This document shows, one piece after another, positions 1 to 64,000 of a stretch of DNA of 64,000 nucleotides. The translations under genes and the position numbers were made by a program. The DNA lies in NCBI GenBank assembly GCA_022711115.1, contig JAKLFP010000005.1, positions 136,572 to 200,571 of the forward strand. The letters are read 5' to 3'. Position 1 is the first letter of the stretch; the number at the start of each line of letters is the position of its first letter. The stretch is from Candidatus Omnitrophota bacterium (lineage in GTDB: Bacteria > Omnitrophota > Omnitrophia > Omnitrophales > Aquincolibacteriaceae). The notes below the pieces were generated by a model. The model worked only from the letters and a program-made list of their open reading frames with translations. It made no database searches and was not told where the DNA came from.

Positions 1-2559
1 TTCCGATCGGTTGCGGAACAATCTCCTAACATGATTTTTATCCATCTGAATGGGCGGGTTCTTTATGTGAACAAGGTGTGTGAAAAGGTCCTAGGATATA
101 AAGTGAAGGAAATCTATGCTCCTGATTTCAATTTTCTAAACTTGGTGCACTCGGACGACTTGGCGCTCGCTCGCCGTAACCTTAGATCGCACCGGGAGGG
201 AAAAGAAGTGCCGGCTTGTGAATACCGGGTGAAAACCAAAAAAGGGCAATTAATATATTGCATCTTGGCAACGAAATTGATTCATTATGCCAATGAGAGA
301 GCTGTGATGGGGGTCATTACGGATGTTACCGAGCGTAAACAGGCAGAAAAAGATTTAAGGCAAAGGGAGGGACAGTATCGATCTCTTGTGGAGATGTCGC
401 CGGAAGCAATTTTCATCAATTACCACAATAAAATTGTTTTTGCAAACCCGCAGGCAATCCAACTCTTCGGAGCATCGTCCCCCAAAGAAATCGTGGGAAG
501 ATCGCCGTTTGATTTTTTTCACCCCTCTTATCACTCCAAGATGCGGGAACGCATCCGGCGATTATTGAAAGGGAAATCTGTTCCGATGGTCGAGACGCGA
601 GTTTTGCGGTTGGATCGACAGGTGATCGATGTGGAAGTAGTCGCTTCTCGTTTCCGTTATCAGGAAGATTTCGCGATCCAGGTTCTTCTCCGTGATATCA
701 CTGAGCGGAAGCGGGCAGAAAAAGCCCTTCGGGACAGTGAATTCAGGCTTAGGGAATCTCAGCGCGTTTCCCTTATCGGGAGTTACGAACTTGATGTGAA
801 AGCGGGTGTTTGGAAAAGTTCCGAGACTTTAGACGCTATTTTTGGAATCCCGCCTTCTTATAAGAAAGATGTTAAAGGATGGGAAAATATTTTGCATCCT
901 GATCACCGAAAAGCCATGGCGGGTTATTTGCAGAAGGATGTGCTGATCCAGAAAAAACCGTTTAATCGTGAATATAAAATTTGCCGGCAAAACGATGGGC
1001 AGATCCGTTGGGTGATTGGTAGAGGTTCCTTGATTCTCGATCCGCGTGGTAAGCCCCTTAAAATGATCGGAACCATCCAGGATATTACCGAACGAAAAAA
1101 CTCGGAGGAAGAAATAAAAAAAATGGCCTCTGTGGTGGAACATAGCGACGAACTTATTAACCTGGCTACTCCGGATGGGAAGATGGTCTTCCTTAATAAA
1201 GCTGGAGGTAAAATGTTAGGCCTCGATCCTAACAACATAAAGCGGACAAACATAAGGCAAGTTTTCCAAAAAGCCATGAGAGAAAAAGTAGAAAAAGAGG
1301 TTCTTCCGGTACTCAAAAAAGGAGGCAGTTGGAAGGGCGAGTTGCAGTATCTCAACTGCAAGACAGGTAAAACGACCGATGTGCAAGCCATGACTTTTGC
1401 TATCAAGGATCCCCACACTGGCAGGGTGGTGCATCTGGCGAACGTATCGCTGGATATTACCGCACGCAAACAGGCAGAAGATGCTTTGCAAAAAGAGAGA
1501 CACCAGTTATTTCAGATCATTGATACGGTGCCGCATATGATTTTTGCAAAAGACAAGAGCGGACGGTTTCTTCTTGTCAACAAGGCCGTGGGGGATATGT
1601 ACGGGATGAACCCTAAGGACTTGATCGGGAAAAAGCGTCAAGATGTTCACAAGGTTGCGGAGGAAGTCGCGGCCTATTTAGAGATCGATCGGATGATTCT
1701 TGCATCGGGTTTGCCCAGGATCGTCGCGGCGGAAAGATTTACGGATGTTCACGGGAACGTCCATATCCTTCAGACGATCAAGATTCCTTTTAAAATGCAA
1801 GGGATTGAGGATACTGTGATCCTGGGTGTTTCTGTGGATGTCACGGAACAGAAAAAAGTAGAAGAATTCCGGAATGATGTCATCCGGACCATATCCCATG
1901 AGTTGCGAACACCTTTGTCGATCGAAAAAGAAGGGATCAACCTTCTTTTGGACGGAGCGGTCGGCAGCGTTAATGCGGATCAGAAAATGTTGTTGGAAGC
2001 GATTATGAAAAATATCAAGCGTTTGTCACGGATGATCGATAGCCTTTTAGATGTTGCCCACATCGAGACCAGAAAATTGCAGCTTAAGAGGAACATTGTG
2101 GACCTGAGAGATATTGTTCGGGATGTGGTTTTTGAGTTTCGGACAAAAATAAGAGAAAAAAAGATGCAATTAACGGTCGATCTTCCAAAGGATACCGTGC
2201 CTGTCTTTGTCGATCAGGACAAGATCATCCAGGTGCTAAGCAATTTAATGGACAATGCCGTGAGGTTTACAAAAGAAGGAACGATCCATGTGTTTCTTGA
2301 GGTGTTGCAAAATGAAGTGGAGTGTAGCGTGCGGGATACGGGGGCCGGCATTGCCCCTGAGCACTTGCACCATATTTTTGAAAAATTTCAGCAATTTGGA
2401 CGCGCTGTCGGGCCAGGTGAAAAAGGGCTCGGCCTTGGGCTTTCTATTGCCAAGGGACTTATCGAATTACAACACGGCCGGATCTGGGCAAAGAGCGAAC
2501 TCGGTGTCGGGACGAAGATGACGTTTGCGTTGCCGCTTTATAACGAGAAAGGTGTCTAA
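1..2559 (+). CDS. Multi-PAS domain sensor histidine kinase, 5' end probably truncated by the window edge
   Basis: The frame is open from nt 1. It has several PAS/PAC-like blocks, each followed by DIT/VTERK(Q/R)AE linkers, then a HisKA region (SHELRTPL) and a HATPase_c region with DTGAGI and GLGLGLSI motifs. Confidence 0.85.
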   Translation, partial: FRSVAEQSPNMIFIHLNGRVLYVNKVCEKVLGYKVKEIYAPDFNFLNLVHSDDLALARRNLRSHREGKEVPACEYRVKTKKGQLIYCILATKLIHYANERAVMGVITDVTERKQAEKDLRQREGQYRSLVEMSPEAIFINYHNKIVFANPQAIQLFGASSPKEIVGRSPFDFFHPSYHSKMRERIRRLLKGKSVPMVETRVLRLDRQVIDVEVVASRFRYQEDFAIQVLLRDITERKRAEKALRDSEFRLRESQRVSLIGSYELDVKAGVWKSSETLDAIFGIPPSYKKDVKGWENILHPDHRKAMAGYLQKDVLIQKKPFNREYKICRQNDGQIRWVIGRGSLILDPRGKPLKMIGTIQDITERKNSEEEIKKMASVVEHSDELINLATPDGKMVFLNKAGGKMLGLDPNNIKRTNIRQVFQKAMREKVEKEVLPVLKKGGSWKGELQYLNCKTGKTTDVQAMTFAIKDPHTGRVVHLANVSLDITARKQAEDALQKERHQLFQIIDTVPHMIFAKDKSGRFLLVNKAVGDMYGMNPKDLIGKKRQDVHKVAEEVAAYLEIDRMILASGLPRIVAAERFTDVHGNVHILQTIKIPFKMQGIEDTVILGVSVDVTEQKKVEEFRNDVIRTISHELRTPLSIEKEGINLLLDGAVGSVNADQKMLLEAIMKNIKRLSRMIDSLLDVAHIETRKLQLKRNIVDLRDIVRDVVFEFRTKIREKKMQLTVDLPKDTVPVFVDQDKIIQVLSNLMDNAVRFTKEGTIHVFLEVLQNEVECSVRDTGAGIAPEHLHHIFEKFQQFGRAVGPGEKGLGLGLSIAKGLIELQHGRIWAKSELGVGTKMTFALPLYNEKGV

Positions 2560-2561
2560 AT

Positions 2562-2945
2562 ATGACGCTCCCCAAGAAGAAAATTTTATTTATTGAAGAT
2601 GAACCCGATCAGATCTTGATGATCCGTTTGCGCCTGGAAAAAAACGATTTTATGGTCGTCTCAGCGGAAGACGGTCTAGAAGGGATCAAAAAAGCTAAGG
2701 AAGAAAAGCCCGATCTTATTTTGTTGGATGTCATTATGCCGGGCATGAATGGTCTTGAGGTTTGCAGAAAGCTCCGCAGTGATCCATTGACAAAAAAGAT
2801 TCCTGTCATTACAACCACGGCCGCCGGTATTGACGATCTTGAACATGAATGTCTTGCGGCGGGTGCAGATGCCTGTGTTCGGAAGCCTTATGATTCGGTC
2901 GATCTGATCTCAAAAGTTACCAGCCTGCTTCAACAAAGCAAATAA
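2562..2945 (+). CDS. Single-domain response regulator (CheY-like receiver)
   Basis: The protein is 127 aa. It shows the receiver-domain pattern: acidic pocket residues, the phospho-acceptor Asp in LILLDVIMPGMNG, and the downstream T/K motifs. It starts 3 nt after the kinase stop. Confidence 0.85.
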   Translation: MTLPKKKILFIEDEPDQILMIRLRLEKNDFMVVSAEDGLEGIKKAKEEKPDLILLDVIMPGMNGLEVCRKLRSDPLTKKIPVITTTAAGIDDLEHECLAAGADACVRKPYDSVDLISKVTSLLQQSK

Positions 2946-2969
2946 AACGAATATCTGCGGTGCTTTTTT

Positions 2970-4406
2970 ATGAATACTAAAAAATCCATGCTTGTCTGGT
3001 TCCGCAATAACCTTCGCACGGAAGATAACATCACTCTCGCACGAGCCGTGGAACAGGATGCGCCTCTGATCCCTCTGTTTATTTTTGATGAAAAACGGGA
3101 TTGTGGGAGTGCCAGCCGCTTGTGGCTTTACCATGCTCTTAAAAGTTTTGAGCGGGAACTTTTCAGGCTTGGAACGCGATTGATTTTTTTGAAAGGAGAT
3201 TCGCGCATCATTCTCGCGCGTTTGGCATCCGAGACAGGAGCGAAAGCACTTTACTGGGATCGTTCCTATGAACCTTATCAAAAAGAACAGGATCAGCTTA
3301 TTCAAAAAGATCTGGAGGGTTGGGGTATCCGTTGCGAATCGTTCAACGACACGCTTCTTTTTGATCCGGCCCAGATTCGTACTCGACAAGGCACTCCGTT
3401 TAAGGTTTTTACTGCGTTTTGGAATCACTGCACCAGTTTGCCAGAGCCGATGCTGCCAGTTCGAGCGCCTCAAAGATTGTCTGGTCCTGCAAAATGGCCC
3501 CAGTCCAAACGGCTAGAGGATTTTGGATTGCGGGATAAGGCACGCTGGTCAAACAAAGTGGAGGCTTTTTGGGAACCGGGAAACGTAGATGTCAGAAAGA
3601 ACTGGCGCAAGTTCCTAAAAGAAAAACTCGAAAATTACTCTCACGATCGGGATCGGCCAGCTCTAGAGGGGACCTCACGTCTTTCTCCGTATCTGCATTT
3701 TGGAGAAATAAGCGTCCGCAGTATTTGGCATGAGATGCGGCAGTATATGGTCCAGCATCGAAGGGCCGGGATCTTTCGTGAGGCAGAAACGTTTTTGAGG
3801 CAAATCGTCTGGCGGGAATTCGCGCACTATTTTTTGTTCCATTTCCCGGAAACGATCGAGCATCCGTTCAGAAAAGAATTTGAGAAATTTCATTGGAAAA
3901 AAAATTCCGCGTTACTTTGTGCATGGCGGAAAGGAAAGACGGGGTATCCTATCGTGGATGCGGGGATGCGTGAGCTTTGGGCCACTGGGTGGATGCACAA
4001 TCGCGTTCGAATGATTGTGGCATCATTCTTGGTGAAAGATCTTTTGCAGCCATGGCAAGAGGGTGCTCAATGGTTTCTAGAAACCCTTGTGGATGCTGAT
4101 GTCGCGAACAATGTGTTCGGATGGCAATGGACTGCGGGTTGCGGGGCAGATGCGGCTCCTTATTTCCGAATTTTTAATCCCATCCTGCAAGGTGAAAAAT
4201 TTGACTCCCGAGGTGATTATGTTCGTCGTTGGGTTCCCGAACTGTCCAAACTGCCGGACCGGTTTATTCACAAACCTTGGCAGGCATCTCCGGAAATTCT
4301 TGCAAAAGCCGGTATCCGGTTGGGTAAGGATTACCCCGATCCGGTTGTGGATCACCATCAAGCACGGAATCGTGCCCTTTTTAACTATGCCAGGATGAAA
4401 AAATAA
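2970..4406 (+). CDS. phrB: Deoxyribodipyrimidine photolyase / cryptochrome family protein
   Basis: The N-terminal WFRNNLRTEDN photolyase signature is present. The C-terminal FAD-binding domain carries WREF and GWQW...AG..DAAPYFRIFNP motifs. Confidence 0.85.
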   Translation: MNTKKSMLVWFRNNLRTEDNITLARAVEQDAPLIPLFIFDEKRDCGSASRLWLYHALKSFERELFRLGTRLIFLKGDSRIILARLASETGAKALYWDRSYEPYQKEQDQLIQKDLEGWGIRCESFNDTLLFDPAQIRTRQGTPFKVFTAFWNHCTSLPEPMLPVRAPQRLSGPAKWPQSKRLEDFGLRDKARWSNKVEAFWEPGNVDVRKNWRKFLKEKLENYSHDRDRPALEGTSRLSPYLHFGEISVRSIWHEMRQYMVQHRRAGIFREAETFLRQIVWREFAHYFLFHFPETIEHPFRKEFEKFHWKKNSALLCAWRKGKTGYPIVDAGMRELWATGWMHNRVRMIVASFLVKDLLQPWQEGAQWFLETLVDADVANNVFGWQWTAGCGADAAPYFRIFNPILQGEKFDSRGDYVRRWVPELSKLPDRFIHKPWQASPEILAKAGIRLGKDYPDPVVDHHQARNRALFNYARMKK

Positions 4407-4522
4407 TCTCATGGGCAATAAAACAAGCTTCGGAATACTTGCTTTTCGCCGGAAAGAGGGTAGTGCTAGAATAGCACCCTTTGGAGTTCCGTTTATTTCT
4501 TTCACAGAGGAAATTCCCCAAT

Positions 4523-5239
4523 ATGAAATCACTGAACAGTAAACAAATCATTGACGCTTTAACCAAGATAAGCGATGCGGTCACTTCGGATCTTTATTTG
4601 GAAGAGATTCTTAAGTTGATCGTTACGGTAACGGCAGAAGTGATGCACTCCAAGATTTGTTCTCTCATGCTTTTGGATAAATCTACGAATGAGTTGGTGG
4701 TCAAAGCGACCCAGTCTGTCAGTGAGTTTTATAATAAAAAACCCAACGCAAAATTGGGCGAAGGCATTGCCGGAAGGGTGGCGCAATCCGGGAAGCCTAT
4801 CACGGTCCTGGATGTCCGGAAAGACGAACGTTATCTCAACCAGGCTATCGCGCGAAAGGAAAACCTTTGTTCGCTGTTGAGTGTGCCGCTTATTTTTAAA
4901 CGGAATATTATCGGGGTGTTAAACTGTTACACCATCACGGCGCATCGTTTCAGCCAAAGAGAGATCCGCGTCATCAAATCGATCGCGAATCAAGCGGCAA
5001 TCGTCATCGAAAACTTCAGGTTGGTGGTCGAATCGCAGGTGATCCAAGAAGAATTGGAGTCAAGGAAAGCGATTGAGCGTGCCAAAGGCATTTTGATGAA
5101 AAGGGAGAATCTGAGCGAACAGGGGGCTTACAAGCTCATTCAGAAATATAGTATGGATAAGCGTAAGAGCATGAAGGAGGTTTCGGAGGCGATTTTATTG
5201 AATGAAGAAATGCAAAGGTTTTCTTCCAGCAGAGAATAA
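4523..5239 (+). CDS. GAF-ANTAR RNA-binding antitermination regulator
   Basis: An N-terminal GAF domain (GEGIAGRVAQSGKPI) is followed by a C-terminal ANTAR domain (ERAKGILMKRENLSEQGAYKLIQKYSMDKRKSMKEVSEAI). A start at 4523 (MKSLNSK) is preferred over 4481 because GAGGAA lies upstream of it. Confidence 0.8.
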   Translation: MKSLNSKQIIDALTKISDAVTSDLYLEEILKLIVTVTAEVMHSKICSLMLLDKSTNELVVKATQSVSEFYNKKPNAKLGEGIAGRVAQSGKPITVLDVRKDERYLNQAIARKENLCSLLSVPLIFKRNIIGVLNCYTITAHRFSQREIRVIKSIANQAAIVIENFRLVVESQVIQEELESRKAIERAKGILMKRENLSEQGAYKLIQKYSMDKRKSMKEVSEAILLNEEMQRFSSSRE

Positions 5240-5247
5240 AATCAGCA

Positions 5248-5275
5248 TTGAAAGTCAAAATGCCTGTGCTATAAT
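5248..5275 (+). promoter_or_regulatory. Sigma70-like promoter for the gdhA leader (TTGAAA, 16-nt spacer, TATAAT)
   Basis: The -35 TTGAAA lies at 5248-5253 and the -10 TATAAT at 5270-5275, both read directly from the sequence. Confidence 0.55.
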
Positions 5276-5379
5276 TTCAACGCTCAACACACAGTGAGTG
5301 TTTGGCAGAAAGAAAGTGAAGCAGCGTTCTGCGAAGAACATAGCTTTATCTTCGTTTTTGGAAGAGAGGATAATGACGT

Positions 5380-5417
5380 CCTTTTCGGTAAAAATTTTGC
5401 CGGAAAGGTTTTTTTTT
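5380..5417 (+). terminator. Intrinsic terminator or attenuator inside the gdhA 5' leader
   Basis: A stem of about 13 bp pairs CCUUUUCGGUAAA with UUUGCCGGAAAGG, including G-U pairs. It is followed by a run of 9 T and sits between the promoter and the gdhA start codon. Confidence 0.65.
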
Positions 5418-5536
5418 GCCCAATTTGGGTTATGCCGTGAATGAAATAGCGTCAGCTCGAAGAGGTGATGACGTTTGCCGGCAGGCGGGTGTTTGGATTT
5501 TCGAAAAGTATAACCGATAAATGAAAGGGATATGCC

Positions 5537-6877
5537 ATGACAAAAGAAATCGATGCGTTCATGAAAAAAGTCATCGCTAGGAACTCAGGCGAAAAGGAAT
5601 TTCACCAAGCGGTCAGGGAAGTTGTGGAATCTGTAACTCCGTTTATTGAAAAACACCCAAAGTATAAAAATGCGAAGATCCTAGAACGGATGGTCGAACC
5701 GGAGCGTGTGATCATGTTTCGAGTTCCCTGGTTGGATGATAAGGGAGAGATTCAGATTAATCGCGGATTTCGTATCCAGATGAACAGTGCTATTGGTCCT
5801 TACAAGGGAGGCCTTCGTTTCCATCCCAGTGTCAATCTTGGTATTTTGAAGTTTTTGGCATTTGAACAGGTCTTCAAAAATAGCCTGACCACGCTTGCCA
5901 TGGGTGGTGGCAAAGGCGGTTCGGACTTTGATCCAAAAGGAAAATCGGATCAAGAAGTTATGAAATTCTGTCAAAGTTTCATGACGGAATTGTTCCGACA
6001 CATCGGACCGGACACGGATGTTCCTGCAGGCGATATTGGTGTGGGTGGTAGGGAGATCGGTTTTCTTTACGGTCAGTACAAGAGATTGCGTAATGAGTTT
6101 ACGGGTGTTTTGACTGGGAAGAGCTTGAATTGGGGAGGAAGTTTGATTCGACCCGAGGCGACCGGTTACGGATGCGTTTATTTTGTCCAGGAAATGCTTA
6201 AGACACGAAAGATGTCTTTTGCGGGTAAGGTTTGTGTTGTTTCCGGCTCCGGGAATGTGGCACAGTACACAGTCGAAAAATTGAACCAGTTGGGTGCCAA
6301 AGTGGTGACCTTGTCGGACTCCGACGGTTACATTTATGATAAGAAGGGCATTGACGACAAGAAATTGGAATTTGTCATGCACCTTAAAAATGTAAAGCGT
6401 GGTCGTATTAAGGAATGCGCGGATGAATTCGGCTGCGAATATGTCGCCGGTCAACGGCCATGGAAAGTCGCATGCGATGTCGCTTTTCCGAGTGCCACGC
6501 AAAACGAGATCAATGAAGCGGACGCGAAGGTTCTTGTCAAGGGCGGCTGCATTGCGATCGGGGAAGGTGCCAATATGCCGACCACACCGGAAGGCGTCCG
6601 GGTGTTCCAAAAGGCGAAGATTCTCTATGCCCCTGGAAAAGCGGCGAATGCCGGGGGGGTGTCGACTTCGGGCCTGGAAATGAGCCAGAATAGCATGCGC
6701 TTGGGCTGGTCCCGGGAAGAAGTGGACAAGAAATTGCATGGCATCATGGTCTCGATTCATGAGAATTGCGTGAAATATGGAAAAGAACAGGATAAGTACA
6801 TCAACTATGTCAATGGCGCGAATATCGCGGGCTTTGTAAAGGTTGCGGACGCCATGCTTGATCAGGGGCTGGTGTAA
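5537..6877 (+). CDS. gdhA: NADP-specific glutamate dehydrogenase
   Basis: Full-length similarity in the Glu/Leu/Phe/Val dehydrogenase family. The catalytic Lys is in the GGGKGGSDFDPKGKS motif and a C-terminal Rossmann GSGNVAQY is present. Confidence 0.9.
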   Translation: MTKEIDAFMKKVIARNSGEKEFHQAVREVVESVTPFIEKHPKYKNAKILERMVEPERVIMFRVPWLDDKGEIQINRGFRIQMNSAIGPYKGGLRFHPSVNLGILKFLAFEQVFKNSLTTLAMGGGKGGSDFDPKGKSDQEVMKFCQSFMTELFRHIGPDTDVPAGDIGVGGREIGFLYGQYKRLRNEFTGVLTGKSLNWGGSLIRPEATGYGCVYFVQEMLKTRKMSFAGKVCVVSGSGNVAQYTVEKLNQLGAKVVTLSDSDGYIYDKKGIDDKKLEFVMHLKNVKRGRIKECADEFGCEYVAGQRPWKVACDVAFPSATQNEINEADAKVLVKGGCIAIGEGANMPTTPEGVRVFQKAKILYAPGKAANAGGVSTSGLEMSQNSMRLGWSREEVDKKLHGIMVSIHENCVKYGKEQDKYINYVNGANIAGFVKVADAMLDQGLV

Positions 6878-6888
6878 GCTTAGTTTCA

Positions 6889-6935
6889 AAGGGGCAGTCT
6901 TCCAGAGGTTCGGGAGATGGCCCCTTTGTTTTTTC
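6889..6935 (+). terminator. Intrinsic terminator after gdhA
   Basis: A hairpin pairs AAAGGGGC with GCCCCTTT across a loop of about 25 nt and is followed by TTTTTT. Confidence 0.55.
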
Positions 6936-6964
6936 TTGACAAATGATACTATGATAGTATCATT
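6936..6964 (+). promoter_or_regulatory. Promoter -35 (TTGACA) overlapped by a 23-bp near-perfect palindrome, AATGATACTAT-G-ATAGTATCATT; candidate Rrf2 operator
   Basis: The palindrome spans 6942-6964 and has a single central mismatch. It lies immediately upstream of the Rrf2 gene. Confidence 0.55.
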
Positions 6965-6970
6965 AAAAGA

Positions 6971-7426
6971 ATGAAGCTCATCACTCGAAACACAGATTAT
7001 GCGATGCGCGCACTTTGTTATATCGCGCAGCAAACAAAAGATTCGGTGCCTGTCACCGAAATGGTGAAGGATCTTGCTATCCCGCGCCCCTTTCTCAGGA
7101 AAATCCTTCAAACTCTAAGCGGTGAAGGGATGCTCGATTCCTACCGTGGACAGGGCGGTGGTTTCTCTCTCAGTCTTTCTCCCTCAAAAATTTTTATCAC
7201 GGATTTGATAAAAATTTTTCAGAATGCCATCCAACTTAATGAATGTATCTTTAAAAAAAAGATGTGCCCGAATCGTAAGACTTGTCTCATGAAAAGAGAG
7301 ATGGACTCTATTGAAAAAGATGTTTTGTTGCGACTGAGCCGTATCAGCATTGCTTCTTTGATTTCAAACGGGAACGGGAAGCGCTCAAATCGAGAAAGAA
7401 AAGAGGGGAGGTATGGTGAAGCTTAA
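6971..7426 (+). CDS. Rrf2-family transcriptional regulator with three Cys ligands (NsrR/IscR-like)
   Basis: The N-terminal helix-turn-helix region has the Rrf2 pattern (DYAMRALCYIA). A C-x7-C-x5-C cluster-ligand motif is present. Confidence 0.8.
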   Translation: MKLITRNTDYAMRALCYIAQQTKDSVPVTEMVKDLAIPRPFLRKILQTLSGEGMLDSYRGQGGGFSLSLSPSKIFITDLIKIFQNAIQLNECIFKKKMCPNRKTCLMKREMDSIEKDVLLRLSRISIASLISNGNGKRSNRERKEGRYGEA

Positions 7427-9086
7427 TAGTGAAACACGCTTCAAAGGGTTGCCTCTAAGCAGTGGTGTTGCTTTTGCGAAGGTGTGTCTTTTTAACGAGC
7501 GCCGCCATCAGAATCCTCCTGTTCAAACCATCCGCACCAAGGAAGTTTTACAGGAAAAAGAGCGCGTTCAGAAGGCCTTGGGCATCGTCCGGGAACGGTT
7601 GGATGTATTGATTGAAAGTGTGAAATCGAAAGTGGGGCCTGCGGAAGCAGAAATCTTTACGGCTCAGAAAATGATCTTGCAGGATTCGGCTCTGCAGAGA
7701 CGGATCTTTGAACATATCGACAGTAAAAATTTTAATGCCGAAAAGGCAATTATTAGCTCGCTTGATTTTTTTGAGTCCAAAATTATGCAGATGGACAATG
7801 CTTACCTCAAAGAACGCGCTTCCGATATTGGAGAGGTTAAACGAAGACTTTTGGATGTGTTGACGAATTTGAATCCATCGTTCCAGTGTGCCAATGAATC
7901 TTATTGTTTGCGGGGGAAAAATCGCATCGTGATTGCTGAAGAGCTGACGCCGAGTTTAACCATGGAATTGAACACGGATTATATCCGAGGTTTTGTGACC
8001 GATCGTGGCGGCGTTGCCTCTCATGCTGCGATCCTTGCCCGTGGGCTGAAAATACCGGCGGTGAGCGGGATTCCGAACATTCACGATCTTATGTTCTGCG
8101 GGACGGATGTTTTAATTAATGGCGATACGGGAGAAGTGATTCTCTGGCCGACCGAAGAAACATTGGCACAATATCCGGAGTTGAAGCTTCCACCGCCGGA
8201 GTCCCTGAAAGCGGTGGAGCCTATCGCAAGCTTAAAAGTCATGGCCAATTTAAGTCTCGCGAAGACCGTGAAGGAAGCCGTGCATCATAAAGCTGAGGGC
8301 ATAGGGCTTTACCGGACGGAATTTGAATTTTTTGCAGCGGGGAAACTTCTAACCGAAGAAGAACAATATGAAAGGTATGTCAGCGTTCTTAAGGCCATGC
8401 ATGGGAAACCGGTTTATTTCCGTATGCTCGATATTGGAGGAGATAAAAACGCTCCTTTTCTGAAACTTCCCAAAGAACAGAACCCTTATCTCGGGTTTCG
8501 CGGCAGCCGTTTTCTTCTCGGACATAGGGACCTTTTCAAAATTCAGGCGCGCGCTTTAGCAAGGGCTTCCGTGCATGGACGAATTCATGTCATGTATCCC
8601 ATGGTGATTGATGTGGATCAATTTCTCAAACTGAAAAAAGCCTTTTTAGAAGATACGACGGGGATTGCTTCGGGAGAGATCAAACACGGGATTATGTTTG
8701 AGGTGCCGTCCGCTTGTCTGGACGCGGCGGAGCTTTTCAAACTCATTGATTTTGGCAGCATCGGAACGAACGATCTTATTCAGTATCTGTTTGCCGTGGA
8801 TCGCGATAATGAGTCAGTCGCTTATGACCATCACCCGAATCGCAAGATTTTCTGGTCTTTAATGCATCATGTCGCGCATGCAGCCAGGAAACATCGGAAG
8901 CCTCTTTCGGTTTGCGGAGAACTTGCCGGTATTCCGGAATATGCACACAAGCTTGTCCGGGAAGGGATCCGGGCGGTCAGCGTCGCTCCCAAGGTGATCC
9001 CGTTACTGAGAGTGGCGATTAAAAACAAACCAAAACTTTCCAGGAGGAAAACGCAACACCTTCTTCTCAAGAAACTTAAAAAATAA
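7413..9086 (+). CDS. ptsI: Phosphoenolpyruvate-protein phosphotransferase (PTS enzyme I-like)
   Basis: The PEP-utilizer mobile domain (GGVASHAAILARGLKIPAVSG) and the C-terminal TIM barrel (GLYRTEFEF, SIGTNDLIQY) are present. There is no N-terminal GAF domain. Confidence 0.75.
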   Translation: MVKLNSETRFKGLPLSSGVAFAKVCLFNERRHQNPPVQTIRTKEVLQEKERVQKALGIVRERLDVLIESVKSKVGPAEAEIFTAQKMILQDSALQRRIFEHIDSKNFNAEKAIISSLDFFESKIMQMDNAYLKERASDIGEVKRRLLDVLTNLNPSFQCANESYCLRGKNRIVIAEELTPSLTMELNTDYIRGFVTDRGGVASHAAILARGLKIPAVSGIPNIHDLMFCGTDVLINGDTGEVILWPTEETLAQYPELKLPPPESLKAVEPIASLKVMANLSLAKTVKEAVHHKAEGIGLYRTEFEFFAAGKLLTEEEQYERYVSVLKAMHGKPVYFRMLDIGGDKNAPFLKLPKEQNPYLGFRGSRFLLGHRDLFKIQARALARASVHGRIHVMYPMVIDVDQFLKLKKAFLEDTTGIASGEIKHGIMFEVPSACLDAAELFKLIDFGSIGTNDLIQYLFAVDRDNESVAYDHHPNRKIFWSLMHHVAHAARKHRKPLSVCGELAGIPEYAHKLVREGIRAVSVAPKVIPLLRVAIKNKPKLSRRKTQHLLLKKLKK

Positions 9087-9104
9087 AATCAACGGAGGTA
9101 ATTT

Positions 9105-10781
9105 ATGGGGATGTTTTGTTATCAATGTGAACAAACAGCAAAAGGAAAAGGCTGCGATACCTTGGGTATCTGCGGCAAAACGCCGGAAGTCGCGACTTTG
9201 CAGGACCTGCTTATCCACGCCTTGAAGGGGATCGCAGTCTATGGGCAATTGGCGCTTGAACTGGGAGTAAAAGACAAGAATGCGGATCTTTTTCTGATCG
9301 AAGGACTTTTTACGACGGTGACGAATGTTGATTTTGATCCCGCCCGGATTCAGGAAGAGATTGTCCGAGCCTATCAAGTCAAAGAAGCCATCAAAAGATT
9401 GTTTCTGGATGCGTATAAGAAAAAAAACGGTAGAGATTTTGACGGTGAATTGCCTGCAGCCGCTTACTGGAAACCGGCAGAGACGCTTGCGGGTTTGCTG
9501 GACCAAGGGAGTAAAGTCGGCATTCTCTCCGATAAAATTTTAAATGAAGATATCCGTAGTCTTCGGGAACTTCTCCTCTATGGGCTCAAGGGCATGGCGG
9601 CTTACGCGGATCATGCGCTGATCCTTGGTAAAGAAAATGAGGAAGTTACGGCGTTTTTCCATAAAGGATTACGTGCGCTGACGAACAATAGCCTGACGGT
9701 AAATGACCTTGTCAATCTCAATATGGAATTTGGGATGGTGAATTTGAAATGTCTGGAGCTGCTGGACCAGGCGCATACGGATCATTTTGGGCATCCTGTC
9801 CCCACCAAGGTATTTTTGGGCGCGAAAAAGGGCCCGGCGATTTTGGTGTCAGGGCATGATCTTTTGGATCTGGAATGGCTGCTTCAGCAGACAGAAGGCA
9901 AAGGGATCAGTATTTATACGCACGGTGAGATGTTGCCGGCGCATGGCTATCCGGCGCTAAACAAATACAAACATCTTGTCGGTAACTACGGGGGTGCATG
10001 GCAGGATCAGGCCAAAGAATTCGATGCCTTTCCCGGTGCGATCCTCATGACGACCAATTGTATTCAAAGACCGCGTGAAACTTACCAGGACAGAATTTTT
10101 ACGACGGGACTTGTGGCTTGGCCAGGCGTTGCCCATATTTCGCTTCAAAACGGCAAAAAAGATTTTTCGCCTGTAATTCAAAAGGCCTTATCCGCAGGTG
10201 GTTTTAAGCAGGATATTCCGGGCAAAGAAATTATGGTGGGATTTGGTCACCAGGCGGTGCTTGGCGTGGCGGATAAAGTAGTGGGAGCTGTGAAAGCAGG
10301 TCAGATCCGTCATTTCTTTTTAGTGGGGGGTTGCGATGGTGCCAAACCCGGCCGAAACTACTACACGGAATTTGCCGAGCAGGCGCCCAAAGATACGGTT
10401 ATTCTGACGCTGGCCTGCGGAAAATACCGTTTCAATAAACTGGAATTCGGTGATATCGGCGGGATTCCCAGGCTTTTGGATATGGGACAATGCAATGATG
10501 CTTATTCCGCGATCCAGGTCGCGGTGGCACTATCCAAAGTATTTAACTGTGGGGTCAATGAATTACCGCTTTCGATGATCCTTTCGTGGTATGAGCAAAA
10601 GGCGGTTTGTATTCTTCTAACACTGCTGGCGCTTGGGATTCAGAATATCCGGATCGGTCCGTCTTTGCCGGCTTTCGTTAGTCCGAATGTACTCAAAGTA
10701 TTGGTGGAAAAATTCAATATTAAACCTATCACCAGTGCCAAAGAAGATTTGGAGGCTATTCTAGGAACGGCAGCAGTTTAG
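9105..10781 (+). CDS. hcp: Hybrid cluster protein / hydroxylamine reductase
   Basis: The N-terminal Cys cluster MFCYQCEQT...C..LGICGK is present and similarity extends over the full length. A GGAGG Shine-Dalgarno sequence lies 6 nt upstream of 9105. Confidence 0.9.
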   Translation: MGMFCYQCEQTAKGKGCDTLGICGKTPEVATLQDLLIHALKGIAVYGQLALELGVKDKNADLFLIEGLFTTVTNVDFDPARIQEEIVRAYQVKEAIKRLFLDAYKKKNGRDFDGELPAAAYWKPAETLAGLLDQGSKVGILSDKILNEDIRSLRELLLYGLKGMAAYADHALILGKENEEVTAFFHKGLRALTNNSLTVNDLVNLNMEFGMVNLKCLELLDQAHTDHFGHPVPTKVFLGAKKGPAILVSGHDLLDLEWLLQQTEGKGISIYTHGEMLPAHGYPALNKYKHLVGNYGGAWQDQAKEFDAFPGAILMTTNCIQRPRETYQDRIFTTGLVAWPGVAHISLQNGKKDFSPVIQKALSAGGFKQDIPGKEIMVGFGHQAVLGVADKVVGAVKAGQIRHFFLVGGCDGAKPGRNYYTEFAEQAPKDTVILTLACGKYRFNKLEFGDIGGIPRLLDMGQCNDAYSAIQVAVALSKVFNCGVNELPLSMILSWYEQKAVCILLTLLALGIQNIRIGPSLPAFVSPNVLKVLVEKFNIKPITSAKEDLEAILGTAAV

Positions 10782-10842
10782 GGTGGGGGAATCCGTTTGA
10801 AAAAAGAAGGATTCCATGATTAAATAAGAAACAAAAAGTTTA

Positions 10843-10874
10843 AACCCCCTCGGCATACTCCTTGGGGGTTTTTT
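10843..10874 (+). terminator. Intrinsic terminator after hcp
   Basis: A hairpin pairs AACCCCC with GGGGGTT and is followed by TTTT. Confidence 0.6.
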
Positions 10875-10904
10875 CTTCCGAGATATTTGAAATAAAGGAA
10901 AAAG

Positions 10905-11702
10905 ATGGAACAAGCCCGGTACAAATATATCTATGGTCCTGTTGCTTCCTGGAGATTCGGCAAGTCTCTCGGGATCGATCCGATTTCGCGTCCGGAAAAG
11001 ACCTGTACGTTTGATTGCGTTTATTGTCAGGCTGGAAAGACCCGGGTTTTTCCAAAAGCAAGGGAGATATTCATTCCCACAGAAGATCTTCTGGAAGAAG
11101 TCCAGTCTTTGCCTCCGATGGATTTAGATACGATTACTTTTGCAGGGAATGGGGAGCCTACGCTTGCCAAGAATCTTGGCGAAATGATTGAGGGAATCAA
11201 ATCTTTCCGAAATGAAAAAATCACAGTGATCACGAACGCTTCTTTGATCAATCAAAAGGACGTGCAGGAGGATCTTCTCTTGGCCGATCTCGTGGTGGCA
11301 AAACTGGATGCTTTTTCCGAAGCTTCTCTCAATGACGTGAATCAGGCGATGCCGAATGTCCTGATGCATCATATCATCCAGGGGTTGAAAGATTTTCGGC
11401 GTATCTATCGCGGCCGCTTAGCGCTTCAGATCATGTTTATCGACGCCAATAAAAAATACGCAGCTCAAATCGCGGACATCGTCAAGGAAATCCGTCCGGA
11501 CGAGATTGAAATTAATACCCCTTTGCGTGCATGTGCTGTGAAACCACTGCCGGAAAGGGATATTCTGGAAATCACGGCTTGTTTTACGAAAATAGGTGTG
11601 GAATCTTTTAGGATAAGACATGTTTATGAAGCCCCTAAAAAGACAAGCAGTCCTATTTGCCCACAGTCGACTGAAAGGCGGCGGGGGAAAGAGGGTGTGT
11701 AG
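10905..11702 (+). CDS. Radical SAM domain protein (CxxxCxxC), specific function unknown
   Basis: The CTFDCVYCQ motif is present, and the YGPV.SWRFGKSLGI N-terminus is typical of small radical SAM enzymes. Confidence 0.65.
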   Translation: MEQARYKYIYGPVASWRFGKSLGIDPISRPEKTCTFDCVYCQAGKTRVFPKAREIFIPTEDLLEEVQSLPPMDLDTITFAGNGEPTLAKNLGEMIEGIKSFRNEKITVITNASLINQKDVQEDLLLADLVVAKLDAFSEASLNDVNQAMPNVLMHHIIQGLKDFRRIYRGRLALQIMFIDANKKYAAQIADIVKEIRPDEIEINTPLRACAVKPLPERDILEITACFTKIGVESFRIRHVYEAPKKTSSPICPQSTERRRGKEGV

Positions 11703-11768
11703 GTTTGTGATGTGGACATTGCAAGAGAAGCTAAAAGAAAGTAAGATAACAGCCTTTCGGAGCTCTTC

Positions 11769-12785
11769 ATGGGAATAAAAAATCAGGATATTTCAGCGGA
11801 AGACCTTATCAAGCAGATCAACTCCCTGAAACAGAAAAGGGAGGCGGTGATCCTTGCGCATAATTATCAGCCTCCGGAGATCCAGGATCTGGCTGATTAT
11901 ACGGGAGATTCGCTGGAACTCAGCATCATTGCGGCCAAAACAGAAGCGAAAGTGATTGTTTTTTGCGGGGTTCGGTTCATGGGCGAGACGGCGGCGATTC
12001 TGTCCCCGGAAAAAACCGTTTTGTTGCCCGTTCTGGAAGCCGGCTGTACGCTTGCGGATTATGCGACGGCGGAGCAGGTCCGTGAAATGAAAAAGAAACA
12101 TCCGAATGCGATAGTGGTGACCTATGTCAACAGCTCCGCGGAGGTTAAAGCAGAGAGCGATATTTGTTGCACTTCGGCGAATGCCATCGATATTGTTCGC
12201 ACCATCGATCTGAGCCGTCCCATCATATTTGTTTCGGATTATAATTTAGGGCATTATGCGGCCAAGATCACAAAACGGGAGATTATTCTTTGGGATGGTT
12301 GCTGTCCGACTCATGCGCTTCTGTCGACCTTTGCAGTGCAAAGGGCCAGAAAGAAGTGGCCGGGGGCACAAGTGATCATGCACCCAGAATGCAAACCGGA
12401 TGTTCTTGAGCTCGCGGATTTCGTGGGAAGCACTTCAGGGATGCTGCGCTATGCCAAGCAGCAGCCGGCAGGAGCATCTTTGATCGTTGGAACCGAGATT
12501 GGGTTGCTCCACCGTTTGCAAAAGGAAAATCCCGATAAAACCTTCTATCCGGCCTCGGACTATTTGATTTGTCCGATGATGAAAATGACCACGCTTAAAA
12601 ATGTCAAGGATTCACTCGAGAAGATGCAGTATGTTGTGACAGTTCCCGAGAACATCGCGATGCGAGCTCGCGCTGCTGTCAATGCCATGTTGAACTACAA
12701 AGGAACTCCTAAGAAGTCGACTCCTCCGTCCCCTCCGGCAGAGAAGGCAAAAGGAGAAACAGAAATTTCTATTGGTGTGGAATGA
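11769..12785 (+). CDS. nadA: Quinolinate synthase A
   Basis: The ILAHNYQ motif is present along with the three Cys-containing repeats of NadA. There is a short Pro/Ser-rich C-terminal tail. Confidence 0.85.
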
Positions 12786-14563
12786 AAGGAAAGACCATGC
12801 GAAAAGCAATAAATCCGGGAATTGAAGCAATCCAAAAACGCGGAAGTCGCATCGTGGCGGAAGGGAAGCATATGTTGCCCGCCGCAGGTCTGATGGTAGC
12901 TGCCGGAGCGATTGGAAAAATAGAAGATCGACAAAAACCATTTGTCACGGTGATCAATTCCTATACCACGCATATTCCGGGGCACATGCACCTGAATATT
13001 CTCGGAGAAAAGCTGGTCGCGGTACTTAAAACCAAGGGTTATAACGTCTGGTATGCCAATATCGGAGCAGCGATTTGCGATGGTATTGCGATGGGGCATT
13101 TCGGCATGAAATATTCCCTGCCGTCTCGCGAACTGATTGCCGATCAGATCGAAAGCATTATTGGTGCGCACCCTTGCGACGCCTGGATCGGGATCGGGAA
13201 TTGCGACAAGATCATTCCTGCCATGCTGAATGCGATGGTGAGGCTTAATATTCCTTCGGTTTATGTCAGCGGCGGGCCGATGTTGGCAGGACAGAACAAT
13301 GCGGATTTGATCACGGTCTTCGAGGGGGTGGGCGGTGAAGCTGCCGGAAAAATATCCGAAACACAGCTGACGAATTTGGCGAATACCGCTTGCCGGACCT
13401 GTGGCAGCTGCGCGGGTATGTTTACGGCAAATTCCATGAACTGCCTGGCCGAAGCGATCGGATTAGCACAGCCCGGCAATGGTACGATTCCTGCTGCCGC
13501 GTGGGTGGATCGTTCCAAGATGACATGGGTGATTAATCCGGAACGCATTCAGCTTGTAGAGCATGCTGCAGAAACATTGGAATATCTTTTGAAGAATAAT
13601 ATCCGGCCGCTTGATATCGTGACCAAAGCATCAATCGACAATGCGTTCATTCTTGATCTGGCGATGGGAGGCTCGAGCAATACGGTGCTTCATACTTTGG
13701 CGCTTGCCTGCGAAGCGGGGATTGATTACCCGCTGGATCGTATCAATCATCTTGCGAAGATGACACCGACTCTCTGCAAAGTTTCTCCCTCCCGGCCGGA
13801 TGTCCATATCGAAGATGTCCATCGCGTGGGCGGCATTGCGGCTATATTAAAGGCCGTGCAGCAAGACGGTCGTGCTCCATTGAAATTGGATTTGAAGACC
13901 TGTACGGGAATTTTAAGGGATATGGTTGAAAAAGCGCCGGATGCGGACGGCGATGTAATCCGGAAAGGGGATAAGGTTTTTTCGCAGGAAGGTGGATTGG
14001 CGATTCTTTACGGAAATATCGCACCGGAAGGAGCTGTGGTCAAAACCGCCGGTGTGGATAAGGATATGATGCAGTTCCGCGGCAAAGCAAAATGTTACTC
14101 TTCCCAGGAAGAAGCTGCCGAGGCCGTTTTAGCAGGCAAAGTTGTGAACGGGGACGTGGTGGTGATCCGTTATGAAGGACCGCGAGGCGGACCGGGCATG
14201 CAGGAAATGCTTTCGCCGACCTCAGCTTTGAAAGGACGTGGGATTCGTGCGGCCTTGATTACGGATGGTCGTTTCTCGGGAGGAACGCGAGGACTTTGTA
14301 TTGGTCACATTTCTCCGGAAGCTGCCGCAGGCGGGCCGATTGCTGCGATTAAAAACGGAGACATTATCGAGATTGATGCGGAGAAAAGAACCTTGAACGT
14401 TGCGATACCGGCTAAAGAGATTAAGAAACGGCTTTCCAAACTCAAACCTTTTGTCCCTAAAGTGACAGGGGGATGGCTTGGAAGGTATGCCCGTCATGTT
14501 TTGAGCGCTCATACGGGTGCTGTGATGGATAATGTGAGGATAACAAAATTAAAAGGGAAATAA
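12782..14563 (+). CDS. ilvD: Dihydroxy-acid dehydratase
   Basis: The CDKIIPAML and [18 protein letters not shown] Fe-S ligand motifs are present, as is the C-terminal ILVD/EDD signature. The ATGA overlap with nadA suggests translational coupling; an alternative start at 12797 is possible. Confidence 0.9.
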
Positions 14564-14575
14564 AGGAGAGAGAAC

Positions 14576-15064
14576 ATGATTAGTGAGAAGATGGTGAAAG
14601 CGATCAACGAACAAATCAATAAAGAAATTTATTCCGCTTATCTCTATGCCGGGATGGCGATTTATGCTGGTTCGGTGGGATTGAACGGAGTGATGAACTG
14701 GTTTCAGCTTCAGGCCAAGGAAGAACTGGGGCATGCCGCAAAGTTCATGGCATATGTAAATGAGCAAGGCAGTCGTGTTATGTTGAAGGCCATTGATGCG
14801 CCGGATCAGAAGTTTACTTCGGTGGCGAGCCTTTTCGATAAAACTCTTGAGCATGAAAAAGAAGTCACCGCGTCGATTAATAGCTTAGTGTTCCTGGCTA
14901 AAAAAGAGGCAGATTATGCGACCGACGGCTTGCTCCAGTGGTTTGTGAAGGAACAGGTAGAGGAAGAAGCGAGCGTGGCAGATATTATTCAAAAGCTTGA
15001 GATCGGTGGAAAAGCCGGGAATTCGCTCCTCATCTTGGATGGGATTCTGGCACAGAGAAAGTAA
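14576..15064 (+). CDS. ftn: Non-haem ferritin (Ftn-like)
   Basis: It has the ferritin-like diiron four-helix pattern (E..Y...M, EE.GHA) and is 162 aa. Confidence 0.8.
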   Translation: MISEKMVKAINEQINKEIYSAYLYAGMAIYAGSVGLNGVMNWFQLQAKEELGHAAKFMAYVNEQGSRVMLKAIDAPDQKFTSVASLFDKTLEHEKEVTASINSLVFLAKKEADYATDGLLQWFVKEQVEEEASVADIIQKLEIGGKAGNSLLILDGILAQRK

Positions 15065-15081
15065 ATACGGAGATCCAAAAA

Positions 15082-16275
15082 ATGAAGGCGTTACCGATAA
15101 CAAAGAACATATGGTGGGTGGGGGCCATTGATTGGGGCGCGCGTCATTTCCATGGACACACCTACACGACAAAACGCGGTACTACCTACAATGCGTACTT
15201 GATCATTGATGAGAAAATCACGTTGATCGATACAGTTTATGGCCCCTTTGCCGCAGAAATGATGGAGCGGATTAAAACAATCGTTCCGCTCGAGAAAATC
15301 GACATCATTATCGCCAACCATATTGAACCAGATCATTCCGGAGCCCTTCCGGAACTTTTGAAACATTGTCCGCAAGCCAAGGTCTATGGAAGTGCCAAAG
15401 CGGGTATCGGATTGGAGCAGCATTATCACCTCAAACTGGATTTTCAGACTGTCAAGACCGGGGACAAACTAAGCCTTGGGAAAAGGACACTTACTTTTAT
15501 TGAAATTCCGATGATTCACTGGCCGGACAGCATGATGAGTTATCTCGTGGAAGAGCAAATCCTTTTTTCCAATGATGCGTTCGGGCAGCATTATGCCACC
15601 AGTGAGCGGTTCGATGATGAGGTGCCGCAGGAAACCCTGATGGAAGAAGCGGCAAAATATTTTGCCAACATCCTGTGGCCTTTTAGCCACCTCATCACGA
15701 AACGGCTTGCTGAGATAGAGCAGATGAATCTGCCGATCCGTATGATTGCCACATCCCATGGTCTGAGTTGGCGAAAAAATCCAGACAAGATTGTAGAGGC
15801 CTATCAGCATTGGGCTGCGAATGAAACTAAACCAAAGGTTGTGATTGCGTATGAAACCATGTGGGGCGCAACGGCCAAAATGGCGCAGAAGATCGCAGAA
15901 GGGATTGCGGATGCTGGGGTTCGTTATGAGCTTTATGATGTGGCGCAGGCGGATCGTACGGAAGTGATTTATGATATGTTCGATGCCAAAGCCTACATCG
16001 TAGGTTCCTCGAATCATGACAGCGGGATTCTGCCGAATATGGTTTCGTTTATGGAGTTTTTGAAAGGGTTACATCCGAGAAATCGCATCGGTTGCGCCTT
16101 CGGTTCGTACGGATGGTCCGGTGTGGCCATTCAGAAATTGGAAACTATCCTTAAAGAAGCCGGGGTGGAGATTGTTCAACCGGCTCTTTCAATTCAATAT
16201 GTCCCGGACGAATCCCAATTGGCCCAATGCTATGAATTTGGGAAGAAAGTGGCTACACTGGTTCTCAATCAATGA
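15082..16275 (+). CDS. Flavodiiron protein (FprA/ROO family NO/O2 reductase), with no rubredoxin domain
   Basis: A metallo-beta-lactamase-like diiron domain (HIEPDHSG, HWPDSMM) is followed by a C-terminal flavodoxin domain. Confidence 0.85.
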   Translation: MKALPITKNIWWVGAIDWGARHFHGHTYTTKRGTTYNAYLIIDEKITLIDTVYGPFAAEMMERIKTIVPLEKIDIIIANHIEPDHSGALPELLKHCPQAKVYGSAKAGIGLEQHYHLKLDFQTVKTGDKLSLGKRTLTFIEIPMIHWPDSMMSYLVEEQILFSNDAFGQHYATSERFDDEVPQETLMEEAAKYFANILWPFSHLITKRLAEIEQMNLPIRMIATSHGLSWRKNPDKIVEAYQHWAANETKPKVVIAYETMWGATAKMAQKIAEGIADAGVRYELYDVAQADRTEVIYDMFDAKAYIVGSSNHDSGILPNMVSFMEFLKGLHPRNRIGCAFGSYGWSGVAIQKLETILKEAGVEIVQPALSIQYVPDESQLAQCYEFGKKVATLVLNQ

Positions 16276-16359
16276 TTTATTGAAAACGAATGCGGCACGA
16301 AGCAAACCCTAAAAGAGGGAGGAAGCTAAGCGCCGGACTCGTAAAAAAAAGCTAACGCT

Positions 16360-16854
16360 ATGGAAACATTCGAATCTATTTCAAAAAGGGCAAGCGTTCG
16401 CGAATACCTCAATCAACCTGTCCCGAAAAATCTGCTTGAAAAACTCGTGGATGCCGGCCACCGTGCGCCAACAGCTCGAGCCATCGAACCTTGGGAATTT
16501 GTGGTGGTGACCGAACGCCAGACTTTGGATAAACTTGCCGGGATGATCAGTACGGGCCTTTTTCTGAAACAGGCGACCGCATGTATTATCGTTTTTTGCC
16601 AGGATGTGAAATATTATCTCGAGGATGGCGCCGCGGCGACGGAAAATATTCTTCTTGCAGCCACCGATCTTGGATTAGGAACCTGCTGGATTGCCGGAGA
16701 CAAAAAAGAGTACTGTGAAGAGGTGAAGTCTCTTTTTGGTGTTCCGGCTACTCATAAACTTATCAGCTTGATTTCAGTAGGATGGGCATCCAAAGTACCG
16801 AAGCAGCATAAAAAACGAAAACTTGAAGAAGTCTTGCACTGGGAAAAATTCTAA
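16360..16854 (+). CDS. Nitroreductase-family protein
   Basis: The sequence shows the nitroreductase fold pattern (RASVREY, PTARAIEPWEFVVV, GLGTCWIAG). Confidence 0.75.
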   Translation: METFESISKRASVREYLNQPVPKNLLEKLVDAGHRAPTARAIEPWEFVVVTERQTLDKLAGMISTGLFLKQATACIIVFCQDVKYYLEDGAAATENILLAATDLGLGTCWIAGDKKEYCEEVKSLFGVPATHKLISLISVGWASKVPKQHKKRKLEEVLHWEKF

Positions 16855-16893
16855 CTTATCCACATGAAACGTTTGTTTTGGGGAGGATAAAAA

Positions 16894-17331
16894 ATGCCTT
16901 ACAAACACACGCAAATCGGATATGTCATTATTGTTTGCATGGCGGTGGGGAGTGTGATTGCCTATTTCAATCATGCGCTGCCTCTTTTTTGGATTATGGC
17001 TGCTGCCGGAATTTTTTTTGGAACATTAACGGTTTCAATCGGCAGCGAATCTGTTGAGATATCATTTGGCCCCGGATTGATTCGAAAGCGATTTTCACTG
17101 GCAGACATTGAGACTTGTCAGGCGATGAAACAAAGATGCTGGTCCTGGGGTATCCACGGATGGCCTGGGAGGGGCTGGCTCTATAATGTGTCCGGCTTTC
17201 ATTGTGTAGAACTTAAAATGAAAAACGGTAGAAAATATTACATCGGAACCGACGAGCCGGAAGTATTGGAAAAAGCAATTCATGAGGCCATGCACCTTTC
17301 CCTTTACCGCTCCATAAAAATGTCAGAATGA
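16894..17331 (+). CDS. Hypothetical membrane protein (two TM helices plus a small soluble domain)
   Basis: The ORF has two hydrophobic N-terminal segments. No recognisable catalytic motif is present. Confidence 0.5.
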   Translation: MPYKHTQIGYVIIVCMAVGSVIAYFNHALPLFWIMAAAGIFFGTLTVSIGSESVEISFGPGLIRKRFSLADIETCQAMKQRCWSWGIHGWPGRGWLYNVSGFHCVELKMKNGRKYYIGTDEPEVLEKAIHEAMHLSLYRSIKMSE

Positions 17332-17506
17332 AATCTTAAAAAAATAATGCAAGGATCCGATATTTAACGTATATTACCGCATCATCAACAAAGCGCTTTG
17401 ACCAGACCTTAGGATCTTTCGAAGAGGCGATGGTTTTTTGAAAAATGTCTTTGAGGGCCGTGGGTTTGGACAAGTGACGAGTCACAAAAGAAGGAGATTT
17501 GCAGGA

Positions 17507-17707
17507 ATGGCAAAAGGAAAAGTTAAATGGTTCAATAATCAAAAAGGGTACGGATTCATAACGCCGGAAAACGGCAGCGATGTGTTCGTCCATCACACAG
17601 CCATCCAAGGTGAGGGATATAAGACTTTGGAAGAAGGCCAGGATGTTGAGTTTGAGATCACAAAGGGTCCGAAGGGTAATCAAGCGGTTAATGTCGTCAA
17701 GGTATAA
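17507..17707 (+). CDS. cspA: Cold-shock protein (CspA family)
   Basis: The sequence is [30 protein letters not shown], carrying the RNP1 and RNP2 motifs. The ORF-track start at 17438 is rejected in favour of the internal ATG at 17507. Confidence 0.9.
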
Positions 17708-17716
17708 GAAAACGCT

Positions 17717-17757
17717 AAAGATCAAAGCCCGGTGTTAGAAGCCGGGCTTTGATCTTT
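17717..17757 (+). terminator. Intrinsic terminator after cspA
   Basis: A hairpin of about 16 bp pairs AAAGATCAAAGCCCGG with CCGGGCTTTGATCTTT. Confidence 0.7.
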
Positions 17758-17940
17758 ACAAAGACGTCGCAGTGCTTCCTTCCTTATCAAAAATTTTTGA
17801 GGAACCAAGGTGCTTTTTCATAGCCTTGTTTCGACAGGATTTTAAAAGCAACCAAGACTGCACTGATTTCCTTGTTTTATTTTTGGTTCACCAAAATCAG
17901 TGATGCCTTGGTTTTTTATTTATAAGGATTTTCTTACTTT

Positions 17941-19794
17941 ATGACAAATCAGAAAAGACGAAAAGATGTACGGAATGTCGCGATTGTGGCGCATGTCGAC
18001 CATGGGAAAACTACGCTTGTGGACGCCCTTTTGAAGCAAAGCGGCGCCTATCAATTCCAGGAGGGCGAGTCGACGATTATGGACTCTAACGATCTGGAAC
18101 GCGAACGCGGTATTACGATCTTTTCTAAGAACGCCTCATTCCGTTATAAGGATGTGCAGTTCAATATTGTCGATACGCCGGGACATGCCGATTTTGGAAG
18201 CGAGGTCGAGCGGATCCTCAAAATGGTTGATGGCGTTCTGCTATTGGTGGATGCTTTTGACGGTCCCATGCCGCAGACAAAGTTTGTTCTCAGGAAATCC
18301 CTCGAAATGCATTTAAAACCGATTCTTGTCGTCAATAAAGTGGACCGTCCGAACTGTCGGCCGCATGAGGTGGCGGATATGACGTTCGATCTTTTCTGCG
18401 AGTTGAATGCCACTGATGAACAATTGGATTTTCCGATTGTTTATGCTTCCGGGAAAGAGGGTTGGGCTGCCATGTCGCTTGAAGATGAGCGCAAAGACAT
18501 GACGCCGCTTCTAGAAACGATCCTGCATCGTGTGCTTCCGCCTATTGCAGACTCGGAGCAGCCCTTTCAAATGCTGGTGACCATGCTGGATTATGATAAT
18601 TATCTTGGCCGCATCGCAATCGGCCGTATTTTTCACGGGCAGATCCGTTCGGGTGATCCTATGGTGGTGATCAAGCATAACGGTGAGGTGCTCCGGGGCA
18701 AAGTAACCAAGATCCTCAAGTACCAAGGACTTAAAAAGGTTGAAGCTCAGGATGCGATGGCGGGAGATATTATCACAATCAGCGGGATTGATGAGGTCAA
18801 AGTGGGTGAAACACTTGCGTCGCCGGAAAAACCGGAAGCCTTGCCGACCCTGAAGATTGATGAGCCGACTATCTCTATGAATTTTTCCCACAACACCAGT
18901 CCGCTTGCCGGGAAAGACGGAGGACGGTTTCTGACATCGCGGCACATCCGCGAAAGGCTTGCACATGAAGCCATGATGAATGTCGGGATTAAAGTTGAGG
19001 AAGTGGAGCAAGGAGAGCGTTTCAAGGTTTCCGGCCGGGGAGAATTGCATCTTGCGATCCTGATTGAGACGATGCGCCGGGAAGGCTATGAGATGGAAGT
19101 CTCGCCGCCTAAGGTAATTTTAAAAACCATAGACGGAGAAATTTTCGAACCGGTGGAAGAAGTGACGGTCGAAGTGGATCCGGGGTACCAAGGATCTGTG
19201 ATCGAAGCTTTGGGAAAAAGACGCGCGGAGATGAAAAGTATGCATGCCGGTTCTGTCGGAGGAACGATCCGCATGGAATTCCTGGTTGCGTCGAGGGCTC
19301 TTCTTGGTTTTCGCAATGAATTTATGGTCATGACACGCGGTACGGGGATGATGTACCAGAACTTTTTTGAATATCAGGAGTTTAAAGGAGAGATGCCAAG
19401 CCGCCAATCCGGTGTTTTGATTTCACAAACAGCCGGCAATGCGGTGGCCTATGCGCTTTGGGGGCTTCAAGAACGCGGTGAGATCTTTGTGAATCCCGGT
19501 CACGAGCTTTACGAAGGGATGATTGTGGGTGTGAATAACAAAGGCAATGATCTGGTGGTCAACGCGATCCGCGAGAAGAAACAATCCAATATGCGCTCGT
19601 CCGGAGCCGATGAGGCGATCCAGTTAATTCCGCCGCGGGAAATGACGCTTGAATTTGCTTTGGAATTTATCGAAGAAGACGAGCTGGTGGAGATCACGCC
19701 TAAAAATATTCGGTTGAGGAAAAGGCACCTCACGGAAAATGGGCGAAAGACCGTGGCACGTCAGGCGGCAGGCAAAAGACTTTCTTCGTCTTAG
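17941..19794 (+). CDS. typA: Translational GTPase BipA/TypA
   Basis: The AHVDHGKTT and DTPGHADF G-motifs are present. The protein has EF-G-like domain architecture and is 617 aa. Confidence 0.9.
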   Translation: MTNQKRRKDVRNVAIVAHVDHGKTTLVDALLKQSGAYQFQEGESTIMDSNDLERERGITIFSKNASFRYKDVQFNIVDTPGHADFGSEVERILKMVDGVLLLVDAFDGPMPQTKFVLRKSLEMHLKPILVVNKVDRPNCRPHEVADMTFDLFCELNATDEQLDFPIVYASGKEGWAAMSLEDERKDMTPLLETILHRVLPPIADSEQPFQMLVTMLDYDNYLGRIAIGRIFHGQIRSGDPMVVIKHNGEVLRGKVTKILKYQGLKKVEAQDAMAGDIITISGIDEVKVGETLASPEKPEALPTLKIDEPTISMNFSHNTSPLAGKDGGRFLTSRHIRERLAHEAMMNVGIKVEEVEQGERFKVSGRGELHLAILIETMRREGYEMEVSPPKVILKTIDGEIFEPVEEVTVEVDPGYQGSVIEALGKRRAEMKSMHAGSVGGTIRMEFLVASRALLGFRNEFMVMTRGTGMMYQNFFEYQEFKGEMPSRQSGVLISQTAGNAVAYALWGLQERGEIFVNPGHELYEGMIVGVNNKGNDLVVNAIREKKQSNMRSSGADEAIQLIPPREMTLEFALEFIEEDELVEITPKNIRLRKRHLTENGRKTVARQAAGKRLSSS

Positions 19795-19854
19795 TTTGTC
19801 GTTTTGAATTTACTTCTATTATATAATCATGCGCGTCATACAGGAGATGACAAT

Positions 19855-20460
19855 ATGAAACAACTACTCGTTCTTTCGTTGTGTTTTTTTACAGCCGGAT
19901 GTGCAACCCATGTTGCTAAGGAAATACCAACCAATACCAAAAGTATGGCATCTGTCCCTCCAATAGTAGTCTCTGAACCTCGAAAGGAAACAAGCATCGT
20001 GAAGATTAAAATCGAAACTTCTCTGGGAGATATTTACGCAGACCTTTACAAGTCCGAAGTACCGAAAACCGTTGAAAATTTTGTAACGTTAGCCAAAAAA
20101 GGTTTTTATGATGGAATTATTTTTCATCGGGTCATTCCTGGTTTTATGATCCAAACCGGGGATCCGACAGGCACGGGTATGGGCGGACCGGGTTATAAGT
20201 TCAAGGATGAATTTTCGCCTAAATTGCGGCACGATAAGACAGGTGTTCTTTCTATGGCGAATGCCGGTCCGAATACAAACGGAAGCCAATTCTTCATTAC
20301 GGAAGTACCCACGCCTTATTTAGATGACCGCCACTCTGTGTTCGGTCAGGTGACCCAGGGTATGGATGTGGTCAATAAGATCGCCAGAGTTCCTCGTGAC
20401 GGCCAGGACAGGCCCAAACAGGATGTCGCCATGACGAAGGTGACGATCATCGAGGAGTAA
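19855..20460 (+). CDS. ppiA: Cyclophilin-type peptidyl-prolyl cis-trans isomerase, lipoprotein
   Basis: The FTAGC lipobox follows a signal peptide, and the [15 protein letters not shown] and NGSQFFIT cyclophilin motifs are present. The start at 19855 (MKQLL) is preferred over 19804. Confidence 0.85.
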
Positions 20461-20483
20461 ATCTCTTCTTCTAAACGGGAGAC

Positions 20484-21737
20484 ATGGCTGTCCGTATGCA
20501 TGATACAGTTTGGGACGTGATGGTCGTTGGTGCCGGCCCGGCCGGGCTCATGGCCGCGATCACTTGTGCCAGAGGTTCGCTTCGGGTTCTTGTTCTCGAG
20601 GCTAAAGAAAAGATCGGAGCCAAACTCCTGATTTCAGGCGGTGGACGTTGTAACATCACAAACCTGAAAGTCAGCGAACGGGATTATCAGAGCGGCCAGT
20701 CTCGTACTGTCAGAAATATCCTCAGAGCATTTCCTCCCGAACGGGCTCTGGATTTCTTTAAGGAGCTGGGTGTGACAATGGTTCTGGAAGAGGGAACGAA
20801 ATTCTTTCCGAAGGACCAATCTGCGAAGACGGTTCTCAATGCCTTGCTTCAGGAAGCGGATCGCTGTGGCGTGCATATGGAGAGATCGAGAAAAGTCAAC
20901 AGCATCTCCTGTCATCAAAACCTTTTTCAGGTGCAAGGAAACGGTTTTCAATATAACTCAAAAACAGTTATCATGGCCACCGGTGGACTTTCTTATCCCG
21001 GAACTGGCAGTGATGGTACGGGCTATGAGTTGGCAAAAAAATTCAGGCACAAAATCGTTTCAACCATTCCCGCATTGACTCCACTCACGACGGATGATCC
21101 TGATTGGAAAAGTCTTTCGGGGATTACGTTGCCGGTCATTTTAATGCTTGAAGTCAACAATCAAGAAATAGCATCGAGTGCGGGCCCTGTGCTTTTTACG
21201 CATAGGGGATTCAGCGGGCCTGCGGTGCTGGATATCAGCGGTGCCTGGCTTCGGTGCCATGCAAAAGAAAAAAAGCTTCGGGTAAATTTTTTACCGGAAA
21301 AAAATGAGACGGCATTACGCCGGGAATTCATAGAAGCTTTGAAGGAGCATCCTAAGTGGAGTTGGAAACGCTTTCTTGCTCTTTATTTCCCTGACAGATT
21401 AGTCGAAGTGCTTCTGCGTAAGCTGGATATGCCTCCTGGCTTGCAGATTATCCACACCTCAAAAGAGGAAAGAGAAGATCTCTTGAAAGGCCTGCTCCAT
21501 TTTTCGTTGCAAGTGACGGGATCATTGGGTTATGAAAAAGCGGAAGTGACGTCCGGTGGGGTGGATCTCGCGGAAGTGGATAGCAAAACGCTTGAGTCCA
21601 AGCGGTGCCCCGGGCTTTTTTTCGCGGGAGAGATCTTGGATGTGGACGGACGGATCGGGGGATTCAATTTTCAGTGGGCTTGGGCAAGTGGGTTTGTGAC
21701 AGGAATGACGATTTCAAAGAAACGGGGTTCCCCTTAA
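20484..21737 (+). CDS. HI0933/BaiN-family NAD(P)/FAD-dependent flavoprotein
   Basis: The GAGPAG dinucleotide-binding motif and the GGGRCNITN motif are present. The length of 417 aa is typical of the family. Confidence 0.8.
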   Translation: MAVRMHDTVWDVMVVGAGPAGLMAAITCARGSLRVLVLEAKEKIGAKLLISGGGRCNITNLKVSERDYQSGQSRTVRNILRAFPPERALDFFKELGVTMVLEEGTKFFPKDQSAKTVLNALLQEADRCGVHMERSRKVNSISCHQNLFQVQGNGFQYNSKTVIMATGGLSYPGTGSDGTGYELAKKFRHKIVSTIPALTPLTTDDPDWKSLSGITLPVILMLEVNNQEIASSAGPVLFTHRGFSGPAVLDISGAWLRCHAKEKKLRVNFLPEKNETALRREFIEALKEHPKWSWKRFLALYFPDRLVEVLLRKLDMPPGLQIIHTSKEEREDLLKGLLHFSLQVTGSLGYEKAEVTSGGVDLAEVDSKTLESKRCPGLFFAGEILDVDGRIGGFNFQWAWASGFVTGMTISKKRGSP

Positions 21738-21852
21738 GTGAAAAATTTTTTTTGCCGTTATCTAAACAATAATTCTATAGCCATGCCGTGCTTTTACGGC
21801 TAAAGTATTGGCTCTTGAAGCGATTTAATTTTATGAAAATATTAGTGACGCT

Positions 21853-23277
21853 GTGAGGATGGATATGAAAAAAAATCTTTTCCTTTTTCTTGTTTTTCTT
21901 TCTATTTTTTCAACTGCTTGGGCAGAGGAAGATCTTCCGCCGCTTCCGAAAGGGCCGTTGCTTTTAACGAGCGCGACGCCTGCGATGCAGGAACCGGAAT
22001 ACTGGATCAAAAGGATCCCGAATGCGGAAAAACCTATTAAAACGTTCGAGCAATTGAAGCATTTTAATGATGAAATCCGCGCCTTGATCAACGAATGTGT
22101 GGATGTTTTTAAACTGGACAGGGTTCGACCGGGAAAACAAATCACGGATACCCTCAAACTCGAATTTGATACGATCCGGAACCGGAAGCTTTTCGGAGTG
22201 GATGATAAGTATATCAAGAAGGATTTTTTCGACGAAGAAATCAAGCCGCTTGTCCAGATTGATAAAGTTCCGGAAAGAATCAAAATGAAGTGGGGTGTTA
22301 CGACGCGCGCGACCTCGGTGCGCGCATTGCCCGTGGATGTCAAAATGCTTGAAGAAAAAGGCGATGTCGAATTCGATCAGCTGCAGTTTACATTGATCAA
22401 ACTTTGGACGCCTGTCGGAATTTTTCACAAGTCGAGTGATGGAAAATGGTTATATGTCCAGGCGCCCTATGTCCGCGGCTGGGTGAGAGCGAAAGATATA
22501 GCCCTATTTCCGGAGCGGGAGGATATCAAGAAGTATCTCCGGGCGGGGCATTTTTTAGTGGTGACGGGCGAAAGCATTCGCGTCTATCGGGACATGGCGC
22601 TCCAGGAAATGATTTATCGTCCTACCATGGGAACTTTGATCCCGCTTGTGGCTTCAGCGCAAAAAGCCGAACAGAAATCAGAGGGGATCTCATCCGTAAA
22701 ATCTGCCGGACCTTACACGGTTTGGATGCCTTTTCGCAAGGATGACGGTAGCGTAGGACTGATGAAAGGTTATGTCAGCCGGAAAAGTGATGTGACCAAA
22801 GGTTATCCCGTTTACAGTCAAGCGAATCTGATCCGCCAAGCTTTTAAACTTTTGGGAGCAAGGTACGGATGGGGCGGCCAATATAACGGGCGTGATTGTT
22901 CGGGATTCGTGCATGATGTTTTTTTGAGTCTGGGAGTAGATTTGCCCCGGGATTCCAAACAGCAAGCTTTGGTGGGGACACAGCTTGGATTTTTCCAGCC
23001 TTTTCAGGATGATGCTGAGAAAAAAGCTGTTTTAAAAGCCGCGCGTCCGGGGATCACACTGCTTAAGATGCCGCACCACCAGATGATGTATCTCGGTACG
23101 GTAAATGACCAGTTTTATGTGATTCATTCGACATGGGCTGAGCGAACAGGCCCGGATAAGCAGTTGGATGAAAAGCGGAGGATCAATCAGGTGGTTGTTT
23201 CTGACCTTGAGTTAAACGGTCGTTCGTATGTCGGTTCTCTTTTTGATAGGATTATTTCCATGAATGAGGTCGATTAA
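21853..23277 (+). CDS. Secreted NlpC/P60-family peptidoglycan hydrolase with N-terminal SH3-like region
   Basis: A signal peptide is present. The C-terminal catalytic Cys/His lies in YGWGG...DCSGFVHDVF...H. Confidence 0.75.
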   Translation: MRMDMKKNLFLFLVFLSIFSTAWAEEDLPPLPKGPLLLTSATPAMQEPEYWIKRIPNAEKPIKTFEQLKHFNDEIRALINECVDVFKLDRVRPGKQITDTLKLEFDTIRNRKLFGVDDKYIKKDFFDEEIKPLVQIDKVPERIKMKWGVTTRATSVRALPVDVKMLEEKGDVEFDQLQFTLIKLWTPVGIFHKSSDGKWLYVQAPYVRGWVRAKDIALFPEREDIKKYLRAGHFLVVTGESIRVYRDMALQEMIYRPTMGTLIPLVASAQKAEQKSEGISSVKSAGPYTVWMPFRKDDGSVGLMKGYVSRKSDVTKGYPVYSQANLIRQAFKLLGARYGWGGQYNGRDCSGFVHDVFLSLGVDLPRDSKQQALVGTQLGFFQPFQDDAEKKAVLKAARPGITLLKMPHHQMMYLGTVNDQFYVIHSTWAERTGPDKQLDEKRRINQVVVSDLELNGRSYVGSLFDRIISMNEVD

Positions 23278-23860
23278 AATGATGGGAAAAAGATTTTTCA
23301 TATTTTTAATGCTGCTTTTGATGCTATTTCCCGTGTGCCTTGTTCATGCCGAAAAATTTGAATCGGAAGAAAAAAAATTTTCTATCGAACCGCCTGCGGA
23401 GTGGATGCAGTTACCGCTTGGCTATGAAAGCGTGGCAGTCTCCTATGGGAAAAAAGGGACTTTGGCTACTTTTCATATCTCGGCACGAGACCTTGAAGAC
23501 GGCAAAACGCTGGAGTCCCTTAAATGGGAAGATCTTTTTAGCCCGGAATTCAATTCCATTGATATCCATACACAAGGTGTGACAATGATTGGCGGTAAAA
23601 AGGCCAGGTTTTGTATCTATTCGCTGAAGCCCGGTGCCTTCAAAACAAAAATGGAAGGAAAACTAGCGGGCAAGTACATGAACGGCATTCTGATTCATAA
23701 TCAAGAGCTTTATTCCATTACCTTTAAAGATACGGAAGACGGATTCAGCATGAATTACCCATCCTATATGGCCGCAATTCGAACACTCCGGTTCAGTGAA
23801 CCATCTCAACCTATGTCGGGAGGACCCCATGACCTTCCAGGAACTTCTTCAAGCAATTAA
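23264..23860 (+). CDS. Hypothetical secreted protein
   Basis: An N-terminal signal peptide is present (MMGKRFFIFLMLLLMLFPVCLVHA). No other motifs were recognised. Confidence 0.5.
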   Translation: MRSIKMMGKRFFIFLMLLLMLFPVCLVHAEKFESEEKKFSIEPPAEWMQLPLGYESVAVSYGKKGTLATFHISARDLEDGKTLESLKWEDLFSPEFNSIDIHTQGVTMIGGKKARFCIYSLKPGAFKTKMEGKLAGKYMNGILIHNQELYSITFKDTEDGFSMNYPSYMAAIRTLRFSEPSQPMSGGPHDLPGTSSSN

Positions 23861-24155
23861 GTCATTTAAAAACGAAGAAAACCGAGCTTTTACGGACGAC
23901 TACTTGGAAGTTGTTATCGCCAAAAGTAAAATTCAGCAGTACCAAACGGTTCTTGAAACTTTCTTTGGTTTGCCGCTGAAGCCTGAAGGTCAGGCGCCTT
24001 CTCCGGAGGCGAATCTGCATGCAAAAGCCTACGGTGGCATCCATGATAATCAAACTATGTACTTGCGGAAAGACAACGGAACGACAGCGCTCGCATTTTT
24101 ATGGCCTTGGGGAAACGGTTCGCTTGTGACGCTGAAGGTCTTTTCGGAAAAGTAA
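23829..24155 (+). CDS. Hypothetical protein
   Basis: A GGGAGGA Shine-Dalgarno lies 6 nt upstream of ATG 23829. The ORF-track start at 23796 would overlap the upstream gene more extensively. Confidence 0.45.
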   Translation: MTFQELLQAIKSFKNEENRAFTDDYLEVVIAKSKIQQYQTVLETFFGLPLKPEGQAPSPEANLHAKAYGGIHDNQTMYLRKDNGTTALAFLWPWGNGSLVTLKVFSEK

Positions 24156-24215
24156 GCGCCTATCAAAGGTCCTTTTTGCTGAATTATCGGACCCAACGAC
24201 ATGTCTGCTGTGTTC

Positions 24216-24248
24216 ATCCTCTACGGAAAGAGGATATTTTTTTTGATT
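24216..24248 (+). terminator. Intrinsic terminator
   Basis: A hairpin pairs ATCCTCT with AGAGGAT across the loop ACGGAA and is followed by 8 T. Confidence 0.6.
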
Positions 24249-24308
24249 TAAACTGGACAAAATTAGTCTGGTTTGGTAAGCTTACCCTAATGAGCATCGA
24301 GGTTTAAA

Positions 24309-24773
24309 ATGAAATTTACGAGTAAGACAGAGTATGGGGTTCTTTGCCTGGCGCACATGGCAAAAAAGGCCTGGCCCGATTCCGTGACGGTCAAGGAGAT
24401 CTCAGGGGAGGAAGGTTTTTCTACAACGTTTACGGAGAAAATTCTTCAAAATCTTCGTCGATCCGGGATTGTCACTTCCCAACAAGGAAATCGTGGCGGG
24501 TGGATGCTGACGCGGCCGCCTGCAGAGATCAATCTGAAGGAAATTATTGAGGCTCTTGAGGGAAGCACCTTTGAGGTTTTTTGTGCACCGAAGCGCCGGA
24601 GAAATATTGTTTGCACGCATTTTTCTTTGTGCAAGCTTAAACCAATTTGGTATAAAACACAAAAGACCCTGGATGATCTTTACCAGACCATTACGCTCGA
24701 AATGATTGCCGAGGATGTCACCCATCACGGAGCCAAACCGGAGCTTGTTCCCAGTGCGAGAGGCAAAAGATGA
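24309..24773 (+). CDS. iscR: Rrf2-family regulator (IscR-like), first gene of the suf operon
   Basis: The N-terminal helix-turn-helix has the Rrf2 pattern ([11 protein letters not shown]). Cys residues at C92/C101/C107-equivalent positions are present. It is 3 nt upstream of sufB. Confidence 0.8.
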
Positions 24774-26206
24774 CAGATCCCGAATCGTTTCTCAAAAAAG
24801 AATATCCTTATGGGTTTGTAACCCCCATCGAGTCTGACACCGCGCCGCGCGGATTGAATGAGGATATCATCCGCTTTATTTCCAAGAAGAAAAATGAACC
24901 GGAATTCCTTTTCGAGTGGAGGCTTAAGGCTTATCGGGCATGGCTTAAGATGAAGGAACCTCATTGGGCGAATGTCGAGTATCCGGCTATCGATTATCAG
25001 GATATGATTTATTATTCGGCGCCTAAACAAAAAAAGGATGGACCTAAAAGCCTCGAAGAAGTGGATCAAGAAATCCTCCGGACCTACGAGAAATTGGGGA
25101 TCCCATTGGAAGAGCAGAAGCGTCTGGCCGGTGTGGCCGTGGACGCTGTGTTTGACAGCGTTTCCGTGGCCACGACTTTCAAGGAAAAACTCAAGGAATT
25201 CGGGATTGTTTTTTGTTCTTTTTCGGAAGCGGTTCAGCATCATCCGGACCTTGTGAAAAAATATCTCGGTTTGGTGGTGCCGCCGACGGATAATTTTTTT
25301 GCCGCGCTGAATGCCGCAGTTTTTAGCGACGGGTCTTTCTGCTATATCCCGAAAGGGGTCCGCTGTCCGATGGAGCTTTCGACTTATTTTCGCATCAATG
25401 CGGCAGATACCGGGCAGTTCGAACGTACATTGATCGTAGCGGACGAAGGGAGTTCCGTCAGTTATCTGGAAGGTTGTACGGCTCCGATTCGTGATAAAAA
25501 CCAGCTTCATGCGGCCGTGGTCGAACTTGTGGCGCATGAACGTGCCCAGATCAAATATTCGACGGTTCAAAACTGGTATGCCGGAGACAAGGATGGAAAA
25601 GGCGGGATCTATAATTTTGTGACGAAGCGCGGGCTTTGCCAGGGTTCGCATTCCAAAATCTCCTGGACTCAAGTTGAAACCGGTTCCTCGATCACATGGA
25701 AATACCCGAGCTGTATTTTGAAAGGGGATTATTCGACCGGAGAGTTTTATTCCGTGGCCGTAGTCAACAATCGCCAGCAGGCAGATACGGGCACCAAAAT
25801 GATTCATCTTGGGAAAAACACTAAAAGTACGATTATTTCCAAAGGGATCTCCGCAAGGTTTGGAAAAAATACTTATCGCGGGCTGGTGCGAATCACCCCT
25901 GGTGCAAAGGGTTCACGCAATTACACGCAGTGCGATTCGCTTTTGATGGGTGATCAGTGCGCGGCGGATACTTTTCCGTCCATTGAGGTGAACAATCGGA
26001 CATCGCAGGCGGAGCATGAGGCAACGACTTCCAAGATCAATGAGGATCAGCTTTTTTACTGTAAACAGCGCGGAATGTCCGAAGAAAATGCTATCTCCAT
26101 GATCGTTCATGGTTTCTGCAAAGAAGTTTTCAAGAATCTCCCTATGGAATTCGCGGTCGAAGCCTCACGACTTTTAGGTGTGAGTCTTGAGGGCAGTGTG
26201 GGTTAA
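24770..26206 (+). CDS. sufB: Fe-S cluster assembly protein SufB
   Basis: Full-length SufB/SufD-family beta-helix protein of 478 aa with conserved Cys. Confidence 0.9.
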
Positions 26207-26284
26207 TACCATTTCACGCACCCGGTGTGTGATGTGGGGTACCATAGGGCATACCGGGTGTGTGAAAGAGGTTGGAGGAAAGTT

Positions 26285-27025
26285 ATGCTGGAAATAAAAA
26301 ATTTACATGTAAGTGTTGGAGATGTGGAAATCCTCAAAGGCATCGATTTGAAAGTTGAGGGCGGAGAAGTTCATGCCGTAATGGGGCCGAACGGCTCCGG
26401 GAAAAGTACACTGACACGCGTTTTGGCTGGTCATCCAGCCTATGTCGTGACCGAAGGTCATGTGACTTATGAAGGGAAAAATCTTTTGGATCTCTCCGTC
26501 GAGGATCGTGCGCGTCAGGGCGTCTTTCTTGCTTTTCAGTATCCCATTGATATCCCGGGTGTGAATAACGCTTATTTTCTCAAAACGGCTGTCAACGAAA
26601 TCCGGAAAGCCAAAGGGCTGGAGGAACTGGATGCTATGGAATTTCTGGAATTCCTCAAAGAGAAAATGAAAATCGTGGAAATGGATGAAGGATTTTTGAA
26701 CCGTCCGGTGAATGAAGGTTTTTCGGGAGGCGAGAAAAAACGCAACGAAATCCTTCAAATGGCGGTTTTGAATCCCAAACTGGCGATCCTGGATGAAACG
26801 GATTCCGGTTTGGATATCGACGCTTTAAAGATCGTTTCAGAGGGAGTGAATCGGCTTCGCCGTCCGGACCGCTCTATCATTCTCGTAACCCATTATCAGA
26901 GGATGCTCAATTACATTACACCTGATTTTGTACATGTGCTGATGGGGGGCAAGATCGTGAAATCCGGTGGAAAGGATCTCGCGCTGCAACTGGAGGCGAA
27001 AGGTTATGAATGGATGAAGGATTAG
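26285..27025 (+). CDS. sufC: Fe-S cluster assembly ATPase SufC
   Basis: The Walker A motif GPNGSGKST, the ABC signature LSGGEKKR and the Walker B motif ILDETDSGLD are present. The start at 26285 (MLEIKNL) is preferred. Confidence 0.9.
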   Translation: MLEIKNLHVSVGDVEILKGIDLKVEGGEVHAVMGPNGSGKSTLTRVLAGHPAYVVTEGHVTYEGKNLLDLSVEDRARQGVFLAFQYPIDIPGVNNAYFLKTAVNEIRKAKGLEELDAMEFLEFLKEKMKIVEMDEGFLNRPVNEGFSGGEKKRNEILQMAVLNPKLAILDETDSGLDIDALKIVSEGVNRLRRPDRSIILVTHYQRMLNYITPDFVHVLMGGKIVKSGGKDLALQLEAKGYEWMKD

Positions 27026-27038
27026 GTGGGGAATATTT

Positions 27039-28367
27039 ATGACGGAACTGGCTGGGACAAAACAATATTTAGATGCTTTTGAGCATTTTAGGGGGCATTT
27101 AAAAGAAGAACCTTCATGGCTTCGGGAAATGCGGGTCGAGGCAATCGCGCACTTTGCCGAACAAGGATTTCCAAGCACCCGACAGGACGCATGGCGTTAT
27201 ACCGATATGGCAAAGGTTCGTGATTCGGAGATTGCTTTTGACCCTGTCTCGGATGCCTCTGCCTATGGAGAGATCAAGAAATTTAAGCAAACGCACAAAG
27301 GATTTTTCCTCTTTTTCATTAATGGACAATATGCGGAAAATTATTCTTCAATTCCCCAGGGTGTTCGGGTTCTCGGGCTTCGGGAAGCCGCCGCTTCGGA
27401 GGAGAAGCTTTTAAAAAAATATTTTTTTTGTAAAACATCCGAAATCAAGCGTGATGCCTTTGAGGCCCTCAATGAAGCTTTTTTTGACCGGGGTATTTTT
27501 ATTCATGTTTCCGAACGGAAAAAGCTGGTGGAGCAAATTCATATCGTATCCATAGCGGCTTCCGACAACGATCAGGTTTTTTTAACACCGCGGGTTCTAG
27601 CTTTGGTGGGACGCGACAGTCAGGCAACTTTTGTGGAAAGCTATGTGGCGGGCAATGACCGGCCTTATTTCACCAATGCCTTTGCGGAGATTTTTTTAGA
27701 TGAGGACGCGATACTGGAGCATTTTAAAATCCAGCAGGAGGGCAAAAATGCTTTTCATGTAGCGAAAAAACACATCCGTCAGGCGGGTGGCAGTAGTTTT
27801 GCTTCCATGACCTTATCACTTGGAGCTAGGCTGATGCGGGATGAATCTCGTGTGGAGCTTGCGGGGCCAGAGGCACAAAGCCATTTGAAAGGTCTTTATC
27901 TTGCAGAACAGGAGCAGCTTCTTGATCACCACCTTTTTATGGACCATCAGCAGCCGTCCTGCAGGAGCAGGCAGCTTTTTAAAGGAATTTTGTCGGGAAA
28001 TTCGAGGGGTGTCTTTAGCGGGAAAATTCTTGTTCGGCGAGGGGCTCAGCAAACTGACGCGCAGCAGACGAATAGGAATCTCTTTCTTTCGGACGGCGCA
28101 AAAGTGGACACGCAACCGCAGTTGGAGATTCTTGCGGATGATGTAAAATGTAGCCATGGGGCTGCGGTGGGTCGCCTGGAAGAAGATTCGGTTTTTTATC
28201 TGAAGTCTCGCGGGATCAGTGAAAAGAAAGCAAACTATATGTTAGCCCAGGGATTTGCTCAAGAGATGATCCGGGATATCGCGCCAGGTTCCTTTGAGGA
28301 TCTATTGGTGCGTTTCGTGAACGAGAAATTGGAAAAACAATTTGCCGATTTTGAGGATCCAAAATGA
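27039..28367 (+). CDS. sufD: Fe-S cluster assembly protein SufD
   Basis: SufB/SufD family. It sits between sufC and sufS, as in the canonical operon. Confidence 0.85.
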   Translation: MTELAGTKQYLDAFEHFRGHLKEEPSWLREMRVEAIAHFAEQGFPSTRQDAWRYTDMAKVRDSEIAFDPVSDASAYGEIKKFKQTHKGFFLFFINGQYAENYSSIPQGVRVLGLREAAASEEKLLKKYFFCKTSEIKRDAFEALNEAFFDRGIFIHVSERKKLVEQIHIVSIAASDNDQVFLTPRVLALVGRDSQATFVESYVAGNDRPYFTNAFAEIFLDEDAILEHFKIQQEGKNAFHVAKKHIRQAGGSSFASMTLSLGARLMRDESRVELAGPEAQSHLKGLYLAEQEQLLDHHLFMDHQQPSCRSRQLFKGILSGNSRGVFSGKILVRRGAQQTDAQQTNRNLFLSDGAKVDTQPQLEILADDVKCSHGAAVGRLEEDSVFYLKSRGISEKKANYMLAQGFAQEMIRDIAPGSFEDLLVRFVNEKLEKQFADFEDPK

Positions 28368-29608
28368 ATGCTTCTATAAATCAGCAATCAACATGGAATG
28401 TGCAAAAAATCCGTCAGGATTTTCCGTTGCTTCAAGAACAAGTATACGGAAAGCCGCTTGTTTATTTAGACAATGCAGCGACGACTCAGAAGCCAGCAGT
28501 TGTGATCGAGACGATCGGACAGTTTTATGCTAAGGAGAACGCGAATATTCATCGCGGGATATTCTGTTTAAGCGAGCAGGCGACTAAGCGTTACAAAAGT
28601 GCCCGGCATAAAATCCAGGAATTTATTCATGCATCTTCCGATAAAGAAATTATTTTTGTGCGCGGAGCCACAGAAGCGATCAACCTTGTGGCGCAATGCT
28701 ATGGGAAGTCTTTTCTCAAGCGGGGGGATGAGGTGCTCATTACCCATATGGAACATCATTCCAACATTGTTCCCTGGCAAATGCTAGCGGAAACGAACGG
28801 TATCAAACTCACAGTCGTTCCCATCAATGATCATGGGGAGCTTATGATGGAGGAGTTTCAGAAGCTTCTGACGGACAAAGTGAAATTGGTCTCTGTCGTC
28901 CATGTCTCAAATGCCCTGGGGACCATGAATCCCGTCAAGGAAATCATCAATGCCGCACATGGAAAAGGAATTCCTGTGCTGGTGGATGGGGCGCAGGCTG
29001 TGGCTCACACGAGAGTGGATGTTCAGGAATTAGACTGCGATTTTTATGCGTTTTCGGGGCATAAGCTCTTGGGGCCGACTGGGATCGGTGTGCTATACGG
29101 GAAGAAAAACCTGCTTGAGAAAATGCCTCCTTATCAGGGCGGAGGCGATATGATTCGTTCCGTGACGTTTGAGAAAACAACTTACAATGATTTGCCTTAC
29201 AAATTTGAAGCCGGGACGCCGCATATCGCGGGCGTGATCGGGCTCGGCACGGCTGTGGAATATATCCAGTCGATCGGGCTGGACAGGATCGAAGCTTATG
29301 AACAGGAACTTCTCAAATATGGAACAGAAAAGCTTTTGCAGGTGCCGGGTCTCAGGATGATCGGGACCGCTGCAAAAAAATCCGCGATCCTTTCCTTTGT
29401 CCTCGGGGAAGCGCATGCCCATGATATCGGTACTATCCTGGACCGGCAGGGGATCGCGATCCGCGCGGGACATCACTGCGCGATGCCGGTAATGCAGCGG
29501 TTCAAAGTGCCGGCAACGACACGCGCCTCGTTGGCTTTTTATAATACCTTTCAGGAAATAGACCGTCTCGCAGAAGCTCTGCGGGAAGTGATTGAGGTGT
29601 TCAAGTGA
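28364..29608 (+). CDS. sufS: Cysteine desulfurase SufS
   Basis: The PLP lysine lies in SGHKLLGPTGIGVLYG, and the catalytic Cys-loop RAGHHCAMP is present. Confidence 0.9.
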   Translation: MNASINQQSTWNVQKIRQDFPLLQEQVYGKPLVYLDNAATTQKPAVVIETIGQFYAKENANIHRGIFCLSEQATKRYKSARHKIQEFIHASSDKEIIFVRGATEAINLVAQCYGKSFLKRGDEVLITHMEHHSNIVPWQMLAETNGIKLTVVPINDHGELMMEEFQKLLTDKVKLVSVVHVSNALGTMNPVKEIINAAHGKGIPVLVDGAQAVAHTRVDVQELDCDFYAFSGHKLLGPTGIGVLYGKKNLLEKMPPYQGGGDMIRSVTFEKTTYNDLPYKFEAGTPHIAGVIGLGTAVEYIQSIGLDRIEAYEQELLKYGTEKLLQVPGLRMIGTAAKKSAILSFVLGEAHAHDIGTILDRQGIAIRAGHHCAMPVMQRFKVPATTRASLAFYNTFQEIDRLAEALREVIEVFK

Positions 29609-30063
29609 ACGGTGACATCCGGGAACTTTATCAGCAGATGATCATGGACCACAATAAAAGCCCGCGGAATTTCCACCCTCTAGAAAATGCGGACCGCATT
29701 GCGGAAGGATATAACCCGCTTTGCGGCGATCATTTTAAGGTCTATGTCAAAATGGAAGGAGATGTGATTAAGGATATCAGTTTTGACGGGGCGGGCTGCG
29801 CGATCTCAAAGTCTTCGGCATCCATGATGACTACGGCGCTCAAGGGAAAAAGCAGACAGGATGCGAGGGCTCTCTTTGCAGAAGTGATCAAAATGCTTTC
29901 CCGGAAAATCGATGAGCCTTTTGATCCCGGCAAAGTTGGAAAATTGTCGATACTCGCCGGAGTGTGTGAATTTCCAACGCGTGTCAAATGTGCCTCTCTG
30001 GCATGGCATACGATGCTTGAAGGATTGGAGCCCACCGGAAAACAAGTCACCACAGAATCATGA
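29605..30063 (+). CDS. sufU: SUF system Fe-S scaffold/sulfur acceptor SufU (IscU-like)
   Basis: The NPLCGD, GAGCAIS and C-terminal Cys motifs are present. Confidence 0.8.
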   Translation: MNGDIRELYQQMIMDHNKSPRNFHPLENADRIAEGYNPLCGDHFKVYVKMEGDVIKDISFDGAGCAISKSSASMMTTALKGKSRQDARALFAEVIKMLSRKIDEPFDPGKVGKLSILAGVCEFPTRVKCASLAWHTMLEGLEPTGKQVTTES

Positions 30064-30395
30064 TGGCCGATATTCCACCTCAGGATCCTATAGAAAAGCA
30101 GGTATGGGACCAACTGCGTCTTTGCTATGACTATGAAATTCCGGTCAATATCGTGGAATTGGGTCTTATCTATGGCGTGACATTCACCGATCTGCCCGAA
30201 GGTAAACAAGCGACCATTCAAATGACGTTTACCAGCCCGATGTGCCCGATGGGGGATGTGATCAAGAAAGATATTGAGCGCCGGGTATCGGCTATTCCCC
30301 ATGTGAGAAAAGTTTTAATCGAAATCGTCTGGGATCCGCCGTGGGATCAAACAAGGATGAGTGAAGCGGCAAAGCTGCAATTAGGGCTGATGTAA
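30060..30395 (+). CDS. DUF59 / MIP18-family Fe-S assembly factor (SufT-like)
   Basis: The CYDYEIPVNIVELGLIY signature is present. Confidence 0.75.
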   Translation: MMADIPPQDPIEKQVWDQLRLCYDYEIPVNIVELGLIYGVTFTDLPEGKQATIQMTFTSPMCPMGDVIKKDIERRVSAIPHVRKVLIEIVWDPPWDQTRMSEAAKLQLGLM

Positions 30396-30518
30396 TGACC
30401 GCCACAAGCGAATAATCTACTCTTGATATCTGCTGAAAATATGATAAAACATAGTACTTTTGTCGCAAGAAATCATTTCTGAAAAACTCAGCGAAGCCGT
30501 TCTAGTGGAGGATGATTT

Positions 30519-30881
30519 ATGGATAAAAAAGAGCTCTACGAAAAGTCTGAAGTGATCATCAATGATACTTTTGAAGTGATAAAAAAGTATGCCAAGATTT
30601 TGGCTGAAAAGACGGGAGAAGCTGCCAGTATTACGAAGCTTTTGATCCGCAAGAAGACCTTGGAGTATCAGATTGCTAAGTGTTTTTCAAGGCTTGGTAA
30701 TCAGGTGTATCAGCAGATGGTACGGCAAGGAGAAGCTGTTTCGTTAAACAGTCAAGACATCCAGAAGATCGTGGACGAGGCAAAAAAGCTTGACGCAGAA
30801 TTGGCACAAGTGGAAGTGGTTTTGGAAAAGGAGCGGAAAGCCATCACCGCGAAACCCAAAACTGCCAAGCGGAAATCTTGA
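30519..30881 (+). CDS. Hypothetical coiled-coil protein
   Basis: The ORF has a charged helical composition and no recognisable motifs. Confidence 0.45.
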   Translation: MDKKELYEKSEVIINDTFEVIKKYAKILAEKTGEAASITKLLIRKKTLEYQIAKCFSRLGNQVYQQMVRQGEAVSLNSQDIQKIVDEAKKLDAELAQVEVVLEKERKAITAKPKTAKRKS

Positions 30882-30908
30882 TTTAAAAACATCCTGTATA
30901 AAGTACAT

Positions 30909-30990
30909 GCGAGCGTGGTGAAATTGGCAGACACACCAGCTTGAGGGGCTGGCGCCGCAAGGCATGGAGGTTCAAGTCCTCTCGCTCGCA
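30909..30990 (+). tRNA. tRNA-Leu (anticodon GAG), long variable arm
   Basis: I folded the cloverleaf manually. The 7-bp acceptor stem pairs GCGAGCG with CGCTCGC. It has a 3-bp D-stem with a GG D-loop, an anticodon loop uuGAGgg, a variable arm of about 13 nt with a 3-bp stem, a T-arm GGAGG-TTCAAGT-CCTCT and discriminator A. CCA is not encoded. Confidence 0.85.
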
Positions 30991-31071
30991 CTTGTTTTTT
31001 GTTAAAACAAGTACGTCATCGTGGCGGCATGAGGATGGCCGTTTGCGATGAATGCACTTGAGAGGACTTGA
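30974..31071. repeat. Copy 1 of a ~100-bp direct repeat, overlapping the tRNA-Leu T-arm and acceptor 3' end
   Basis: The AAGTCCTCTC end is reverse-complementary to the distal GAGAGGACTT end. An internal hairpin pairs CTTGTTTT with AAAACAAG. The unit is repeated at 31149-31248. Confidence 0.7.
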
Positions 31072-31148
31072 AGGGAGCACTTGATAAAAACATGACGGAT
31101 GTCATGTTTTTAAGTGCGGGTGGCCGACCGAAGCGAAGCGGAGGCGCC

Positions 31149-31248
31149 AAGTCCTCTCGTTCGCACTTGTTTTTTTGTTAAAACAAGTACGTCATCGTGG
31201 CGGCATGAGGATGGCCGTCTACGATGAACGCACTTGAGAGGACTTGAA
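31149..31248. repeat. Copy 2 of the ~100-bp direct repeat, including a degenerate second copy of the tRNA 3' end
   Basis: It is about 95% identical to copy 1 and is preceded by GAGGCGCC, which mimics the tRNA T-stem. Confidence 0.7.
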
Positions 31249-31355
31249 AAGGCCTCGGCGAAGCCGTCCTGATTTCGGAAAAATAAAAAAATCAGGGCTT
31301 GCTCGCACCATTTTCTAATTTTGCAACCCAAGACCTCAAAGGAATTTCACAAACT

Positions 31356-32723
31356 ATGATCCCATCCCATATTTTTAGAGAATACGATATTCGTGGTATT
31401 GCCGGTAAAGAACTGACCGAAGAGGTCGCGGTAGCGATTGGAAGGGCGTTTGGCACGGTTTTGGCGCGCGAAGGCAAAAAGACGATTGCGATTGCTCATG
31501 ACCACCGATGGAGTTGGGAATTTCTTTTTCGCGGTCTCACAAGCGGCCTTCAAAGTTGCGGGCTTACCGTTATCGATATTGGTCTGGCACCCACACCGCT
31601 TCTTTATTTCTATGTCACAAACAATAAAGTGGATGCCGGTATTTCGGTGACAGGTTCGCATAACCCCCCGGATGAAAACGGATTCAAGTTCCAGCACGCA
31701 TCCCGTTCTTTTTACGGAAAAGATATTCAAGGTCTCAAACAACTTATCGATGCGAACGATTTCGTGAGCGGTCAAGGGAAGATTGAACATCCAGACCACA
31801 AGAGTGTTCTCAAATCCTATGAGGATTTTATCGTAAGCGGTTTCAAATTCACTAAAAAGCTCAAGGTTGTTTTGGATACGGGACACGGGATGGGCGGACT
31901 TACCGCGCCAGAGCTTCTCCGGCGCTTCGGGCATGATGTGACCGTGCTTTTTGAGAATCTGGATTCCAAGATGCCGGACCATCAGGCCGATCCTTCGGTT
32001 CCCGCTAATTTAAAAGACCTTCAGAAAAAAGTTCTGGAATTAAAAGCTGACATCGGAATCGCCTTTGACGGAGATGCGGACCGCATCGGCGTTGTGGATG
32101 AAAAAGGCCAAATTATTTTCGGCGACAAACTGTTGCTTCTTTACGCTCGAGAAATTCTGACGCGAAAACCCGGCTCGATCATCATCGGCGATGTGAAAAG
32201 TTCCAAGCAGATCTATGATGATATTGCCAAGCGCGGCGGCAAGCCTCTTATGTGGAAAACAGGGCATTCGTTAATTAAGGCGAAGATGAAGGAAACGCAT
32301 GCGGAACTGGCCGGAGAAATGAGTGGGCATATGTTCTTCAAAGACCGCTGGCTCGGTTTTGATGACGCCGTCTACGCGGCATGCCGGATCCTTGAGATAG
32401 CGGACAAGGCAAACGCGCCGTTCTCGTCACTCTTAGCCGATGTGCCCCAGTTGATTTCCACGCCGGAGATTCGTTTTGATGTGTCCGAGGCGATCAAGTT
32501 CAAGGTGGTGGCGCAAGCGGTTGCGGATCTTAAGAAAAAATATGAAGTGGTGGATATTGATGGAGCGCGGGTCCAATTTCCGGACGGATGGGGACTTGTG
32601 CGTGCTTCGAACACCCAGCCTGTGCTTGTGATGCGCTTTGAAGCCCAAACGCAGAAGCGTTTGGATGAGATCCGTGCGATCGTGGAGAATGAAGTCAAGA
32701 CCGCGATCAGCGGGATGAGCTAA
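31356..32723 (+). CDS. manB: Phosphomannomutase/phosphoglucomutase
   Basis: The active-site Ser is in TGSHNPP. A divalent metal motif GIAFDGDADR and a C-terminal sugar-binding domain are present. The start at 31356 (MIPSHIFREYDIRG) is preferred over 31299. Confidence 0.85.
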   Translation: MIPSHIFREYDIRGIAGKELTEEVAVAIGRAFGTVLAREGKKTIAIAHDHRWSWEFLFRGLTSGLQSCGLTVIDIGLAPTPLLYFYVTNNKVDAGISVTGSHNPPDENGFKFQHASRSFYGKDIQGLKQLIDANDFVSGQGKIEHPDHKSVLKSYEDFIVSGFKFTKKLKVVLDTGHGMGGLTAPELLRRFGHDVTVLFENLDSKMPDHQADPSVPANLKDLQKKVLELKADIGIAFDGDADRIGVVDEKGQIIFGDKLLLLYAREILTRKPGSIIIGDVKSSKQIYDDIAKRGGKPLMWKTGHSLIKAKMKETHAELAGEMSGHMFFKDRWLGFDDAVYAACRILEIADKANAPFSSLLADVPQLISTPEIRFDVSEAIKFKVVAQAVADLKKKYEVVDIDGARVQFPDGWGLVRASNTQPVLVMRFEAQTQKRLDEIRAIVENEVKTAISGMS

Positions 32724-32802
32724 TGCCCTGGGTGGTCCCAATACCCATGAATCGCCGTAAAACAAAGATGGGAGCCTTCCAGACGACGACGAAGGAAAAA
32801 AA

Positions 32803-33870
32803 ATGAAAGCTTGGGCAGTGATTATGGCGGGCGGAAGCGGTACACGCTTCTGGCCGGAAAGCCGTAAAAATTTCGCAAAGCAATACCTCAGTCTCTTTGG
32901 CCGTAAAACACTCCTGGAACAGACCTTTCAGCGAATTATCCGGACCGTTCCTGCCTCCAGAGTCATTGTTTTTACATCCCAGGCAAAGGCAAATTATGCC
33001 GCGAAACTCCTCGGTATTCCGTGTTCCCAGGTCATCGGGGAGCCTGTCGGACGCAATACAGCGCCTTGTGCGGTATGGGCTGCTTCGCTTATTCTTAAAA
33101 AAGATCCCTCGGCGGTCATCGGAATCTTTCCATCGGATCATTACATAAAGGATAAAAAGGCTTTCACGAAGGCGTTGCGGGTTGGCTACACACAAGCGGA
33201 TCAGACAGGTATGCCTGTGACGCTTGGCATCAAACCGGGATATCCCCATACGGGTTATGGCTATCTCAAAATGGGACAAAAAAAAGTTTTGTGTCAGGGT
33301 GTGCCGGTTTTTCATCTTCAACAGTTCTGCGAAAAGCCGAAGTTGTCTCTCGCGAAGAAGTATGTCCGGTCCGGAAAATATTTATGGAATGCCGGCATCT
33401 TCATCTGGCGTGCAGACTGCTTGTTGGAGACCGCGCGGCGTTATTTGCCCGCCGTCTTTAATCCTGTCGTCAAGATAGCCTCAGGGGATGTGCCAGCCAG
33501 CCGGATCAAAAACGTTTTTCAAAAAGTACCCGCGATTTCGATCGACTATGGGTTGATGGAAAAACTTTCCGGCCAGATATTGACCATCCCGGTCTCCATG
33601 GGCTGGAACGATGCGGGAAATTGGGCAATGCTCACGAAGCTTCTTCCCATGGATCCTCAGGGAAATGTTTCACTTGGAAAAACGGTTCTGGTCGAAAGTT
33701 CCGGGAATGTCATCAAAAGCAAAGACCGCCTGATTACAGCCATAGGTCTTAAAGATCATGTGGTTGTTGATGCCGGAGATGCGATTCTGGTGTGTCCGAT
33801 GCATGAAACGGAATCGATCCGTAAGATCGTGGCCGAACTCGAAAAACGAAAGTTAAATCATTTTTTATAA
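32803..33870 (+). CDS. manC: Mannose-1-phosphate guanylyltransferase
   Basis: The N-terminal nucleotidyltransferase motif MAGGSGTRFWPESR is present. At 355 aa it has no C-terminal isomerase domain. Confidence 0.85.
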   Translation: MKAWAVIMAGGSGTRFWPESRKNFAKQYLSLFGRKTLLEQTFQRIIRTVPASRVIVFTSQAKANYAAKLLGIPCSQVIGEPVGRNTAPCAVWAASLILKKDPSAVIGIFPSDHYIKDKKAFTKALRVGYTQADQTGMPVTLGIKPGYPHTGYGYLKMGQKKVLCQGVPVFHLQQFCEKPKLSLAKKYVRSGKYLWNAGIFIWRADCLLETARRYLPAVFNPVVKIASGDVPASRIKNVFQKVPAISIDYGLMEKLSGQILTIPVSMGWNDAGNWAMLTKLLPMDPQGNVSLGKTVLVESSGNVIKSKDRLITAIGLKDHVVVDAGDAILVCPMHETESIRKIVAELEKRKLNHFL

Positions 33871-33901
33871 ATCTTTCACATTCACAAAGGGAGGGCTTTT
33901 T

Positions 33902-34126
33902 ATGAAATTTTCTTGCCAGGCTTTAGCGTTGGTATTTTTAGCATTGTCGTTCTCGGGGTGTTCGACATGCCATTGCAAGGATCGCGCAGCCGTTGCTCCG
34001 GCGCTTGTTGAAACAAAAGCTGTTGCATTGCCGGCGGTGCCCGTAAAAACAGAAGCGGTTGTGGTAAGGCCGGCAGAAGCGCCTGTGGCTGAAGCTGAAA
34101 AAATTCCGTCTGCTGTTTTAAAATAG
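33902..34126 (+). CDS. Small Ala/Val/Pro-rich lipoprotein
   Basis: A signal peptide with lipobox LSFSGC is present, and the mature region is low-complexity. Confidence 0.5.
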   Translation: MKFSCQALALVFLALSFSGCSTCHCKDRAAVAPALVETKAVALPAVPVKTEAVVVRPAEAPVAEAEKIPSAVLK

Positions 34127-34149
34127 TTTGAAATTTTAAGGAGAATAAA

Positions 34150-34980
34150 ATGAGTCTGCTTCAAGCAACTGTGCTCGGTTTTGTTCAGGGCGTTACGGAG
34201 TTTTTGCCTGTTTCCAGTTCAGGCCATTTGGTTCTTTTCCAGACGCTTTTCAAGATGAAAGAGCCGATGATCGCATTCGATGTGGCGCTTCATGCGGCAA
34301 CGCTTCTGGTGGTTGTGGTTTATTTCTGGAAGGACGTTGCGGAGGTCGTGTCGGATTTTTGGAACAGTATGACCGGCTTGATCTCAAGAAAAAGTGTTGA
34401 AACGTCCGGGATTCAGGCCCCGCATAAGGGACTTTGGATTTGCATTCTGATTACCATGATCCCGACCGGAATCATGGCAGTGCTCTTTAAAGACTTTTTT
34501 GAAAAAGCGTTCTCAAATTTATTTTTTGTCGTTTGCGCATGGCTCGTCATGGGGATCCTTCTGATCCTTAGCCGGCGGTTTCAAAAAGGCCAAAAGGATT
34601 TGTCCGTGATTCATTATGGCGATGCGTTCTGGATCGGTCTGGTGCAGGGAGTCGCGCTTATGCCGGGCATCTCAAGGTCAGGAAGCACGATCCTGGTCGG
34701 GTTGCTTTTAGGCCTTCGGAAAGAAACAGCCGCTAAATTTTCTTTTCTGATGTCCATTCCCGCGGTCCTAGCCGCCTGTGTGCTCGAACTGCGCCACGGA
34801 GCCGGTTTTTTTCTGGAGTATCCTGCCGCGTCTTTTGCGGGTTTTGCGGCCGCGGTTATTTCCGGTTATTTTGTCATCCGGTGGCTGATGTCACTGATCC
34901 AAAAAGGCCGCTTCTATCTTTTTGGTTTTTATTGTATTGCCGTGGGTCTTTTTTCGCTTGTGATGGTTGTGTTTTCATAA
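34150..34980 (+). CDS. uppP: Undecaprenyl-diphosphate phosphatase
   Basis: The TEFLPVSSSGHL and PGISRSGSTI BacA motifs are present and the protein is polytopic. Confidence 0.9.
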   Translation: MSLLQATVLGFVQGVTEFLPVSSSGHLVLFQTLFKMKEPMIAFDVALHAATLLVVVVYFWKDVAEVVSDFWNSMTGLISRKSVETSGIQAPHKGLWICILITMIPTGIMAVLFKDFFEKAFSNLFFVVCAWLVMGILLILSRRFQKGQKDLSVIHYGDAFWIGLVQGVALMPGISRSGSTILVGLLLGLRKETAAKFSFLMSIPAVLAACVLELRHGAGFFLEYPAASFAGFAAAVISGYFVIRWLMSLIQKGRFYLFGFYCIAVGLFSLVMVVFS

Positions 34981-34984
34981 AAGT

Positions 34985-36163
34985 ATGAAAACCGTCCGCT
35001 GTATCCTCAAACAAAGCAAGGAAAAGCCTGTCTGGAACCGTCATCCCTGGATTTTTTCGGGTGCGGTGGATCAGATTGAGGAAGGTTATGAAACCGGTGA
35101 CCTTGCGCGTGTTTTTTCTGCCAAGGAAGAATTTCTCGGTATCGGATACCTCAACCCCGAATCGCAGATCGTCATCCGAATGCTCGCGTTTGAAGATATT
35201 TCGATTGATGAGCATTTTTTCAATCAAAAAATAATTGATGCGATTGAACTCCGAAAGGCATTTTTATCGCCGGAGACGAATGCCTACCGCCTGATTCATG
35301 CCGAAGGGGATTTTTTGCCGGGTCTCATTGCGGATGTTTACGGAGATTTTCTTGTCGTGGAATTCAACACGGCTGGGATCGACGTATGGAAGCCGGAGGT
35401 CGTGAGATGCCTTCAAAAACATTTTCCTTCGCATTCGATTTATGAAAGAAGCGACTCGGACCTCCGTAAGCGGGAAGGCCTCAACCGTTCGGTGGGCGTT
35501 CTTGTGGGGCATGAACCGGCACCTATCATCGAAATCAGAGAAAACGGAATGACGTTTGGCGCGGATATCCAGGGCGGTCAAAAGACGGGATTTTTTTTAG
35601 ATCAGCGCGAAAACAGGTCAACGGTCCGTGATTTGAGCGGCGGCAAGAAAGTCTTGAATTGTTTCGCTTATACGGGCGGGTTTTCGGTGTGCGCGGTCAA
35701 AGGGGGTGCTAAAGAAGTCGTTTCCGTGGAATCTTCGGAATCCGCGGTAATGCTGGGTAGAAAAAATGATGAGCGGAATCAGATCCCTGCGGCCGTCCAC
35801 ACCTGGGAGCAACAGGATGTTTTTGATTATTTGCGTGCGGCTAATCGGGAATTTGACCTGATCATTCTGGACCCGCCGGCTTTCTGTAAGAATAAACAGC
35901 AGATTCAACAAGCCGCACGTGGTTATAAAGATATCAACCTGCAAGCTTTAAAACATATTCCAAGAGGTGGGTTGCTTTTCACATTTTCATGTTCTTCGTA
36001 TATCACGCCTGATCTTTTTCAGAAAATTGTTTTTGGAGCAGCTGCTGATGCCAAAAGGAATGTTCGGATTCTCAAAAAAACTTCCCACGCATTCGACCAT
36101 CCGATTAACATCTTTCACCCGGAAGGCGAATACCTCAAAGGTCTGCTTTGTGAGGTTATTTGA
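34985..36163 (+). CDS. rlmI: 23S rRNA (cytosine-C5) methyltransferase RlmI-like (PUA plus class I SAM-dependent methyltransferase)
   Basis: An N-terminal PUA-like region is followed by FAYTGGFSV and DPPAF SAM motifs. It is 393 aa from ATG 34985. Confidence 0.8.
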   Translation: MKTVRCILKQSKEKPVWNRHPWIFSGAVDQIEEGYETGDLARVFSAKEEFLGIGYLNPESQIVIRMLAFEDISIDEHFFNQKIIDAIELRKAFLSPETNAYRLIHAEGDFLPGLIADVYGDFLVVEFNTAGIDVWKPEVVRCLQKHFPSHSIYERSDSDLRKREGLNRSVGVLVGHEPAPIIEIRENGMTFGADIQGGQKTGFFLDQRENRSTVRDLSGGKKVLNCFAYTGGFSVCAVKGGAKEVVSVESSESAVMLGRKNDERNQIPAAVHTWEQQDVFDYLRAANREFDLIILDPPAFCKNKQQIQQAARGYKDINLQALKHIPRGGLLFTFSCSSYITPDLFQKIVFGAAADAKRNVRILKKTSHAFDHPINIFHPEGEYLKGLLCEVI

Positions 36164-36250
36164 TGAAAGCGATTCAACGGGTGTAGAATTCATGTTTGTT
36201 GGGTCGATGATAAAGAGCAAGGGAACCAATCAAGTAAGGAGCGGGAACAG

Positions 36251-38830
36251 ATGATGGTCAGTACCGGAGTCAAAGGTCTTGATAAGGTAATCACTGGGTT
36301 GCAATTGGGAGATAATGTTGTTTGGCAGATGGACGCCCCGGAACAATATAAGGATTTTGTCGATCCTTTTGTCAAGAAGGCGTTGGAAGAAAAAAGAAGG
36401 CTTGTCTATATCCGTTTCGCTAACCACGAGCCCCTTTTGAAGGAAGGAAAGGACATCACGGTCTATCGACTGGACCCTCATGTGGGCTTCGAGCCTTTTT
36501 CCGCGCAGATCAATCATATCGCCAAAAAAGAAGGGGAAGGGGTCTTCTATGTTTTTGACTGTCTGTCGGACCTGCTCTCTGCCTGGTCAAATGACCTGAT
36601 GATCGGTAATTTTTTTAAAATCACCTGTCCGTATCTTTTTGAACTTAATACGATCGCTTATTTTGGCCTCTTGCGCAGCCGTCACTCTTTTAAAACAGTG
36701 GCGCGTATTCGCGACACCACCCAACTGCTCATCGATCTGTATGATCACGACGGGGAATGTTACATCCATCTCCTGAAGGTCTGGAATCGTTACTCCCCGA
36801 CCATGTTCCTGCCGCATGTCAAAGTCAAGGATCGCTTCGTTCCGATTGCCAACAGCGCGGACACCGCAAAACTTTTCTCCCATCTGTTCAAGAAAGGGGC
36901 CAAATCCGTTAAAAGGAATTTTGATTATTGGGACATGCTTTTTTTTAAAGCGGAGGATCTCGATGCGAATAAAAAGGCTTCGCATGCGGAAAAAAGCCAG
37001 ATGCTGGACCAGCTTTGCAGGATTATTATTGTCCGGGATGAAAAGATCCAAAAGCTGGCGAAAGAAAATCTCACGCTGAAGGATTTTTTAGGCATCAAGG
37101 CAAGGATGATCGGAACGGGGTTTATCGGCGGGAAAACGGTGGGAATGTTGCTTGCGCGGAATATTCTGTTAAAAGAGAAGTCTCTGAAGGCGGAAAGATT
37201 TTTTGAGCCTCATGATTCTTTTTACGTCGGCGCGGATGTTTTTTACACTTATATTGTTGAGAACGGTTTGTGGAAAGAACATATGGCCCAAAGAACCAAA
37301 GAGGGTTATTTCGAGACGGCTCAAACGCTTCGGGGAAAATTGCTGGCCGGTATTTTCCCGGAGGAGATCAAGGAACAATTCCAGGAAATGATCGAATATT
37401 TTGGGCAGTCGCCGATCATTGTCCGTTCCAGCAGTTTGTTGGAGGATAGCTACGGCAATGCCTTTGCGGGAAAATACGAAAGTGTTTTTTTGGTCAACCA
37501 GGGAACTCCGGACGAACGGTATGCCAAATTTGTGGAAGCTGTCCGCCACATTTATGCCTCGACCATGAGTGAAGATGCCTTGGCCTACAGGTTACAGCGC
37601 GGGCTTGATCAATTGGACGAACAAATGGCGCTTCTCGTTCAAAGGGTCTCCGGATCCTATCATAAAGATTATTTTTTTCCGGACATGGCCGGTGTTGGCA
37701 TTTCCAAAAATGTTTTTGTCTGGAAAAACGGACTGGATTCCGATGCGGGGATGTTACGGTTGGTGCTTGGACTCGGAACCCGTGCTGTTAACAGGGTCGA
37801 AGGGGATTATCCCAGGATCGTGGCCCTGGATGAACCTTTATTGAAGGCTTATGCGGGCATGGCGGCGGAGCACAGGTTTTCCCAGCATGATGTGGATGTG
37901 CTGGATGTCAAAGAGAATGCTCTGCGGACAGTCTCTTTTCAAAAGCTTCTAAAGGAACAGGTCGATATGAGTTTAGAACTGGTCGCGATCAAAGATGAAG
38001 AGGTCGCCGAAAAGGCGGCGGCCATGGGCGCGGAAGAAGAATCCTGGATCATTAATTTTGACCCTCTTGTTTCCCAAACAAAATTCTGCGAGACCATGCA
38101 AAAGATTCTCAAGACACTGGAAAAGGCCTATGGATATCCTGTTGATATTGAATTCACAGTCAATTTTAAAAAAGGCAAAGAGTTCCAGGTAAATCTCCTC
38201 CAATGCCGGCCGATGCAGACCAAGGGTTTGGGACATCGCGTCAAAATCCCGGATGCGATCGCCAAGGAAAAAACGCTTTTCAAGTCAGAAGCGAATTTTC
38301 TCGGCGGGAATATTTCCCAGATTATTGACAGGATTATTTATGTGGATCCCAAGGGCTATTGCGGTCTGGATGCTCAGTCGGACCGTTATGAAATCGCGCG
38401 TGTGGTCGGGGAACTCAACCGGCAGATCGGCGGCCGGGAGAAGATGGCTGTCATGCTTTTAGGCCCGGGGAGATGGGGGACGACGACGCCGTCCTTGGGG
38501 GTTCCCGTGTCTTTTGCGGAAATCAATCACATTACAGTCCTCGGCGAGATTGCCTTTGTCACGGAAAATGCGGCTCCGGAGATTTCATTTGGGACGCACT
38601 TTTTCCAGGATCTCGTGGAGACGGGGATTTTTTATGTCGCCCTTTTCCCGGATAATCCCGGTGTTTATATTGACCAGAAATTCTTTGATGCGATCCCGAA
38701 AACCCTCCGGAAACTCGCGCCGCAATATAAAAAGTACGAGGACATCGTCAAGGTGTTCGATGTAAAGAAACAGGAGCTCAAGATTGCCGCGGACATTGTC
38801 TCCCAAAAACTAATCTGCTATTTTCAGTGA
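36251..38830 (+). CDS. PEP/pyruvate-binding (PPDK_N, ATP-grasp-type) domain protein with an N-terminal KaiC/RecA-like domain that lacks a Walker A motif
   Basis: The N-terminus STGVKGLDKVITGLQLGDNVV resembles KaiC but has no GxxxxGK[ST]. The central segment IVRSSSLLEDSYGNAFAGKYESV is the PPDK nucleotide-binding signature. No phospho-His swivel domain is recognisable. Confidence 0.65.
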   Translation: MMVSTGVKGLDKVITGLQLGDNVVWQMDAPEQYKDFVDPFVKKALEEKRRLVYIRFANHEPLLKEGKDITVYRLDPHVGFEPFSAQINHIAKKEGEGVFYVFDCLSDLLSAWSNDLMIGNFFKITCPYLFELNTIAYFGLLRSRHSFKTVARIRDTTQLLIDLYDHDGECYIHLLKVWNRYSPTMFLPHVKVKDRFVPIANSADTAKLFSHLFKKGAKSVKRNFDYWDMLFFKAEDLDANKKASHAEKSQMLDQLCRIIIVRDEKIQKLAKENLTLKDFLGIKARMIGTGFIGGKTVGMLLARNILLKEKSLKAERFFEPHDSFYVGADVFYTYIVENGLWKEHMAQRTKEGYFETAQTLRGKLLAGIFPEEIKEQFQEMIEYFGQSPIIVRSSSLLEDSYGNAFAGKYESVFLVNQGTPDERYAKFVEAVRHIYASTMSEDALAYRLQRGLDQLDEQMALLVQRVSGSYHKDYFFPDMAGVGISKNVFVWKNGLDSDAGMLRLVLGLGTRAVNRVEGDYPRIVALDEPLLKAYAGMAAEHRFSQHDVDVLDVKENALRTVSFQKLLKEQVDMSLELVAIKDEEVAEKAAAMGAEEESWIINFDPLVSQTKFCETMQKILKTLEKAYGYPVDIEFTVNFKKGKEFQVNLLQCRPMQTKGLGHRVKIPDAIAKEKTLFKSEANFLGGNISQIIDRIIYVDPKGYCGLDAQSDRYEIARVVGELNRQIGGREKMAVMLLGPGRWGTTTPSLGVPVSFAEINHITVLGEIAFVTENAAPEISFGTHFFQDLVETGIFYVALFPDNPGVYIDQKFFDAIPKTLRKLAPQYKKYEDIVKVFDVKKQELKIAADIVSQKLICYFQ

Positions 38831-38892
38831 AGTGTTTTTTCGGGTTAGTAAAATAGCAGAGCAAAACGGCTAGCTTTAAAGACAAGTACCCA

Positions 38893-39885
38893 TTAAGGTA
38901 AGAGGACGACTTTTAGAGATTGTTTCGCTTCGGCGACGAGGCGGAAGCCTTCCTGGACTTTTTCGAGAGGGAGTTTGTGGGTGATCAGATCCCTCACGGG
39001 GATTTTGCCTGAGCCGATCAATTTTATCGCTTCTTCCAAATCCTCGGGTGCTGCCCCATAAGAAGATGTCACCGTCATTTCATTGCGCCACACGTCCACG
39101 GTCGGGATCTGGATGTCCGTTTCTGGGATTGCAAAAAGCAAAAGAGTTCCTTTCCGGTCAAGCGACTGGAAGGCCTGTTTGACGGCCGGCATGGCACCGG
39201 TACATAAAATGGCACGATCTGCTTTAAGCGGTGGCAGTGCCGTAGGCTTATAGACTTCATCCGCCCCGCAATCTTTGGCAATTTTAAGACGGGCTTCATC
39301 CATATCTGTTGTAATCACTTTAGCGCCTCTTGATTTTGCGATCCGGATGTTCAACAAACCGGAAATGCCGCTTCCCAAAATTAAAACAAGCTGTCCTTTC
39401 TTGATACCGGTGACGCGTTGGCCACGAACAGCGCAGGCCAAAGGTTCGATCATGGTGCCTTCCTCATAAGACATTTTCTTTGGGAGGACATAAACACCGC
39501 GTTCGACATTGATTTTCGGGACCCGAATGAATTCACTATAGCCGCCCGGATCGAAATTACCGGTGTGCAGTGTTTCGCAGGCAGTGTGATTGCCATTTTT
39601 GCAGTGTTTGCATTGATAACACGGGACATGATGGCTGACGAAAACCCGCTGACCGATTTTATATTTCGGTGAATCCGATTGAACGATGTCGCCGCTTATT
39701 TCATGGCCAAGGATGCGCGGGGCTTTTTTGATGCGATACCATTCCATGACATCCGTGCCGCAGATCCCGCTCGCTTTGACTTTGACAAGGATCTCACCTT
39801 TGCCGATCGCAGGCACGGGCCGTTCTTCGAGACGGACATCATGGTTGCAGTAATAAACCGCAACGAGCATCGTTTTTGGGATCAT
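38893..39885 (-). CDS. Zn-dependent alcohol/polyol dehydrogenase (MDR family, sorbitol/threonine-DH-like)
   Basis: The catalytic-Zn motif GHEISG is present, along with the structural-Zn motif C-x2-C-x2-C-x7-C and the Rossmann motif GSGISG. Confidence 0.85.
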   Translation of the reverse strand: MIPKTMLVAVYYCNHDVRLEERPVPAIGKGEILVKVKASGICGTDVMEWYRIKKAPRILGHEISGDIVQSDSPKYKIGQRVFVSHHVPCYQCKHCKNGNHTACETLHTGNFDPGGYSEFIRVPKINVERGVYVLPKKMSYEEGTMIEPLACAVRGQRVTGIKKGQLVLILGSGISGLLNIRIAKSRGAKVITTDMDEARLKIAKDCGADEVYKPTALPPLKADRAILCTGAMPAVKQAFQSLDRKGTLLLFAIPETDIQIPTVDVWRNEMTVTSSYGAAPEDLEEAIKLIGSGKIPVRDLITHKLPLEKVQEGFRLVAEAKQSLKVVLLP

Positions 39886-39951
39886 ATTATTTTAAAATCC
39901 TAATTCATTCTGAGAACAGGCAGTTCATGAATGCCTGTCCCCTTTGAGAGT

Positions 39952-40758
39952 TTATTTTTTCCGTAGTTTGCCGCTGTTTTTGGTTTCGAGGAAAATTTTA
40001 TAAGCTTCTTTGGCTGTCGCATTTTTATGAACGATCGCGTTCAGGGCCTTGGCCATGGGAACAGGATTCGGATTCTGCCAAACATTCCGGCCCAGGTTGA
40101 TCCCGGCGGCGCCTTTTTGTATCCCGTCGGCGACAAATTCCAGCACTTCTAAATCGGTTTCGCACTTCGGACCGCCGGCCATGACCACTGGAACAGGACA
40201 ACCTTTGACGACTTTATCAAAATCCTTTTCACACCAATAGGTTTTGACCACGCGGGCGCCGAGTTCCGCGCAGATGCGGCAACAGAGACCTAAATACCGG
40301 GCTTCTCGCTTTTCCATTTCTTTTCCCACCGCCGTGACCGCCATGACTGGAATCCCGAAGTCCTCACACTGATTGACAAGGTCCGAGAGATTGTTGAGAG
40401 TTTCTTTTTCGTAATCACTGCCGATAAAAACCGAAACTCCCACAGCATCAACATTCAGACGGACAATCTCTTCGATGGATGTCGTGACGATCTCGTCAGC
40501 AAGATCATGACCGACCATGCTCGTTCCGCCGGAGACTCTTAAAATAATGGGTTTTCCCATAGCCGGATCAATAGCTGCTCGAAGGGTGCCGCGGGTACAG
40601 AACAGCGCATCAAAATAAGGGATGAGCGGTTTGATGGTTTCTCCCGGTTTTTCAAGGCCGGTGGTGGGTCCCTGGAAATAACCGTGGTCGATCGGCATAA
40701 AAAAACCACGGCCGTTCGGCATGAGTTGATTCAATCGATTTTTCATTCCCCAGTCCAT
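39952..40758 (-). CDS. Class I aldolase, DhnA/FbaB (archaeal-type FBP aldolase / ADH-synthase-like) family
   Basis: The protein is 268 aa. It has TIM-barrel DeoC/LacD-like motifs (PIDHG, VKTYW with a Schiff-base Lys region). Confidence 0.6.
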   Translation of the reverse strand: MDWGMKNRLNQLMPNGRGFFMPIDHGYFQGPTTGLEKPGETIKPLIPYFDALFCTRGTLRAAIDPAMGKPIILRVSGGTSMVGHDLADEIVTTSIEEIVRLNVDAVGVSVFIGSDYEKETLNNLSDLVNQCEDFGIPVMAVTAVGKEMEKREARYLGLCCRICAELGARVVKTYWCEKDFDKVVKGCPVPVVMAGGPKCETDLEVLEFVADGIQKGAAGINLGRNVWQNPNPVPMAKALNAIVHKNATAKEAYKIFLETKNSGKLRKK

Positions 40759-41070
40759 AGAGAGTCTCCTTAAATGAAAGCTTCACTTGTGGAGCAGCGT
40801 GAGCAAGTGATTTGCTTGAATTTAATCCGCCAATGTTTTGTGGCGGATTTTTAAAAATGATATTTGTAAAAAAAGGATTATACCTATAAAGACTGTAGCG
40901 GTCATGTTCTTTTAGAAGCTTTTAGAGGCGATATAGGCAACTTTACGCTTTGGCTTCCTGATTGTTTAGGTTATACTTCTGGCATCATGATTATCATTCA
41001 TTGTGAAGAGTTAGGAAATCATGATTGTCCTGACTTCCTCATTAATGAAATCCAATGAAAGTCAGGGCCT

Positions 41071-41631
41071 ATGACGAACGATATTACGATCAATACTGAA
41101 TTCACCCCTAATCCGAATTCGCTGAAATTCAATGTCAGTGTGTCCCTATGCGATCACGGGCCTGTCCAGTTCGCCTCGTCCGCGGAATCCAAAAAGTCGC
41201 CACTGGCCGCGCAGCTTTTTGAGATCGAGGGCATCAAGGAAGTTATGATCGGACCGGATTTTGTCACCGTGACGCGGCAAGAGAACATTGTGTCGTGGGG
41301 GCCGCTAATCCCTCGTGTTTCAGAGACCATACGGGAATATCTCTGCTGCGGCAAGTCAGGTCCCAAGGTTTGTCAAAGTTGCGCGGATGTTGCCAGTCCT
41401 CATTCGGATGTAGAGAAGCGTATCCTTGAGGTGTTGAATGAGCATATCCGTCCGGCGCTGGCCAATGACGGCGGGGATGTCCGGTTCTGCGGCTATGAGA
41501 ACGGGATCGTGAAGCTTCATCTGAAGGGTGCTTGCGCGGGTTGTCCGAGTGCCATGATCACGCTGAAGATGGGTATCGAAGCCTACCTGAAAGAATATAT
41601 CCCCGAAGTTAAAGAAGTCGTTCGCGTCTGA
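41071..41631 (+). CDS. nfuA: NfuA-like Fe-S cluster carrier (Nfu_N plus NifU C-terminal CxxC domain)
   Basis: The N-terminal FTPNPNSLKF motif and the C-terminal GACAGCP motif are present. Confidence 0.8.
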   Translation: MTNDITINTEFTPNPNSLKFNVSVSLCDHGPVQFASSAESKKSPLAAQLFEIEGIKEVMIGPDFVTVTRQENIVSWGPLIPRVSETIREYLCCGKSGPKVCQSCADVASPHSDVEKRILEVLNEHIRPALANDGGDVRFCGYENGIVKLHLKGACAGCPSAMITLKMGIEAYLKEYIPEVKEVVRV

Positions 41632-41796
41632 TAACCCTCACCTTACGCAATACAAGCTACAAGACGGAAAATGTTTGCGTAACATGTTGTGAACACCCTT
41701 TATCGTTTTCTCAAATAGCCGATACTTTAATCAGTGAAATTCACAATTGAGGAGAGAATACGTGCCAAATAATTCCTCGCGTATTTTTTATCAATA

Positions 41797-42573
41797 ATGA
41801 AGCCAATTCTTAGCGCCTTTTTATTGCTTGTTCCCTTTATTTTTGGGATTTTGCTTTACATTAAGACAAACCGAAAACCGCTTATTTCCCATGCTTTCTG
41901 CATGGGATTTTTTTTGATGCTTGTGGCCCAATTAGCTGAATTTGCGATCCAACAAAACTTTAATTGCTATCTTGTAAATCGATGTCCTGATTTCCGACTA
42001 AAAATCTTTGTATGGCTGCTATGTGTGGGGGTGGAGGAGATCGTGAGATGCGGGGCGGTCCTTGTGGAGATATTTCGCTCAAATTTTTTGAAGGGGCCTA
42101 AAGAAGGGATCCTTTATGCGGTTTCCGCGTCTCTTGGTATGGTAGGCTGGGAAAATATGAACTACTTTTTCTTTATCTTTCCATCTTACCCTGTCTTATC
42201 TACATCATCACCATTTATCCAGTATGCAGCAAAAACAGGCATATTGGCGACGATAGTCGGGCCAATTAATCGTTTAGGGTTACCACTTGTTGCGCACGTT
42301 ACTTTTGGAGTCGTATTAGGATACTTCTTAGGAATAGCCAAAGCAGAGAAAGATCGTCGTTTTTTTTGGATTACAATGGGCATGAGTGTCTCATTTTTAA
42401 TGCATTTTGTTTACAATTTTTTGGATGAGATCATAAAGAAACTATTTTTTAATCTATCAGATCTTATTAGTGGTGGTGTGCAGTCCATTGTGAAATTAGC
42501 TGTGTTTGCTATCGAAGTTTATATAGCGTTTCAATTGATAAAAAAGGCAAAAACAAAGGAGACTTTACCATGA
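41797..42573 (+). CDS. Polytopic membrane protein, possibly a PrsW/CPBP-type intramembrane metalloprotease
   Basis: The protein is multi-TM. Motifs resembling EExxR (VEEIVR), F...H and HxxxN (HFVYN) are present. Confidence 0.45.
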   Translation: MKPILSAFLLLVPFIFGILLYIKTNRKPLISHAFCMGFFLMLVAQLAEFAIQQNFNCYLVNRCPDFRLKIFVWLLCVGVEEIVRCGAVLVEIFRSNFLKGPKEGILYAVSASLGMVGWENMNYFFFIFPSYPVLSTSSPFIQYAAKTGILATIVGPINRLGLPLVAHVTFGVVLGYFLGIAKAEKDRRFFWITMGMSVSFLMHFVYNFLDEIIKKLFFNLSDLISGGVQSIVKLAVFAIEVYIAFQLIKKAKTKETLP

Positions 42574-43169
42574 TTTCAGAAAAACCGTCCTTTTTGGGAT
42601 TCATTCTTTTTTCATTAATGCTTGCCGGGGGTCTTTCTGTTATTTCAGCCATGATCTTAATTACAACAAGAAATAATTTTCCGGCTAATCAACCCGTGAT
42701 GATTACGGCTTTAGATGCTGCTTTGGGGCTGTTTCTAGCGTTTCTTGCTTGGGGGATTGATCACGGAAAAGGTTTCTACCGGAAATATCTTGTCGGTTTG
42801 TTTGTGATCGTTCTCATGGAACTGATTATTAAATGGGTCTGTTTGATTCTTTATTTAGGAAAATTTGGTGATTATATATTTTCGTTAGTGCCTTCTTCTG
42901 CTTTTTTCATACTGGTGACAATTTATTTTTGCCGAAGAAATGTGGTGCAATTTTTAGATCATGAGGATCCTGCGGCGGATGGGCTAGAAGCAACCACATC
43001 TCAAAAAAGTTGGAAAAAACCACTAGGCATTTCAATACAAATTGCGGGGATCGCACTCGGTGTTTTGTTTGGCGCAGAAAAAATAGGTACTTCATTTTAC
43101 TTGCCCACTCTTTTATTCTTTGGAGGACTTTTAGGCGGAGGTTTTCTATATCGCTTTGGCAAAAAATAA
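42570..43169 (+). CDS. Hypothetical membrane protein
   Basis: The 4-nt ATGA overlap with the upstream gene suggests coupling. It has 5-6 hydrophobic helices. Confidence 0.5.
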   Translation: MISEKPSFLGFILFSLMLAGGLSVISAMILITTRNNFPANQPVMITALDAALGLFLAFLAWGIDHGKGFYRKYLVGLFVIVLMELIIKWVCLILYLGKFGDYIFSLVPSSAFFILVTIYFCRRNVVQFLDHEDPAADGLEATTSQKSWKKPLGISIQIAGIALGVLFGAEKIGTSFYLPTLLFFGGLLGGGFLYRFGKK

Positions 43170-43191
43170 CATTAAAACAGAATCAGATTGA

Positions 43192-43572
43192 ATGCCATCG
43201 AAAGGAGATTCTATTTTTCGACCTTTATCGATTACTGTTATCTCATGGTTTATCATCAGCTCAAGCGTGGCAGGATTTTTTCTCACTATAGGCAATTTTA
43301 ATAAAGCCATAGAACAGCGCAATTTCTTTTGGGTCTGTTTTTACATTATCGCGCCGGGCGTAGCGATGCTCTCTGGTTTTTTCATGCTTCAAGGAAAGAA
43401 TTGGGCTAGATTTCTTTATGTTATTTGGAGTTTTTTTATTTCCATGGTCCCACACTTACTTTTGAGAGAACTAAAGGCTGGAGTAATTGTGCTGATTATG
43501 ATTTATGTTTTCTTGTTCCTTCCAAACGCTAATCGATATTTTTCAAGAAAAGAAGAGAGTTCGTTGCTGTGA
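43192..43572 (+). CDS. Hypothetical membrane protein
   Basis: The protein has 3-4 hydrophobic helices and sits in the same operon. Confidence 0.5.
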   Translation: MPSKGDSIFRPLSITVISWFIISSSVAGFFLTIGNFNKAIEQRNFFWVCFYIIAPGVAMLSGFFMLQGKNWARFLYVIWSFFISMVPHLLLRELKAGVIVLIMIYVFLFLPNANRYFSRKEESSLL

Positions 43573-44129
43573 CATTTCATTTTGATGAGAATAAATTTTT
43601 GTTGAATCAAAAGGTTTTCACAATTGGGTCCAAGTACGATGTTCTGGATGAGAGTGGACATCCGTTGTGCTATCTCAAACAAAAAATCTGGACGCTTAAG
43701 CGGCATGTTGATGTCTATGCATCCGAGACATCTGAGAATGTTTTGATGAGAATTGTGCAGGATCGCATCTTCACACTATTTACAAGTTTTTCTGTTATTG
43801 ATGAGGCTGGCCAGTTAGTAGGAAGGATTTGTCAGAAATTCTCTCTCTTTAGGCGAACCTACGGTGTGAAAAGTTTTGCAGGGGAAGAAATTGCAACTGC
43901 GGAGCAAGATGTTGTGTCTTCCGTTCTTGGTGCTACAAGCAGAGGTTATGTACGCGACTTGGCGAATTTTAATATCATGATGAAGGGTGAGCAAATAGGA
44001 GTTTTTAATCGCAAACTTATGCTCTTTGATCGGTATGTTATGGATATTTATGATGATCCGGTAAAGAGGTTGGACCGGCGATTGGCATTAGCATTAGCCG
44101 TAATCTTAGATTTAGGTGAAGATCGGTAA
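43569..44129 (+). CDS. LURP-one-related / tubby-like (DUF567-like) protein
   Basis: The 186-aa protein shows the pattern of LOR-family beta-barrel proteins. It overlaps the upstream gene by 4 nt. Confidence 0.45.
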   Translation: MTFHFDENKFLLNQKVFTIGSKYDVLDESGHPLCYLKQKIWTLKRHVDVYASETSENVLMRIVQDRIFTLFTSFSVIDEAGQLVGRICQKFSLFRRTYGVKSFAGEEIATAEQDVVSSVLGATSRGYVRDLANFNIMMKGEQIGVFNRKLMLFDRYVMDIYDDPVKRLDRRLALALAVILDLGEDR

Positions 44130-44152
44130 TTAAAAGTAAAACGGAGGGTCTT

Positions 44153-44329
44153 ATGGCAAAGAAAATACTTCGGAAATTAAGCACAAGTAAAGTGACAACA
44201 TTCAAAATCAAAAATCGTCGCGGGTATGCGGCTATTTGTATGGGGAATCTGACCGAGGGGAATACTGTCGGGATTGCGATGGCGCGCATGGCCAAAGCCG
44301 TGAAGAGGATGGGATATCTTTTGGCGTAA
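44153..44329 (+). CDS. Small basic protein (58 aa), unannotated in the ORF track
   Basis: A GGAGGG Shine-Dalgarno lies 6 nt upstream of the ATG. The sequence is MAKKILRKLSTSKVTTFKIKNRRGYAAICMGNLTEGNTVGIAMARMAKAVKRMGYLLA. A hairpin follows at 44351-44384. Confidence 0.45.
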   Translation: MAKKILRKLSTSKVTTFKIKNRRGYAAICMGNLTEGNTVGIAMARMAKAVKRMGYLLA

Positions 44330-44484
44330 AAGCGCCAAAGTAACAAAGTCACACGCCACAAGGCCACATGTAAAGAATTATTCTGTGGCGTGTGGCTTGA
44401 GTCATGTGGCGTTGGTTATTTGACACCCCTCGCTTCATCCTATAAGATACAGAAAATTCAAAGGTTGCGGAGAACTCTTTTAAA

Positions 44485-45471
44485 GTGAAGAAAACACGTG
44501 TTTTTAGCGGCACCCGACCTACTGGTAAGCTCCATCTCGGGAATCTTCTCGGTGCGCTTGAAAATTATAAAAAACTCCAGGGACAGGACGCGTTTTTCAT
44601 GATTGCTGACTTGCACGCCCTGACGACTGAGTACGAGTCCAAAACAACAATCGCGCAGAATGTGATGGAAGTTGTGATCGATTATCTGGCGAGCGGTCTA
44701 GATCCGGAAAAGTGTACCTTTTTTGTGCAAAGCGAAGTTCAGGAGCACGCGAGTCTTTCGCTATTGCTTTCCATGATCACGCCGTTGGGATGGCTGGAGC
44801 GGAACCCGACTTACAAAGACCAGTTGCAGGAACTCAAGGGGAAAGACCTGAACACGCACGGTTTTCTAGGGTATCCGGTTCTGCAGGCCGCGGATATCAT
44901 GCTTTACAAGGGGGAAAAAGTGCCGGTTGGAGAAGACCAGTTGCCGCATTTAGAGCTGACGCGTGAAATTATCCGTCGATTTTTTTATTTATACAAAAAA
45001 AATATTTTTCCGGAACCCGAAGCCGTTCTAACTCAGGTGCCGAAGGTGCCGGGATTGGACGGTCGCAAAATGAGTAAAAGTTACAATAATTGTATTTATC
45101 TGGCGGACTCGCGCGAAGAGGTGACAAAAAAGATCCGTGGGATGATGACGGATCCGGCACGCAAGACCAAAGAAGACAAGGGACATCCGGAAGTTTGCCC
45201 GGTGTTTTTTTATCACAAGCTTTTAAATCCTGAAAGAGTAGAAGGCGTAGCCCATGAATGTCGGAATGCGTTACGCGGGTGCGTGGAATGTAAAATGGAA
45301 ATGGCGACGAAACTGAATGAATTTTTAGATCCCATTCGGGAGAGACGTGAATCATGGATGAAGAAAAAAACGGAAGTCAGGCAGATCCTGGACCAGGGAG
45401 CCAAGAGGGCGCGGGAAATAGCGAGCCAAACTCTCAGGGAGACCATGGAAGCCATGGGGTTGGTAGCGTAG
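44485..45471 (+). CDS. trpS: Tryptophan--tRNA ligase
   Basis: It has a GTG start. The HIGH-like motif TGKLHLGN and the KMSKS motif are present, and it is 328 aa. Confidence 0.9.
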   Translation: MKKTRVFSGTRPTGKLHLGNLLGALENYKKLQGQDAFFMIADLHALTTEYESKTTIAQNVMEVVIDYLASGLDPEKCTFFVQSEVQEHASLSLLLSMITPLGWLERNPTYKDQLQELKGKDLNTHGFLGYPVLQAADIMLYKGEKVPVGEDQLPHLELTREIIRRFFYLYKKNIFPEPEAVLTQVPKVPGLDGRKMSKSYNNCIYLADSREEVTKKIRGMMTDPARKTKEDKGHPEVCPVFFYHKLLNPERVEGVAHECRNALRGCVECKMEMATKLNEFLDPIRERRESWMKKKTEVRQILDQGAKRAREIASQTLRETMEAMGLVA

Positions 45472-45497
45472 TCTCCTCCTCCGTTCCTGAGCCGGCG

Positions 45498-46307
45498 GTG
45501 ACACAAGTTCCGGATAATCAGGGCACGGAAAAAGGGATCAACCCGCTTCACGTCAAGATTGCCGCATACGACGGGCCGCTCGATCTTCTTTTGGACCTTA
45601 TCAAGAAGAACGAGATGAACATCTATGACATCGCGATCGCGGAAATCACGAAACAGTATCTGGATTACCTGCACACGATGAAACAGCTGGATCTTGAGGT
45701 CGCCGGGGAATTCATCGTGATGGCGGCGACGCTGATTTACATCAAGTCCAAAATGCTTCTTCCGACCGAAAAAGACGAAGAAGACAGTGAAGGGGAAGAC
45801 CCGCGCGCGGAACTGGTTCGCAAACTGCTGGAATATCAGGCGTTCAAGGAGGCGGCCAAGGAACTTGGGCTGTTACAGACCGAGCGCGGCAAGATGTTCA
45901 CGCGCCAGATCTCGGATTATTATCTTGGCGAATTAGAACCTGAAGATATCGGGATCGACAGCTTCAGCGCGAATTTTTTCGATTTGATCGTCGCGTTTCA
46001 GAATGTCCTTTCGAAAAAAGAGGCGAAACGGGATCACGAGGTCTTTGAAGAAGTTATTTCGATCGAGGAAAAGATGATCGAGATCCAATCTTACCTCGCG
46101 GAAAAAAAGAGGATCAGTTTCAACGATCTTTTTTCAGAACAGTGGACACGCAACGAACTCATCGCGACATTCCTCGCGGTGCTTGAACTTGTCAGAACGC
46201 GGTTTGCGTGGGTGCGCCAGGAAAAGCAATTCGGCGAGATCATCATTGAAAAAAGAGAAGGGAATGATATAAAGGTCGTTCCAGAAGCTTCCGGAGAAAC
46301 AGCCTGA
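45498..46307 (+). CDS. scpA: Segregation and condensation protein A (start uncertain; GTG 45498 proposed)
   Basis: The YDGPLDLLLDLIKK N-terminal signature is present. The ORF-track start at 45354 overlaps trpS by 118 nt, and no ATG lies between 45471 and that motif. Confidence 0.7.
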   Translation: MTQVPDNQGTEKGINPLHVKIAAYDGPLDLLLDLIKKNEMNIYDIAIAEITKQYLDYLHTMKQLDLEVAGEFIVMAATLIYIKSKMLLPTEKDEEDSEGEDPRAELVRKLLEYQAFKEAAKELGLLQTERGKMFTRQISDYYLGELEPEDIGIDSFSANFFDLIVAFQNVLSKKEAKRDHEVFEEVISIEEKMIEIQSYLAEKKRISFNDLFSEQWTRNELIATFLAVLELVRTRFAWVRQEKQFGEIIIEKREGNDIKVVPEASGETA

Positions 46308-46415
46308 TTTTTAAAAAGTAAAAGAAAAGGATGGATACTTTCAATAGCCCTCAACAGTCAACCCATAGCGAAGATATCACATGGCGTGTTTGCGGAGCAA
46401 GTTGAATAAAAAGTC

Positions 46416-47279
46416 ATGAAACCAACAGCGGCACAGGAACGGGAAAAGCAGGCCAAAATGAAGGCCTTGCGCAAGGAACTTGACCGGGAGATCCAAGACC
46501 AACTCGAAGAAAGTAAGGCGGCCGAAGACCTTGTGGAAACTCCCAAGTTTGAAATGGAAGCATTGCGGGAAGAAGACCTGCAAGATCCCCAAAAAGCCAA
46601 GCAAGTTGTTGAAGCCCTGATTTTTGCCTCGTCCAAGCCGCTGACTCCGGCCGAGATTCGCAAAGTCACCAAAGTTTTAAATGTTTCCCAAATCGAGGCG
46701 ATTGCGGCGGAGCTTAAGGAAGATTATCAGAAAACGGAACGCTGTTTTGAGCTTTTGGAGATCGCGGGTGGTTATGAGATTTCGACCAAAAAAGAATTTG
46801 CGCCCTGGATTCTAAGGATTGAGCTTCAACGTAAGGCCAGGCAAGCCACGCAGTCGGCGCTTGAAAGTCTGGCGATTCTGGCTTACAAACAGCCGCTGAC
46901 ACGCGCTGAGATCGAAGCCCTGCGAGGCGTCGATACGACCGGCGTGATCAATACGCTTATGGAAAAGGGATTCATCAGGATTGTCGGAAAAAAAGAGGTT
47001 CCGGGACGGCCGTTTCTTTATGGTACGACCGAGAAATTTTTGGAGCATTTCGGTTTAAAAGCGCTGCAGGATCTTCCGAGCATTGATGAGATCAAACAGA
47101 TGGTGGAGAGTTCTGTGAAGAAAGAAGACCTTTTAGGAACGACCAAGATGGTGGATATCCCGAAAGAGGAACAGGCGGCTTCCTCGGAGGAGAAACCTCA
47201 AGAAATAGAAATGCCTCATGAACAAGAGCAAGAGGGAGTGACTGAAAATGGACCTGAGCCAAATACGCAAGAAGATTGA
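46416..47279 (+). CDS. scpB: Segregation and condensation protein B with acidic C-terminal tail
   Basis: The winged-helix motifs EALIFAS..PL and LRGVDTTGVI are present. It lies immediately after scpA. Confidence 0.8.
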   Translation: MKPTAAQEREKQAKMKALRKELDREIQDQLEESKAAEDLVETPKFEMEALREEDLQDPQKAKQVVEALIFASSKPLTPAEIRKVTKVLNVSQIEAIAAELKEDYQKTERCFELLEIAGGYEISTKKEFAPWILRIELQRKARQATQSALESLAILAYKQPLTRAEIEALRGVDTTGVINTLMEKGFIRIVGKKEVPGRPFLYGTTEKFLEHFGLKALQDLPSIDEIKQMVESSVKKEDLLGTTKMVDIPKEEQAASSEEKPQEIEMPHEQEQEGVTENGPEPNTQED

Positions 47280-48327
47280 TGAACTAGATCAGAAGATAGT
47301 CGGGTTGTTGAACGATCGCACAAAACTTGCGCTTGAGATCGGCAAAAAAAAGCTCGAGGCAGGCAAGGAAGTTTATGCCCCGGAGCGGGAAAGCGAAATC
47401 TACCAAAAAATCGATCGTTTAGCTGAAAAAGGTGTTTTGCCGAAGGATGCTTTGAAGGCGGTTTATCGCGAAATCATGTCCGCTTTGCTCGCTTTAGAAA
47501 AACCGTTGACCATTGCCTATCTTGGTCCTGAAGCGACCTTTACTCATTTGGCTTCTTTGTCAAAATTCGGGACGAGTGTTCACTATCGCCCTTGTGTCAG
47601 CATCAATGAAGTATTCCGTGATGTTGAGCAAGGTCGCGCGGATTACGGGGTCATTCCCATCGAGAATTCCATAGAAGGGGCTGTGAGCCATACGCTGGAT
47701 ATGTTTATTGATTCGGATCTGAAAATCTGTTCGGAAATTTATTCCGAGATCTCGCATTTCCTGATGTCCAATGCGCCAAGCTTAAAGCAGATCCGGCGGG
47801 TTTATTCCAAGGCTGAAGTGTTTGGCCAGTGTCGCCTGTGGCTTGAAACAAATCTTCATCATGCCGAGTTGATGGATGCTTCCAGTACGGCCGCAGCCGC
47901 AAAACGCGCGCAAAACGAAGACGGTGCGGCGGCGATCGGTTCCAAATTGGCGGCCACTTTATACAATCTGCCGGTTCTGGCCGAAGGGATTCAGGATTTT
48001 GCGCAAAATGTGACGCGGTTTCTTGTGATTTCCAAGCAGGTGCCGGCGCCGACGAAACATGATCGCACCTCGATCCTTGTATCCATTCGTGACAAGGTAG
48101 GAGCGCTTTATGAAATGCTAGGCCCTATCCGGAAATACAAGGTCAACATGACCAAGATCGAATCGCGGCCGTCCAAGAAAAAGGCCTGGGACTATTACTT
48201 CTATATCGATTTCGAAGGACATGTCCATAATGCCAGGATCCGCAAGATGCTCGCGGACATGGAAAAGAACGTAAAATTCATCAAAGTACTCGGTTCTTAT
48301 CCGATTTCGGGTAGTCCGAGGGATTAA
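47248..48327 (+). CDS. pheA: Bifunctional chorismate mutase / prephenate dehydratase
   Basis: An N-terminal CM_2 region (IRKKIDELDQKIVGLLNDR) is followed by a PDT domain (TRF) and a C-terminal ACT domain. Confidence 0.85.
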   Translation: MDLSQIRKKIDELDQKIVGLLNDRTKLALEIGKKKLEAGKEVYAPERESEIYQKIDRLAEKGVLPKDALKAVYREIMSALLALEKPLTIAYLGPEATFTHLASLSKFGTSVHYRPCVSINEVFRDVEQGRADYGVIPIENSIEGAVSHTLDMFIDSDLKICSEIYSEISHFLMSNAPSLKQIRRVYSKAEVFGQCRLWLETNLHHAELMDASSTAAAAKRAQNEDGAAAIGSKLAATLYNLPVLAEGIQDFAQNVTRFLVISKQVPAPTKHDRTSILVSIRDKVGALYEMLGPIRKYKVNMTKIESRPSKKKAWDYYFYIDFEGHVHNARIRKMLADMEKNVKFIKVLGSYPISGSPRD

Positions 48328-48378
48328 ACCCATAGTGACGAACGGCGCATCATCCATCACTCATTTTTTAAAAATAAC

Positions 48379-49479
48379 ATGATACCATTCAAAAAAAATA
48401 TCCAGAATATCAGTCCTTATGAGCCCGGGAAGCCGATCAAAGAGCTTCAACGGGAGTACGGGATTCGAAATGTCACCAAGCTGGCATCGAATGAGAATCC
48501 CCTCGGTCCTTCGGGCAAGGCCATCCGTGCCATGCGAAGAGCGATTCGTGATGCGCATCTTTATCCGGAGGGAAGCTGCTACTATCTGCTTAATCGTTTG
48601 GCGCAAGAATTGAAGCTGGATTCCGGACACATCATTTTTGGAAACGGTTCCAATGAGATCATCGAGCTTTTGGCGCGTGGATTTTTATCGGAAGGGGATG
48701 AAGTCATCTCTTCCGAGAAAACCTTTTTGGTTTATCCGATCCTCAGCCAGGTTTGCGGCGCGAAATTCCGTGCGGTGCCCATGAAGGACTACCGTTATGA
48801 CCTTCAGGCCATCCTTGAAGCGATCACGCCGAAAACAAAGCTTATCTTCATCGCAAATCCGAACAATCCGACCGGGACTTATGTGACGGCTGGTGAGGTC
48901 GAAGACTTTCTCGCCAAGGTCCCGGAGCATGTCGTGGTCTGTTTTGATGAAGCGTATGTTGATTTTGTGGATGCCGAAGATTTTCCGAAAATGCTTTCTT
49001 ATATTAAAAATGAGCATTCCAATGTTGTCGTGCTTCGGACCTTTTCCAAGGCCTACGGGCTTGCCGGCCTCCGCATCGGCTACTGCCTGGCATCCAAGGA
49101 GATGGTGGCTTATCTTCACAAGATAAGACAGCCGTTCAACGTGAATTCGATCGCGCAGGCCGCAGCGACAGCGGCTTTAGATGATGAATTTTTTCGGTGG
49201 CGCACCAAATGGCTGGTACTTCGCGGTAAAAAATTTTTCTACCGCCGATTCAAGAAATTAGGATTAGAATATTTACCGACCCAAGCCAACTTCATTCTTG
49301 TGAATGTGAGAGGCGATGGCCAGGAGATTTTTCAGGATCTGCTTCGTAGCGGGATGATTGTCCGGGCGATGAATGCGTATAACCTGCCGGATTGGATTCG
49401 AATCACGATCGGACGGCGCAGCCAGAATGTACAGCTCGTCAAACTATTGAAAGCGTCTCTAAACAGAAAAGCTGTTTAG
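48379..49479 (+). CDS. hisC: Histidinol-phosphate / aromatic aminotransferase (class II aminotransferase)
   Basis: The PLP lysine lies in RTFSKAYGLAGLRIGY, and the N-terminal LASNENPLGPS motif is present. Confidence 0.8.
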   Translation: MIPFKKNIQNISPYEPGKPIKELQREYGIRNVTKLASNENPLGPSGKAIRAMRRAIRDAHLYPEGSCYYLLNRLAQELKLDSGHIIFGNGSNEIIELLARGFLSEGDEVISSEKTFLVYPILSQVCGAKFRAVPMKDYRYDLQAILEAITPKTKLIFIANPNNPTGTYVTAGEVEDFLAKVPEHVVVCFDEAYVDFVDAEDFPKMLSYIKNEHSNVVVLRTFSKAYGLAGLRIGYCLASKEMVAYLHKIRQPFNVNSIAQAAATAALDDEFFRWRTKWLVLRGKKFFYRRFKKLGLEYLPTQANFILVNVRGDGQEIFQDLLRSGMIVRAMNAYNLPDWIRITIGRRSQNVQLVKLLKASLNRKAV

Positions 49480-49593
49480 ATCATACAACGCACAACGAAA
49501 AAACGCATTGTTTGTGATGGAATGTCGTGCTGAGAAACGCTCTAAGCAGATGAAATATTTTGAGTCGAGTCGTTTATAAGGAGAGCAAACCAC

Positions 49594-50610
49594 ATGATCA
49601 TTGTTCTTAAGAAAAATGCAACGCCGCAAGAACTGGAACACATCTGTCAAAAGGTTCGTGAACTCGGGCTGACACCGCAGGTGTCACGAGGCATCGAACG
49701 GACGGTGATCGGTGTGATCGGACAAGAGGAAAAACTCCAGGTCCAGCCGCTGGAGGCTTTTCCAGGTGTCGAATCGGTGATGTCGATTCTCAAGCCGTAT
49801 AAACTGGCGAGCCGCGATTACAAGAACGAAAACACGGAATTTGAAATGACGCATGGCGTGAAAGTCGGGGCCAAGAAGATTGTGGTGATGGCCGGGCCGT
49901 GTTCTGTGGAAAATTATGATATGCTTCTTCATCTTGCCAAGTCCGTCAAAAAAGCGGGTGCAACGTTTCTTCGGGGCGGGGCTTTTAAACCCCGCACTTC
50001 GCCCTATTCCTTTCAAGGATTGGGAGAGGAAGGTTTAAAGTATCTTCGGCAGGCAGCGGATGAAACCGGGCTTTTGGTTGTGACCGAAGTGATGGATACA
50101 CGCCAAGTGGAGCTCGTATCGCAATACGCGGATATGCTTCAAATCGGGGCACGGAATATGCAGAACTTTGATCTTCTCAAGGAGTGCGGGATGACGAAAA
50201 AACCGGTCCTTCTCAAACGGGGCCTCAGCGCTACGGTGAAAGATCTTTTGATGTCTGCCGAATATCTTCTCTCCCGAGGAAATTTTAAGGTCATGCTTGC
50301 CGAGCGCGGGATCCGGACTTTCGAGACCGCAACCCGTAATACACTGGATCTCAATGCGATACCGGTCATCAAAAAAGAAACACATCTGCCAGTACTAGTG
50401 GATCCGTCGCATGGCACCGGGTACAGGGATTTTGTAACCCCTATGGCAATGGCTGGTGTGGCAGCCGGGTGTGATGGGCTCATGGTCGAAGTCCATCCCT
50501 GTCCGGAAGAAGCGAAAAGTGACGGCGAACAATCGGTAGTACCGGGTCAATTTGAGGAAATGATGAGAAAAGTCCGCCTTGTGGCCCAAGCGGTCGATCG
50601 CGACATTTGA
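49594..50610 (+). CDS. aroF: 3-deoxy-7-phosphoheptulonate (DAHP) synthase, class I-beta, with N-terminal regulatory domain
   Basis: The KDO8P/DAHP TIM-barrel motifs (GPCSVE, KRG and DPSH) are present. An N-terminal extension of about 70 aa matches the regulated Thermotoga-type enzymes. Confidence 0.8.
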
Positions 50611-50705
50611 TGTGCGTCATGAGAAACGGTCACTGTACACTGTAAAAGCTGCCGCTTGTGCGTTTTGCCTTGAGACTTAAACCAGTGACAAGGATGATAA
50701 AGCCT

Positions 50706-51539
50706 ATGTTTAAGAAGATTGCAATTATAGGATTGGGACTGATGGGCGGCTCACTGGCTGCTGCCTGCCGGGAAAAATTGCCAAAAACGCGGATTGTCGG
50801 GATTACCCGTAACCGCAAAGCGCTTTCCTTTGCTAAAAAAAACAAATGGATCCACGAGGGATCGCGTGAGTTACGTTCGGGCGTCCAAGATGCGGATCTT
50901 ATCGTTCTATGCACACCAGTCGATACTTTTCCCTGTTATCTCAAAGAAATCGACCGTTTCTGTAAAAAAGGAACTTTGGTCACGGACGTTGGTAGCGTCA
51001 AGGCCTCCATTCAAAAAGAGGTCCATAAAAGGCACTGGCGGCATCTTTCCTTTGTTAGCTGCCACCCGATGGTGGGTTCTCATGAGCGTGGGATCCGGGT
51101 GTCGCATCCGGCTCTTTATGATGATGGATTGATGATTTTGGTGCGTGACAAGAGAACATGTTTGCGCAGCTACAAGAAGGTAAAACAATTCTGGAGCCGT
51201 TTCAGCGGAAGAATCGTGGAATTAAGCCCGAACATGCATGATAAACTTGTGGGGGAGGTCAGCCATTTGCCGCATGCCATCGCTGTTTGCCTGATGCATA
51301 CGGTTTCTAAGCCTGCGCTGAAACTTGCCTCGGCGGGTTTTCGGGATACGACGAGGATCGCAGCGTCCGATCCTTCGATCTGGGAGCCGATTTTTAAAGC
51401 CAATCAGAAATTTATTTTGCAGGACCTGAACCGCTTTGAACGGACCCTTAAAATTTTTAAAAGAAATCTTTCCGCAAGCAATCCCTATCCGTTGGTTCGT
51501 TTTCTGGATCGCGCCAAAAAGATTCGTTGTTCGATTTGA
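50706..51539 (+). CDS. tyrA: Prephenate dehydrogenase
   Basis: The N-terminal Rossmann motif IAIIGLGLMGGS is present, and the catalytic His lies in HPMVGSHE. ATG 50706 is preferred, with AAGGA upstream. Confidence 0.85.
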   Translation: MFKKIAIIGLGLMGGSLAAACREKLPKTRIVGITRNRKALSFAKKNKWIHEGSRELRSGVQDADLIVLCTPVDTFPCYLKEIDRFCKKGTLVTDVGSVKASIQKEVHKRHWRHLSFVSCHPMVGSHERGIRVSHPALYDDGLMILVRDKRTCLRSYKKVKQFWSRFSGRIVELSPNMHDKLVGEVSHLPHAIAVCLMHTVSKPALKLASAGFRDTTRIAASDPSIWEPIFKANQKFILQDLNRFERTLKIFKRNLSASNPYPLVRFLDRAKKIRCSI

Positions 51540-51719
51540 ATTTTAAGAGATTCGTTAAAATTTACTCTTCCCAAGATAGGAATCTATGCTATAATCCCTT
51601 TGTTCGCGCTGATTTCAGCAAAAGCCCAGGCGCTTTATGATGAAAGGGAAGCAACAGCGCGGATACCCATTTTCATGCAATCCTAATGGAAAGGGTACTC
51701 TCAAGGAGGTTTTTCCCTT

Positions 51720-53285
51720 ATGCATTCCCAATTTTCAGAGCTGTACGAGAAGTCTTTAAGCCGTGATATTTTAGTCGGCGAGGTTGTTAAAGGAACGGTG
51801 ATTGCCGTCCACGACCGTGAAGTCGTGGTGGATATCGGCTATAAGGCCGAGGGTATTTTGGCTAAAGATGAATTCCTGCAGCCGGAAACGCTGACGGTAG
51901 GTTCCGAGGTTGAAGTTCTTTTCGAAGGCTTTGACGATGTGGAAGGGAGTGCCATTTTATCCAAAAGGAAAGCCGACAGGCAAAAAACATGGAATGATAT
52001 TCTTTCGAATGCCGAAGAGGGTGCCATTGTGGAAGGACGCATTTCGCGTAAGGTCCGCGGTGGTTTCATGGTCGATATCGGCATGGAGGCCTTTTTGCCG
52101 GCATCGCTCGTGGATATTAAACCTGTCCGTAATCAGGATGCCTTTATCGGATTGCAGAGTAAATTTCTCGTCGTCAAGATCAATCACAAACGCAAAAATG
52201 TCGTTGTATCCCGAAAAGATCTCCTTGAGAAAAGCCGCAACGAAGCTCGAACGGAAAAGCTCAGCACGCTGAAGGTCGGGCAAGTTGTTAAAGGTAAAGT
52301 GAAAAACATTACCGATTTCGGCGTTTTCATCGATCTTGGCAATCTTGATGGTCTTCTTCATATCACCGATATGAGTTGGGGACGCGTTTCGCATCCTTCG
52401 GACCTTGCAAAGCTCGGGGATGAAATCGAGGTGGTGGTCATTGCCATTGATCAGGCGAAACAGAAGATTTCCCTTGGTCTCAAGCAAAAAGGTTCAGATC
52501 CTTGGGGAACGGTCGATCAACGCTATTCCATCGGCAATCAGGTTTGCGGGCGTGTGGTGAATATCCTTCCTTATGGTGCATTCGTGGAACTGGAACCCGG
52601 TATTGAAGGGCTTGTTCACATCAGTGAACTTTCCTGGACCAAACGGGTGAATCATCCCAGTGAGATTCTCTCCATCGGGATGGAATTGGATGTTGTCATT
52701 TTGAGTCTGGATAAAGAAGCTAAAAAGATTTCTCTGGGCGCCAAGCAGGCACAGGAAAATCCTTGGACTGCGGCAGCCAATAAGTATCAAGTCGGCAATC
52801 GTGTGACCGGGACGATTCGTAATTTGACGGATTATGGCGCGTTCATTGAATTAGAGCCCGGCATTGAAGGACTTCTTCACGTTTCGGATATTTCCTGGAC
52901 GCATAAGGTCGCCAAACCGTCAGATGTTCTTAAAAAAGGTGATCCGGTCGAGGTGATGATCCTGGCGGTGGATACGGAAGCAAAGAAGATTTCCCTCGGC
53001 ATGAAACAGCTTACCGATGATCCGTGGGTGGATCTTACGAAGAATTTTTTAACGGGCCTCGAACTCCAGGCAAAGATCACGAGGATTGTGAATTTCGGAC
53101 TTTTCGTGGAACTGGACAACGGGCTTGAAGGGTTGATCCACGTTTCTGAAATCCCTGATTGTTCGGGACAGGATCTCGCCAAGCAATATAAAATTGGCGA
53201 TACCCTTCGCTGCAGTATCCTGAATGTCGACCAAGAAGGCCGCAAGATCGCATTGACTTGCAAGAACGAATCCCTAAGTGCCTGA
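51720..53285 (+). CDS. rpsA: 30S ribosomal protein S1 (six S1 domains)
   Basis: Six repeated S1 OB-fold units with G.V..I..FG.FV...G..GL.H.S motifs are present. Confidence 0.9.
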   Translation: MHSQFSELYEKSLSRDILVGEVVKGTVIAVHDREVVVDIGYKAEGILAKDEFLQPETLTVGSEVEVLFEGFDDVEGSAILSKRKADRQKTWNDILSNAEEGAIVEGRISRKVRGGFMVDIGMEAFLPASLVDIKPVRNQDAFIGLQSKFLVVKINHKRKNVVVSRKDLLEKSRNEARTEKLSTLKVGQVVKGKVKNITDFGVFIDLGNLDGLLHITDMSWGRVSHPSDLAKLGDEIEVVVIAIDQAKQKISLGLKQKGSDPWGTVDQRYSIGNQVCGRVVNILPYGAFVELEPGIEGLVHISELSWTKRVNHPSEILSIGMELDVVILSLDKEAKKISLGAKQAQENPWTAAANKYQVGNRVTGTIRNLTDYGAFIELEPGIEGLLHVSDISWTHKVAKPSDVLKKGDPVEVMILAVDTEAKKISLGMKQLTDDPWVDLTKNFLTGLELQAKITRIVNFGLFVELDNGLEGLIHVSEIPDCSGQDLAKQYKIGDTLRCSILNVDQEGRKIALTCKNESLSA

Positions 53286-53295
53286 TCCAAAAAAG

Positions 53296-54546
53296 ATGAC
53301 GAATCCCCAGCACCGACGAGTCGTCATTACTGGTTTGGGGGTCGTTTCCCCGATCGGTTCCGGGAAAGAAACTTTTTGGAAAGCGCTGGTCGAGGGGAAA
53401 AGCGGTATTTCCAACATCACCTCGTTTGATACATCTGCTTTTACAACGCGTTTTGCCGGTGAGATCAAAGATTTCCAACCTACGTCATATATCCTTCCTA
53501 AAAAACTCAAACGCATGGATCGCACCACCCAATTAGCGGTTGTGGCCTCTAAAATGGCAGTTCAAGACGCGGGTCTCGATTTCCAGCAAAACGGTGGACG
53601 GGAAAGAACGGGCGTCATCATCGGAACGGCCCTTGCCGGTGTCGGTTATATCTTGGAACAATCGGTGATTCTTATGCAAAAAGGCCCTATGCGGCTTAAT
53701 CCCTTTACGGCCCTGGCGTCTTTTCCGGACGCTTGTGCCGGGAATGTTTCCATTGAATTGGGTGTAACCGGTCCGAGTTTTTCGATTGCTACCGCGTGCT
53801 CTTCAGCGTCTGACGCATGCGGCTATGCCTTTGATGCGATCCGGAGCGGCGATCTGGATTTTTTGATCATGGGTGGGGCGGAGGCCACTATTTTCCCGGG
53901 GATCGTGGCATCTTTTTGCGTTGCGCGTGCTCTTTCCACACGAAATGATCAACCGGAAAAAGCATCGCGTCCGTTCAGTATGGACCGTGACGGATTTGTG
54001 ATCGGAGAAGGTGCCGGCATGTTAGTGCTGGAGGAGTATGAGCACGCGAAAAAACGTGGCGCTCACATTTATGCTGAGATTCTTGGCCACGGCATGACCT
54101 GCGATGCTTATCATATGACGGCGCCGGACCCGGAAGGGCGGGAAGCAAGCCGCGCCATGCAACTTGCGATGAAACACGCGGGGATTGGGCCGCAAGAGAT
54201 TGATTATATCAATGCCCACGGCACCTCCACGCCTCTGAATGACAAGACCGAAACCCTGATCATCAAAAAAGTGTTCGGGTCTCGCGCCTATGAAATCCCT
54301 GTCAGTTCTGTCAAATCCATGATCGGGCATTTGATCGGTGCTGCCGGCAGTGTCGAGCTCATCGCCGCACTCCTTGCCATGCAACACCAGGTCATTCCGC
54401 CGACCATCAACTACACAAGCAAAGATCCTGAATGTGACTTGGATTATGTGCCGAATACGGCGCGGGAAGCCAAACTTCGGATTGTGATGAAGAATTCCTT
54501 TGGCTTCGGCGGGAAAAATTCCATCCTTATCCTCAAAAAAGTCTAA
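53296..54546 (+). CDS. fabF: 3-oxoacyl-ACP synthase II
   Basis: The Cys-His-His triad context is present (ACSS, HGTST, GH.IGA.G). The start at 53296 (MTNPQHRRVVITG) is preferred. Confidence 0.9.
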   Translation: MTNPQHRRVVITGLGVVSPIGSGKETFWKALVEGKSGISNITSFDTSAFTTRFAGEIKDFQPTSYILPKKLKRMDRTTQLAVVASKMAVQDAGLDFQQNGGRERTGVIIGTALAGVGYILEQSVILMQKGPMRLNPFTALASFPDACAGNVSIELGVTGPSFSIATACSSASDACGYAFDAIRSGDLDFLIMGGAEATIFPGIVASFCVARALSTRNDQPEKASRPFSMDRDGFVIGEGAGMLVLEEYEHAKKRGAHIYAEILGHGMTCDAYHMTAPDPEGREASRAMQLAMKHAGIGPQEIDYINAHGTSTPLNDKTETLIIKKVFGSRAYEIPVSSVKSMIGHLIGAAGSVELIAALLAMQHQVIPPTINYTSKDPECDLDYVPNTAREAKLRIVMKNSFGFGGKNSILILKKV

Positions 54547-54598
54547 CCTTATCAGCCTATCGAGTATAGCTGATTGCCTATAGCCGTTGCTATGAGCT

Positions 54599-55498
54599 TT
54601 AAAGAACTTCTTCGTTGATTTCTTCGGCGGGATTTGCTGCTGTGCGATTCTTTCGGTGGGAAATAGTATCAACACCTGAACCATCGAGGATGCCGCGTTT
54701 GGATGCTTCAATAAAGGCCACCATATGCGCTACTTCTTTGCTCTTGAGATCCCGCTTGATCGTTTCCAAAGCCTGACTGACATTCATCCCTGAGCGGTAA
54801 AGGAGTTTGTAGGCTTCCTTGATCTCCATGCGGACCTCGGGGCCGATGCCCGCGCGTCTCAAGCCGACTACATTGATCCCCTGAGCGATCGCAGGACGCC
54901 CGCCGCAAATAACGTAGGGAGGAATATCTTTATTAATCGCTGAAAGGGCGCTGACCATGGCAAGCGTTCCGATGCGCGTGAATTGGTGGAACCCTGTCAT
55001 GCCGGAAAGGAACGCGCGATCCTCCACCTCACAATGGCCGGTCAGCGATGCCTGATTGACCATGATGATATGGCTGCCGAGATGGCAGTTGTGCGCGATA
55101 TGGCAGTAAGCCATAAAAAAATTCGAATCACCAATGATCGTAGCCGTACCTTCCTTGGTGCCGCGATGGATCGTGACAAACTCCCGGATTTCATTTTTAT
55201 TCCCGATTTTTGTGAAAGTTTCTTGTCCCTGGTAGGCCAGATCCTGAGGGGCATGGCCGAGCACGGCATTCATGTGGATTGTATTGTAATGACCGAGTTC
55301 GGTGCCCCGAGCGAGATAAGCGCCGGCCATGATCTTATTATGACCGCCGAGCTTCACCCCATCTTCAATAATGACATTGGGACCGATGGTGTTGTTAACC
55401 CCAATTTCGACGTTTTTACCGATTATGGCTGAAGCATGAATTTCTGACACGGTTCCAATCCCTTTCAATGTCTGCGAAGTGGCCCCCATACGGATCAA
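54599..55498 (-). CDS. lpxA: Acyl-ACP--UDP-N-acetylglucosamine O-acyltransferase
   Basis: The hexapeptide-repeat left-handed beta-helix is present, with a C-terminal helical domain. The catalytic His lies in MAYCHIAHNCHLG. Confidence 0.85.
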   Translation of the reverse strand: MIRMGATSQTLKGIGTVSEIHASAIIGKNVEIGVNNTIGPNVIIEDGVKLGGHNKIMAGAYLARGTELGHYNTIHMNAVLGHAPQDLAYQGQETFTKIGNKNEIREFVTIHRGTKEGTATIIGDSNFFMAYCHIAHNCHLGSHIIMVNQASLTGHCEVEDRAFLSGMTGFHQFTRIGTLAMVSALSAINKDIPPYVICGGRPAIAQGINVVGLRRAGIGPEVRMEIKEAYKLLYRSGMNVSQALETIKRDLKSKEVAHMVAFIEASKRGILDGSGVDTISHRKNRTAANPAEEINEEVL

Positions 55499-55885
55499 CT
55501 ATAAAAAAATCTAAAATTGTAATGGTCGGAATTATAACATAGGAGATAGCACGTAAAAAATACCTTTTTAACACTCAGTGCTAAATCGGGTTTATTGCCA
55601 CCCGAGGTCAATGTGTCGATTTTAATCCTTGGAGTTGTCAATAAGTGCTTCCAGAGGCTAAATGTTGCTATAAATGGCTATGGAGTATATCTCGATCTCA
55701 TAACCCGTTATAAAATAAGGTGTTGCAAACTAAAAAAAAGTAAAATAAATTGAATCCCTCTCTTGAAAAATCGAATCTCATCGAGTATATTTTCGCATAC
55801 TTTTTTTAAGCCTGAGAAAACACAAGAAAATCTATTTTGAAATCAGAAAAGAAAAACTCCCTTCACGTATAGAATGGATTACTGA

Positions 55886-58800
55886 ATGATTCGACAAAAA
55901 ACATTCAAATCGTTCATCGCGTCTTTCACGGCCTTTACTTTTTTCTTCACGAGTCTCGGTTTTAATGGTTCTCTTTTTGCCGCGGCGACCATGCCCGAAG
56001 TATCCCTGCCTTATCAGGCTGTTTTAGGCCAGAATATTCGCATTTCGCTTCCGCAAGATATCGGCAAAATCGAAAATTTGAAAATCGGAAAAAGCGGTCT
56101 TCCGGTTGTTTTCCACATTCAAACCGCGCACGGACACTATCAGGCCCAAAAACAAATCCAAGCCATTCTGAAACATTTGGATCAGAATTATGGCGTGAAG
56201 ACAGCGTTGGTCGAAGGCAGTGCTTTCAAGCTCAATCCGGAAATCCTGCGTTTCTTTCCTTCCGACATGGATCTGACCTTGAAGATTGCCGATGAACTCA
56301 CCAAGCAAGCGCTTGTCAAAGGCCCGGAGCTTTATCTGCTTGATTCCAAGGGCAGTCAGGCTTTCGGTATCGAAAAGGCCGAAGCCTATCGCGCAAACCG
56401 TGCGTCCTTTGTCGACGTTCTAGAAGAGCAGAAAAAAACAGGTCAGTTTCTCGCCGATATGAACATGAGTATCGAGCGCCTTTCAAGTCATTATCTGAGT
56501 AAAGACCTTCGCGATTTTCTCAAACGCCTTGAATCTTTCGAAAAGAACCAACTGCCGTTTGAGCAATGGCTTTCTTATCTTAAGGAGGAAGCCCAAAAAC
56601 GTCTGAATGTCGATTTGACGCAGACGGGTTATCAGGTCGAATGGCCGATGCTTGTCCGCCTTTTTAAGGTTCAAGAACTCTCTCGAAAACTAGATAAGCA
56701 GGCTTATCAGAAGGAAAAAGACTTGTTTCTCAAAGCCATCCGTTCTATTTCAAAAACCACTTATGCAGAGATTGAAGCACTTCTGAACAATCCCAATCTT
56801 GCCCGCCAGTTGCCGGATCCGGAAACCAGTCTTTTGTTCGAGGACATGGTTCGTCAACTGCCGCGTCAGTTTAATTATGAGGCCTTTCCGAATGTGCGCT
56901 ACTATGCCGGTTGTTTGATCCTTCAAAGCGAGATAAAGGCTGTAGGGCTTATGTCGGAGACCCAAAAGCTTACGGATCTTATCACTCGGAAACTGACCCG
57001 AAATAAAGAGGAACACAAGCTTTTAACCCTTTTAAAAGACCACCGTCTTCTTCAGAAACTGTTTGCTCTGGAGTTACTGCCCGCCGATTACGAACAAATC
57101 CTCGAACGGGGGATGACGGATGCCGGATGGAGCTTAAAACCCTCCGAACTTGTCAAACGCTTTAGCCCTGCTATTTTCCAACCTTCGTCCAATATCCGAA
57201 GAGTCAAAGATGTAGCATTTACCCACATCGCCGATCTCGACATCCTTTTCAACAAGGCTATGAAATTTTATAAAGGTGTCAAAATGCGCGATGCACTTAT
57301 GGAACAGATGATCGAACAGCGTCTCCAGGAGACAGGCGCCACGAAAGTCGCGGTCATCACCGGGGGCTTTCACTCCGGGCCTTTTCAGGATTATTTCTCG
57401 AATAAAGATTATACGTACGCGCTCATTTCTCCGAAGATTTCCGGGGCGGATGACAAGGGCCATGAGGCTTATATCCAGAACATGATCGATTTTACTTTTC
57501 ACCCGGTCAAAGCGGCTACCATTGAATCAGCATTTTCTGCCGATCTCGGGATGAATGAAACACAAGCCGCCTCGGTTGGTCTTTCTCTCAGAGTTGCCCG
57601 CACAGCATTTGTTTCTGCGGTACGTGAAATCGTCGCCCATGTGGCCCAAGATCACAAAGACGCCTTTGCCGTTCTCCGCGCGCATTTCAAGAAAGTATTC
57701 GAAACGGGAGAACTTGCCGCGGTGCCTCAAATGGTCCCGATCCCTTCGCCGGCCACAGCGCCTGTTTTGAATGCGCGGTCCGAAGTGCGGGCCGAAGCGA
57801 CTGAGAATATTGATTTGAAAAATGCGATTCTTTTAGCCCTTATCAGTCACCTTCAACTTGCGGATATCGATCGAAGACTTCTCGATACAGATATTGTGGA
57901 AGAAATCCAGGGTAAATTGACGCTCCCCGCACGGCGCTTGGACGCGTTGTTTCAGCGGCATAAAGGGCAGCCTATTTTGAATGTTCAGGGGGCACAGAGT
58001 GTGGCTCGAAGTTTTGATCTGTTTTTGAGACGAAAAGAGGAAGTGGATCTTTATAAGACGCAGTTTTTTGAAATCCCCAAAACAGCCTATGTCGTTGAAG
58101 TCAAAAGTAACCCTAAAAAACCGGTTGAACCCGATATTTTTGGTACGGATCAGGATGCCCTGCGAGAACAGATCAAATTTATTTCGATTCTTAACCATTT
58201 GACACAGCCCGGGAAACAAAATCTCTTCAACAAATTTCTCGGGCATCCTGATGTCCAATATTACAAGACGATTCGCAAGGTTCGCGAAATGTACAAGCAA
58301 AAAGAAGGTCGAGGGCAGAATGACCAACTTGTGATGGGAGAAATACCCACGCTTGCGACTTTTGACCTTTTCCGGCAAAGGCTAAAAGAAGTGCTCAAGG
58401 GTGAAGAGTTTCTTGCGGAGGATGATGTGAAATTCATCAATCGCTTGAAGGGCGAAATCGACCGATTCATCGATTTAAACGATCTCATGAGCGAACTCCT
58501 TCATCAGGCCATGGACCGCGATTCGATTTCCCGTGAAGATGCGAACATTCTTCTTTATTTGCAGCAGGTGGGGGTGGGGGTGGTCAGCGAAGAAGTCGCT
58601 CAGGCAATCAAGAGCGATACCCATTATGTTAGTCTCGGCGCTTATAAGTATGGGTTGCAATATAACCCTGGCCGTGCTAAACGGAGCGGACTTTTTAAAG
58701 GGCATATGGTGGGAAGGCAAACGGAAACGATTGTGGCAGAGTCTTATGTCAATGATTTCCTCCCGCTTCAACGGCATCTGCGTGCCGGTAAAGCCGATGC

Positions 58801-61800
58801 CGGACTTCGCATCAGGGAACTTGCCAATCCCTATCCGCATAAATTTGCCAGCCGTAATACGGTTTTTGATCCGATTCAGCCCCAGGTCGTAAATCTTGAA
58901 GACCTGGAAAGTTTGTTGCGCAATCTGAGAGAAAGTACACCCTCCGGTGAACCGACGCGGTACCGCGGATTTTTTAACGGGCCATTCGCTGGTTTTACCA
59001 TCCCGCATCTTCATTATCAAGGTTTTCTCGGTGAAACCAAGATGGAAGAAGCCTTGAAGCAGGAGGGCGCGCTGGAACTGTTGGGTGTCGATAAAAACAA
59101 TATTAAACATTTCCGTCTTAATAATGAATTTTTTAAAGACAAAGCCCAATTTCCGTTGCGTTCCACCATAGTCATTGAAGGAAGAGATCCTGAGGCTACG
59201 GCGCAAGCGGTCATTGAAATTTTGAAATTAGCTAATGACAAAGAAAAACTAGGCAAAAAGAAAAAGTCCCTTCCCATTACCAAAGAATCTCTTTTTACCT
59301 ACAATATTCTTTTTTCTGATAATGGCGAATTTTCTCGCGTCTATGTGATGATGAATCGCATTGTGCTTGATCCGCTGAATCCTCCCGGAAGCCTTACGGA
59401 AAGGAATACACTCGTCTATTCTAATAAGGAAGAGCATAAGGAAAGAGTCAAAGCATTAAAAAGCGAATTGAAAAAAATCCGCCAGAAATTTCCGCCACTC
59501 TGGAAAAAACATGGGCAAATTGAGGGGAAGGCAGAGAAAGAGGCGTATCTAAAACAAGAGATCGAACCCTTGCAGAAAGAATACGGTAAAAAAGTCACGG
59601 AGGCTATCAAGGAAACCGTCATTCTCTTTCAAGGAAGACCTGCTAGCGTGGAGATGACCGATCTTCTGATCTTCGGGGATCCCAACCAGGAAAAAAGTTT
59701 TAAGACGATCCTGGAAAGCGCGGATTTACAACGGTACGTGATTGATGAAGTTTTTAACGAGAGGGTGTATCCGGATTTTGAAGACTTAATTAAAAAAGTG
59801 CAAGCTTCCTTGACATCTGGAGCTGTTCGTTCCGAGGTACGTTCACCCGATCAAATCCGGGGATTGCCAACCCTGGCAATACCCGGATTTGCCAAGGGTC
59901 GCTCGGAGGCGCACAGCAGTCTCCGCACTGAGAGTGACAAAGCCACCGTACGTGCTGAGATGAGGGCTGATGAAAGCCGTAACAAGAGACCTTTCCAGGT
60001 CGTAAAATATTTAGAGGCCGTGACAGAGGGAGGAAGCGTCACTTCTCCGGAATCTCAACCATTTCATGGTCAGGTGGGAGCCCGACCGGATGCGCCCTCG
60101 GTGCATTTAAGCAATCGACAGATTGCAGGCGCAGTCGGAAAAATGAGAAAAACTTCTGGTCGTTCGGAAGCGCGAAACGAGAGTAAATGGCATGAATTGC
60201 AGAGACAAATACAAGCTGTGGTTGATGCCCGTGAGGCAGTCATCAAGGGCCTGCAAGATGATCATCATCAGGCCGTTGCTGCTTTGCATCGTGAACTTCC
60301 GGGTAAAGAAAATGCCACTGCTCGTGCTTTGCGTATCGAACTCATGCATGAAGATCTTGAAAAGGCCGTCCACAAAATTAATCACGATGCTGGACGTCAG
60401 ATCGAAAAGCTGAATGTGCGGCAACGGCAACTTTCCGACTCCCGCTCCGAAGTAAGGAGCGCGGTATGGCCCAAGGATTCGGTTATTTTGAAATCCCAAT
60501 ATGAAACTTTGACACCCCCGCAACAAGAGGTGGTAAGGCAAGTGACGGAATTGCTTGATAGTGCTGGCAGTCATGTCGCAAGGTATAAACCGACCGTGAA
60601 ATATGCCGAGTTGACGGGTGGCAGCCAGACTTTTCGCGATTGGCGGGATATCCATCCAGGTGAATGGGATCTTAATGAAATTTTGGCGGGGATTCCTCTT
60701 GAGGCGGACTGGCAGCGAAATCTTATAGCGGAACATTTTTTTGATGCTTTTCGCAGGGGTTATGACCGGACGAAATCAGGAGTCATGAGCCGGGCACGCG
60801 GTTTGATTTTATTTCAGATTCAACGTCAGCCGGATGTGGAGCCGGATGCTTCCGTGACGACAACCGTTTTTCGCTATTTTAAAGACGTGCTTCCCGTTGC
60901 TAGCGATCTTCACCGGAAAATAAGTCATCAGGAGACATGGTTAAAACGAATGGGAGGTTCCGAGCTTTATCATTTGATCGTTCTCATTGAGCCGGATCCC
61001 ATGGTGCCGTATGTTGACGCCAATCGGTATGCCGGCATTTTACATGTCCTGGCATTGGGCAAAAAGGCTGCTGAAAAACTTCAATCGCTTTTGACAAATA
61101 ATCCCGAAGCTCTTCCCTATGCGCTTCGTAATAGCACAAGAACGGCTTTTAAAAATACTTATGAGGGATTTGTCAGGCCGACGTTGGACGCCGCCGGATT
61201 TTACAGGCCTTTGAATGTCGAAGACACTGCCCAACGCGATTTCGTCATTGCCCAGACAGATCAGCCTGCCCGCTCGGAGGCACGTAGTAGCCTCAGCACT
61301 GAAAACACCACGGGTGCTGTACGTGCCGAGCTGAGGGATGCTGGCAAACTTGCTATTGAACTTTCCATTTTGTCAGGGCTTCTTTATCCCGAGGAAAACC
61401 GAAAACCGGCAGGTTTTCAGAATACCCGGCTTTTGAGCCAGCTTAATGCGCCATTATTTGGCGGAATTCTTTTTGAGACTTTGAGAATTGTGGATCAGGA
61501 GATCGCAAAAGGGTCTGACGCGAAAGGATCCGCGGCGTGGAGAAAAATAAAAGCTGCTTATACAAAAGAACTAAAACAAACCATCAACCGGGAAAACAGG
61601 TCAAACCGGCTATTATCGGATCATCAAGCCGCGGATTTTTTAAGACGTTTTACGGCCGATCTTGCGACTGCCAGGATCTTTGCCCGCTCGGAGGCACGTA
61701 GTAGCCTTCGCACTGAGAGCACCACGGGTGCCGTACGTGCCGAGGTGAGGGGCATGGAGGTTGTCAAGGATGGTGTTCCGCTCCGTTCCGAAGTACGGAG

Positions 61801-64000
61801 TTGGGATGCTGAAATCATGAAGCAATTCAAAGCGATGTTTAGCAGAATGCTTGGCGCCAATTTGCCGGTTGGAACAGATATCACTATGCATACGCGCCTG
61901 AGGGAAGATCTGGGGATGGATGCGGATGGTTCGACAGACGATTTCAGCTTCTTTTTGCCCGATGCACTTGTGGGCACATTTAATCTTAACGTTCCGCAAA
62001 GTGAAATAAACCGCTGGCAGACGGTGGGCGATGTTTTCAACTATGTCAAAGGTCAACTTATCCGCTCTGGGGTGAGGCATAGAGGGTTATTGCCGGAACC
62101 GTGGCAGCGGATTACTCATGAATCGTTAGACAAGATCCGGCCAGGAACGGTTATTTATCATTGGATCGGATCACGGAGCACATTTGAATATTTAGGCCGT
62201 TCCGCGGACGAAAAGTTCTGGCTGATTGCGTTAAATCAAGATAGGCAGAGGATGCAGGGCGCTCGGCCCGTTGCAGTGGAAAGTCGCGAATTGATAGGGG
62301 GGTCTTTCTTGCAGACTGGCCTTTCCCGTTCCGAAACAGAGACCGGAGTTTGGGTTCCTTTAGATGCAGATAAAAAGGGAGCCTTGATTATTCCAAAGGG
62401 CAGTCGTGTGCGGAAGGGAGAAAGAGAGTACACGGTTACCGAACGGATTGCATCCGGCGCATCCGGGAAAGTGGAGTTCACTTATGGCTTAAAGGAGTAT
62501 CCGGCCACTTCGAGGCCGACAACCGCTCTTGGGTTGACGGAGATGGTGAGGGCTGGCTACGAGCTTTTCATTCCTTTTGTAAATGTTGAAGAGCTAAAAA
62601 CTTCGGAAGTCATTCATTCCGAGGTGCGGATTACCGGATCAAAACCCGGTTTTGAATCTCGCGGCCCCGAAGCCGAAAACCGGGTTTTGGATTCCCGCTC
62701 CGAGGTGAGGACTGCAGGACCGACGTTCCAGGGAGTGAATCTTTTTAAGGTGGTTTTTGGAAATTCAGCAAACACAAATTTGGCAATATTGCAGGAAGCC
62801 GTCAAAAAAAATTCGCCCCAAAGTCCCCAAATAAGCAAGGCAATACATGACGTAGCTCCATCGGTTTCCAAGAGAAAATTGCCGCTTCCTTCCGGAAATT
62901 TGACAGCATTCTCATTTGATGACGGGGTTCTTGAGCGGGTTTATGTTGCGGCCGATAAAGGGCAGCTAACGATTACTCAAATACTCGAATCGATTCTCAT
63001 GCCCGAGTCGAATAAATCGATGGTCTTGCAAGTCAGTAACAAGGGCGCGTTGCTTACTTTTTACCGGGTTGAGGGCGAATCGCCGATGGTGCAGCCGTTT
63101 TTCAAAAAGCTGAATCTTGCTTTGATTCGGGAAGTGGAAGTAATACCTGCACAGCCGGGCGGGTATCCTTCGATGATCTTAAAGACCTCACGGAGGCAAA
63201 GTCCTGAACTTCAAAGGTGGATCACCGCATTTCAACAGGCGCAGCGACAGGACGATTTCAGGGTGAGCGTGCTGATCCAGGCTGTGCAATCCACGCGACG
63301 TTCCGAGGCGCGAATTATCGGATCAAAACCCGGTTTTGAATCTCGCGGCCCCGAAGCCGAAAACCGGGTTTTGGATTCCCGCTCCGAGGTGAGGGCCATG
63401 GAAGAAGTCAGGGTCCTTGTTGCCGATAAGCCGGAAAGCGGGATGGCGGGATTAGAGAAGCTTATTGAAGGGTTTGGAAAAAACGCGAAGCTTGTGGGGC
63501 TTGCGGGGGTCGGTAAAGATGAAGCTCAACTCCGCAAGACGATTGAAGAAAACCATCCGACGATCGTGACAATCCGCGGTGTGACGAAGGCTTTCAAAAA
63601 CCCTGAATTTGTAAAATGGGCGGGCACGCAGGGCGTCCGCGCCATCATCCGCTACGGCGCCGGTGTTGACAATGTGGACCAACCTGCTGCAAAAGAAGCG
63701 GGCATCTCGGTCATCCCGACGTTTGGCAACGCCAACTCCGTCGCTAATTTTTCACTCCGTTTTTTAATCGCCGCTTTGAATCTCTCGGAACCGGAAGAAC
63801 AGGGGCCTGTGAAGGATCTTTCGGTAGAGGATCAATGGAAAGATGTTCTGGATGTGCCGTTGAGCGACATTGAGCAGGCGCTGGCAAGTTCGCTTGCAAA
63901 AGGCCGCGGAGAAATGATCAGCGGGCATCAGCAAAAAGTTTTCCGGGCGATTTCCGGCGAACGTTTGATCGCTCTTGTAAAAAAACTTGAAGGTAAAACG
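55886..64000 (+). CDS. Giant multidomain ORF (more than 2700 codons, 3' end beyond the window). It has an N-terminal signal peptide, recurring R-S-E-[V/A]-R linker motifs, a carrier-protein-like module near 61800-62050 and a D-2-hydroxyacid-dehydrogenase-like module from 63398
   Basis: I translated codon by codon from ATG 55886 to 64000 and found no in-frame stop. An in-frame TGA lies immediately upstream. Every minus-strand ORF in this span is short. The carrier-like domain reads ...REDLGMDADGSTDDFSFF.... The terminal domain reads MEEVRVLVAD...RYGAGVDNVD...AKEAGI.V..T.G.NA.SVA. Confidence 0.75.
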   Translation, partial: MIRQKTFKSFIASFTAFTFFFTSLGFNGSLFAAATMPEVSLPYQAVLGQNIRISLPQDIGKIENLKIGKSGLPVVFHIQTAHGHYQAQKQIQAILKHLDQNYGVKTALVEGSAFKLNPEILRFFPSDMDLTLKIADELTKQALVKGPELYLLDSKGSQAFGIEKAEAYRANRASFVDVLEEQKKTGQFLADMNMSIERLSSHYLSKDLRDFLKRLESFEKNQLPFEQWLSYLKEEAQKRLNVDLTQTGYQVEWPMLVRLFKVQELSRKLDKQAYQKEKDLFLKAIRSISKTTYAEIEALLNNPNLARQLPDPETSLLFEDMVRQLPRQFNYEAFPNVRYYAGCLILQSEIKAVGLMSETQKLTDLITRKLTRNKEEHKLLTLLKDHRLLQKLFALELLPADYEQILERGMTDAGWSLKPSELVKRFSPAIFQPSSNIRRVKDVAFTHIADLDILFNKAMKFYKGVKMRDALMEQMIEQRLQETGATKVAVITGGFHSGPFQDYFSNKDYTYALISPKISGADDKGHEAYIQNMIDFTFHPVKAATIESAFSADLGMNETQAASVGLSLRVARTAFVSAVREIVAHVAQDHKDAFAVLRAHFKKVFETGELAAVPQMVPIPSPATAPVLNARSEVRAEATENIDLKNAILLALISHLQLADIDRRLLDTDIVEEIQGKLTLPARRLDALFQRHKGQPILNVQGAQSVARSFDLFLRRKEEVDLYKTQFFEIPKTAYVVEVKSNPKKPVEPDIFGTDQDALREQIKFISILNHLTQPGKQNLFNKFLGHPDVQYYKTIRKVREMYKQKEGRGQNDQLVMGEIPTLATFDLFRQRLKEVLKGEEFLAEDDVKFINRLKGEIDRFIDLNDLMSELLHQAMDRDSISREDANILLYLQQVGVGVVSEEVAQAIKSDTHYVSLGAYKYGLQYNPGRAKRSGLFKGHMVGRQTETIVAESYVNDFLPLQRHLRAGKADAGLRIRELANPYPHKFASRNTVFDPIQPQVVNLEDLESLLRNLRESTPSGEPTRYRGFFNGPFAGFTIPHLHYQGFLGETKMEEALKQEGALELLGVDKNNIKHFRLNNEFFKDKAQFPLRSTIVIEGRDPEATAQAVIEILKLANDKEKLGKKKKSLPITKESLFTYNILFSDNGEFSRVYVMMNRIVLDPLNPPGSLTERNTLVYSNKEEHKERVKALKSELKKIRQKFPPLWKKHGQIEGKAEKEAYLKQEIEPLQKEYGKKVTEAIKETVILFQGRPASVEMTDLLIFGDPNQEKSFKTILESADLQRYVIDEVFNERVYPDFEDLIKKVQASLTSGAVRSEVRSPDQIRGLPTLAIPGFAKGRSEAHSSLRTESDKATVRAEMRADESRNKRPFQVVKYLEAVTEGGSVTSPESQPFHGQVGARPDAPSVHLSNRQIAGAVGKMRKTSGRSEARNESKWHELQRQIQAVVDAREAVIKGLQDDHHQAVAALHRELPGKENATARALRIELMHEDLEKAVHKINHDAGRQIEKLNVRQRQLSDSRSEVRSAVWPKDSVILKSQYETLTPPQQEVVRQVTELLDSAGSHVARYKPTVKYAELTGGSQTFRDWRDIHPGEWDLNEILAGIPLEADWQRNLIAEHFFDAFRRGYDRTKSGVMSRARGLILFQIQRQPDVEPDASVTTTVFRYFKDVLPVASDLHRKISHQETWLKRMGGSELYHLIVLIEPDPMVPYVDANRYAGILHVLALGKKAAEKLQSLLTNNPEALPYALRNSTRTAFKNTYEGFVRPTLDAAGFYRPLNVEDTAQRDFVIAQTDQPARSEARSSLSTENTTGAVRAELRDAGKLAIELSILSGLLYPEENRKPAGFQNTRLLSQLNAPLFGGILFETLRIVDQEIAKGSDAKGSAAWRKIKAAYTKELKQTINRENRSNRLLSDHQAADFLRRFTADLATARIFARSEARSSLRTESTTGAVRAEVRGMEVVKDGVPLRSEVRSWDAEIMKQFKAMFSRMLGANLPVGTDITMHTRLREDLGMDADGSTDDFSFFLPDALVGTFNLNVPQSEINRWQTVGDVFNYVKGQLIRSGVRHRGLLPEPWQRITHESLDKIRPGTVIYHWIGSRSTFEYLGRSADEKFWLIALNQDRQRMQGARPVAVESRELIGGSFLQTGLSRSETETGVWVPLDADKKGALIIPKGSRVRKGEREYTVTERIASGASGKVEFTYGLKEYPATSRPTTALGLTEMVRAGYELFIPFVNVEELKTSEVIHSEVRITGSKPGFESRGPEAENRVLDSRSEVRTAGPTFQGVNLFKVVFGNSANTNLAILQEAVKKNSPQSPQISKAIHDVAPSVSKRKLPLPSGNLTAFSFDDGVLERVYVAADKGQLTITQILESILMPESNKSMVLQVSNKGALLTFYRVEGESPMVQPFFKKLNLALIREVEVIPAQPGGYPSMILKTSRRQSPELQRWITAFQQAQRQDDFRVSVLIQAVQSTRRSEARIIGSKPGFESRGPEAENRVLDSRSEVRAMEEVRVLVADKPESGMAGLEKLIEGFGKNAKLVGLAGVGKDEAQLRKTIEENHPTIVTIRGVTKAFKNPEFVKWAGTQGVRAIIRYGAGVDNVDQPAAKEAGISVIPTFGNANSVANFSLRFLIAALNLSEPEEQGPVKDLSVEDQWKDVLDVPLSDIEQALASSLAKGRGEMISGHQQKVFRAISGERLIALVKKLEGKT
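59900..59965. repeat. 66-nt in-frame repeat unit (encodes RSEA[HR]SSL[RS]TE...VRAE[MLV]R), divergent copy A
   Basis: It begins CGCTCGGAGGCRCA and ends GTACGTGCYGAGNTGAGG. It has a terminal inverted repeat in which GGCACGTA pairs with TACGTGCC. Confidence 0.7.
61271..61336. repeat. 66-nt in-frame repeat unit, copy B
   Basis: It is about 90% identical to copy C at 61685-61750. Confidence 0.75.
61685..61750. repeat. 66-nt in-frame repeat unit, copy C
   Basis: It is about 90% identical to copy B. It is followed 35 nt later by another RSEVR word at 61783. Confidence 0.75.
62617..62710. repeat. 94-nt in-frame palindromic repeat unit, copy 1 (direct repeats of CCGAGGTG[C/A]GG flank an inverted repeat made of AAAACCCGGTTTT and AAAACCGGGTTTT)
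   Basis: Its 3' 72 nt are identical to copy 2 at 63301-63394. It encodes SEVRITGSKPGFESRGPEAENRVLDSRSEVR. Confidence 0.8.
63301..63394. repeat. 94-nt in-frame palindromic repeat unit, copy 2
   Basis: It is near-identical to 62617-62710 and immediately precedes the Met of the dehydrogenase-like module. Confidence 0.8.

What the first reader, a model, noticed from the sequence alone, without database searches (positions are those of the whole stretch)
61800..64000. Carrier-protein-like and 2-hydroxyacid-dehydrogenase-like modules embedded in the same frame as a signal-peptide-bearing giant protein
Segment 61800-62050 reads MKQFKAMFSRMLGANLPVGTDITMHTRLREDLGMDADGSTDDFSFF..., which has the length and the DLG.D...(S) phosphopantetheine-site context of an ACP/PCP. 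Segment 63398 onwards begins with Met and carries the G-x-G-x-x-G-like and RYGAGVDNVD pattern of D-isomer-specific 2-hydroxyacid dehydrogenases (the SerA/PGDH family). Both are normally small cytosolic proteins. Here they sit downstream of an N-terminal secretion signal (MIRQKTFKSFIASFTAFTFFFTSLGFNGSLFAAA) and about 1900 residues of unknown function. The topology is paradoxical unless the protein is processed, or the signal peptide belongs to only the first module.
Basis: inference. Interest (0 to 1): 0.6.

Follow-up and report, generated by a model that had tools for sequence, protein, structure and literature searches.

The report
Punctuated multi-enzyme giant protein, Omnitrophota
The segment is a small part of one 10,238-codon gene of an Omnitrophota bacterium, in which enzyme-sized modules (a real dehydrogenase, degenerate carrier-protein-like domains) are strung behind a secretion signal and separated by a strictly repeated five-residue motif (R-S-E-V-R) that looks like a set of cutting sites.

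Summary
Window 55886-64000 is one stop-free frame. The same contig carries it as a gene called at 10,238 aa. The organism is a Candidatus Omnitrophota bacterium.

- **Dehydrogenase module: real.** It spans aa 2504-2901 and only its first 201 aa lie in the window. Both Pfam 2-Hacid_dh domains score above threshold. Arg, Glu and His sit at the catalytic positions.
- **"Carrier protein": only ACP-like.** Weak hits go to ACPs and nothing else. There is no Pfam PP-binding hit, and the attachment Ser is Ala.
- **No PKS/NRPS/FAS domains** in the 3201 aa I could read.

Enzymes behind a signal peptide in Omnitrophota giant proteins were already described in a 2026 preprint as "multi-enzyme metabolic clusters".

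What I did not find described is the punctuation. R-[SA]-E-x-R occurs 17 times in 3201 aa (0.06 expected) and in no other real gene of the window. Its codons vary synonymously. It never falls inside a Pfam domain (0 of 75 across four proteins; 13.7 expected). Relatives carry other motifs in the same positions: RAEVR, RSELR, GARLA, RASASG, AGLEE, DAAML.

Best reading is an exported polyprotein cut at these motifs. This is inferred and no protease was identified. Interest 0.62.

The parts
55886..64000 (+). First 2704 codons of a giant gene. It is called as 10,238 aa on contig Ga0209507_1000075, and I verified 3201 codons as stop-free.
   Evidence: a second assembly is identical
55886..55987 (+). 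Sec-type signal-peptide-like N-terminus (aa 1-34, ...SLFAAA|T)
   Evidence: Read from the sequence. Equivalent hydrophobic N-termini occur in 9 relatives. No predictor was run.
55988..57775 (+). Conserved 'head' module (aa 35-630). Invariant residues: H-I-Q-x-x-H, E-G, R, G-G-x-H.
   Evidence: Found at the N-terminus of at least 10 giant relatives and 15 further Omnitrophota proteins. AF2 pLDDT 77. Only weak ChaN/EreA-like hints.
57776..57790 (+). RSEVR punctuation motif
57791..59827 (+). 679-aa module with no family assignment
59828..59842 (+). RSEVR punctuation motif
59900..59965 (+). Double motif RSEAH-SSLRTESDKATV-RAEMR (copy 1 of the 66-nt linker unit)
60161..60175 (+). RSEAR punctuation motif
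60443..60457 (+). RSEVR punctuation motif
61271..61336 (+). Double motif RSEAR-SSLSTENTTGAV-RAELR (66-nt linker unit)
61685..61750 (+). Double motif RSEAR-SSLRTESTTGAV-RAEVR (66-nt linker unit, 92% identical to the previous copy)
61751..61783 (+). GMEVVKDGVPL: remnant of the C-terminal tail of a dehydrogenase module lost from a duplicated DH-ACP unit
   Evidence: Same peptide as at the end of the complete DH module, aa 2892-2901
61784..61798 (+). RSEVR punctuation motif
61799..62062 (+). ACP-like module (88 aa), with Ala at the phosphopantetheine-Ser position. First of three such modules in the gene.
   Evidence: negative results
62063..62077 (+). Degenerate motif RSGVR. It reads RSEVR in the duplicated copy.
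62078..62614 (+). 179-aa orphan module
   Evidence: No Pfam or PDB sequence match
62615..62710 (+). Double motif HSEVR-ITGSKPGFESRGPEAENRVLDS-RSEVR. This is the repeated linker unit (96 nt motif to motif; the repeat finder reports 94 nt, 62617-62710), with a perfect 18-bp hairpin.
62711..63298 (+). 196-aa orphan module
   Evidence: No Pfam or PDB sequence match
63299..63394 (+). Double motif RSEAR-IIGSKPGFESRGPEAENRVLDS-RSEVR, second copy of the same linker unit (97% identical over the 94-nt repeat). Identity stops at the outer motif edges.
63395..64000 (+). First 201 aa of a 398-aa D-2-hydroxyacid-dehydrogenase module (substrate-binding domain; RYGAGVDNVD at 63650-63679). The NAD domain lies beyond the window.

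Best explanation
The finding lies inside one 30.7-kb gene of a Candidatus Omnitrophota bacterium. The gene belongs to the recently described 'multi-enzyme' class of Omnitrophota giant proteins.

**Architecture (shown)**
- A Sec-type signal peptide comes first, followed by a conserved 600-aa head module.
- After that comes a chain of protein-sized modules (11-679 aa).
- Each module is bounded by the pentapeptide R-[SA]-E-[VALM]-R.
- In the finding's coordinates the order is: ACP-like domain without its attachment Ser, two orphan modules, then a complete D-2-hydroxyacid dehydrogenase with Arg, Glu and His at the catalytic positions. Two more ACP-like domains follow.

**How it most likely works (inferred)**
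1. The chain is exported or membrane-anchored by its signal peptide.
2. It is then cut at the pentapeptides by a protease that co-evolves with its site.
3. This releases the modules as separate proteins outside the cytoplasm, in the manner of a viral polyprotein.

The ACP-like domains are probably non-acylated helical adaptor domains, not carriers.
For: **Identity**
- The stop-free frame and the 10,238-aa gene call.
- The neighbouring FabF equals HOW59870.1 from Candidatus Omnitrophota.
- Of 8 DH relatives in GTDB species genomes, 5 are Omnitrophota MAGs.
- 43 DH-module relatives among 1.84 billion representatives are mostly embedded in proteins of 2000-6900 aa.
- The class is described in bioRxiv 10.64898/2026.06.07.730766.

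**Dehydrogenase**
- PF00389 scores 39 bits and PF02826 41 bits, both above cut-off.
- PDB phosphoglycerate dehydrogenase 1wwk matches at E 3e-11.
- R301 is invariant and H353 at least 90% conserved in the clade. E329 sits at the canonical +5 from D324.

**Motif**
- 17 strict copies in 3201 aa against 0.06 expected.
- None in any other real ORF of the 64-kb window.
- Every codon position varies synonymously, so selection acts on the peptide.
- 0 of 75 motifs lie inside Pfam envelopes, against 13.7 expected.
- In about 30 relatives the DH module is flanked on both sides by that lineage's own motif: RAEVR, RSELR, GARLA, RASASG, AGLEE or DAAML.
- Motif-bounded modules in relatives include whole enzymes: GH77, DHQ synthase, GlpX, AKR, PCMT and Glu dehydrogenase. 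In P0004 one motif-free 1057-aa stretch holds a sugar kinase plus PdxA.
- The DH also exists as a standalone protein with its own signal peptide.
Against: - No cleavage has been observed. This is sequence inference only.
- No protease was identified. There is no peptidase Pfam in our 3201 aa or in the smallest complete relatives. The head module's ChaN/Tiki/EreA resemblance is sub-threshold.
- Some relatives (P0003, P0005/L008, P0038/L010) show no obvious repeated motif.
- An NAD(P)-dependent enzyme outside the cytoplasm lacks an obvious cofactor supply.
- 69% of our gene (aa 3202-10,238) was not readable.
- Some motif pairs enclose nucleotide hairpins, which hints at an additional or alternative RNA/DNA-level role.
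Confidence: 0.5

Rival explanations
1. The protein stays in one piece as a megadalton, surface- or membrane-associated scaffold. The pentapeptide would then be a structural hinge, a docking or recognition site, or a modification site between domains, not a cleavage site.
For: - Published readings treat these giants as single membrane-anchored polypeptides.
- No protease was found.
- The motifs lie between domains, which fits linkers as well.
Against: - Plain linkers are not normally invariant five-residue strings kept under peptide-level selection. These are strict within a genome yet entirely different in sister lineages.
- Double motifs enclosing 11-22-aa spacers have no obvious scaffold role.
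- Modules occur as standalone proteins elsewhere.
Confidence: 0.27
2. The motif is mainly a nucleic-acid-level feature. It would be the footprint, or target-site duplication, of an in-frame palindromic element, or a recombination site through which modules are shuffled. The peptide would then be a passenger, as with Rickettsia palindromic elements inside genes.
For: - The 94-nt and 66-nt linker units are repeated at 92-97% nucleotide identity, and that identity stops exactly at the flanking motifs.
- The linkers carry hairpins, in ours and more strongly in relative L011 (z -3.1 to -4.7, 0 of 200 shuffles).
- A DH-tail + motif + ACP unit has been duplicated within the gene.
Against: - Single motifs show free synonymous variation at every codon while the amino acids stay fixed. 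That is the signature of selection on the peptide.
- Most motifs (about 10 of 20 in ours) are single and carry no hairpin.
- The hairpin element is absent from the other 56 kb of the window.
Confidence: 0.12
3. The ORF is really an operon without stop codons. Modules would be made separately from internal starts, the motif acting as a ribosome-binding site (GAGGTGAGG), or by a stop-go type of translational recoding at the motif.
For: - Two motifs are followed by ATG within two codons (61754, 63398), and GAGGTGA is Shine-Dalgarno-like.
- In DAAML/ARMA-type lineages the motif contains Met.
Against: - Met follows within two codons at only 2 of the 20 sites.
- Many copies use GAA, GTA or GCN codons that destroy the SD-like string.
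- Internal starts would not terminate the upstream product.
- As far as I know, no bacterial stop-go mechanism has been described.
Confidence: 0.05
4. The ACP-like and dehydrogenase modules form part of a carrier-protein-dependent assembly line (PKS, NRPS or FAS type), the dehydrogenase acting as a ketoreductase-like tailoring domain.
For: - Three ACP-like modules flank the dehydrogenase: aa 1972-2059, 2907-2993 and 2999-3081.
- A profile of them retrieves only ACPs from the PDB.
Against: - There are no KS, AT, C, A, TE or PPTase domains in 3201 aa.
- All three ACP-like modules lack the attachment Ser.
- DH-ACP adjacency is not seen in the relatives I read (P0002-P0012).
Confidence: 0.03

Closest known systems
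Omnitrophota giant proteins, class 'multi-enzyme metabolic clusters' (Nielsen & Lui, bioRxiv 2026, 10.64898/2026.06.07.730766; giant genes of West-Roberts et al., bioRxiv 2023, 10.1101/2023.11.21.568195)
   Same: - Same phylum.
- Called at more than 10,000 aa.
- N-terminal signal peptide.
- Metabolic-enzyme domains tiled along one polypeptide.
- Same topology puzzle, with enzymes predicted on the outer face.
   Different: - Neither paper's text contains 'linker', 'motif' or 'polyprotein'.
- West-Roberts et al. state that cleavage points are unknown.
- The lineage-specific pentapeptide punctuation, the conserved head module and the -[AS]A C-termini seen here are not mentioned in either.
- Our first 3201 aa are Pfam-poor: one family only.
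D-isomer-specific 2-hydroxyacid dehydrogenases (PF00389/PF02826; e.g. phosphoglycerate dehydrogenase 1wwk, glyoxylate reductase 2cuk)
   Same: - Two-domain architecture.
- The R-x-G-x-G-x-D-N-x-D stretch.
- A Rossmann motif.
- The Arg/Glu/His catalytic positions.
   Different: - A distinct clade, with only 26-28% identity to ordinary members and 40-51% within the clade.
- Carries a roughly 60-aa insertion between the two domains.
- The Rossmann motif is GxGxxA, and the usual Asp after beta-2 is missing.
- Found almost only inside giant proteins or behind signal peptides.
- Substrate unknown.
Acyl carrier proteins (PF00550)
   Same: - Length of about 85 aa.
- The D-L-G-x-D context.
- The C-terminal helix motif (T-V-G-D-V-x-x-Y-V).
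- Profile hits go to ACPs only.
   Different: - Ser replaced by Ala (by Lys-Gln in the third copy).
- A 5-residue insertion in helix II.
- Scores are far below family cut-offs.
- No synthase partners.
Proteolytically processed polyproteins (picornavirus/potyvirus polyproteins; gingipain RgpA/Kgp/HagA precursors of Porphyromonas). This comparison rests on my general knowledge.
   Same: - Many functional units in one ORF.
- A short conserved site at each junction.
- The site is conserved within a lineage and differs between lineages.
- Short spacer peptides lie between paired sites.
   Different: - No protease identified and no cleavage shown.
- Scale of 10,000 aa or more.
- The cargo is cellular metabolic enzymes in a bacterium.

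Membership tests
D-isomer-specific 2-hydroxyacid dehydrogenase | Both Pfam domains (PF00389 catalytic, PF02826 NAD-binding) score above their gathering cut-offs | tested here: met
   39.1 bits (cut-off 24.6) and 41.4 bits (cut-off 25.1) on aa 2504-2901. The in-window part alone gives PF00389 at 36.1 bits.
D-isomer-specific 2-hydroxyacid dehydrogenase | Rossmann dinucleotide motif GxGxxG at the start of the NAD domain | tested here: met
   GIIGFGKTA, of the GxGxxA type, at aa 2707-2715, just beyond the window. The same variant is found throughout the clade.
D-isomer-specific 2-hydroxyacid dehydrogenase | Catalytic Arg / Glu / His triad | tested here: met
   - R301 (NTAR) is invariant and H353 (SPH) at least 90% conserved in 16 clade members.
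- E329 lies 5 residues after D324. That this matches the D264/E269 spacing of E. coli PGDH is from my memory.
- The Glu is not conserved across the clade.
D-isomer-specific 2-hydroxyacid dehydrogenase | Dehydrogenase activity and substrate | not testable with these tools
   Requires an enzyme assay.
Acyl/peptidyl carrier protein (PP-binding) | Match to PF00550 or to NCBIfam ACP models at their cut-offs | tested here: not met
   No Pfam hit. NCBIfam ACP models reach at most 24.6 bits against cut-offs of 66-92.
Acyl/peptidyl carrier protein (PP-binding) | Conserved Ser of the D-S-L motif, the 4'-phosphopantetheine attachment site | tested here: not met
   Aligned residue is Ala in copies 1 and 2. 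Copy 3 has K-Q at that place.
Acyl/peptidyl carrier protein (PP-binding) | Four-helix-bundle fold | tested here: inconclusive
   - Single-sequence AF2 model has pLDDT 55.7 and is not usable.
- A profile of the three copies retrieves 9 PDB chains, all ACPs, best E 0.003.
Omnitrophota multi-enzyme giant proteins | Encoded by Omnitrophota; product of at least 10,000 aa | tested here: met
   - FabF and LpxA beside the gene are NCBI Omnitrophota proteins.
- The gene is called at 10,238 aa on a 153-kb contig. I verified 3201 aa as stop-free.
Omnitrophota multi-enzyme giant proteins | Signal peptide and/or TM helices | tested here: met
   - N-terminal signal-like segment with an AxA site, conserved in relatives.
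- No further TM-like segment in aa 60-3201.
- No dedicated predictor was available.
Omnitrophota multi-enzyme giant proteins | Many distinct Pfam families tiled along the chain | tested here: inconclusive
   - Only the 2-Hacid_dh pair in our first 3201 aa. 7037 aa were not readable.
- Relatives carry GH77, GT2, DHQS, GlpX, AKR, PdxA, PCMT and ELFV dehydrogenase.
Processed polyprotein | Short conserved site at every junction between functional units | tested here: met
   - 17 strict copies against 0.06 expected.
- 0 of 75 inside Pfam envelopes against 13.7 expected.
- The DH module is flanked by the motif in about 30 relatives.
Processed polyprotein | Site under peptide-level selection and lineage-specific | tested here: met
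   Synonymous codon variation within the motifs. Different motifs in different lineages.
Processed polyprotein | Cognate protease | tested here: inconclusive
   - No peptidase Pfam found.
- Head module: one member hits ChaN PF04187 at E 5e-4.
- Foldseek lists EreA-like 3b55, ChaN 2g5g and EreC 6xcs only at E 1-3.
Processed polyprotein | Cleavage products observed | not testable with these tools
   Needs proteomics or N-terminomics.
PKS / NRPS / FAS megasynthase | Ketosynthase, acyltransferase, condensation or adenylation domains | tested here: not met
   None in 3201 aa at E up to 1.

The most novel reading that the evidence does not exclude
Omnitrophota giant 'multi-enzyme' genes are true bacterial polyproteins.
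- Each lineage uses its own pentapeptide (RSEVR, RAEVR, RSELR, GARLA, RASASG, AGLEE, DAAML...) as a cutting signal for a co-evolving protease.
- That protease might be the conserved N-terminal head module, or a tail-specific protease that reads the conserved -[AS]A C-terminus.
- One exported 10,000-aa chain would thus yield dozens of separate enzymes and small spacer peptides outside the cell, or in a host.
Probability: 0.35. Interest if true: 0.85.

Novelty: new variant of a known kind. Interest (0 to 1): 0.62.

Why it matters
Two papers on Omnitrophota giant genes leave open whether these proteins of 10,000 to 147,000 aa act as single chains or are cut. One of them says cleavage points are unknown.

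A strictly repeated, lineage-specific pentapeptide at every module boundary gives concrete candidate cut sites. These can be searched for in existing metaproteomes and tested with synthetic peptides.

If the sites are real, they would:
- allow giant ORFs to be split rationally for structure prediction and annotation;
- establish a polyprotein strategy for cellular enzymes in bacteria.

If they are not cleaved, they are still a compact marker for delimiting modules in otherwise unannotatable sequence.

Tried and rejected
- **Word-indexed homology search.** With aa 1972-3201 it returned nothing. With the DH module it returned 4 proteins, only one from this clade. That index seems to hold few giant proteins. 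The exhaustive HMMER search was what worked.
- **ACP-like module structure.** The single-sequence AF2 model has pLDDT 55.7, so no fold search was run on it.
- **Head module.**
  - Profile against PDB sequences: nothing.
  - NCBIfam: nothing meaningful.
  - Foldseek against the PDB: nothing below E 0.1.
- **Extending our own gene.**
  - The metagenome scan did not return its contig.
  - The look-up tool is limited to 10-kb flanks and products of 5000 aa or less, so aa 3202-10,238 stayed unread.
- **Rfam.** Only a tRNA in the whole window, and no RNA family at the linkers.
- **Literature.** 'RSEVR', 'Omnitrophota + polyprotein' and related terms gave nothing relevant.
- **The two orphan modules inside the finding.** No Pfam or PDB match.
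- **Conserved C-terminal domain.** Rejected: the tails share only their last residues.
- **RNA structure for the 66-nt linkers.** Rejected as not better than shuffles.
- **Assembly artefact.** Rejected.
Full report
**1. What is in the sequence**

Frame 2 of the plus strand is open from the ATG at 55886 to the last base of the window, 2704 codons. A look-up of the neighbouring lpxA gene returned the parent contig, JGI 3300025706 Ga0209507_1000075 (153 kb). There the gene is called with a 10,238-residue product.

- The 9.6 kb of the gene held in locus L001 are identical to the window. They extend the stop-free frame to 3201 codons.
- A Logan assembly of run SRR4244739 is identical over 6156 nt. 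The long ORF is therefore not an assembly accident.
- The adjacent FabF is exactly NCBI HOW59870.1, and the adjacent LpxA falls in the 90%-identity cluster of HOW59871.1. Both NCBI entries are labelled Candidatus Omnitrophota bacterium.

**2.

*Dehydrogenase.*
- The piece from 63398 matches Pfam 2-Hacid_dh above threshold even though it is truncated: 36.1 bits against a cut-off of 24.6.
- Followed beyond the window, the module is 398 aa (aa 2504-2901). It hits both PF00389 (39 bits) and PF02826 (41 bits).
- Its best solved relative is a phosphoglycerate dehydrogenase, 1wwk, at E 3e-11.
- It has a GxGxxA Rossmann motif three codons past the window end.
- Arg301, Glu329 and His353 sit at the catalytic positions. 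Arg is invariant and His at least 90% conserved in 16 clade members.

*Carrier-like piece (61799-62062).* This one is much weaker.
- There is no Pfam PP-binding hit.
- NCBIfam ACP models reach E 2e-5 but only 24.6 bits against cut-offs of 66-92.
- A profile of the three paralogous copies in the gene retrieves nine PDB chains, all of them ACPs, at E 0.003 or worse.
- The residue aligned with the phosphopantetheine Ser is Ala. The second copy (82% identical) and the third copy have no Ser there either.
- A single-sequence structure model was too poor to use.

I therefore call it ACP-like, not an ACP. No KS, AT, C or A domains occur anywhere in the 3201 aa.

**3. The unexpected feature: punctuation**

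Splitting the translation shows that every module is bounded by R-[SA]-E-[VALM]-R.

- There are 17 strict and 20 relaxed copies in 3201 aa. Composition-preserving shuffles give 0.06 on average and never more than 2.
- The only two other matches in all six frames of the window lie in spurious 43- and 62-codon ORFs.
- All five codon positions vary synonymously: CGT/CGC/CGG, TCC/TCG/TCT, GAA/GAG, GTG/GTA/GTC, AGG/CGN. The constraint is therefore on the peptide.

**4. Relatives**

An exhaustive HMMER search of 1.84 billion representatives with the last 1199 window residues found 43 proteins. All but one (P0040) matched through the dehydrogenase module, and most are 2000-6900 aa with the module in mid-chain. 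Scans of GTDB genomes and JGI metagenomes added loci with stop-free stretches of up to 7071 codons that run off the fetched DNA. These come mainly from Omnitrophota MAGs.

Each lineage has its own punctuation:

| Motif | Where | Copies |
|---|---|---|
| RAEVR | L011 | 22 in 5166 aa |
| RSELR | L005 | 11 |
| GARL[AS] | L006, L007, P0011 | 19-20 in about 7000 aa |
| RASASG | L009 | 7 |
| AGLEE | P0032 | 4 |
| DAAML | P0029 | 3 |

- Again the codons vary while the residues do not.
- In about 30 relatives the dehydrogenase module is preceded within 3-10 residues, and followed within 10-20 residues, by that lineage's motif.
- Across four proteins, 0 of 75 motifs fall inside Pfam envelopes, against 13.7 expected from coverage.
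- Motif-bounded modules in relatives include whole enzymes: 4-alpha-glucanotransferase, GT2, 3-dehydroquinate synthase, GlpX FBPase, aldo-keto reductase, PCMT and Glu/Leu dehydrogenase. In P0004 one motif-free 1057-aa stretch holds a sugar kinase plus PdxA.
- The dehydrogenase also exists as a protein of about 490 aa with its own signal peptide (P0001, P0013, P0030). It also occurs in 650-1100-aa proteins built as signal peptide, motif, then DH.

**5. Other conserved parts**

- The first about 540 residues after the signal peptide form a head module. Its invariant residues are H-I-Q-x-x-H, E-G, R and G-G-x-H.
- It is present at the N-terminus of at least 10 of the giants. It is also in 15 further, mostly truncated, proteins, five of them labelled Omnitrophota/Omnitrophica by their sources and none with a Pfam domain.
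- AF2 with nine sequences gave pLDDT 77.
- Its family is unresolved.
  - One member hits Pfam ChaN (Tiki superfamily) at E 5e-4.
  - Foldseek lists an erythromycin-esterase-like protein, ChaN and EreC only at non-significant E values of 1-3.
  - The residue pattern resembles that superfamily from my memory. I treat this as a lead only.
- No TM-like segment follows in aa 60-3201.

**6. Comparison with what is known**

- A June 2026 preprint describes Omnitrophota giant proteins whose 'multi-enzyme metabolic cluster' class tiles many enzyme Pfams behind signal peptides. It discusses the same topology puzzle.
- West-Roberts et al. (2023) suspected post-translational cleavage but stated that cleavage points are unknown.
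- The words linker, motif and polyprotein are absent from both texts.
- Searches for RSEVR and for Omnitrophota plus polyprotein or related terms found nothing.

So the finding as written is a new member of a known kind. The punctuation is, as far as the searchable literature shows, undescribed.

**7. Mechanism**

*Shown:*
- one gene and a signal-like N-terminus;
- modules delimited by a peptide-level, lineage-specific motif placed between domains;
- a complete dehydrogenase;
- degenerate ACP-like domains.

*Inferred:* export, followed by site-specific proteolysis at the motifs. This is a polyprotein reading, at about 0.5 including the identity claims. The cleavage step alone is about 0.35-0.4.

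*Main rival:* an uncleaved scaffold, with the motif as hinge or docking site.

*Nucleic-acid-level role:* this cannot be dismissed for the paired motifs.
- The two 94-nt linker copies are 97% identical, and that identity ends exactly at the motifs.
- They carry a perfect 18-bp hairpin.
- The analogous 16-aa spacers of L011 fold far better than shuffles.
- However, single motifs carry no such structure, and their synonymous variation argues for the peptide.

Internal initiation and a PKS/NRPS-type function are poorly supported (section 2).

**8. Limits**

- 69% of the gene could not be read.
- No signal-peptide or TM predictor was available.
- No protease was identified.
- All statements on processing are inference from sequence.

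Noticed in passing
relatives P0002-P0043 and L005 (C-termini); own C-terminus not available: 21 of 29 family proteins of at least 900 aa end in Ala: 12 in -AA, 6 in -SA, and two in FWVAA. Background Ala frequency is 9.7%, giving binomial P of about 1e-15. The tails are otherwise not homologous. This looks like a short C-terminal signal. From memory, it resembles the non-polar -AA ends read by tail-specific (Prc/Ctp) proteases and ClpX.
   Followed up: partly
window 62615-62710 and 63299-63394; also 59900-59965, 61271-61336, 61685-61750; L011 aa 769-795, 1894-1920, 2028-2054, 3732-3757: - Paired motifs enclose short spacers that are repeated within a gene: SSLRTESTTGAV x3, I[TI]GSKPGFESRGPEAENRVLDS x2, and in L011 RAERPGTPPSFGPIGR x3.
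- Their DNA forms hairpins: an 18-bp perfect stem at 62640-62689, and in L011 z -3.1 to -4.7.
- Identity between copies stops at the outer motif edges.
- This is as expected for an in-frame palindromic insertion with target duplication, or for gene conversion.
   Followed up: partly
window 61751-62077 versus L001 (gene aa 2890-2998): A unit made of the last 9-10 residues of the dehydrogenase, RSEVR and the ACP-like module is duplicated inside the gene. Nucleotide identity is 86%, with 10 synonymous and 19 non-synonymous codon differences. The upstream copy has lost the dehydrogenase itself. Its downstream motif has decayed to RSGVR.
   Followed up: yes
L069 9739-11700 (GCA_900206355.1, OBEQ011205122.1): In one relative the head module ends at an in-frame TAA. 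The same frame reopens nine codons later and reaches an RSELR motif 14 residues into the next called gene. This could be a real gene split at a module boundary, a pseudogene or a sequencing error.
   Followed up: no
L068 10001-20991 (ENA ERZ26692762, 3.65x long-read contig): A head-module gene is followed by nine same-strand ORFs in changing frames, probably a giant gene broken by indel errors. Its motif is RSEGR. A second head-type gene starts at 19895, which suggests tandem giant genes.
   Followed up: no
P0017, P0019, P0027, P0031, P0032 (N-termini): In the AGLEE/AGMEE lineage the signal peptides end in a conserved P-N-S-x-x-A-L-R string. This is followed within 5-40 residues by the first punctuation motif, even in proteins of only 650-1100 aa.
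   Followed up: no
window 53278-55498 and upstream to about 41000: The giant gene is divergently adjacent to lpxA. It lies next to housekeeping genes: fabF, an S1-domain protein, prephenate dehydrogenase, DAHP synthase, an aminotransferase, chorismate mutase/prephenate dehydratase, scpB, scpA and a class-I tRNA synthetase (PF00579; trpS- or tyrS-type). This is from the L001 gene table. No secretion or protease genes lie immediately beside it.
   Followed up: no

Follow-up and report, generated by a model that had tools for sequence, protein, structure and literature searches.

Introduction

Rickettsia palindromic elements (RPEs), which comprise about ten families, are short palindromic DNA segments that lie in frame inside protein-coding genes and add a peptide without breaking the open reading frame (ORF) (PMC10969869). 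In the present work, we have analysed a stretch of 64,000 nt (hereafter the window), in which two 94-nt units resemble RPEs in that they are in-frame palindromes which keep the ORF open and belong to a type of segment present in some homologues and absent from others; as hairpin-forming units they also agree with the palindromes expected of such elements (roughly 100–150 bp, stable hairpin). RPEs have many copies dispersed in unrelated genes and intergenic regions, whereas only two copies of the unit are seen in the 64-kb window, both in one gene; related giant genes bear their own unrelated palindromes, the spread here looks intragenic, and on either side of the units stands a motif conserved in the family, RSE[VA]R.

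MITEs share with the units a small size, inverted repeats and short flanking direct repeats, but the perfect inverted repeat of the units lies inside them, with about 23 nt between it and the direct repeats, and not at the ends, the unit edges beside the flanking words showing weak pairing only (GCGG/CCGC). The would-be target-site duplication is a conserved, family-wide peptide-coding word that also stands alone about 200 times, and its right-hand copy at unit 2 coincides with an ancestral module boundary; neither a parent IS/transposase (30 window ORFs scanned) nor dispersed copies were found. PARCELs, like the units, are dyad-symmetric DNA that codes for repeats inside genes and undergoes shuffling in the genome; they are, however, tandem arrays of a conserved 25-residue amphipathic motif, whereas the units are single, dispersed in the gene, unrelated between genes and located between enzyme modules. 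REP and BIME sequences are extragenic and multi-copy, while both copies of the unit are intragenic and the intergenic hairpins of the window are unrelated to them in sequence.

Integron attC sites, which stand between functional cassettes, are imperfect palindromes whose geometry is conserved and whose sequence varies, and the succession of unit, enclosed module and unit resembles a cassette between recombination sites. The units differ from attC sites in lying within one continuous reading frame and in being flanked by words that are direct, not inverted, repeats; no core site (GTTRRRY / RYYYAAC) was noticed by eye at the stem base, and a Pfam scan of 30 window ORFs detected neither an integrase nor a recombinase domain. 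Quasipalindrome or template-switch mutagenesis creates and perfects hairpins, and it would explain the perfect strand-symmetric stems, the inverted copies of the neighbouring word and the two-sided "compensatory" changes without G-U intermediates that are described below. It differs from the other systems in being a mutational process and not an element, and to our knowledge it has not been described as a source of in-frame architectures that recur where a protein motif is conserved.

The giant proteins of Omnitrophota are a recent puzzle, and missing information on their cleavage points blocks their analysis (preprint 10.1101/2023.11.21.568195). Full-text literature searches found no paper describing the RSEVR motif or palindromic inserts in Omnitrophota, and in-frame DNA palindromes between SEVR words across a giant protein family appear to be undescribed.

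Results and Discussion

Two palindromic units in a giant multi-module ORF

Both units are located in an ORF that runs for at least 2,705 codons without a stop; at its N-terminus are a signal/TM segment and a conserved domain (about 550 aa), which are followed by modules separated by RSE[VA]R words. Its homologues are 1,500–4,700 aa in length and the named ones are labelled Candidatus Omnitrophota; the host of the gene is probably an uncultured Omnitrophota bacterium. The features of this region are as follows.

55886..64000, + strand: giant multi-module ORF, running off the window end
62615..62629, + strand: left word of unit 1, CAT TCC GAG GTG CGG (HSEVR)
62617..62710, + strand: palindromic unit 1, reading (H)SEVR-ITGSKPGFESRGPEAENRVLDS-RSEVR
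62640..62689, unstranded: core hairpin of unit 1, arms 62640-62653 / 62676-62689
62662-62665 / 62672-62675: inner stem of the unit 1 core hairpin
62696..62710, + strand: right word of unit 1, CGC TCC GAG GTG AGG (RSEVR)
62711..63298, + strand: module X, about 196 aa, enclosed by units 1 and 2
63299..63313, + strand: left word of unit 2, CGT TCC GAG GCG CGA (RSEAR)
63301..63394, + strand: palindromic unit 2, reading (R)SEAR-IIGSKPGFESRGPEAENRVLDS-RSEVR
63324..63373, unstranded: core hairpin of unit 2, arms 63324-63337 / 63360-63373
63380..63394, + strand: right word of unit 2, CGC TCC GAG GTG AGG (RSEVR)
63395..64000, + strand: start of a D-2-hydroxyacid / phosphoglycerate dehydrogenase-like module (PF00389 match), directly after unit 2

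The preliminary description of this DNA had reported two near-identical palindromic units inserted in frame, and our analyses bear this out: the units are identical at 91 of 94 positions (97%) and both are in frame, without a stop, in the same + strand ORF. The mismatches are restricted to unit positions 9, 13 and 18, all at the 5′ edge, so that the long shared stretch noted earlier is 76 bases and not 72; similarly, the perfect 14-bp stem holds good, while its loop is 22 nt and not about 27. Each unit is laid out in DNA as TCCGAGG(T/C)G-[72-nt palindromic insert]-TCCGAGGTG and the shared translation is (H/R)SE(V/A)R-I(T/I)GSKPGFESRGPEAENRVLDS-RSEVR, the encoded peptide (32 aa) lying between modules and being rich in Gly, Pro, Ser, Glu and Arg. 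Taken by itself, the succession TCCGAGGTG-[72-nt palindrome]-TCCGAGGTG also has the look of a 9-bp target-site duplication, an appearance that runs counter to the reading preferred below.

Module X has no Pfam match and no homologue of it was found. The dehydrogenase-like module that follows unit 2 is 46% identical (BLASTP) to residues 920–1126 of P0012, a homologue whose gene is syntenic with the giant ORF (both have an LpxA-like gene upstream on the - strand) and in which a lone RSEVR, with no unit, opens the same module. The alignment begins exactly at the right-hand SEVR of unit 2, and the right word of unit 2 (63380..63394) is, judging from this comparison, an old, ancestral module boundary.

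The RSE[VA]R word

Supposing that the units are mobile palindromic elements, SEVR had been interpreted earlier as their footprint or terminal repeat, in a layout like that of a target-site duplication, and not as a selected protein feature; the distribution of the word contradicts this, SEVR being neither a footprint nor a target-site duplication. RSE[VA]R occurs 208 times in 119 homologues, where 1.05 occurrences are expected, and 58 of the 119 carry at least one; the giant ORF contains 11, the other + strand frames of the window none. The words in homologues are mostly solitary and situated at module boundaries, and while module architectures vary greatly across homologues, modules start at RSEVR. 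Because the codons drift across homologues (AGY serine and AGR arginine included), the words are usually solitary and the solitary words show no excess structure (mean z -0.29 vs -0.26 in controls), RSE[VA]R is a selected protein feature. It is, on this evidence, a short conserved peptide by which modules are delimited in giant, multi-enzyme Omnitrophota proteins (1.5–5 thousand residues) that form a large family, not an insertion scar, and it may serve as a processing or recognition site. The RSE-coding word itself has dyad symmetry (CTC-S-GAG or TTC-S-GAA), and its TCC and TCG forms are mutual reverse complements.

The palindrome as a feature of the nucleic acid

Each unit contains a perfect 14-bp inverted repeat (CAAAACCCGGTTTT / AAAACCGGGTTTTG), with a further 4-bp stem (CGGC/GCCG) in the 22-nt loop between its arms. 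As each 13-nt arm forms an odd palindrome of its own (AAAACC-S-GGTTTT), the arms match as direct repeats too, at 12 of 13 positions. If perfect inverted repeats are counted whose arms have at least 11 bp and whose loop does not exceed 45 nt, the window contains seven, compared with 1.07 expected from Markov-1 simulations, and the unit palindromes are therefore beyond chance; the remaining five lie between ORFs, and the strong intragenic hairpins of the window are found only in the giant ORF. Folded as DNA, the unit core has z = -3.8 and none of 200 shuffles folds as well; the full 94-nt unit folded as RNA (MFE -39 kcal/mol) is less extreme, with z = -2.3 and -1.4.

An ordinary duplicated protein linker, in which the 32-aa peptide is selected and the DNA palindrome is incidental, would suit the in-frame position of the units between modules, their composition, which is like that of a flexible linker, and the intragenic repeats that giant proteins commonly hold. 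However, synonymous resampling of the unit peptide gave a perfect inverted repeat of at most 10 bp in 1000 trials, against 14 bp observed, which indicates that the palindrome is made by codon choice and not by the peptide; in addition, the peptide has no homologue among 5.8 billion proteins, and analogous spacers in other genomes have structure in common but not peptide sequence. A selected linker is thus very improbable, and the unit palindrome is a feature at the level of the nucleic acid, not of the protein.

Further palindromes within the giant ORF

Several other palindromes and repeats are associated with the word in the same ORF.

59828..59917, + strand: third palindromic spacer, unrelated to units 1 and 2, RSEVR-SPDQIRGLPTLAIPGFAKG-RSEAH
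59896..59966, + strand: second intragenic unit family, copy 1, RSEA[RH]-SSLRTE...-RAE[VLM]R
61267..61337, + strand: second intragenic unit family, copy 2
61681..61751, + strand: second intragenic unit family, copy 3, 92% identical to copy 2
62603..62622, unstranded: small hairpin directly upstream of unit 1

The third spacer contains an 18-nt inverted repeat (59852-59869 / 59874-59891), its two words, one in the TCC and one in the TCG form, pair together, and its folding is pronounced (z = -5.0; as DNA z = -7.4). The second unit family consists of the word and an inverted copy of it. In the small hairpin, which has a 6-pair stem (terminator scan, - strand), TCGGAAG (TSEV), an inverted, TCG-form copy of the word, pairs with TTCCGA of the left word of unit 1.

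Copy number and mobility

The layout of the units, their two copies of 97% identity, the single RSEVR at the orthologous P0012 boundary, which is like an empty site, and the presence or absence of in-frame palindromic insertions among homologues could all be produced by a non-autonomous MITE/RPE-like element that depends on a transposase acting in trans, inserts specifically at the RSEVR-coding word and in doing so doubles about 9 bp of it (TCCGAGGTG). We consider such an element unlikely, as the flanking word is the conserved motif that so often stands alone, and several further results speak against it. No other copy of the 94-nt unit was found in the remaining 56 kb of the window, in GTDB (one genome per species) or in JGI metagenomes (wobble-tolerant pattern included), and Pfam detected no transposase domain in the 30 largest of the 49 other window ORFs of at least 120 aa. 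Each giant gene has its own unrelated palindromes and not a single shared family, and in L108, a related 26-kb locus of three adjacent genes, 13 repeat pairs are intragenic and one lies between genes, the units remaining within one gene. Of the earlier proposal of an RPE-like element, the in-frame nucleic-acid palindrome is upheld, and genome-wide mobility, by which RPEs are characterised, was not detected in the sequence and collections searched; in the best reading, the resemblance of the units to RPEs lies in the outcome. The confinement to one gene refers to these 64 kb and to public collections from which this organism is seemingly absent.

Palindromes in homologous genes

A palindrome set between two RSEVR words is found again in homologous giant genes from other metagenomes, where the sequences are unrelated. 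For 26 short segments between RSEVR-type words in 13 genes, the mean z is -2.68 vs -0.03 for 78 matched controls, and 54% of the segments vs 1% of the controls have z below -3 (Mann-Whitney p = 8e-8); these genes are from different metagenomes and their palindromes are unrelated in sequence. Where two delimiters stand close together, the DNA that separates them is usually palindromic, with an arbitrary sequence; spacers without structure are seen in L019 (at 624) and L023 (at 654 and 1286). Inverted copies of the word adjoin the word in L034, L072, L099, L038 and L024 as well as in the window's second unit family, and in L038 (at 2707) the Glu codon of the motif is sacrificed and the pairing kept.

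The in-frame palindromic segments are inserted in some homologues and missing in others, the kind of presence/absence variation that the preliminary description proposed to look for. In some lineages they interrupt even the conserved N-terminal domain; four of the seven such lineage-specific inserts that were folded have z of -2.8 to -5.1, and inspection of the sequences by eye found no evident flanking duplications, which is a further point against a mobile element. Dispersed repeats of 50–115 nt are common within these giant genes.

Compensatory changes, which had been raised earlier as a mark of a conserved hairpin, are present in five homologous 60-nt units from four metagenomic contigs: 9 of 17 pairs are changed on both sides with the hairpin kept, and two helices are retained (91.8% of cells paired; 0 of 500 shuffles reach the observed values), the structure being derived from the same five sequences. 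All changes in this set are two-sided Watson-Crick changes with no G-U intermediates. G-U pairs in stems are about equally frequent in the sense (45/675) and antisense (44/682) orientations, and the antisense folds slightly better. The two-sided changes could mean selection on structure and not a mutational by-product, which would count against the reading preferred below.

A selected structural element, whose function resides in the hairpin, is a possibility that we regard as tentative and well short of even. In mRNA, it would cause ribosome pausing at module borders or RNase processing or protection; in single-stranded DNA, recombination would take place at it, as at attC sites, and module cassettes would be shuffled in frame; the flanking RSEVR sites would allow the translated "junk" peptide to be trimmed. 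This explanation draws on the strong hairpin enrichment between close RSEVR words, the helices maintained in the 60-nt units, the pairing kept at the expense of the motif in L038, the greatly differing module architectures with modules beginning at RSEVR, and the succession unit - module X - unit, which looks like a cassette with hybrid flanking sites. It is weakened by the sense/antisense symmetry in G-U pairs and energy and by the consideration that two-sided Watson-Crick changes without G-U intermediates are also expected from palindrome-correcting template switching. Moreover, structure is missing between several RSEVR pairs, the covariation set comprises few sequences and its structure was derived from them, no integrase or recombinase domain was detected in the scanned ORFs, and a search of positions 55000-64000 against Rfam 15 (E up to 1) gave as its sole match a sub-threshold miRNA model elsewhere in the ORF.

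A cassette system of giant Omnitrophota polyproteins that combines both levels, in which RSE[VA]R words and palindromic spacers form a DNA-level module-moving site and a protein-level RSEVR cleavage site, appears to us decidedly doubtful. The quasi-palindromic word and the hairpin would then act as an attC-like or fold-back recombination site through which enzyme modules would be moved in frame within and between giant genes; the modules would be freed through cleavage at RSEVR, carried out by a partner enzyme or by the hydrolase domain (Ere/ChaN/TraB/TIKI-like) that is conserved at the N-terminus, and the hairpin-encoded spacer would be discarded.

Proposed origin and significance of the units

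The analyses establish the repeat and its palindrome and show that the motif is a protein feature, that such palindromes recur across the family and differ in presence between homologues, and that, in the sequence available, the units are confined to one gene. The best explanation, with about an even chance in our estimation, is that the units are 72–94-nt palindromic DNA-level linker cassettes between RSE[VA]R words that have been propagated locally within the gene. They would be members of a wider class of palindromes, inserted in frame, that originate in giant genes and spread there locally, are translated as short, probably disordered spacers, and would be tolerated because they are located in linkers or loops. 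The process would start from the dyad-symmetric word, of which the gene has many copies; where copying folds back or switches strands beside a word, inverted copies and hence palindromes would result, and recombination or gene conversion between words would duplicate blocks of word and spacer in frame. Units 1 and 2, which are 97% identical and differ at the 5′ edge, would stem from one recent intragenic duplication. The generation of the palindromes, their toleration and the role of RSEVR are inferred.

Should the palindromes have come about as by-products when strands were switched at a quasi-palindromic coding word, they would offer a clear example from nature of how hairpins are born within genes; as functional sites, they could account for the in-frame shuffling of modules in giant genes. 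In both cases, the range of RPE-like palindromes lying in frame is widened from Rickettsia to another phylum and to another way of spreading.

The units do not have the form of an intrinsic (rho-independent) terminator, with its G+C-rich stem, short loop and U run; a consensus scan calls neither of them (loop 22 nt, tail GGAUUCC), and the region has about as many terminator-like sites as chance would give (12 vs 11.7). The arm sequence AAAACCCGG...CCGGGTTTT is found in 17 unrelated genomes with differing loop lengths, and these occurrences are possibly terminators.

Two palindromic units in a giant multi-module gene

The two 94-nt units are located within a giant multi-module gene whose stop-free frame starts at 55886 and continues beyond the end of the window, and the preliminary description was right that both preserve the reading frame, as they lie in frame in this single forward-strand ORF of at least 2,705 codons. 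Their near-identity is also borne out (91 of 94 positions), and the long identical run reported between them is present, although it comprises the last 76 bases instead of 72, with mismatches at unit positions 9, 13, and 18. Each unit contains the perfect 14-bp inverted repeat that had been noticed (CAAAACCCGGTTTT / AAAACCGGGTTTTG), but the enclosed loop is 22 nt and not about 27 nt; within this loop there is an inner 4-bp stem (CGGC/GCCG). The units encode the peptide (H/R)SE(V/A)R-I(T/I)GSKPGFESRGPEAENRVLDS-RSEVR.

Features of the window discussed in the text (z, folding z-score against shuffles)
55886 to past 64000, + strand: giant multi-module ORF
62617-62710, + strand: palindromic unit 1
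62711-63298, + strand: module X, between the units
63301-63394, + strand: palindromic unit 2
59828-59917, + strand ORF: unrelated hairpin between RSEVR (59831) and RSEAH (59903), z = -5.0 as RNA and -7.4 as DNA
59896-59966, 61267-61337, 61681-61751, + strand ORF: three-copy unit family (RSEARSSLRTE...VRAEVR), word paired with its own inverted copy
57779, 59831, 60164, 60446, 61274, 61688, 61787, 62618, 62699, 63302, 63383, + strand: word sites (first base of the Ser codon)
7186-7219, 17716-17758, 31085-31112, 38814-38860, 44350-44394, between ORFs: perfect inverted repeats of 11-17 bp, likely transcription terminators

The palindrome of the units exceeds chance: in the window, 7 inverted repeats are perfect over 11 bp or more and have a loop of no more than 45 nt, compared with 1.07 expected. 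The remaining five are found between ORFs, and the only strong intragenic hairpins in the 64 kb (at 59852, 62640, and 63324) are all in the giant ORF. Folded as DNA, the core of the unit has z = -3.8, with equal folding in none of 200 shuffles, and the entire 94-nt units folded as RNA are less extreme (z = -2.3 and -1.4). Synonymous resampling of the 32-aa unit peptide with the codon usage of the window (1000 trials) yielded a maximum inverted repeat of 10 bp vs. the 14 bp observed; the palindrome is a feature of the nucleic acid. The units were also considered as intrinsic terminators, a reading rejected because the terminator scan calls neither of them, and a search of Rfam gave no match for either. 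The inverted repeat at 17716 and the unit core both contain GATCAAA(G/A)CCCGG, a degree of sharing to be expected by chance.

The flanking word is a peptide motif that delimits modules

The SEVR-coding word that brackets the units had been suggested to be, if the units are mobile elements, their footprint or terminal repeat, in a layout like that of a target-site duplication. The word is not such a scar: RSE[VA]R is a protein motif, with 208 sites in 119 homologues of the giant protein (58 of which carry it) vs. an expectation of 1.05 from composition. In the window, SE[VA]R is found 11 times in the giant ORF and not at all in the other forward-strand frames. In the homologues the flanks of the motif are unrelated; the preceding residue is preferentially S, A, P, or G and the following one A, S, E, T, or G. 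Among 56 word sites in eight genes, Ser is encoded by TCC, TCG, TCT, TCA, AGT, and AGC, and Arg by CGN or AGR, and this drift of the codons, which retains a bias toward CGY-TCC-GAA-GYG-CGG, is the pattern expected of selection on the peptide. Informal tallies over the same 56 sites gave no sign of third-base covariation of the first Arg codon with the Val/Ala or Glu codon. A hairpin in every word was likewise rejected, since solitary words have no excess of structure (mean z -0.29 vs. -0.26 for controls).

Comparison with P0012, a homologous protein whose gene is syntenic with that of the window because an LpxA-like gene lies upstream on the reverse strand in both, bears on the age of the word. 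In BLASTP the N-terminal domains of the two proteins align, as do their dehydrogenase modules, the latter alignment beginning exactly at SEVR (window residue 2499, corresponding to 63383, and P0012 residue 920; 46% identity). At this boundary P0012 has a single RSEVR without a palindromic unit, and hence the word on the right of unit 2 is an old one. RSE[VA]R is a family-wide delimiter between the modules of giant Omnitrophota proteins and could serve for processing or recognition. The cleavage points of giant Omnitrophota proteins are stated to be unknown in a preprint (10.1101/2023.11.21.568195), and full-text searches found no paper describing the motif.

The word can also resemble a Shine-Dalgarno sequence, as GGAGGTGA is contained within TCG GAG GTG AGG. 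As a general explanation of the word this was rejected, because the homologues mostly have TCC GAA GTG CGG (GAA 38 vs. GAG 18), but the resemblance may matter locally at 63386-63400. At 63386-63402 and 61742-61758 the word takes the form GAGGTGAGG, which comes close to a perfect Shine-Dalgarno sequence and is followed, 5 nt on, by an in-frame ATG. The ATG at 63398 begins MEEVRVLVAD, which resembles the N-terminus native to SerA-type dehydrogenases; this may reflect internal initiation or be the relic of a gene fusion.

Palindromes in the gene family

Hairpins between neighboring words are not confined to the two units. The unrelated hairpin at 59828-59917 is built on an 18-nt inverted repeat (59852-59869 / 59874-59891), and in homologous genes from other metagenomes hairpins of unrelated sequence occupy the segments between close RSEVR-type words; examples from the loci of these genes are L018 6008-6122 (z = -7.4), L024 (-5.4), L034 (-5.5), L038 (-4.2), and L099 (-3.9). 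For 26 such segments from 13 genes the mean z is -2.68, compared with -0.03 for 78 length-matched controls taken from the same genes, and z is below -3 in 54% of the segments vs. 1% of the controls (Mann-Whitney p = 8e-8). Palindromes between close words are general in the family. The first 30 nt of the three-copy family (CGCTCGGAGGCRCGTAGTAGCCTYCGCACT) match by eye at 28 of 30 positions in L109 (encoding P0015), around residues 1301-1327; this locus comes from a different metagenome, and its N-terminal domain is about 50% identical to that of the window protein.

The suspicion that in-frame palindromic segments behave as inserts, being gained or lost among homologues, was confirmed in the N-terminal domain. 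An alignment of the window protein with 14 homologues revealed several lineage-specific insertions that most of the aligned homologues, and also the window protein, lack. Seven were folded, and the four with the strongest z, two each from L018 and L019, are clearly palindromic. These palindromic inserts have no RSEVR flank. The loop after LYLLD bears differing insertions in three lineages, those of P0005, P0011, and P0073.

Folded insertions in the N-terminal domain of homologous genes
L018 nt 1243-1377 (locus 2243-2377): z -5.1
L019 nt 436-570 (locus 1436-1570): z -4.5
L019 nt 922-1026 (locus 1922-2026): z -4.2
L018 nt 613-708 (locus 1613-1708): z -2.8
L023 nt 445-612 (about locus 1460-1576) and 973-1062 (about 1979-2035): weaker, z -0.9 and -1.4
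L018 nt 865-939: weaker, z within -0.9 to -1.4

A check for conservation of the hairpin through compensatory changes had also been suggested. Elsewhere in the family, four metagenomic contigs supply five 60-nt units that are homologous to one another; two helices are kept in them (91.8% of cells paired) and both sides have changed in 9 of 17 pairs, the set being small and the structure derived from those very sequences. The observed values were reached by none of 500 shuffles, and slid controls were 29-51% paired. Every change in this set is two-sided Watson-Crick, without G-U intermediates. The main rival explanation, which is possible, is that selection maintains the hairpins as sites, be it for the shuffling of modules by recombination or as RNA elements. 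Against the latter form stands the symmetry of the strands: in 20 structured units G-U pairs make up 45 of 675 pairs in the sense and 44 of 682 in the antisense strand, and total folding is slightly better for the antisense strand. A palindrome at the DNA level, produced through inverted copying or through correction of the palindrome, agrees better with this symmetry than does an mRNA structure for which a single strand was tuned; the symmetry is also compatible with a possible function as single-stranded DNA.

The units are probably propagated locally

The 94-nt unit and its core, for which copies elsewhere had been anticipated, are absent from the other 56 kb of the window. The hairpin-arm pattern, searched in one genome per GTDB species, gave 17 matches, none labelled Omnitrophota and none with the loop length of the units, which were taken for possible terminators. 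A wobble-tolerant back-translation of the spacer peptide PGFESRGPEAENR had no match in JGI metagenomes, and unit 1, module X, and unit 2, used together as a protein query, had none among 5.8 billion proteins. For the source genome itself these negatives are weak, because the collections apparently do not include the source organism; the best relative in them has 52-57% identity, in the N-terminal domain only. A scan of metagenomes for RSEVR pairs yielded mostly unrelated repeats in DNA of 0.57-0.75 G+C, giant ORFs (G+C 0.46-0.53) accounting for 5 of 83 loci. The pattern also matched an element of about 83 nt with a stop in that frame ('RSEARAR*TPARRRVRTTDGQARGRSEAR'; L029, L049, L064, L075, L090, and L100), which recurs in several unrelated soil metagenomes (G+C 0.62-0.65) and probably represents a repeat of G+C-rich bacteria with no relation to the units.

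Inside the genes of the family, dispersed repeats of 50-115 nt are frequent. One example is L108 (26 kb of JAZDJU010000098.1, GCA_043803685.1), where 13 repeat pairs are intragenic and 1 lies between genes. This locus has three adjacent head-to-tail called genes, encoding a cut product of about 1,003 aa, P0005 (4,251 aa), and a 5,358-aa hexokinase-bearing protein; the latter two contain RSE[VA]R motifs, and two of the three genes are family members. Repeats of 40-115 nt (peptide GRRMADG...SSSILHP) are dispersed as a network through the middle gene (P0005), which also has a palindrome family (GGCGGATGG...CCATCC); its neighbor lacks both.

The likeness to Rickettsia palindromic elements (RPEs) in the preliminary description holds for the outcome, whereas the units differ from RPEs in lacking a dispersed multi-copy distribution, and from MITEs in lacking a genuine target-site duplication. 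The units are most aptly viewed as linker cassettes, palindromic at the DNA level and lying in frame between conserved RSE[VA]R delimiters, that have propagated locally.

A possible origin lies in the dyad symmetry of the RSE codons (CTC-C-GAG has the reverse complement CTC-G-GAG, and TTC-C-GAA has TTC-G-GAA). Due to this symmetry TCC and TCG words pair, as those of the 59831 unit do, inverted copies of the word occur beside words (in L034, L072, L099, L038, L024, L109, and the three-copy family of the window), and a small inverted word precedes unit 1 (62603-62622). In frame, the inverted word reads FGTG/LGTG, SLR, or ELR, and the 'SSLR' of the three-copy family is such a reading. We suggest that the repeated quasi-palindromic word may nucleate fold-back or strand-switch copying, which would create palindromes, and that recombination between the many words would duplicate blocks of word plus spacer in frame.

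The giant gene and its surroundings

The search of 5.8 billion proteins identified 119 relatives of the giant protein, every one of 1,500-4,700 residues, and almost all of the named ones are labelled Candidatus Omnitrophota; the giant protein is probably from an Omnitrophota bacterium. The region common to the query and its relatives is limited to the N-terminal ~550 residues (17-25% coverage), and beyond it the module set differs from relative to relative (viz. UGPase, phosphoglucomutase, hexokinase, acetate kinase, glutamate dehydrogenase, PEP-utilising enzymes, response regulators, HEAT repeats, and others). Outside the giant ORF the window is ordinary chromosome, with genes for a PAS histidine kinase, photolyase, PTS enzyme I, hybrid-cluster protein, NadA, IlvD, BipA, the Suf system, PGM, TrpRS, ScpA, PheA, S1, and LpxA, and a Pfam scan of 30 window ORFs detected neither a transposase nor an integrase domain.

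The N-terminal domain, which we call Ere/ChaN/TraB/TIKI-like, has conserved His residues (HIQTAHGHY, GGFH), and a profile search with it against PDB sequences gave no match. The proteins considered for a possible role of RSEVR are HopBA1, 2rad, 2qgm, EreC (an erythromycin esterase), a TraB-family protein, and ChaN, and they are compatible with RSEVR processing of the giant protein; 2rad and 2qgm are structures annotated 'succinoglycan biosynthesis protein' and are erythromycin-esterase homologues. In the second module of the giant ORF, the region 58900-59060, which has no Pfam match at E up to 0.01, contains FTIPHLHYQGF, which we take to resemble an HxHxQ motif of the GalT/HIT type.
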